Shown here: piece by piece, positions 1 to 20,402 of the stretch
Numbering within the stretch: the stretch's first letter is position 1
Layout of the letters: each line of letters opens with the position of its first letter
Assembly: GCA_040222015.1 (NCBI GenBank)
Contig: JAVJWO010000140.1
Coordinates: 1 to 20,402 of the forward strand
Length of the DNA stretch: 20,402 nt
Origin: Coleofasciculus chthonoplastes F2-STO-03
GTDB taxonomy: Bacteria; Cyanobacteriota; Cyanobacteriia; Cyanobacteriales; Coleofasciculaceae
Direction: 5' to 3'
Notes under the pieces: generated by a model
Told to the model about the DNA's origin: nothing
Database searches by the model: none
What the model saw: the letters and a program-made list of their open reading frames with translations, nothing else
Translations under genes and position numbers: made by a program

Positions 1-31
1 TGCAGACTATCGTTAACACTTGCTTTTCCAT
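1..31 (-). CDS. tnpB: 5' end of a probable IS200/IS605-family TnpB gene (runs off the window)
   Basis: Reverse strand reads ATG GAA AAG CAA GTG TTA ACG ATA GTC TGC = MEKQVLTIVC, resembling the cyanobacterial TnpB N-terminus M(E/K)QVLT(I/L)VCKL. It lies just inside an IS605-type left-end hairpin. Only 10 codons are visible. Confidence 0.55.
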   Translation of the reverse strand, partial: MEKQVLTIVC

Positions 32-137
32 TCCATAATTATATCACTGCAATGAGTAATGATGTCGATGCATCCTGACCGCAATTCCTCTCACCGCCAA
101 ATCAAAGATTATGGCGGGAGCCTCCTTGCGGTTGAAG
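1..137 (-). mobile_element. Left end of an IS200/IS605-family (tnpB-only type) element
   Basis: Minus strand: TCAC|CTTCAACCGCAAGGAGG-CTCCCGCC-ATAATCTTTGATTT-GGCGGTGAG-AGGAATTGCGG. The subterminal hairpin has the same ATAATCTTTGATTT loop as the end at ~9980-10010. Candidate target tetranucleotide TCAC at 138-141. Confidence 0.7.
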
Positions 138-141
138 GTGA

Positions 142-162
142 GTAGGGTGGGCATTGCCCACC
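142..162 (+). repeat. GTAG-type REP-like palindrome
   Basis: GTAG-GGTGGGCA-T-TGCCCACC; near-identical copy at 11486-11506. Confidence 0.8.
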
Positions 163-187
163 AACCTTAAGGAGCGTGCCATTTTAC

Positions 188-1036
188 TCAATCCGGTGTG
201 CGAGCTAACAACACGGGACAATTCGCATACACCCGCACATAGTCAGACAGGGAAGTCCCCAGCAATCGGTCTAAATCAGGGAGAGACATAGCAATAGTAG
301 GACGGCGTTCAGGAGAACCCAGGACTAACAAATCCACATTCATTTCATCTGCCAAGCGACAAATCTCTCGTCCCGCCTGACCCTTACTATTAATACATTT
401 ATAGGCAATACCTTGCTTTTTCGCTTCTGCTGCAGCCGATGCCAAAATCGGATCGGTTTCAGGAGTGGTTATCGGTTCACCCGATGGCGTTTTTTGGTCG
501 GGGTTGACGTGAACTAAATACAGTTGACCGCCTTTGACGTCCCGAATCAGAGACAGCGCCAAATCCAAGCTTTGCTTGGCACTCTCTGATTTATTCATTG
601 ACACCATGACTCGGTTGATCCGTTTGACGTAGATCTCGTCTTTCACCAATAACATGGGACGAGAGGACAATTGGAAAACATATTGGCTAACGGAGTTTTC
701 CAAGATGGATTCCAATCGTTTGAGTCCTCGGGAACCCATAATAATCAGGTCAGATTGCTCTTCCTGAGCTACTTGTAGAACTACGTCTTTTGGATCTCCC
801 TGTTTGAGTCGGGGTGTGATTTTGTTGGGATCGATTTTGAGAGACTTAACGGCGTCTGCCAAAATCTTGCCGCCCTCTTCTAGTTTGGCTGACATGGCTT
901 CAGCACTAACTTGGGGGGTGACTACATGGAGAACCGTAACCGATGCCTGTTGCATGATCGGGATTTCGGTCAACATATTAAACATTTCTTCACATAATCC
1001 CCGACCGGCAACAGCAAGCAAAATTTTTTCAATCAT
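188..1036 (-). CDS. Universal stress protein with tandem USP domains
   Basis: MIEKILLAV..., with DLIIMGSRG and DLLVLGS USP motifs and C-terminal CPVLLAR. The start is placed at ATG 1036 because most of the ORF extension to 1108 (1059-1108) lies in the IS-derived element. Confidence 0.9.
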   Translation of the reverse strand: MIEKILLAVAGRGLCEEMFNMLTEIPIMQQASVTVLHVVTPQVSAEAMSAKLEEGGKILADAVKSLKIDPNKITPRLKQGDPKDVVLQVAQEEQSDLIIMGSRGLKRLESILENSVSQYVFQLSSRPMLLVKDEIYVKRINRVMVSMNKSESAKQSLDLALSLIRDVKGGQLYLVHVNPDQKTPSGEPITTPETDPILASAAAEAKKQGIAYKCINSKGQAGREICRLADEMNVDLLVLGSPERRPTIAMSLPDLDRLLGTSLSDYVRVYANCPVLLARTPD

Positions 1037-1042
1037 AGTTTC

Positions 1043-1291
1043 AATGGTTTCAATCGTTTTGACAATCTCCCTTGGAAGAAGGGAGATTCTATGGAGATTT
1101 CGCTCCATATATCCCGCCCGATAAACGGGTTCCTAGGCACACAGCGTCAGCCTCAAGGGGTGCTGTGTTATCTCCTTAGTACCCTGTTAATTCAGGGCTC
1201 TTGCGTTTCAAACAGAGTTAACGGCTTGGGTTTCGTCGAGTCCCGGCGTACCTTATCTATCAAGTTGACTTCGACTTCGCAGCCGCAAGCC
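1043..1291 (-). ncRNA. Putative omegaRNA-like structured RNA; predicted 3' guide is the flank 1058-~1043
   Basis: -10-like TAGAAT (1303-1298) followed by hairpins (e.g. ACACAGC...GCTGTGT, ATGGAG...CTCCAT) that run into the IS right end. Boundaries are inferred. Confidence 0.4.
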
Positions 1292-1409
1292 AGCTCTATT
1301 CTAGAATAACGGCGAATGAATTCGCCGTGTCGAACTTCATCCCCGATTTAAAAATCATGTCCTCGAACGAAGTGAAGGAACGGGGCTTCCGTTCTCCCGT
1401 TCTTTCTCT
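1059..1409 (-). mobile_element. Non-autonomous IS200/IS605-type element (351 bp, no protein gene)
   Basis: Minus-strand left end: TCAC|AGAGAAAGAACGGGAGAACG-GAAG-CCCCG...AAATCGGGG. Right end: GAAT-CTCCCTT-CTTCC-AAGGGAG-ATTG-TCAA|. GAAT/TCAA and GAAG/TCAC follow the IS608-type guide/cleavage-site pairing rule. Confidence 0.7.
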
Positions 1410-1501
1410 GTGAGTTGGTTAAGATGAGACTTTCGCCATTGCAGGAGAGTCGGCGCCATATTGGGGTAGAACAGTTATGTATCCATAGAAAAGAAATCTC
1501 C

Positions 1502-2065
1502 ATGAACCTTTCAAGACTCTGGCAGGTAATTATTACAGTGGTATTAGTGCTGGGACTCTATATGCCCCCGGTGACGGCGGCTGAAACCCTTTCCCCTAGA
1601 ACTGATACGTTTAATGCTTTGGTGCAGGAATGTCTGGAACTCCAAGGAGAGACATCTCTGAGTGCTTGTGATCAAGCCATTGAAATGCATCCGGATGATG
1701 TGATTCCTTGGTATGGGCGTTCTCGGGTGTTATCGGCTTTAGGACAACAAGAAGAAGCCAATCAGTCTTATGCGCGGGTGCGGGTGATTCAAGCGTACTA
1801 CAATGCGATCGCGCAACTGCTTGCCCAACAAGAACAGATTGAGTCGTTGATGCAAAATGACGAGCAATTCTCTCAACTCGAAGCCGCGATAAATAGTGAG
1901 GATATGGAGGAAGAGCAGTTGGAACAACTGCAACAGCTTAAACAACAGATTCTCACACTCCGGGAAAATCCTAGCCTTCTTGATCAAGAAATAGCGGATG
2001 CGATGCTTCAGGTACGCGATCGCTTGGCTGATATTATTGGACAAATTTCCGCCACAGCTTCATAA
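1502..2065 (+). CDS. Secreted TPR-like / coiled-coil protein
   Basis: Signal peptide (MNLSRLWQVIITVVLVLGLYMPPVTA-A), TPR-like segment ACDQAIEMHPDDVIPWYGRSRVLSALGQQEEANQSY and a Q/E-rich helical C-terminus. ATG 1502 is preferred over TTG 1415. Confidence 0.75.
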   Translation: MNLSRLWQVIITVVLVLGLYMPPVTAAETLSPRTDTFNALVQECLELQGETSLSACDQAIEMHPDDVIPWYGRSRVLSALGQQEEANQSYARVRVIQAYYNAIAQLLAQQEQIESLMQNDEQFSQLEAAINSEDMEEEQLEQLQQLKQQILTLRENPSLLDQEIADAMLQVRDRLADIIGQISATAS

Positions 2066-2066
2066 C

Positions 2067-2138
2067 TGGGCGCAAACCGGGCGGAATTTTTGGGCGCAAG
2101 CCTTGCGGAATTTCTGGGCGCAAGGATGGCGCCCCTAC
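2067..2138 (-). repeat. Stuttered GTAG-type REP cluster
   Basis: Three TGGGCGCAA units, two followed by GCGGAATTT, ending in GCGCCCCTAC (GTAGGGGCGC on minus). Confidence 0.65.
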
Positions 2139-2282
2139 GAGGATAATCCTTAAATTTAGATGTAGCTTTTTCCTATTCCCGTTCCCTGTTCTCTTTATAT
2201 TCAACTTAAGATAGATGAGGTTACTTTCAATTTATAGAAAATTAGGGGGTGTATAGAATTATTAAAGGATAAAGTAGATCTA

Positions 2283-2867
2283 ATGAACTATCCGAAAAAA
2301 ACGTGGCAACTCCTAGGATTTACAACTATCTATTCACTGGCACTGACCATTTTTCCAAAAGTGGCTAGTGCGAATCAACCGCCATCTGTACAGCGTTCTG
2401 ATGACTATCAGATTGCCCAAATGACCGATTGCCGAGAGGTTGATGTTAATACAATGCTGAATATACGACAACAGCCCAATGGACGGGTTGTTGGGGCTTT
2501 GGAAGATGCACAAACTGTTAATATTATCGGGGAACCGGAGGATGGATGGGTAGAGATTGACGCCCCGATGGATGGCTATGTTGCGGCAAGATATCTAGAT
2601 TATTGTACGGGTGCGGTTCCCCCATCTCAAACCATGCCGACTACCCCAGCAAGTGAGGGAGTTTCCACTGTACCCGGTAGCAACTGCCGTCAGGTGGTTT
2701 CGCCGAATACATCAGTGCGATCGCAACCGAATGGCGAAGTGATTGGTACCCTAGAAAAAAATCGGACGGTTTATATCGCCAACGAGGGAAACAATGGTTG
2801 GGTGCCGATTGAAAGACCAATAGACGGCTATGTGAATGCGGCAAATCTGGGCTACTGTTATCAGTAA
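2283..2867 (+). CDS. Secreted protein with two bacterial SH3 (SH3b) domains
   Basis: Signal peptide (..KVASA) and two repeats: LNIRQQPNG...GWVEI..P.DGYV and SVRSQPNG...GWVPI..P.DGYV. Confidence 0.85.
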   Translation: MNYPKKTWQLLGFTTIYSLALTIFPKVASANQPPSVQRSDDYQIAQMTDCREVDVNTMLNIRQQPNGRVVGALEDAQTVNIIGEPEDGWVEIDAPMDGYVAARYLDYCTGAVPPSQTMPTTPASEGVSTVPGSNCRQVVSPNTSVRSQPNGEVIGTLEKNRTVYIANEGNNGWVPIERPIDGYVNAANLGYCYQ

Positions 2868-2899
2868 GCCGTTTTAAGCTGAATAACACATTTTGCACC

Positions 2900-3030
2900 G
2901 TGAGTCAACCCTCTCAACAGCGGAATTTTCTCGCCAATACCCAACTCTGGCGAGGTTTACCGGATGAGCAGTTAGACGCGATCGCAATGGTCGCGATCGC
3001 TAAATCGTATCATAAAGGTGAGGTAATTTT
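2900..3030 (+). pseudogene. Truncated Crp/Fnr-family (cNMP-binding domain) gene
   Basis: FLANTQLWRGLPDEQLDAIAMVAIAKSYHKGEVI is the typical start of a cNMP-binding domain. Similarity stops at the CRISPR-like repeat at 3031. Confidence 0.75.
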
Positions 3031-3086
3031 GTTTCAATCCCGTGTTTCAATCCCGTTGCGTTGCCGGAATTCATTATATATGAAAC
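3031..3086. CRISPR. Orphan degenerate CRISPR-type repeat (partial copy plus one copy with an internal duplication)
   Basis: GTTTCAATCCCGT + GTTTCAATCCCGTTGC[GTTGC]CGGAATTCATTATATATGAAAC. Without the 5-nt duplication it is 38 nt and ends ...GGCAACGGGATTGAAAC on the minus strand, like cyanobacterial CRISPR repeats. No array or cas genes in the window. Confidence 0.6.
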
Positions 3087-3114
3087 AACGACGAAGAAAA
3101 CTACCGCTAACTAG

Positions 3115-3182
3115 GTAAGGGCGGGTTTTGTTGAGAGGTTAACGGTAATATCTTCTGGCTGAGTGGCTAAACCCGCCCCTAC
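3115..3182. repeat. REP doublet / long hairpin
   Basis: GTAAGGGCGGGTTT ... AAACCCGCCCCTAC inverted arms; same family at 7488 and 14939. Confidence 0.8.
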
Positions 3183-3246
3183 AACCTCTTTTGTCTCCCC
3201 TGTACACAGAAGCATTTAAAACTCAAAACTTCCCCTTCTCCCTACT

Positions 3247-5544
3247 CTACACCGTCGTTTCCTGTGGCATCTTCTCATAATAGCGATGATAATAATCATA
3301 AGAACTCGTGGTATAGTTCTTCAACCCATTCGCCACCACTCCCAAGACTCGGGCATGAGAGGTTTTCAATCCAGATAACACCTGCATAAATACTGTTCGA
3401 TCCGTTCTTCCTAATCCCACCACCATAACAATTCCATCCGTATGCGCCGCCAATAACCGCGCATCAGCTAAACCTAACATCGGTGGTGTATCAAAAATAA
3501 CTAAATCAAACATTTCTTCAAACGACTCAACTAAATGCTGCATCTTTTGAGAACAGAGGAGTCGAGTCGGATCAGGCGGAATTTGCCCAGCAGTTAACAC
3601 AAACAAATTCTCCTCCAATGGTGATGGCTGAATTACATCTTTCACATTAATGTCACTGGAAATAACATGACTCAATCCCCACACATTCGGTAAATCCGTC
3701 CTCAGATGTAGCTGCGGACGTCGCAAATCGGCATCCACCAATAATACCCGTTGTCCCATCGCAGCAGCAGCTTGTGCCATAAACGTCGCTATAGTGGATT
3801 TGCCATCAGCCGGAACCGCTGAACTAATTACTACTGAACGAATGGGTTCATCGGGACTAATAAACTGAAAATTAGTCTGAAGCGAACGAAATGCTTCCAA
3901 AAATGGAGAAGTATGATAGCGATAAGCAGGTTGACTTATAGAAGATGCCAACAACGGAGTTTTTGATTTATTGGCTGTTTTCGTCAGTTTATTTTGTTTC
4001 TTCAAGGGTTTGTGAAAGGGAATCGTTCCCAAAACCGCTAACCCTGTCCCTTCCTTCAATTCCTCAGCCGAGTGAAACACCTTATCCAACTTTTCGGCAA
4101 CAAACCCCGCCCCTGCACCTGCCAGTAATCCAGCCACTGCCCCTAAGACTAAACCACGAGGTACATTGGGAGAAGTTGGTGTTTGGGGTTGTTGAGGTTC
4201 GGCAATTAACTGCCAAGGTAATGTCTTTTGGGCGGCTTCAATTTGTAGCGTCTCTCGCACTGCCAAAAATCGGTTCAAACTCTCGGTGGCGACGTTTAAC
4301 TCTCGCTGTAAATCCGTATACTGACGGGCAACCACTGCCAAATTCTTAAGCTGCTGACTCATCAACCGTTCGGCTTTAGCGATCGCACCTGCCCGCACTT
4401 CTAGCATATTAATTTGGTTCGTTGTCTCTACAAGCTGTTGAGTCAGTGTCAAACGCAGGGAACTAGGCGACGCCAGAGATTCCGGATTTTCGGGTACAGC
4501 ACTAGCATTTGCCCCCAAAACAGTTCCGGCTTCCTGACTCAGCAGAGGAAGTAAATTTTGTTGCTTCTCTCGTAGCGCCTGAATCGTGGGACTCTGTTCG
4601 GTAAACCGCGCCGATTCACTAGCAATTTGACTTTCAATCTCCGTCAACTGATTCAGCAACTGCTGATAACGCGGGGCTTCGGAGAGGGCGGAAGCCGCGA
4701 TCGCTTGTTTGGGAGATAGTCCTAATTCTCCTAACTGACTTTGAAGTTGCACCGCCAGGGTGCGGGCTTCATCCAGTTTAGTTTGGGTATCTTGACGTTC
4801 TTGGACAATGGTGCTAACTCGACTGGTCAATACTTGACCCTGACTATCCGGATCAACCAGATTATACTCTTGGCGAAATCGCTGTAGTTTTTGCTGGAGA
4901 GTATCCACCCGCCCTTGAAGTTTCGGCAGTTGCTCTTCGACAAACTCAATCCCCTGTCGCGTACTCGTCTGCTGTTCAGAGAGCGAGTAGTTCATGTACC
5001 CTTGGGCAACTTGTTCTAGAATAAACTGGATCTTTTCCGGGTCAGAATCTTGGTAACGTATTTCTAAAATTTTCGTTTGTTGCAGCCGATAAATCGCCAG
5101 TTTGCTGCGAAGCGTATTATAGTCCAATTCTGGATAGCGAGACTGAATTTGTTCCACAATCGGAGCCATCACTTGAGGACTCCACAGCACCTGAATCTGG
5201 GTTTCGTAGTCTAAACTGTTGCCTTGACTCCCACCCCCTTGATTCAGGGATTCACTAATCTGCTCTAACTGATCTTCACCGGAAACGGACCCCACCAATA
5301 ACTGAAACTTACCTTCGTAGTTGGGCGTCTGCTGCAAGACTTTCGTGACAATTGCCGAAGTGACAGTGATCGCCACTCCAGCGATAACCAACGCCCGCCG
5401 CCGCGCGATCGCGAGAATCTGACGCAAGTCCAGCTTGTCGTCTTCTGTCTCAGCAAACCCATGCAGGGGCAGAGGAGACAATTGTGATGGTCGTTGTCCA
5501 TTACGATTGGATACTAACGACTGATACTCTCCATTTAAACCCAT
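3247..5544 (-). CDS. wzc: Wzc/GumC-family polysaccharide chain-length determinant / BY-kinase
   Basis: Two TM segments flanking a coiled-coil region; Walker A SSAVPADGKST, A' LLVDAD, Walker B IFDTPP; C-terminal Tyr cluster YTTSSYDYYHRYY. Confidence 0.92.
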   Translation of the reverse strand: MGLNGEYQSLVSNRNGQRPSQLSPLPLHGFAETEDDKLDLRQILAIARRRALVIAGVAITVTSAIVTKVLQQTPNYEGKFQLLVGSVSGEDQLEQISESLNQGGGSQGNSLDYETQIQVLWSPQVMAPIVEQIQSRYPELDYNTLRSKLAIYRLQQTKILEIRYQDSDPEKIQFILEQVAQGYMNYSLSEQQTSTRQGIEFVEEQLPKLQGRVDTLQQKLQRFRQEYNLVDPDSQGQVLTSRVSTIVQERQDTQTKLDEARTLAVQLQSQLGELGLSPKQAIAASALSEAPRYQQLLNQLTEIESQIASESARFTEQSPTIQALREKQQNLLPLLSQEAGTVLGANASAVPENPESLASPSSLRLTLTQQLVETTNQINMLEVRAGAIAKAERLMSQQLKNLAVVARQYTDLQRELNVATESLNRFLAVRETLQIEAAQKTLPWQLIAEPQQPQTPTSPNVPRGLVLGAVAGLLAGAGAGFVAEKLDKVFHSAEELKEGTGLAVLGTIPFHKPLKKQNKLTKTANKSKTPLLASSISQPAYRYHTSPFLEAFRSLQTNFQFISPDEPIRSVVISSAVPADGKSTIATFMAQAAAAMGQRVLLVDADLRRPQLHLRTDLPNVWGLSHVISSDINVKDVIQPSPLEENLFVLTAGQIPPDPTRLLCSQKMQHLVESFEEMFDLVIFDTPPMLGLADARLLAAHTDGIVMVVGLGRTDRTVFMQVLSGLKTSHARVLGVVANGLKNYTTSSYDYYHRYYEKMPQETTV

Positions 5545-5983
5545 AATTCAGTTAAACGTTGGCGTTTCTAACACTGAGGCTAAAAGTTAGCGGTTAGATC
5601 CCTTGTTCCAGAGGAAGTTGGGATACACGATAATTTAAAAAAGCAGGGAGAACTCCTGACGACAGGAGGAGAATAACTTTTTTAGATGTTCTGGTGTACG
5701 CTGGTCATGATGAATACTTACAGATACAGCGCTGGTGCGCTCAATCAGGACAATCCTTACAAGGGTCAGGGTGCAGGCAATTTTAGCTGATTCACCTCGT
5801 CTATGGCTGCGGTAGATGGGGAAGCCGATGCAGACGAATATCTGAAATCTATCCGAGACGACTCGCAATTTGCGTCAAAATGTGTTTATGCTCCAATGAC
5901 CGCGATTACCTAGTTGAGATTAACGACTAGTGACTAACTTTGATCTCAACGAAATTGATGCTAAGTGATAAAATTGAAATTTA

Positions 5984-6033
5984 TGCTGATAACAATTAAA
6001 ATCATTATAAATAGCTTTTAATTATTATCAGCA
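5984..6033. promoter_or_regulatory. AT-rich 18-bp inverted repeat in the wzc/GT4 divergent promoter region
   Basis: TGCTGATAACAATTAAAA-N14-TTTTAATTATTATCAGCA, 17/18 complementary. Function is inferred only. Confidence 0.45.
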
Positions 6034-6154
6034 ATTAGCCTGGAATTAATTTTTAATCTTTAGATCCAATAAAATCCGGATATAGGCGAATGAATGTGTA
6101 AATTCGAGCGTAGTCCGATATCCGTCTGAGATCCCCAGTCAGTAACACAGTAAC

Positions 6155-7462
6155 ATGAGCAATAATGAGACTCTCCCACGGCATAGTAAACCCCTGCGAT
6201 TGTCGATTGTGACTCAGTTTTATCCCCCTGATTATGCCGCAACCGGACAGCTTATTGAAGAACTTGCTGTTGAATTGGGAAAACAGGGTTTGTTGGTGCG
6301 AGTGTTTACTGGACAACCTGGTTATGCATTTCACAGCCAGTCAGCACCAGCGAGGGAGTATTTCCAGCGACTGATAATTCAGCGATCGCGAGCGACTCGG
6401 ATTTGGTCGAAGCGTATTCGCGGCAAAGCCCTCAATGGGCTACTCTTTTGTCTGCGGGCTGGACTTCATTTACTTAAAACCAGTAGTCATGGAGACATAC
6501 TGCTGTTAACTACTGCTCCTCCTTTTTTACCCATTCTCGGATACTTAGCCAAAAAGTTATTTGGACTCCCCTATGTCTGTTTAGTCTACGATTTATATCC
6601 AGATGTTGCTGTCGAACTCAACGTTGTTCCCCATCGCCACTGGTTAGTTCGACTCTGGAATACAGTGAACTGCCATATATGGAAACAAGCCCAACAAATT
6701 ATTGTTTTGAGTCCTTCGATGAAGAATCGAGTCGTTGGCAAATGTCCCCAACTTAAGGATAAAATTACTGTTATTCATAATTGGGCAGATGCCAATTGGA
6801 TTGTACCAATTGCTAAACAGGATAACTGGTTTGCCCAAAACTTTAATCTAGTTGATAGGTTTACCGTACTTTATTCCGGAAACATGGGTCGCTGTCATGA
6901 TATGGAGACTATTCTAGAAACCGCTAAATTGTTACAAGATGATCCAATTCTATTTGTTTTTATTGGCAATGGCGCTAAACGCGAAGCCTTTGAAGCCCAA
7001 ATTCATCAGCTTGGCTTAACAAATTGCCGCTTTTTACCCTATCAAGATAAACAAAACCTACCCTATTCACTCACCGCAGGAGACTTATCGTTAGTCAGTA
7101 TCAGTCCAGGGATGGAAGGCTTAGTCGCCCCCAGCAAACTTTACGCCGCCCTAGCCGCAGGGCGTCCAATCGCCGCGATTTGTGAACCCCAGTCTTATTT
7201 ACAAGGGATTGTGACTGAGGCGCAATGCGGTGCAGCGTTCAGTAACGGCGATGCGGCGGGTTTGGCAGAGTTTATTCGATGCTTGTCTACGGATGAACCA
7301 TTAGTTAAGCGTATGGGTGAAGCCGGTCGTCGTTTTTTACAATCCAATTTTACCCCTGATTTGATTGCACAAGAATACTCAAAGTTATTGCATCAATCTG
7401 TATTTAAGGGTTGGGAATCATCAGAAGTTTCCGTTCAGTATTCCAGCATTCGGTGGAAATAA
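6155..7462 (+). CDS. Glycosyltransferase family 4 (WcaI-like)
   Basis: IVTQFYPPD, YDLYPD, VIHNWAD, LYSGNMG and PSKLY motifs. Confidence 0.9.
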   Translation: MSNNETLPRHSKPLRLSIVTQFYPPDYAATGQLIEELAVELGKQGLLVRVFTGQPGYAFHSQSAPAREYFQRLIIQRSRATRIWSKRIRGKALNGLLFCLRAGLHLLKTSSHGDILLLTTAPPFLPILGYLAKKLFGLPYVCLVYDLYPDVAVELNVVPHRHWLVRLWNTVNCHIWKQAQQIIVLSPSMKNRVVGKCPQLKDKITVIHNWADANWIVPIAKQDNWFAQNFNLVDRFTVLYSGNMGRCHDMETILETAKLLQDDPILFVFIGNGAKREAFEAQIHQLGLTNCRFLPYQDKQNLPYSLTAGDLSLVSISPGMEGLVAPSKLYAALAAGRPIAAICEPQSYLQGIVTEAQCGAAFSNGDAAGLAEFIRCLSTDEPLVKRMGEAGRRFLQSNFTPDLIAQEYSKLLHQSVFKGWESSEVSVQYSSIRWK

Positions 7463-7487
7463 TCAGCCAAACCGGGGGAGCAAAACT

Positions 7488-7527
7488 GTAGGGGCAGGTT
7501 TTATAGCACTACGAACCCGCCCTTCTA
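7488..7527. repeat. REP-like hairpin between convergent genes (possible terminator)
   Basis: GTAGGGGCAGGTT...AACCCGCCCTTCTA imperfect inverted arms. Confidence 0.6.
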
Positions 7528-7542
7528 GGAACCTATAGCCGC

Positions 7543-8319
<777 letters not shown>

Positions 8320-8393
8320 CTATTCGCCGAAGTCAGCTCTTAGCATTTTGCACTAGAATCGAGCCAAACAACTAATAACCGTGATGTTTTGTT

Positions 8394-8711
8394 ATGGCAG
8401 TTAAAAAACAGTTTGCCAGTTTTCAGGAACTCCTCTCTGGATCGGATGTACCCGTGTTGGTCGATTTTTACGCGACTTGGTGTGGTCCATGTCAGATGAT
8501 CGCACCGACCCTCGAGCAAGTCGGTCTTCAGCTCAAGGGTAAGCTACAAGTGGTCAAAATTGATACAGACAAATACCCTCAGATTGCCTCTGAGCATCAT
8601 ATTGAAGCTCTTCCCACCCTGATACTCTTTAAGGATGGCAAAGCGGTGGAACGGATTGAGGGGGTTGTCTCAGACAAGCAGCTTATGGAACGACTAAAAC
8701 CTTTACTTTGA
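8394..8711 (+). CDS. Thioredoxin (likely y-type)
   Basis: VLVDFYATWCGPC active site; the MAVKKQF.SF N-terminus resembles cyanobacterial y-type Trx. Confidence 0.93.
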   Translation: MAVKKQFASFQELLSGSDVPVLVDFYATWCGPCQMIAPTLEQVGLQLKGKLQVVKIDTDKYPQIASEHHIEALPTLILFKDGKAVERIEGVVSDKQLMERLKPLL

Positions 8712-8719
8712 ACAACCAC

Positions 8720-8746
8720 AGAGACGTTCCGCCGGAACGTCTCTAC
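8720..8746. repeat. GTAG-type palindrome between convergent trx and thf1 (possible bidirectional terminator)
   Basis: AGAGACGTTCC-GCC-GGAACGTCTCT-AC, a perfect 11-bp stem. Confidence 0.75.
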
Positions 8747-8783
8747 CCAGGCGGAACTTGGTATCAATATCCCTTGATCAACT

Positions 8784-9512
8784 TCAGGATGCTGTCGTCG
8801 ATTCTGGGGAATCACTGGGCGGAGTCGTGGCTTTATTCTTTTTCTCCTGTTCCCGTTGTTCCCGTTTTTTGCGATCGGCTTTGATCGCGTCTTCAATGGC
8901 AATCTGGGCTTGAGCCATTTTTTCCAGGTTGCTGCGATACAACTCCAAGTCTTTCTGTAGTTTCTCTTGGGGAAGATGCAAAGTTTGACCGATTCGCTGG
9001 AGCATTTCCATCGACTGTTTCGCGTCTTGAACTAGCTCCGGTTCTGCCTGTTCCAGAAGGGTATACAAGCCAATGGCAAACAGACGAGAGTATTTAAACT
9101 TAGGATTATCTGCGATCGCGGCAACCGTTGTATGAATATCCTCAGCACCCTCTAAAGGTGTTGGTGAACCAAACCAGTCAACCAGTTCTTGCGCTGATAA
9201 ACGCCCTACTGTGGCTTTCAGTTTTTCCGCATCCTCCTGATACTGTTGTGGATTACCTCCCACCGCCTGACAAAGGGCGTTAAAAATGGATTCTTTATCC
9301 CGTTCCGGTCGATAGCCTTGCATGAAGCGGTTAAAGGAGGCGACCACACCTAAGACATAGATGGGATCATACTTAAAATCCACATTGACCGCCAGCAAAT
9401 GCATCTCGACCATCAATTCTTCTACCACCCGTCGGTAAATCGAGTTGATTGGACGGGTGTGATAGTTATAAAAATCTCGTTTGGTATCCGAGACGGTGCG
9501 AACGTTACTCAC
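8784..9512 (-). CDS. thf1: Photosystem II biogenesis protein Psb29/Thf1
   Basis: RTVSDTKRDFY..HTRPINSIYRRVVEELMVEMHLL, FKYSRLFAIGL and KDLELYRSNLEKM are family hallmarks. GTG start. Confidence 0.95.
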   Translation of the reverse strand: MSNVRTVSDTKRDFYNYHTRPINSIYRRVVEELMVEMHLLAVNVDFKYDPIYVLGVVASFNRFMQGYRPERDKESIFNALCQAVGGNPQQYQEDAEKLKATVGRLSAQELVDWFGSPTPLEGAEDIHTTVAAIADNPKFKYSRLFAIGLYTLLEQAEPELVQDAKQSMEMLQRIGQTLHLPQEKLQKDLELYRSNLEKMAQAQIAIEDAIKADRKKREQREQEKKNKATTPPSDSPESTTAS

Positions 9513-9666
9513 AGAGCAAAATATAAAGGATATTTTTTACCATTGTCTCGCTTGAGTTTCACCCTAGGGGATAGAGTCTCAATCGAGTCATTCCTTCCAT
9601 CTTACCAGTTTATTTCCACCAGCCCACTTAGTATAATGTCTCTTGGCTTGATCTAACTCAATTTAG

Positions 9667-10019
9667 CTGTTCCGGCAAGAAGCCCCGCCCCATAATCTCT
9701 GATGTGGGGACGGGATGAATTGCCAGTCACCCTGGTAAAATTTTGGACGTAGGTTAAGCAAACCAAGAGCGAAAGCCGCCTACAAATTGAACCGGGACAA
9801 CTGAAAGTATGGGGTTTTACAGGGAATTGTGCAATCATCGCCAGCCTCTTGTATGTAAAACTTTCAAGGAACACAGGTAGAGCGAGAATTTTCTCTACTC
9901 CTTCTCCGGTGGGGCAGCACGGGGAAGTAAAGCCAAAGCTCGTGAAATGTCCTATGCAATAGCAGGAGTCAACGAGAAGCCCGCGCTATAATCTTTGATT
10001 TAGCGACGGGAGCTGTCAC
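9667..10019 (+). mobile_element. Non-autonomous IS200/IS605-type element (~350 bp, no protein gene)
   Basis: Left hairpin: GGCAA-GAAG-CCCCGCCCC-ATAATCTCTGATGT-GGGGACGGG-ATGAATTGCC. Right end: GAAG-CCCGCGCT-ATAATCTTTGATTT-AGCGACGGG-AGCTG-TCAC|. The left boundary is approximate. Confidence 0.75.
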
Positions 10020-10035
10020 CGACGATAGCCTCACC
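9748..10035 (+). ncRNA. Putative omegaRNA-like structured RNA; predicted 3' guide is the cpcT flank 10020-~10035
   Basis: Extended -10 TGgTAAAAT (9733-9741), then stems GTAGG...CCTAC, GTTTTACA...TGTAAAAC and GTAGAG...CTCTAC leading into the right-end hairpin. Boundaries are inferred. Confidence 0.45.
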
Positions 10036-10488
10036 CTCTTTGCCAAACAAGCACCGATTACTAACCTCGATCGCCCCTACCGTCAACGGATTCTCCGGCT
10101 GTATCAAAGCGACAAACTACAGGTACAGTATTATCAGATCAAAGACCCAGACGCTGTTCGCGGTGCAGGTTGCCATCCCGAATTATTGCAGCAGCTTACC
10201 CGCGAAGATATTACAGTCTTACCCGATTGTCGTCTGAACGTGCAGATGCAGCAAATCGGTTTGAATAATTATGAATTTACCACTACTTCAGCCAGCGATC
10301 GCCCTTGTCGCTTTAGTTATCAGGGCAATAATTACCAAGTCTATCTCGGCTTTGAAGTAACAGCCGATGAATTTCGCAGCTACGATAAAGGCATCGACCC
10401 TAGTACCGGAAAAGCCACTTGGGGAGCCTTACTCGGTCCATTTCGATTTACCAAACGCCAAGACTTCGCTGGGGAACTGCTAATTTAA
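10020..10488 (+). pseudogene. cpcT: CpcT/CpeT-family phycobilin lyase lacking its 5' end
   Basis: Open frame from 10021 reads DDSLTLFAKQAPITNLDRPYRQRILRL...SYDKGID...WGALLGPFRF (PYRQR and YD.G.D..WG are CpcT motifs). The N-terminal part (the LAG.FDN..QA region) is absent upstream. Confidence 0.85.
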
Positions 10489-10587
10489 TCGGTTGAGTTG
10501 CTGATTGGGTGGGGACTGTTCTCCTGTACAGGTTGTTTGGGAGTGAGTGAACGACCTACATCAAAACTTGGGTATGAATCCCTTTGT

Positions 10588-10956
10588 TCAGGTTGCCATA
10601 CTTCGGGGTACACCTTCCAAAGCTTCTTGCTCCGTTTCAAAAATTTCAAACACGGAATCCATCATCGTCACTTCAAACACCAGTTTGGCTTCGGGATGGA
10701 CATTACAGATGCGAAAGCTACCTTTGACCTTATCCGCATCGCGCATACCCGCAACTAGAGAGGTTAAACCCGAACTGTCAATGAAGTTAACCTGACTGAG
10801 ATTAACCACCACATGGCGGCTGAGTTTGGAAATGCATTCTTGTAATTTCAGGCGAAATTGCCAAGCTGTGGTAATGTCCAAACGTCCAATGGGCGCCAAA
10901 ACAATAACCGTTGTACCATCTTTGGTCGTGTGTGTTTTTTGATCAATATGAATCAT
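10588..10956 (-). CDS. STAS-domain anti-sigma-factor antagonist
   Basis: GRLDIT and VNLSQVNFIDSSGL (phosphoacceptor Ser motif); AAGGAGG RBS. Confidence 0.92.
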   Translation of the reverse strand: MIHIDQKTHTTKDGTTVIVLAPIGRLDITTAWQFRLKLQECISKLSRHVVVNLSQVNFIDSSGLTSLVAGMRDADKVKGSFRICNVHPEAKLVFEVTMMDSVFEIFETEQEALEGVPRSMAT

Positions 10957-11150
10957 AAAAGACCTCCTTGAGCAGCAGTAGCTCCCCTTGACATCACAAG
11001 AGGAGCCATACAGGGTTTGTGGGTATAAATTCCGTTACTTAAGCGTTGGGTGAATTGTTGAAACAACAAGTAACTTAATCGGGCAACCTACGCTACTTAT
11101 CTGTTACAGAAGACTTACCCAAAGTTCCCCAAAACTGGACATCCTTGGGA

Positions 11151-11177
11151 GTACAGGCTTGGTTACCAAGCCCCTAC
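11151..11177 (-). repeat. GTAG-type REP-like palindrome
   Basis: Minus strand GTAGGGGCTTGGTAACCAAGCCTGTAC. Confidence 0.65.
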
Positions 11178-11485
11178 GGTTCCTGCTTCATCCTAGCAGT
11201 GATGGCACTTAACCAGTCCACAGGCTTAACATCAGGTGTAACTCACTCTAGAAAGATTGCCAGGGTGGTTTTTGCGTTAGCAATCTCTTCTGTATTGTAC
11301 ATATTCCCAAGTTAGGTCAGGACAAAGTGGATGCTATTTTTGTGCCAAATTTTGGTAAAGATGACTATTAATGGGCAAGAATTGGGTTACTGTTTCTCAC
11401 TCCCGTAGTTCAACGCCGATAGTTGGCTTAGGTTCAATGGCACGCTCCTTAAACAGTTTTGGATCACCAAAACCCTTGAGATACC

Positions 11486-11506
11486 GTAGGGTGGGCACTG
11501 CCCACC
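11486..11506 (+). repeat. GTAG-type REP-like palindrome downstream of hemF
   Basis: GTAG-GGTGGGCA-C-TGCCCACC, 20/21 identical to 142-162. Confidence 0.8.
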
Positions 11507-11530
11507 CACCTTAATTCAGTACCATTCGGT

Positions 11531-12565
11531 TTAGGTTGAAGGAGTCCAGTTTGTCCAATCTTGAGGTTTGAGGAACGTTTCGTACAGTTCAGCCTCTGGT
11601 GTATTCGGTTCGGGTTGGTAGCCATATTCCCAGCGCACTAAGGGAGGGAGAGACATGAGAATCGATTCGGTACGTCCGTTCGTTTGCAAGCCAAAGATCG
11701 TTCCTCGGTCATACACCAAGTTAAACTCAACATACCGACCCCGACGATAAAGCTGGAAATTGCGTTCGCGATCGCCATAGTTCATATCCCGCCGCCGCTC
11801 GACAATTGGCACATAAGCTGGCAAAAATGAATGACCGCACTCCTGCACCCAGGCAAACAGTTGTTCCCAGGTTCGGGGTTTTACCGCCCCCAGTTCCTTA
11901 CTGTAGATGGCTGCTGCTTTTTCTGGCTGGGGACCTTTATACAATTCCCCGGTTCCGTCTTGATAGTCAAAAAACAGTCCGCCAACGCCTCGTGTTTCTT
12001 GACGGTGTTTGAGATAGAAATATTCATCACACCAGCGCTTGAATACGGGATAGTACTCGGAGTGATGCTTGTCACAGGCGGCTTTTAGGGTTTTATGGAA
12101 ATGAGCCGCATCTTCGGCAAAGGGGTAGTATGGCGTTAAATCGGCTCCTCCACCAAACCACCAAACAGGTCCTGCCTCAAAGTAACGATAATTTAAGTGA
12201 ACCGTGGGAATATAAGGACTGCGCGGATGTAGCACCATAGATGTACCCGTGGCATAGAAGCCATGACCTGCGGCTTCTGGACGTTGGGTTAAAATCGAGG
12301 GCGGTAGCTGACTCCCCCATACTTCAGAAAAATTAACACCCCCCTGTTCAAAGACAGCACCATCCCGGATTACACGAGAACGCCCCCCGCCTCCTTCTTC
12401 CCGCTGCCAAGAATCTTCCTGGAACTGACCCGCACCATCAAGTTTTGCCAAAGATTCACAAATAGTGTCTTGGATCTTTTGCATGAACTGCTTCACTCTA
12501 TCCCTAGAGTCAGGGGCAGGTAAGGAACGATTAGGATTGGTGGTCGGTGTCTGAGCTGCGGTCAT
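11531..12565 (-). CDS. hemF: Oxygen-dependent coproporphyrinogen III oxidase
   Basis: [27 protein letters not shown] and [12 protein letters not shown] motifs. Confidence 0.97.
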
Positions 12566-12789
12566 AATTTCAATAGTAAATACAGTATTACCATTACCTG
12601 AAGGCTATGGTTAGGCATTTTAAGGGTTCCAGGCTCTATTTTAAAGGTTTTTGGTGTCAACTATGCCAACTAATTGCTAAGTAGTCGGACAAAGCTCAGC
12701 TCCCTACCCCCACCGCCAAACTTATTCAGCATATCCTACTTAATCGTTGGGTGCGATCGCCAATAGGGTCGATGGCGTAGCAATACCGT

Positions 12790-13010
12790 GTCTTGCCGAA
12801 TTAAGGTGACATCCTCCCACACCAAATTGGAAATTATGGTGTGGGTTTCCCCAAATCACTTTGAGGATTTCCTGGTTACTCCCCTTCGACTACGCGGTAG
12901 CTGAGCCTGTCGAAGCTCAGGGGATTGCGCCACTTGGATGGTGTTGGTTTTCACCAACCCCCGGTAGATCGACTGCACAGGCAGTTTCCTTTTCCGCTAG
13001 CCCAGCGGTA
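12790..13010 (-). ncRNA. Predicted omegaRNA overlapping the tnpB 3' end; guide approx. CTTAATTCGGCAAGAC
   Basis: TnpB omegaRNAs are known to overlap the ORF 3' end and the right end, with the guide taken from the flank. Several hairpins are visible. The 5' boundary is approximate. Confidence 0.65.
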
Positions 13011-14306
13011 CCAATTAACTCTATTCCTCGGTTTCTGATTACCTGACCACTGGCAACATCCCTATCGGTTTTGTAACCGCAGTGAGGGCAATCATGTACC
13101 CGAACACTCAGGTCTTTTTTGACTTCACCTTTACATTCAGGACACTCCTGAGAAGTGCCTCTGGCATCAACAACACCAAAAAACTTTCCACGCTTCCAAC
13201 ACACATATTGGGTAATGGTACGGAATTGACCAAACCCCCCATCAAGCATCTGCTTACCTAACATCCCTTTGGCGCTAACTCTATAGTCTAAATCTTCCAT
13301 GAAAACCATATCGCCAGCGTCGCAAAGGGCGTGAGCTTGCTTGAAGTGAAAGTCTTTCCTGATGTTGTCAATGTGGTGGTGAAGTCTGGCTACCTTGAGT
13401 CGTTGCTTCTCATGGTTTTTTGACCGCTTCTGTTTCCTAGACAGCCTGCGTTGCAGCAATCTCAGCTTGCTTTGCAGCTTCTTAAGAAATTTAGGCGGCT
13501 TGACAACAACTCCATCGCTGGTCGCCAAAAACTTCTCTAGCCCTATGTCTACCCCAATTGGGTGTCCATGAGGTTTTGGATCAGGGACACTGACATTACA
13601 CTGGATGTTGATTGATGCATACCATTTATCAGCTTTGCGTATAATTCGCACCTGCTTAACCGTAAAGCCAGATGGAATAGGGCGGTGCAGGTTAATTGGG
13701 ATCGTCCCCAATTTTGGCAGTTTGACATGGAGGTTCGTTACTGGATTCTCCTTGAACTGAGGGAATAGCAACGACTTAAACTGCCCAACCTTCTTAAACC
13801 TAGGAAAGCCAAACCCGCGAGATTTGAAGTAGTCCCAACCTTTATGCAGTTGCTTTATTGTCTGCTGAAGGACTTGAGAGGGAACTTCCTTTAACTTGGG
13901 GAATTCCTTCTTAGCTTTCGGCAAATTGTTAAGCTGCCTCACTTCACCGGGAAATGGGGTTTCTGCTGGGATGATGTACTCATGCACCCGGGAACATCTA
14001 TCAATCAAACATTTGCGACTATTGCACCAATCCTTTATCTCCCCCAGTGCATAGTTGTAAGCACGGCGGCAAATTTCCATCCACTCAATCAATCGTTGTT
14101 CTTGAGCGGCATCTGGATAGATTCGGTAACGATAGTTAAATGTCAGCATACTCCTATTATAAAGCATTTACCAGTCAACTGTGTAGCTTTAAATGTCAAT
14201 TTAGAGTAACATTGAGTCACCTAAATTGACCTTGGGGAGTCGTGTTCGAGAGCGCTGAATCTTATGTTACAGCGTGGGTCTTACGACTCCCCAAACCCCT
14301 GCTAAG
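12806..14306 (-). mobile_element. IS200/IS605-family element carrying tnpB only (IS1341-like)
   Basis: Right end (minus): CCCACACC-ATAATTTCCAATTT-GGTGTGGG-AGGATG-TCAC| at 12806. Left-end structure TTGGGGAGTCGT...ACGACTCCCCAA (14232-14294) with an inner CGCTG/CAGCG stem. No tnpA. I saw no HIP1 site inside. The left boundary is uncertain (14301 if TTAG, 14306 if TTAT). Confidence 0.88.
12917..14149 (-). CDS. tnpB: RNA-guided endonuclease TnpB, catalytic residues intact
   Basis: N-terminal YRYRIYP HTH, GFPRFKK, RuvC-I IGVDIG, RuvC-II MEDL, Zn finger CPEC...CPHC, RuvC-III DRDVAS. Start placed at ATG 14149. Confidence 0.95.
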   Translation of the reverse strand: MLTFNYRYRIYPDAAQEQRLIEWMEICRRAYNYALGEIKDWCNSRKCLIDRCSRVHEYIIPAETPFPGEVRQLNNLPKAKKEFPKLKEVPSQVLQQTIKQLHKGWDYFKSRGFGFPRFKKVGQFKSLLFPQFKENPVTNLHVKLPKLGTIPINLHRPIPSGFTVKQVRIIRKADKWYASINIQCNVSVPDPKPHGHPIGVDIGLEKFLATSDGVVVKPPKFLKKLQSKLRLLQRRLSRKQKRSKNHEKQRLKVARLHHHIDNIRKDFHFKQAHALCDAGDMVFMEDLDYRVSAKGMLGKQMLDGGFGQFRTITQYVCWKRGKFFGVVDARGTSQECPECKGEVKKDLSVRVHDCPHCGYKTDRDVASGQVIRNRGIELIGTAGLAEKETACAVDLPGVGENQHHPSGAIP

Positions 14307-14343
14307 ATAAACAATGCTGAAGCGTCGCGATAGGAGGCGTGTT

Positions 14344-14826
14344 GTGATTCTAAATTTTTCCTTTAAGCTAATCGCAGGTCAAGAGGGGCTTTGGTGCAAA
14401 TTTTCCCTCTTTCGGACTTATCGCGCCCTCAGTAATGCTCCGGTGGATGTTCTGTGGCAAAAATTAATCAATTTGGCAGATGTCTCTTGGAATCCTTTGC
14501 TCTGTAGTACAAATGCACCAAGAGGCTTAATCCCAAAACCGGGCTTGATTTACCAGGTGGTAACGCGCCTGATTCCGATTCCGGTGCGAGTGTTTGTCGA
14601 ACGGGTATTGCCGGGTGAATTAATTAGCGTCCGGATGCTGGCAATTCCGGGGGTGGAAAATCGAGTGACATATCGGGTGGAGTCAGGCTTGTGCGGAACG
14701 TATGTGTCCTTTTCGGTGACAATGCGGGGATGGCTATCTCCCTTACTATGGTGGTTTATTCGCCCCTATGCTGCCCGTGTTGCGGCTGAATTAGCTCAAG
14801 CAGCAGAACAGGGTGTGGTTGTTTAG
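14344..14826 (+). CDS. SRPBCC/polyketide-cyclase superfamily protein
   Basis: SNAPVDVLWQKLINLADVSW.P start motif and a C-terminal helix. AGGAGG (14332-14337) favours GTG 14344 over ATG 14314. Confidence 0.8.
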   Translation: MILNFSFKLIAGQEGLWCKFSLFRTYRALSNAPVDVLWQKLINLADVSWNPLLCSTNAPRGLIPKPGLIYQVVTRLIPIPVRVFVERVLPGELISVRMLAIPGVENRVTYRVESGLCGTYVSFSVTMRGWLSPLLWWFIRPYAARVAAELAQAAEQGVVV

Positions 14827-14897
14827 AGGAAGATGGGGGAGATGGGGGAGATGGGGGAGATGAGGGAGATGAGGGAGATGAGGAAGATGGGGGAGAT
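14826..14897 (+). repeat. Tandem 9-mer repeat, 8 copies of G(G/A)GG(G/A)AGAT
   Basis: GAGGAAGAT, GGGGGAGAT x3, GAGGGAGAT x2, GAGGAAGAT, GGGGGAGAT. Confidence 0.9.
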
Positions 14898-14938
14898 GAG
14901 GACAGTCATGGTAGAAATGTACCATGGTGTATCTGTGT

Positions 14939-15001
14939 GTAGGGGCGGGTTTAGGGACTAATATTGATGGTTTTCCTTAGCTTGGCTGCAAAACCCGCCC
15001 T
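14939..15001. repeat. REP doublet / long hairpin
   Basis: GTAGGGGCGGGTTT...AAACCCGCCCT; same family as 3115-3182. Confidence 0.8.
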
Positions 15002-15006
15002 GACCA

Positions 15007-15046
15007 AATGACAAATGACGAATGACGAATGACGAATGACAAATGA
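15007..15046 (+). repeat. STRR-type heptamer tandem repeat AATGAC(A/G) x5 plus a partial copy
   Basis: Directly visible; the same unit occurs at 18178-18205 and inverted at 17667-17690. Confidence 0.9.
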
Positions 15047-15123
15047 GCAATGCGCCGTAACCTATTAAGATTGATGAAGAAGTTTGTCCCGGCACATTGT
15101 CACCCTAGGAATTTGTCCTGATT

Positions 15124-16191
15124 ATGGTTGATACCCATTCAGTTTTAGACGTACTACGCCCCGTGCAAGACCCTGAACTCCAAAAGAGTTTGGTGGAATT
15201 GAATATGATCCGCAACGTGAAAATCGACGGCGGAACGGTTAGCTTTACACTGGTGTTAACCACACCAGCCTGTCCGTTGCGAGAGTTTATTGTGGAGGAT
15301 TGCCAAAAGGCGGTGAAGCAGCTTCCGGATGTGGAAGAGGTTGTGGTGGATGTGACAGCAGAGACACCGCAGCAGCAATCGTTACCCGATCGCCAAGGGA
15401 TTGATGGCGTGAAAAATCTAGTTGCTATTTCCAGTGGGAAGGGCGGTGTGGGCAAAAGTACTGTAGCGGTGAATGTGGCAGTTGCCCTCGCCCAGACGGG
15501 AGCCAAGGTGGGTTTGATTGATGCCGATATTTATGGACCCAATACCGCCGCGATGCTGGGATTAGCGGATGCCAAGGTGATGGTGCAACAGGGTCCTCAA
15601 GGAGAGGTACTCGAACCTGCTTTTAACCACGGGATTAAATTGGTGTCTATGGCATTTCTGATTGATCCCGATCAGCCGGTGATTTGGCGCGGACCGATGT
15701 TAAATGGTATTATTCGCCAGTTTCTCTACCAGGTGAATTGGGGAGAATTGGATTATCTGATTGTGGATATGCCACCAGGAACCGGAGATGCTCAGTTGAC
15801 CTTAGCCCAAGCTGTACCTATGGCTGGGGCGATCATTGTGACAACACCGCAAAATGTAGCTCTCTTGGATTCCCGTCGCGGTTTGAAGATGTTCCAGCAA
15901 TTGGGGGTTCCGGTATTGGGCATTGTTGAAAACATGAGTTATTTTGTTCCACCGGATCTGCCTGATCGCCAGTATGATCTGTTTGGTTCAGGAGGCGGTG
16001 AAAAAACCGCTCAGGAATTGGGGATACCCTTACTGGGATGTATTCCCCTAGAAATTAACCTGCGGCAAGGGGGCGATCGCGGCTTACCCATTGTCGTGGC
16101 TGAACCGGAGTCGGCATCAGCTCAAGCGCTGATCGCGATCGCCAAGGCGATTGCGGCAAAAGTGTCTGTTGCTGCCCTCAGCTCTAATTGA
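15124..16191 (+). CDS. mrp: Mrp/ApbC/NBP35 Fe-S cluster carrier ATPase
   Basis: N-terminal DUF59-like DPEL...LTTPACP, SGKGGVGKST, DADIYGP, WRGPM, DMPPGTGD and ENMSYF motifs. Confidence 0.95.
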   Translation: MVDTHSVLDVLRPVQDPELQKSLVELNMIRNVKIDGGTVSFTLVLTTPACPLREFIVEDCQKAVKQLPDVEEVVVDVTAETPQQQSLPDRQGIDGVKNLVAISSGKGGVGKSTVAVNVAVALAQTGAKVGLIDADIYGPNTAAMLGLADAKVMVQQGPQGEVLEPAFNHGIKLVSMAFLIDPDQPVIWRGPMLNGIIRQFLYQVNWGELDYLIVDMPPGTGDAQLTLAQAVPMAGAIIVTTPQNVALLDSRRGLKMFQQLGVPVLGIVENMSYFVPPDLPDRQYDLFGSGGGEKTAQELGIPLLGCIPLEINLRQGGDRGLPIVVAEPESASAQALIAIAKAIAAKVSVAALSSN

Positions 16192-16404
16192 TACGGGGTT
16201 GAATTCTGGGTAAACACGTAGGAGAAGGAGGAAAATAAAGAATTATAGGGTTAAAATATAATGCCTTCTTCCCTATTCGTCCCTATTTTCACCGAGCCGA
16301 GGATTGTATCAGGGATTGTCTAAAACTATTTTTGATAAATTCCTGAACAGGGCATCTAAAGATCGCTAATTGCTAGAAACGTCAATTGCATTCCCCAAGG
16401 ATTT

Positions 16405-17664
16405 ATGTTCCAAAAGTCATTAACCCGTACCCAAATGCGCTGGCTTATGTTCCTCAGCCAATGGCGGGAATTAGACTGGCAGCTATTATTTGTTACACTT
16501 GGTCTCACCCTTCTCGGTGGGGTAATGATTCGCAGTGCCGAAATGAATGAGGGGCTAACCGATTGGTGGTGGCACTGGATCATTGGCAGTATTGGTATAA
16601 CTCTGTGTTTTCTGATCGCGCGATCGCGTTACGAAATCTTACTCCAATGGCATTGGATGGTTTATGCGGTGACGAATATCTCGTTGTTTGCGGTGATGAT
16701 TATGGGAACGACGGCAAATGGCGCACAACGGTGGCTGAATATCCTAGGCTTTCACGTTCAACCGTCGGAATTTGCCAAAATTGGCTTGATTATCACCCTC
16801 GCCGCGATTATCCACTGGCAACCGGCTTCAACATTAAATGCGGTATTCCGCATCTTAGCCATTGCCGCTGTTCCCTGGCTATTTGTATTTTTAGAGCCAA
16901 ACTTGGGAACCTCATTGGTGTTTGGTGCGATTACGATGGGAATGCTCTATTGGGGAAATGCTAATCCCGGATGGCTAATCCTTTTCGCATCTCCCATCGT
17001 TTCCGCGATCATGTTCAATGTATTTTTGCCCGGGTGGTTTGTCTGGGTAGGAGCGATGATGTTGATTGGTTGGCGGACTTTACCGTGGTCCCTCTTTGGT
17101 GGGATGGGAGCATTGGTTGCCAATGCGATTTCGGGGGGATTAGGAAACTTGTTGTGGGGATTGCTTCAAGATTATCAAAAAGACCGATTGATTCTTTTCT
17201 TAGATCCGGATAAAGATCCCTTAGGCGGAGGATATCACTTGATTCAGTCTCGAATTGCCATTGGCGCAGGTCAACTCACGGGAAGAGGACTGTATCAGGG
17301 GACGCAAACCCAACTCCACTTTATTCCGGAACAGCATACCGATTTTATCTTTTCTGCCATTGGTGAAGAACTCGGATTTATTGGTTGTTTGCTTGTCCTA
17401 TTTACCTTTTGGCTGTTGTGTTTACGGTTAGTGATCATTGCTCAAAATGCTAAGGATAACTTTGGCTCACTCTTGGCAATTGGTGTACTATCGATGATTG
17501 TGTTTCAAACTGTAGTCAACATCGGTATGAATATTGGTTTAGCCCCGATTACTGGGATTCCACTACCGTTGTTAAGTTATGGGCGATCGGCATTACTGGC
17601 AAATTTTTTAGCGATTGGATTAGTGGAATCGGTTGCCAATCACCGACACCGATTGAAGTTTTAG
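16405..17664 (+). CDS. rodA: Rod shape-determining SEDS protein RodA
   Basis: GAQRWL, QPSEFAK, PEQHTDFIF, GEELGF and TGIPLPLLSYG motifs. Confidence 0.93.
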   Translation: MFQKSLTRTQMRWLMFLSQWRELDWQLLFVTLGLTLLGGVMIRSAEMNEGLTDWWWHWIIGSIGITLCFLIARSRYEILLQWHWMVYAVTNISLFAVMIMGTTANGAQRWLNILGFHVQPSEFAKIGLIITLAAIIHWQPASTLNAVFRILAIAAVPWLFVFLEPNLGTSLVFGAITMGMLYWGNANPGWLILFASPIVSAIMFNVFLPGWFVWVGAMMLIGWRTLPWSLFGGMGALVANAISGGLGNLLWGLLQDYQKDRLILFLDPDKDPLGGGYHLIQSRIAIGAGQLTGRGLYQGTQTQLHFIPEQHTDFIFSAIGEELGFIGCLLVLFTFWLLCLRLVIIAQNAKDNFGSLLAIGVLSMIVFQTVVNIGMNIGLAPITGIPLPLLSYGRSALLANFLAIGLVESVANHRHRLKF

Positions 17665-17697
17665 TTATTCGTCATTGGTCATTTGTCCTTTGTAAGG

Positions 17698-17755
17698 GTA
17701 GGACTTAGGCAAATGTTCTATATGTAGGGTGTGTTAGCGTAGCGTAACGCACCTT
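17698..17755 (+). repeat. REP/MITE-like unit, left copy of an inverted pair around ndhS
   Basis: GTAGGACTTAGGCAAATGTTCTATATGTAGGGTGTGTTAGCGTAGCGTAACGCACCTT; its reverse complement aligns with 18067-18128. Confidence 0.75.
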
Positions 17756-17863
17756 GACCAATATCTAGAGTTTAGCTGCGTAAGGTTTGAGGACAAATTA
17801 GCTAAACTATCAGCTAGCACATTATAGTAAGCTGAAGAGATAGAGATTTAGGGGTAAAAAGCT

Positions 17864-18049
17864 ATGATTCTTCCTGGCTCAATTGTGCGCGTTATCAACG
17901 GTGATGATATTTACTATAAATTTGAAGGGATAGTCCAGCGCATTGGTGATGGGAAAGCGGGTGTGCTGTTTGAAGGGGGTAACTGGGATAAAATTGTCAC
18001 GTTCAATTTATCGGAACTTGAAGAGGTGACACCTAAAGGCAAAAAGTAA
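17864..18049 (+). CDS. ndhS: NAD(P)H-quinone oxidoreductase (NDH-1) subunit S
   Basis: [41 protein letters not shown] matches the cyanobacterial NdhS SH3-like protein. Confidence 0.93.
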
Positions 18050-18066
18050 AAAGATGCTTGTTAAAA

Positions 18067-18128
18067 AAGGTGCGTTAGCGTAGCGTAACGCACCCTACAT
18101 ACATATAGAACCTTTGCGTAAATCCTAC
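18067..18128 (-). repeat. REP/MITE-like unit, right copy of an inverted pair around ndhS
   Basis: AAGGTGCGTTAGCGTAGCGTAACGCACCCTACATACATATAGAACCTTTGCGTAAATCCTAC. Confidence 0.75.
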
Positions 18129-18177
18129 TTAATGTCAACAGCTACAAAATCGTATTAGTAATCAATAAAACACAACA

Positions 18178-18205
18178 AATGACAAATGACGAATGACAAA
18201 GGACT
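18178..18205 (+). repeat. STRR-type heptamer repeat
   Basis: AATGACA AATGACG AATGACA AAGGACT. Confidence 0.75.
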
Positions 18206-18210
18206 AAACT

Positions 18211-18879
18211 ATGCGCCTTCCTTTACCCCAGTTTACGGCTGGAGAACGCCCTGATCATCACATTGCAGAAGTCATTGAAACGGCAACTACAGAATTTCTG
18301 GCACAATGTTTAGAGCCAGAAGATTTGAGTTTTCCTGTCATGCCACCTTTTGGCAGTTGGGTCAAATCTGTTGATGAAGAATCGGGAAATCAGGTTATGG
18401 CAATTGTTTACCATGCCACAACTAGCCCGATTGATTCAGTTCACCGGGCTGTCGCGTTGGGATTGTCACTGGCAGAATTGCGAGAGCAACAACCGCAGAT
18501 TTTTGCCATGCTGAAAACGGAGTTTCGGGCGGCGATTGTTGGGTTTATCCCGCCTGGGGAGGGACATAATGGTGACCAACCCCCTAGAGGACGAGCCTAT
18601 CAATATTTGCCTCCTCGTCCGCCGCAAATTCATCAGGCTGTCTATCAATGTCAACCAGACGAGATTATTCACTTTAGTGAACAATTGGATTTTTTACGCA
18701 CCCTTCTCTTAGTGACTGGAGCGCCAGTAGAAGCGTTAACGGCGGCAGCGATCCGAGAAGTCTATCAAATCCGTAAGGGCGATCGCGACTGGTTAGTTCA
18801 AGCAGGGCGAACCTTAAGTGTTTTACTCAAGGATGATTATGACCGTTTGCGGTATATTTTGAGTCAACTACATTGGTAA
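18211..18879 (+). CDS. Conserved cyanobacterial HAS-barrel domain protein
   Basis: IAEVIETATTEFLAQC, PPFGSWVK and YQYLPPRPPQIHQAVY recalled from this family; commonly found next to ndhS. Confidence 0.75.
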   Translation: MRLPLPQFTAGERPDHHIAEVIETATTEFLAQCLEPEDLSFPVMPPFGSWVKSVDEESGNQVMAIVYHATTSPIDSVHRAVALGLSLAELREQQPQIFAMLKTEFRAAIVGFIPPGEGHNGDQPPRGRAYQYLPPRPPQIHQAVYQCQPDEIIHFSEQLDFLRTLLLVTGAPVEALTAAAIREVYQIRKGDRDWLVQAGRTLSVLLKDDYDRLRYILSQLHW

Positions 18880-18954
18880 CGGATTTAGTATCAATTCCCG
18901 TAACACCCTCAGTTGAGCTTAGTTCTAGACGCTAGATTGAAACTGTCTTGACTT

Positions 18955-19116
18955 TTAACCGCTCCAGATGATTCCTCGCATTACATTTTCGTTGTTCAGT
19001 ACAGTTCTTTTGTTGTCTTGCTCAACAATCCCGCAACCCGTTCCAACTCCTGCTAATAGTCCAGACACGACAACAGTAGCAGAAACTTTCCGCAATTCTC
19101 AGACTGAGTGAAACAT
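18955..19116 (-). pseudogene. Possible degraded lipoprotein gene remnant
   Basis: Reads MFHSV*ELRKVSATVVVSGLLAGVGTGCGIVEQDNK...SG*: basic region, hydrophobic core and GC lipobox-like site, interrupted by TGA at codon 6. Confidence 0.35.
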
Positions 19117-19179
19117 CAGAATTGCAGCCACACCCCAGTTTGAGAAACAATATAACTATCCCGTATACCAGTAGGAGTT

Positions 19180-19470
19180 ATGTCTGAACAGTTTACCCAA
19201 CAAGTGAGCGATCGCATCTGTAAGCACATGAATGAGGATCATGCTGACGCGATCGCGCTTTATGCCCGCACCTTCGGGAATTCTCCCGATACGGAGGCGG
19301 CTCAAATGCAATCCATTGATGCGACAGGGATGAATTTAATCGCCCAACGTCAGGGTGAGTCGGTTCCCTTACGCATTGAATTTGATCACACCCTCAAAGA
19401 CTCCGAAGATGCCCACCACACCTTAATTGACATGGTGAAGCAAGCCAGAGGTGCGGCTAAATCAACCTAG
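19180..19470 (+). CDS. DUF2470 domain protein (heme utilization / GluTR-binding-like)
   Basis: RICKHMNEDHADA and IDATGM motifs; AGGAG RBS. Confidence 0.88.
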   Translation: MSEQFTQQVSDRICKHMNEDHADAIALYARTFGNSPDTEAAQMQSIDATGMNLIAQRQGESVPLRIEFDHTLKDSEDAHHTLIDMVKQARGAAKST

Positions 19471-20212
19471 CGACGTGATAAATTAACGGAGCGGCTACCA
19501 ACGCGGGTAAAAAGGATGCAACACGGATGTGGGTCAACTGTAACAAGTTGATTCCCGTCCCCAAAATCATTAATCCCCCCACCCCTGTAATCAAAAGAAT
19601 GCGGGGATCAGTGGCGGGATCGGGGATTGCTTGCGCCAATACTCCCGCCACCAGAGAAATTCCGCCCTGATAGACGAGAATCACAATAATCGAAAAACCC
19701 ACACCAATTCCAAAACTACTCGAAAGTGCGATCGCGGCGATTCCATCCATTACGGCTTTCAGTGTCAGCAAGGTATCGTCACCCGTCAAGCCATTATTCA
19801 GACTTCCTAGCAACGTCATTGGACCTACACAAAACAATAAGCTAGCCGCCACAAACCCTTCTGTGAACGCACCACTTCCGCGAAACCGAGTTTTCAGCCA
19901 ATGTCCCACCGATTGCAGTCTAGCTTCAATTTGCCACCATTCTCCCAGTAATCCTCCCAAGACAATGCTAATCAGTGCCAACACCACACCATCAATGCGC
20001 CCTGCTTGCACCTGAGTCATACTCGCCGCCATGGTGACACCCAGAAATAGGGTGAGAAGCCCTACCCCTTGGGTGATAATTTGTTGCATGGGTTTAGGTA
20101 AACGGTGCTTAAGTAACAACCCAACTGTTGTGCCAATCGCTACCGTTATTACATTTATCCAAGTGCCGCTTGTCTTGGCAAAGAAATCAGTTAGCAAAAT
20201 ATTAACTGTCAA
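19457..20212 (-). CDS. DUF554-family membrane protein
   Basis: GTWIN..., EGFVAASLLFCVGPM, LKAVMDG, GIGVGFS and YQG motifs; multi-TM. The 3' end overlaps the DUF2470 gene by 14 bp. Confidence 0.9.
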   Translation of the reverse strand: MTVNILLTDFFAKTSGTWINVITVAIGTTVGLLLKHRLPKPMQQIITQGVGLLTLFLGVTMAASMTQVQAGRIDGVVLALISIVLGGLLGEWWQIEARLQSVGHWLKTRFRGSGAFTEGFVAASLLFCVGPMTLLGSLNNGLTGDDTLLTLKAVMDGIAAIALSSSFGIGVGFSIIVILVYQGGISLVAGVLAQAIPDPATDPRILLITGVGGLMILGTGINLLQLTHIRVASFLPALVAAPLIYHVARLI

Positions 20213-20243
20213 CGTGAATACATTAACCTTACGCCCAAAAACC

Positions 20244-20402
20244 GTAGGGGCGCATAGACGTGCATTGGTGTCAACTTAAGGTGCAAACTAATACTGACAA
20301 GGTTTTAAGCTGTGTCTGTCTACTCCTCGACATTTCCCCCTCATCCCCTAACCCCTTCTCCCACCGTGGGGAGAAGGGGAACCCTCACCCCCATCCCCTC
20401 TC
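20244..20402 (+). repeat. Nested small repeats: GTAG REP start, MITE-like end TTGGTGTCAACTTAAG, and CCCTCA.CCC...CTCCC hairpin repeats
   Basis: GTAGGGGCGCAT (20244) is interrupted by TTGGTGTCAACTTAAG (20265-20280). A CCCCTTCTCCC...GGGAGAAGGGG stem follows, and a second unit runs off the window. Confidence 0.6.

Follow-up and report, generated by a model that had tools for sequence, protein, structure and literature searches.

Genomic Context and Insertion Site

The stretch analysed here (the window) comprises 20,402 nucleotides of contig C140 of Coleofasciculus chthonoplastes F2-STO-03 (genome G000). Next to the psb29/thf1 gene (8784–9512), it carries a gene-less IS200/IS605 element of 353 nt on the forward strand (9667–10019), delimited by comparison of filled and empty alleles and by a homolog in genome G013. 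The element has the layout TTAG|...TCAC, with the TTAG target, or TAM, in host DNA at 9663–9666 (forward strand). It is inserted at codon 45 of a CpeT/CpcT-family bilin lyase gene, the remnant of which follows at 10020–10488 on the forward strand. Compared with the intact counterpart in G006 (200 aa, PF06206), to which it is 93% identical from residue 45 onwards, the remnant lacks its leader and codons 1–44.

Empty alleles of same-genus genomes set the right boundary (TTTAG|CGACG), and the empty site consists of the TAM followed by a match to the predicted guide. The left junction is altered by a 158-nt deletion next to the element: the filled allele lacks the leader and codons 1–44, the missing part running between an upstream TTTAG and the target one, and the upstream TTAG is now joined to the left end. 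Micro-homology could account for the deletion, and so could joining by TnpA at the upstream TTAG. TTAG also precedes all 11 same-family copies examined in genome G116. The same insertion occurs in G002, and the element is absent from seven of the eight same-genus genomes; six of these, examined directly (G001, G003 and G005–G008), carry an intact 200-aa CpeT/CpcT gene, and G004 appears empty judging from match coordinates. The insertion coincides with loss of the bilin lyase gene in two genomes. A second CpeT/CpcT family member, with 33% identity, persists on G000 contig C47. Loss of cpcT reduces phycocyanin in two model strains, according to the available text of PMC2408579. The cpcT disruption and the 158-nt deletion had been missed in the initial annotation, as had the boxA and the pseudoknotted core described below.

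That annotation, made from the sequence alone, had proposed two IS605-type hairpin ends, a right end closing in TCAC with GAAG at the hairpin foot, and an interior free of tnpA and tnpB frames, and all three points hold. The left end (9679–9714, forward strand), a predicted TnpA site, consists of GAAG and a subterminal hairpin at 9683–9714; the right end (9976–10019, forward strand) consists of GAAG, a hairpin at 9980–10010 and the terminal TCAC at 10016–10019. Both hairpins have a DNA fold z of −2.18. No tnpA or tnpB was found in the element by ORF and Pfam checks, and the only frame of at least 60 aa, a 73-aa one on the minus strand, has no Pfam match. The end hairpins belong to the same family as those of the tnpB elements on G000 contigs C131, C150 and C210. 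The pairing of GAAG with TCAC and of GAAT with TCAA agrees in 22 of 24 parsed loci (107 of 131 loci are unparsed). A MITE was rejected, since terminal inverted repeats and target duplication are absent and the ends read CTGTT... and ...GTCAC. The features are those of PATEs: IS605-related subterminal hairpins, no transposase or TnpB gene, and insertion 3′ of an unduplicated 4–5 nt target, the last point resting on the right junction TTTAG|CGACG.

The right-end hairpin arm at 10001–10010 reads TTTAGCGACG, which equals the TAM plus the first five guide bases (10015–10024); the match is apparently due to chance, yet it comes close to a self-target. A role of TTTAGCGACG in choosing the target was rejected, as no bias of this kind is seen where other copies are inserted, judging from their flanks. 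Two remnants were also seen in G000. At C161:2003–2044 (L435), a hybrid of the left and right ends has lost the interior, as happens when the core is lost by repeat-mediated deletion, and at C75:172–200 a right-end remnant of this subfamily adjoins a family-B copy.

Promoter-Like Box, P1 Hairpin and boxA

An extended −10-like box, TGGTAAAAT, lies at 9733–9741 (forward strand), with a predicted start at about 9747–9749. The box had been noted in the initial annotation, and its position is enriched: a −10-like hexamer stands 25–75 nt before boxA in 92 of 130 loci, against 10–29 of 115–125 in six control windows, although a strict sigma-70 scan makes no call. At the predicted 5′ end of the RNA, in the boxB position, lies the P1 hairpin (9749–9783, forward strand; fold z −1.44). 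Homologs show a hairpin there too, with a family-dependent sequence. A tnpB mRNA hairpin located at NKAENAG codons is copied as P1, its outer stem altered yet still paired, by 11 of 124 distinct copies, against 0 of 451 control windows; P1 of the window copy is of another type. The mRNA hairpin itself (NKAENAG/IKAERAG) lies some 150 nt upstream of the RuvC-III Asp codon in tnpB genes L037, L036, L346 and L356–L376, and small elements with a copy of it as P1 at the 5′ end are L129, L084, L105, L063, L085, L128 and L159. The hairpin is clade-limited: over 80 tnpB genes there is no general structured mRNA window at −150 nt. Derivation of P1 from a hairpin after RuvC-II was rejected (2 of 124, against 8 when shuffled).

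P1 is followed by boxA, here the variant GAACCGGGACAAC of the consensus GNACCTTGAMAAC, at 9789–9801 (forward strand). The family consensus is the motif of the 16S–23S spacers of G002, G019, G036 and G116, where it follows a hairpin in five of six rRNA loci, the sixth being cut by a contig end. In G000, the motif also stands before CRISPR arrays, a tRNA array and rpsJ. The spacer position and these other leaders identify GNACCTTGAMAAC as boxA, the name which we take to apply to the cyanobacterial motif. boxA is the Nus antitermination signal of rRNA, as described in the accessible part of PMC13753749.

Sites of boxA in G000 include C124 (10 nt before rpsJ), C165:48266, C192:10221, which precedes a small toxin–antitoxin-like pair, and C117:26459 and 26862, which face each other. 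The boxA of the window copy is deviant, with CCGG where the family has CCT and a G where 127 of 130 loci have T, a set partly chosen by the motif itself. RNA-library contigs X5 and X6 carry T at that position. A helix between boxA and the 3′ tail was discarded as marginal (3.56, against 3.41 shuffled with a maximum of 3.52).

The Pseudoknotted Core

Behind boxA stands a conserved core of about 54 nt (9802–9869, forward strand), scored by model R2 at 58.3 bits in the window copy. It is built, on the same strand, of helix P2 (9802–9808/9860–9866, 7 bp), a near-invariant internal loop (9809–9816/9855–9859, ANGGGGUU/GUAAA), helix P3 (9817–9823/9848–9854, 7 bp) and a 3-bp pseudoknot (9845–9847/9867–9869) between the end of a variable-length loop and the three nucleotides past P2. 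The structure rests on covariation, not on folding energy. The successive stems proposed at the outset gained no support from the fold of 9740–10035, which is no better than that of shuffles (z −0.43), but structure is present as judged by covariation.

Across 121 distinct copies, 6.67 of 7 positions are paired in P2 and 6.45 of 7 in P3, against 4.75 and 4.03 with shuffled partners. The pseudoknot is paired in 100 of 120 distinct copies, in 16 combinations (2000 shuffles gave a mean of 22 and a maximum of 38); relatedness of the copies inflates these contrasts, and a slide control, with 0–4 paired, still upholds the pseudoknot. In a set of 56 diverse cores that had been selected for pairing, double changes occur in 16 of 17 pairs and 11 columns are invariant. 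In model R1, built from 18 sequences, 12 of 13 predicted pairs are compensatory. A structure-only search of G000 returned 12 matches, all behind boxA.

Rfam 15 has no family for the core, and no ribozyme, riboswitch or group I intron was found in 29 stretches at E up to 1–5. The core is restricted to gene-less elements, being absent from 58 tnpB regions of G000, 80 tnpB genes and 12 full-length tnpB/tnpA loci. Several other origins were tried and rejected. A tnpB-internal sequence gave 0 descriptor matches in 92 kb, a best nhmmer E of 0.47 and alignment scores equal to shuffled ones (30.4 vs. 31.0). For an rRNA mimic, a relaxed descriptor matched 23S once, but 5 of 40 shuffles did likewise, and R2 found none in the rRNA operon; nhmmer matches the core weakly to 16S (E 0.008–0.15). 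A conserved small peptide was dismissed, the ATG being unconserved.

The variable linker (9870–9906, forward strand) is unconserved between families, and 9878–9910 has no fold above shuffles (z 0.17). A GCGAAAACCAAGC-like loop motif floats between positions before boxA, within the core loop and after the core; it lies at 9758–9771 in the window, and other carriers are L087, L125, L151, L166, L241, L250, L276, L292 and L304. In a TCAA subfamily (L090, L093, L096, L099 and L120), the pseudoknot is lengthened, with UCUAG in the loop and CUAGA in the tail.

The tnpB-Derived Tail and the Predicted Guide

The initial annotation saw no TnpB coding remnant; one is in fact present. The last ~113 nt of the element (9907–10019, forward strand) align with tnpB 3′ ends, and this tnpB 3′ end plus the right end represent a predicted omegaRNA scaffold. 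The coding remnant at 9947–9991 reads MSYAIAGVNEKPAL followed by a stop, against MSYAIAGVAEKP in the TnpB of L037. The tail matches the tnpB clade ending in NAAINIKNRAVGQPVLKAQLMSYAIAGVAEKP (L037, L036 and L346) and shares 25 consecutive identical bases with L037, and the homology begins 34 nt past the RuvC-III Asp codon of that gene. Class-wide, 59 of 120 distinct tails align over at least 70 nt to an 80-gene tnpB library; in 48 of these 59 the homology begins +5 to +60 nt past the RuvC-III Asp codon, and in no case upstream. This sharp boundary supports selection for the whole scaffold. Matches to one of 20 different G000 tnpB 3′ regions were obtained for 66 of the 120 tails, some via the end hairpin alone. 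On two tails, Rfam 15 gave weak scores, e.g., 22–24 bits for RAGATH-18 (cut-off 44.9). The scaffold of AmaTnpB, 106 nt in the available text of Nety et al. 2023 (PMC10278001), is near the 113-nt scaffold here.

The predicted guide (10020–10035, forward strand; its length is an estimate) is host flank, coding in cpcT. The arrangement is that of an omegaRNA: a scaffold of tnpB 3′ end and right end, and an empty allele composed of TAM and guide. The last 8 nt of the guide can pair with the 5′ end of the scaffold (8 bp in the fold). A TTAG-plus-12-nt site with fewer than two mismatches was sought in the G000 genome and none was found.

Distribution of the Cassette

The homolog search shows that 9770–9885 recurs with unrelated tails, which marks the front half as a separate module. 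Model R1 matches 17 places in G000 and finds the cassette in 23 of 151 cyanobacterial genomes, G000 included, with up to 20 copies per genome (26 candidates scored per genome). A pattern scan of a species collection gave at least 118 matches, and among the 80 listed, 75 are cyanobacterial by title; R1 scores 78 of these 80 loci and 4 of 4 viral loci. A tnpB frame lies near the module in one of 131 aligned loci (L132, 716 nt downstream) within the 1.5–1.7 kb of flank examined, the 131 including seeds and near-duplicates. A right end was recognised by a loose pattern 65–254 nt downstream in 106 of the 131 (TCAA in 61 and TCAC in 40). At least four families of transposon ends carry the cassette, and their tnpB tails differ: G000 alone has TTAG|..TCAC, TTAC|..GTCAA and TTGAA|..TTCAA, and TGAC ends occur in metagenome contigs. 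Many relatives in G013 and G068 are half-elements. The decayed copies L052–L054 keep the front half and lack the tail; tail-only fragments are equally common.

G000 holds at least four further gene-less families with the same boxA–core cassette and other ends and tails. Further copies in this genome are located at C108:71640–72011, C137:1–373, C130:94125–94512, C130:142957 and C179:18846 and on contigs C1, C106, C126, C196, C81, C52, C61, C151, C110, C112, C216, C217 and C218. The ends of two such families occur 6–12 times, many at contig ends; these counts take in a few tnpB elements that share the end.

Outside cyanobacteria, the class is patchy. In samples of two other phyla, it was found in 0 of 151 genomes around G216 and in 1 of 151 around G219; the latter copy, at a contig end and nearly identical to Microcystis copies, is probably mis-binned. 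A metagenome scan requiring a TCTTT-type boxA gave 51 loci, 37 of which fold P2 and P3, and a viral scan gave 11 of 54; the form of boxA was chosen by the search pattern, the pairing and the ends were not. In these 48 metagenome and viral loci there is no TnpB match within 1.2 kb, and an IS200/IS605-like end is present in 32 of 36 distinct ones; their forms of boxA include GTTCTTTGAAAAC (15), GCTCTTTAACAAC and GATCTTTGAAAAT. Two flanks look Bacillus-like. One metagenome contig has two copies of a small element (L283/L284) whose boxA is of the E. coli type, and a DNA methyltransferase gene lies nearby. A plasmid search returned two partial end matches only.

Candidate TnpA and TnpB Partners

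The initial annotation named multiple copies of equal length with different flanks as a check. For the subfamily itself this did not hold, as BLAST finds a single full-length copy in G000; in sister families it did. In G116, 11 of the 20 copies examined measure 427–429 nt, with TTAG before, TCAC after and differing flanks; a twelfth was parsed at 503 nt and eight are unparsed. Three tnpA–tnpB elements of that genome have the left hairpin of the small elements and a tail very like theirs. A copy in G013 (L010) is an 80% full-length homolog at an unrelated site. Mobilization by TnpA in trans is inferred from sequence, the strain-specific and multi-site insertions implying mobility.

G000 contig C150 carries a 1427-nt TTAG|..TCAC element with an intact 404-aa TnpB having D/E/D. 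Its tail is the closest in G000 to that of our element, with a score of 36 against 61 for L037, so the match of the scaffold to the local TnpB is loose. A tnpA with matching ends was not found in the 219-contig G000 assembly, the best identities to five such TnpAs being 44–52%. Family C has an autonomous partner on G000 contig C195. The window also contains a separate IS605-family tnpB (12861–14167, minus strand, 416 aa) whose end is of the TCAC type; by tail clade it goes with the small elements L086 and L108, not with this element.

Expression and State of the Window Copy

Part of the stretch is contained in 15 of 17 listed RNA runs, four of which were examined. The RNA-library contigs, from three studies, cover 9673–9977 (X1), 9763–9924 (X4), 9705–9867 and 9838–9921 (X5) and 9770–9920 (X6), and they carry neither strand nor RNA ends. 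X1 starts upstream of the predicted start, and X5 also has a thf1 piece. The lack of flank coverage has no bearing on expression of this locus, as the copies sequenced may sit elsewhere. Transcription of the element is only hinted at by these contigs.

G000 and G002 do not differ over 9484–10044, against 2.5% around it, and 8900–9150 is also identical; for the element alone the chance of identity is about 1e-4 if a flat rate is assumed. The identical tract fits a filled allele that was transferred recently, the outcome expected of recent homing, and ordinary recombination or selection could also account for it. The class looks functional and the window copy may be impaired, given its deviant boxA and the self-pairing of its guide.

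Comparison with Known Systems

PATEs were defined by Dyall-Smith et al. 2011 (PMC3119063), and some, in the available text, are deletion-derived and keep tnpB C-terminal sequence; according to the accessible part of Meers et al. 2023 (10.1101/2023.03.14.532601), they often encode omegaRNAs that need TnpB in trans. Our element resembles PATEs in being gene-less, with IS200/IS605 subterminal hairpins, neither terminal inverted repeats nor duplication, and a target motif at the left end. It differs in its promoter–boxA–pseudoknot leader, which goes unmentioned in the available portions of both papers, and here a single leader goes with tails from many tnpB clades and with no fewer than four end families. 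The TnpB omegaRNA (reRNA) in the corresponding part of Nety et al. 2023 likewise has a scaffold of tnpB 3′ end and right end, a flank-derived guide and a similar length. It is usually cut from tnpB mRNA, whereas here the RNA is apparently transcribed alone behind a non-coding leader.

The rRNA boxA/Nus leaders, as far as the accessible text of PMC13753749 goes, share the order of hairpin and boxA, with the motif of the cyanobacterial 16S–23S spacer, and the metagenome forms resemble the E. coli and B. subtilis consensus quoted there. In contrast, here boxA lies on a mobile element, directly before a fixed pseudoknotted core, which the rRNA, CRISPR, tRNA-array and rpsJ leaders lack. IStrons, in the available part of their preprint (10.1101/2023.11.20.567912), also place a structured RNA 5′ of omegaRNA inside IS200/IS605 ends, but the core, of about 54 nt, has no group I intron match. 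The boxA–pseudoknot leader was not found in the open literature surveyed, nor in the accessible portions of PMC13565253, PMC11448079, PMC12558985 and the IStron preprint. Guide-only PATEs are known; a boxA leader with a new pseudoknotted RNA motif is apparently an undescribed, widespread variant of them.

Interpretation

We favor, with a probability of roughly two in three, a portable cassette for expressing guides, dependent on TnpA and TnpB from elsewhere, with the core as a protector or loading aid. The element would be a non-autonomous IS200/IS605 parasite of the PATE type making one RNA, in the order P1 hairpin, boxA, pseudoknotted core, linker, omegaRNA scaffold and flank-derived guide. 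Judging from the ends, the TnpA of another element would move it. By analogy with Meers et al., a matching-clade TnpB from elsewhere would load the scaffold and cut alleles with TTAG plus guide, and repair from a filled chromosome copy would keep or spread the element. The front cassette would stand in for the normal supply from tnpB mRNA: boxA may recruit host Nus factors that take the untranslated RNA past the hairpins it forms, and the likeliest task of the core is to shield or set the 5′ side of the guide RNA until a TnpB made elsewhere binds. What was observed are the ends, the empty site, the tnpB origin and boundary of the tail, the rRNA boxA motif and the fold of the core, its gene-less setting and its reuse by several end families; we infer that the RNA is transcribed, that Nus factors bind it, that it is loaded into TnpB and directs cleavage, and what the core does. 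The guide-only parasite of the initial annotation fits the anatomy in its tails, 48 of 59 of which begin shortly past the final nuclease codon and none before it, in its multi-copy sister families and in its empty site of TAM and guide. The idea is already in print in the available text of Meers et al., however, and it did not include the tnpB remnant or a front half that is a separate module. Cyanobacteria are not known to carry Rho, which makes the need for boxA hard to account for and weighs against this reading. The start of X1 upstream of the predicted start, the deviant boxA and self-pairing guide of the window copy, the lack of a matching tnpA in the G000 assembly, the loose match to the C150 tail and the half-elements of G013 and G068 also count against it.

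In the same parasite, the core might instead cut itself as a ribozyme, or offer a dedicated RNase site, and so free the scaffold in place of TnpB processing, which we regard as unlikely. Sequence-free helices around near-invariant unpaired bases and a tight pseudoknot do resemble small ribozymes. Twister and hatchet ribozymes likewise have two helices around a conserved internal loop, and the order of helix, internal loop, helix and loop-to-3′ pseudoknot recalls twister; the conserved bases differ from both, and neither matched in Rfam. The core lies just 5′ of the place where TnpB-type processing would be needed, but TnpB can itself process extended RNAs (accessible text of Nety et al.). The 29 stretches yielded no Rfam ribozyme, and the RNA-library contigs cross core and linker without a shared stop, as far as contigs, which cannot show ends, may be read.

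A decoy or regulatory RNA, in which TnpB, TnpA or a host factor would be bound by the core, damping autonomous elements or shielding the host instead of guiding cleavage, seems improbable. X4, X5 and X6 centre on 9763–9924, i.e., on the core and not on the guide end, a weak hint. The front halves kept without a tail in L052–L054, the 11 of 124 P1 hairpins copied from tnpB mRNA and the inhibition of cleavage in vitro by a tnpB mRNA region (in the part of Nety et al. available) point the same way. Against it, tail-only fragments are as common as such front halves, the scaffold is intact and clade-specific in most loci, and both mobile ends are kept.

An ordinary internal-deletion relic moved by TnpA only, its interior a passenger or a fold at the ssDNA level, is very improbable: the single G000 copy, the deletion-derived PATEs on record (Dyall-Smith et al., available text) and the unremarkable RNA fold energy would suit it, but deletion cannot create a core that was not found in the tnpB regions, genes and full-length loci searched, the core shows strong covariation and comes together with a promoter-like box and with boxA, which acts at the RNA level, and the breakpoints are non-random, 48 of 59 tails starting at +5 to +60 nt.

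Returning to the guide-expression cassette, a bolder form of it is speculative, and we would not expect it to hold: the core would be a new catalytic or nuclease-blocking RNA class, and promoter, boxA and core would have been joined repeatedly to different tnpB 3′ ends, each time giving a guide-only parasite that uses the host rRNA transcription machinery of whichever lineage carries it.

These elements would be natural stand-alone guide genes and matter for TnpB biology, as a guide made apart from its nuclease would have to be stabilised, trimmed and loaded in trans. The core is small and its fold well supported; should it stabilise or mature guides, TnpB guide expression could draw on it as a ready-made part. 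In cyanobacteria, where it is common and reaches 20 copies in a genome, the class would add guides against many host sites.
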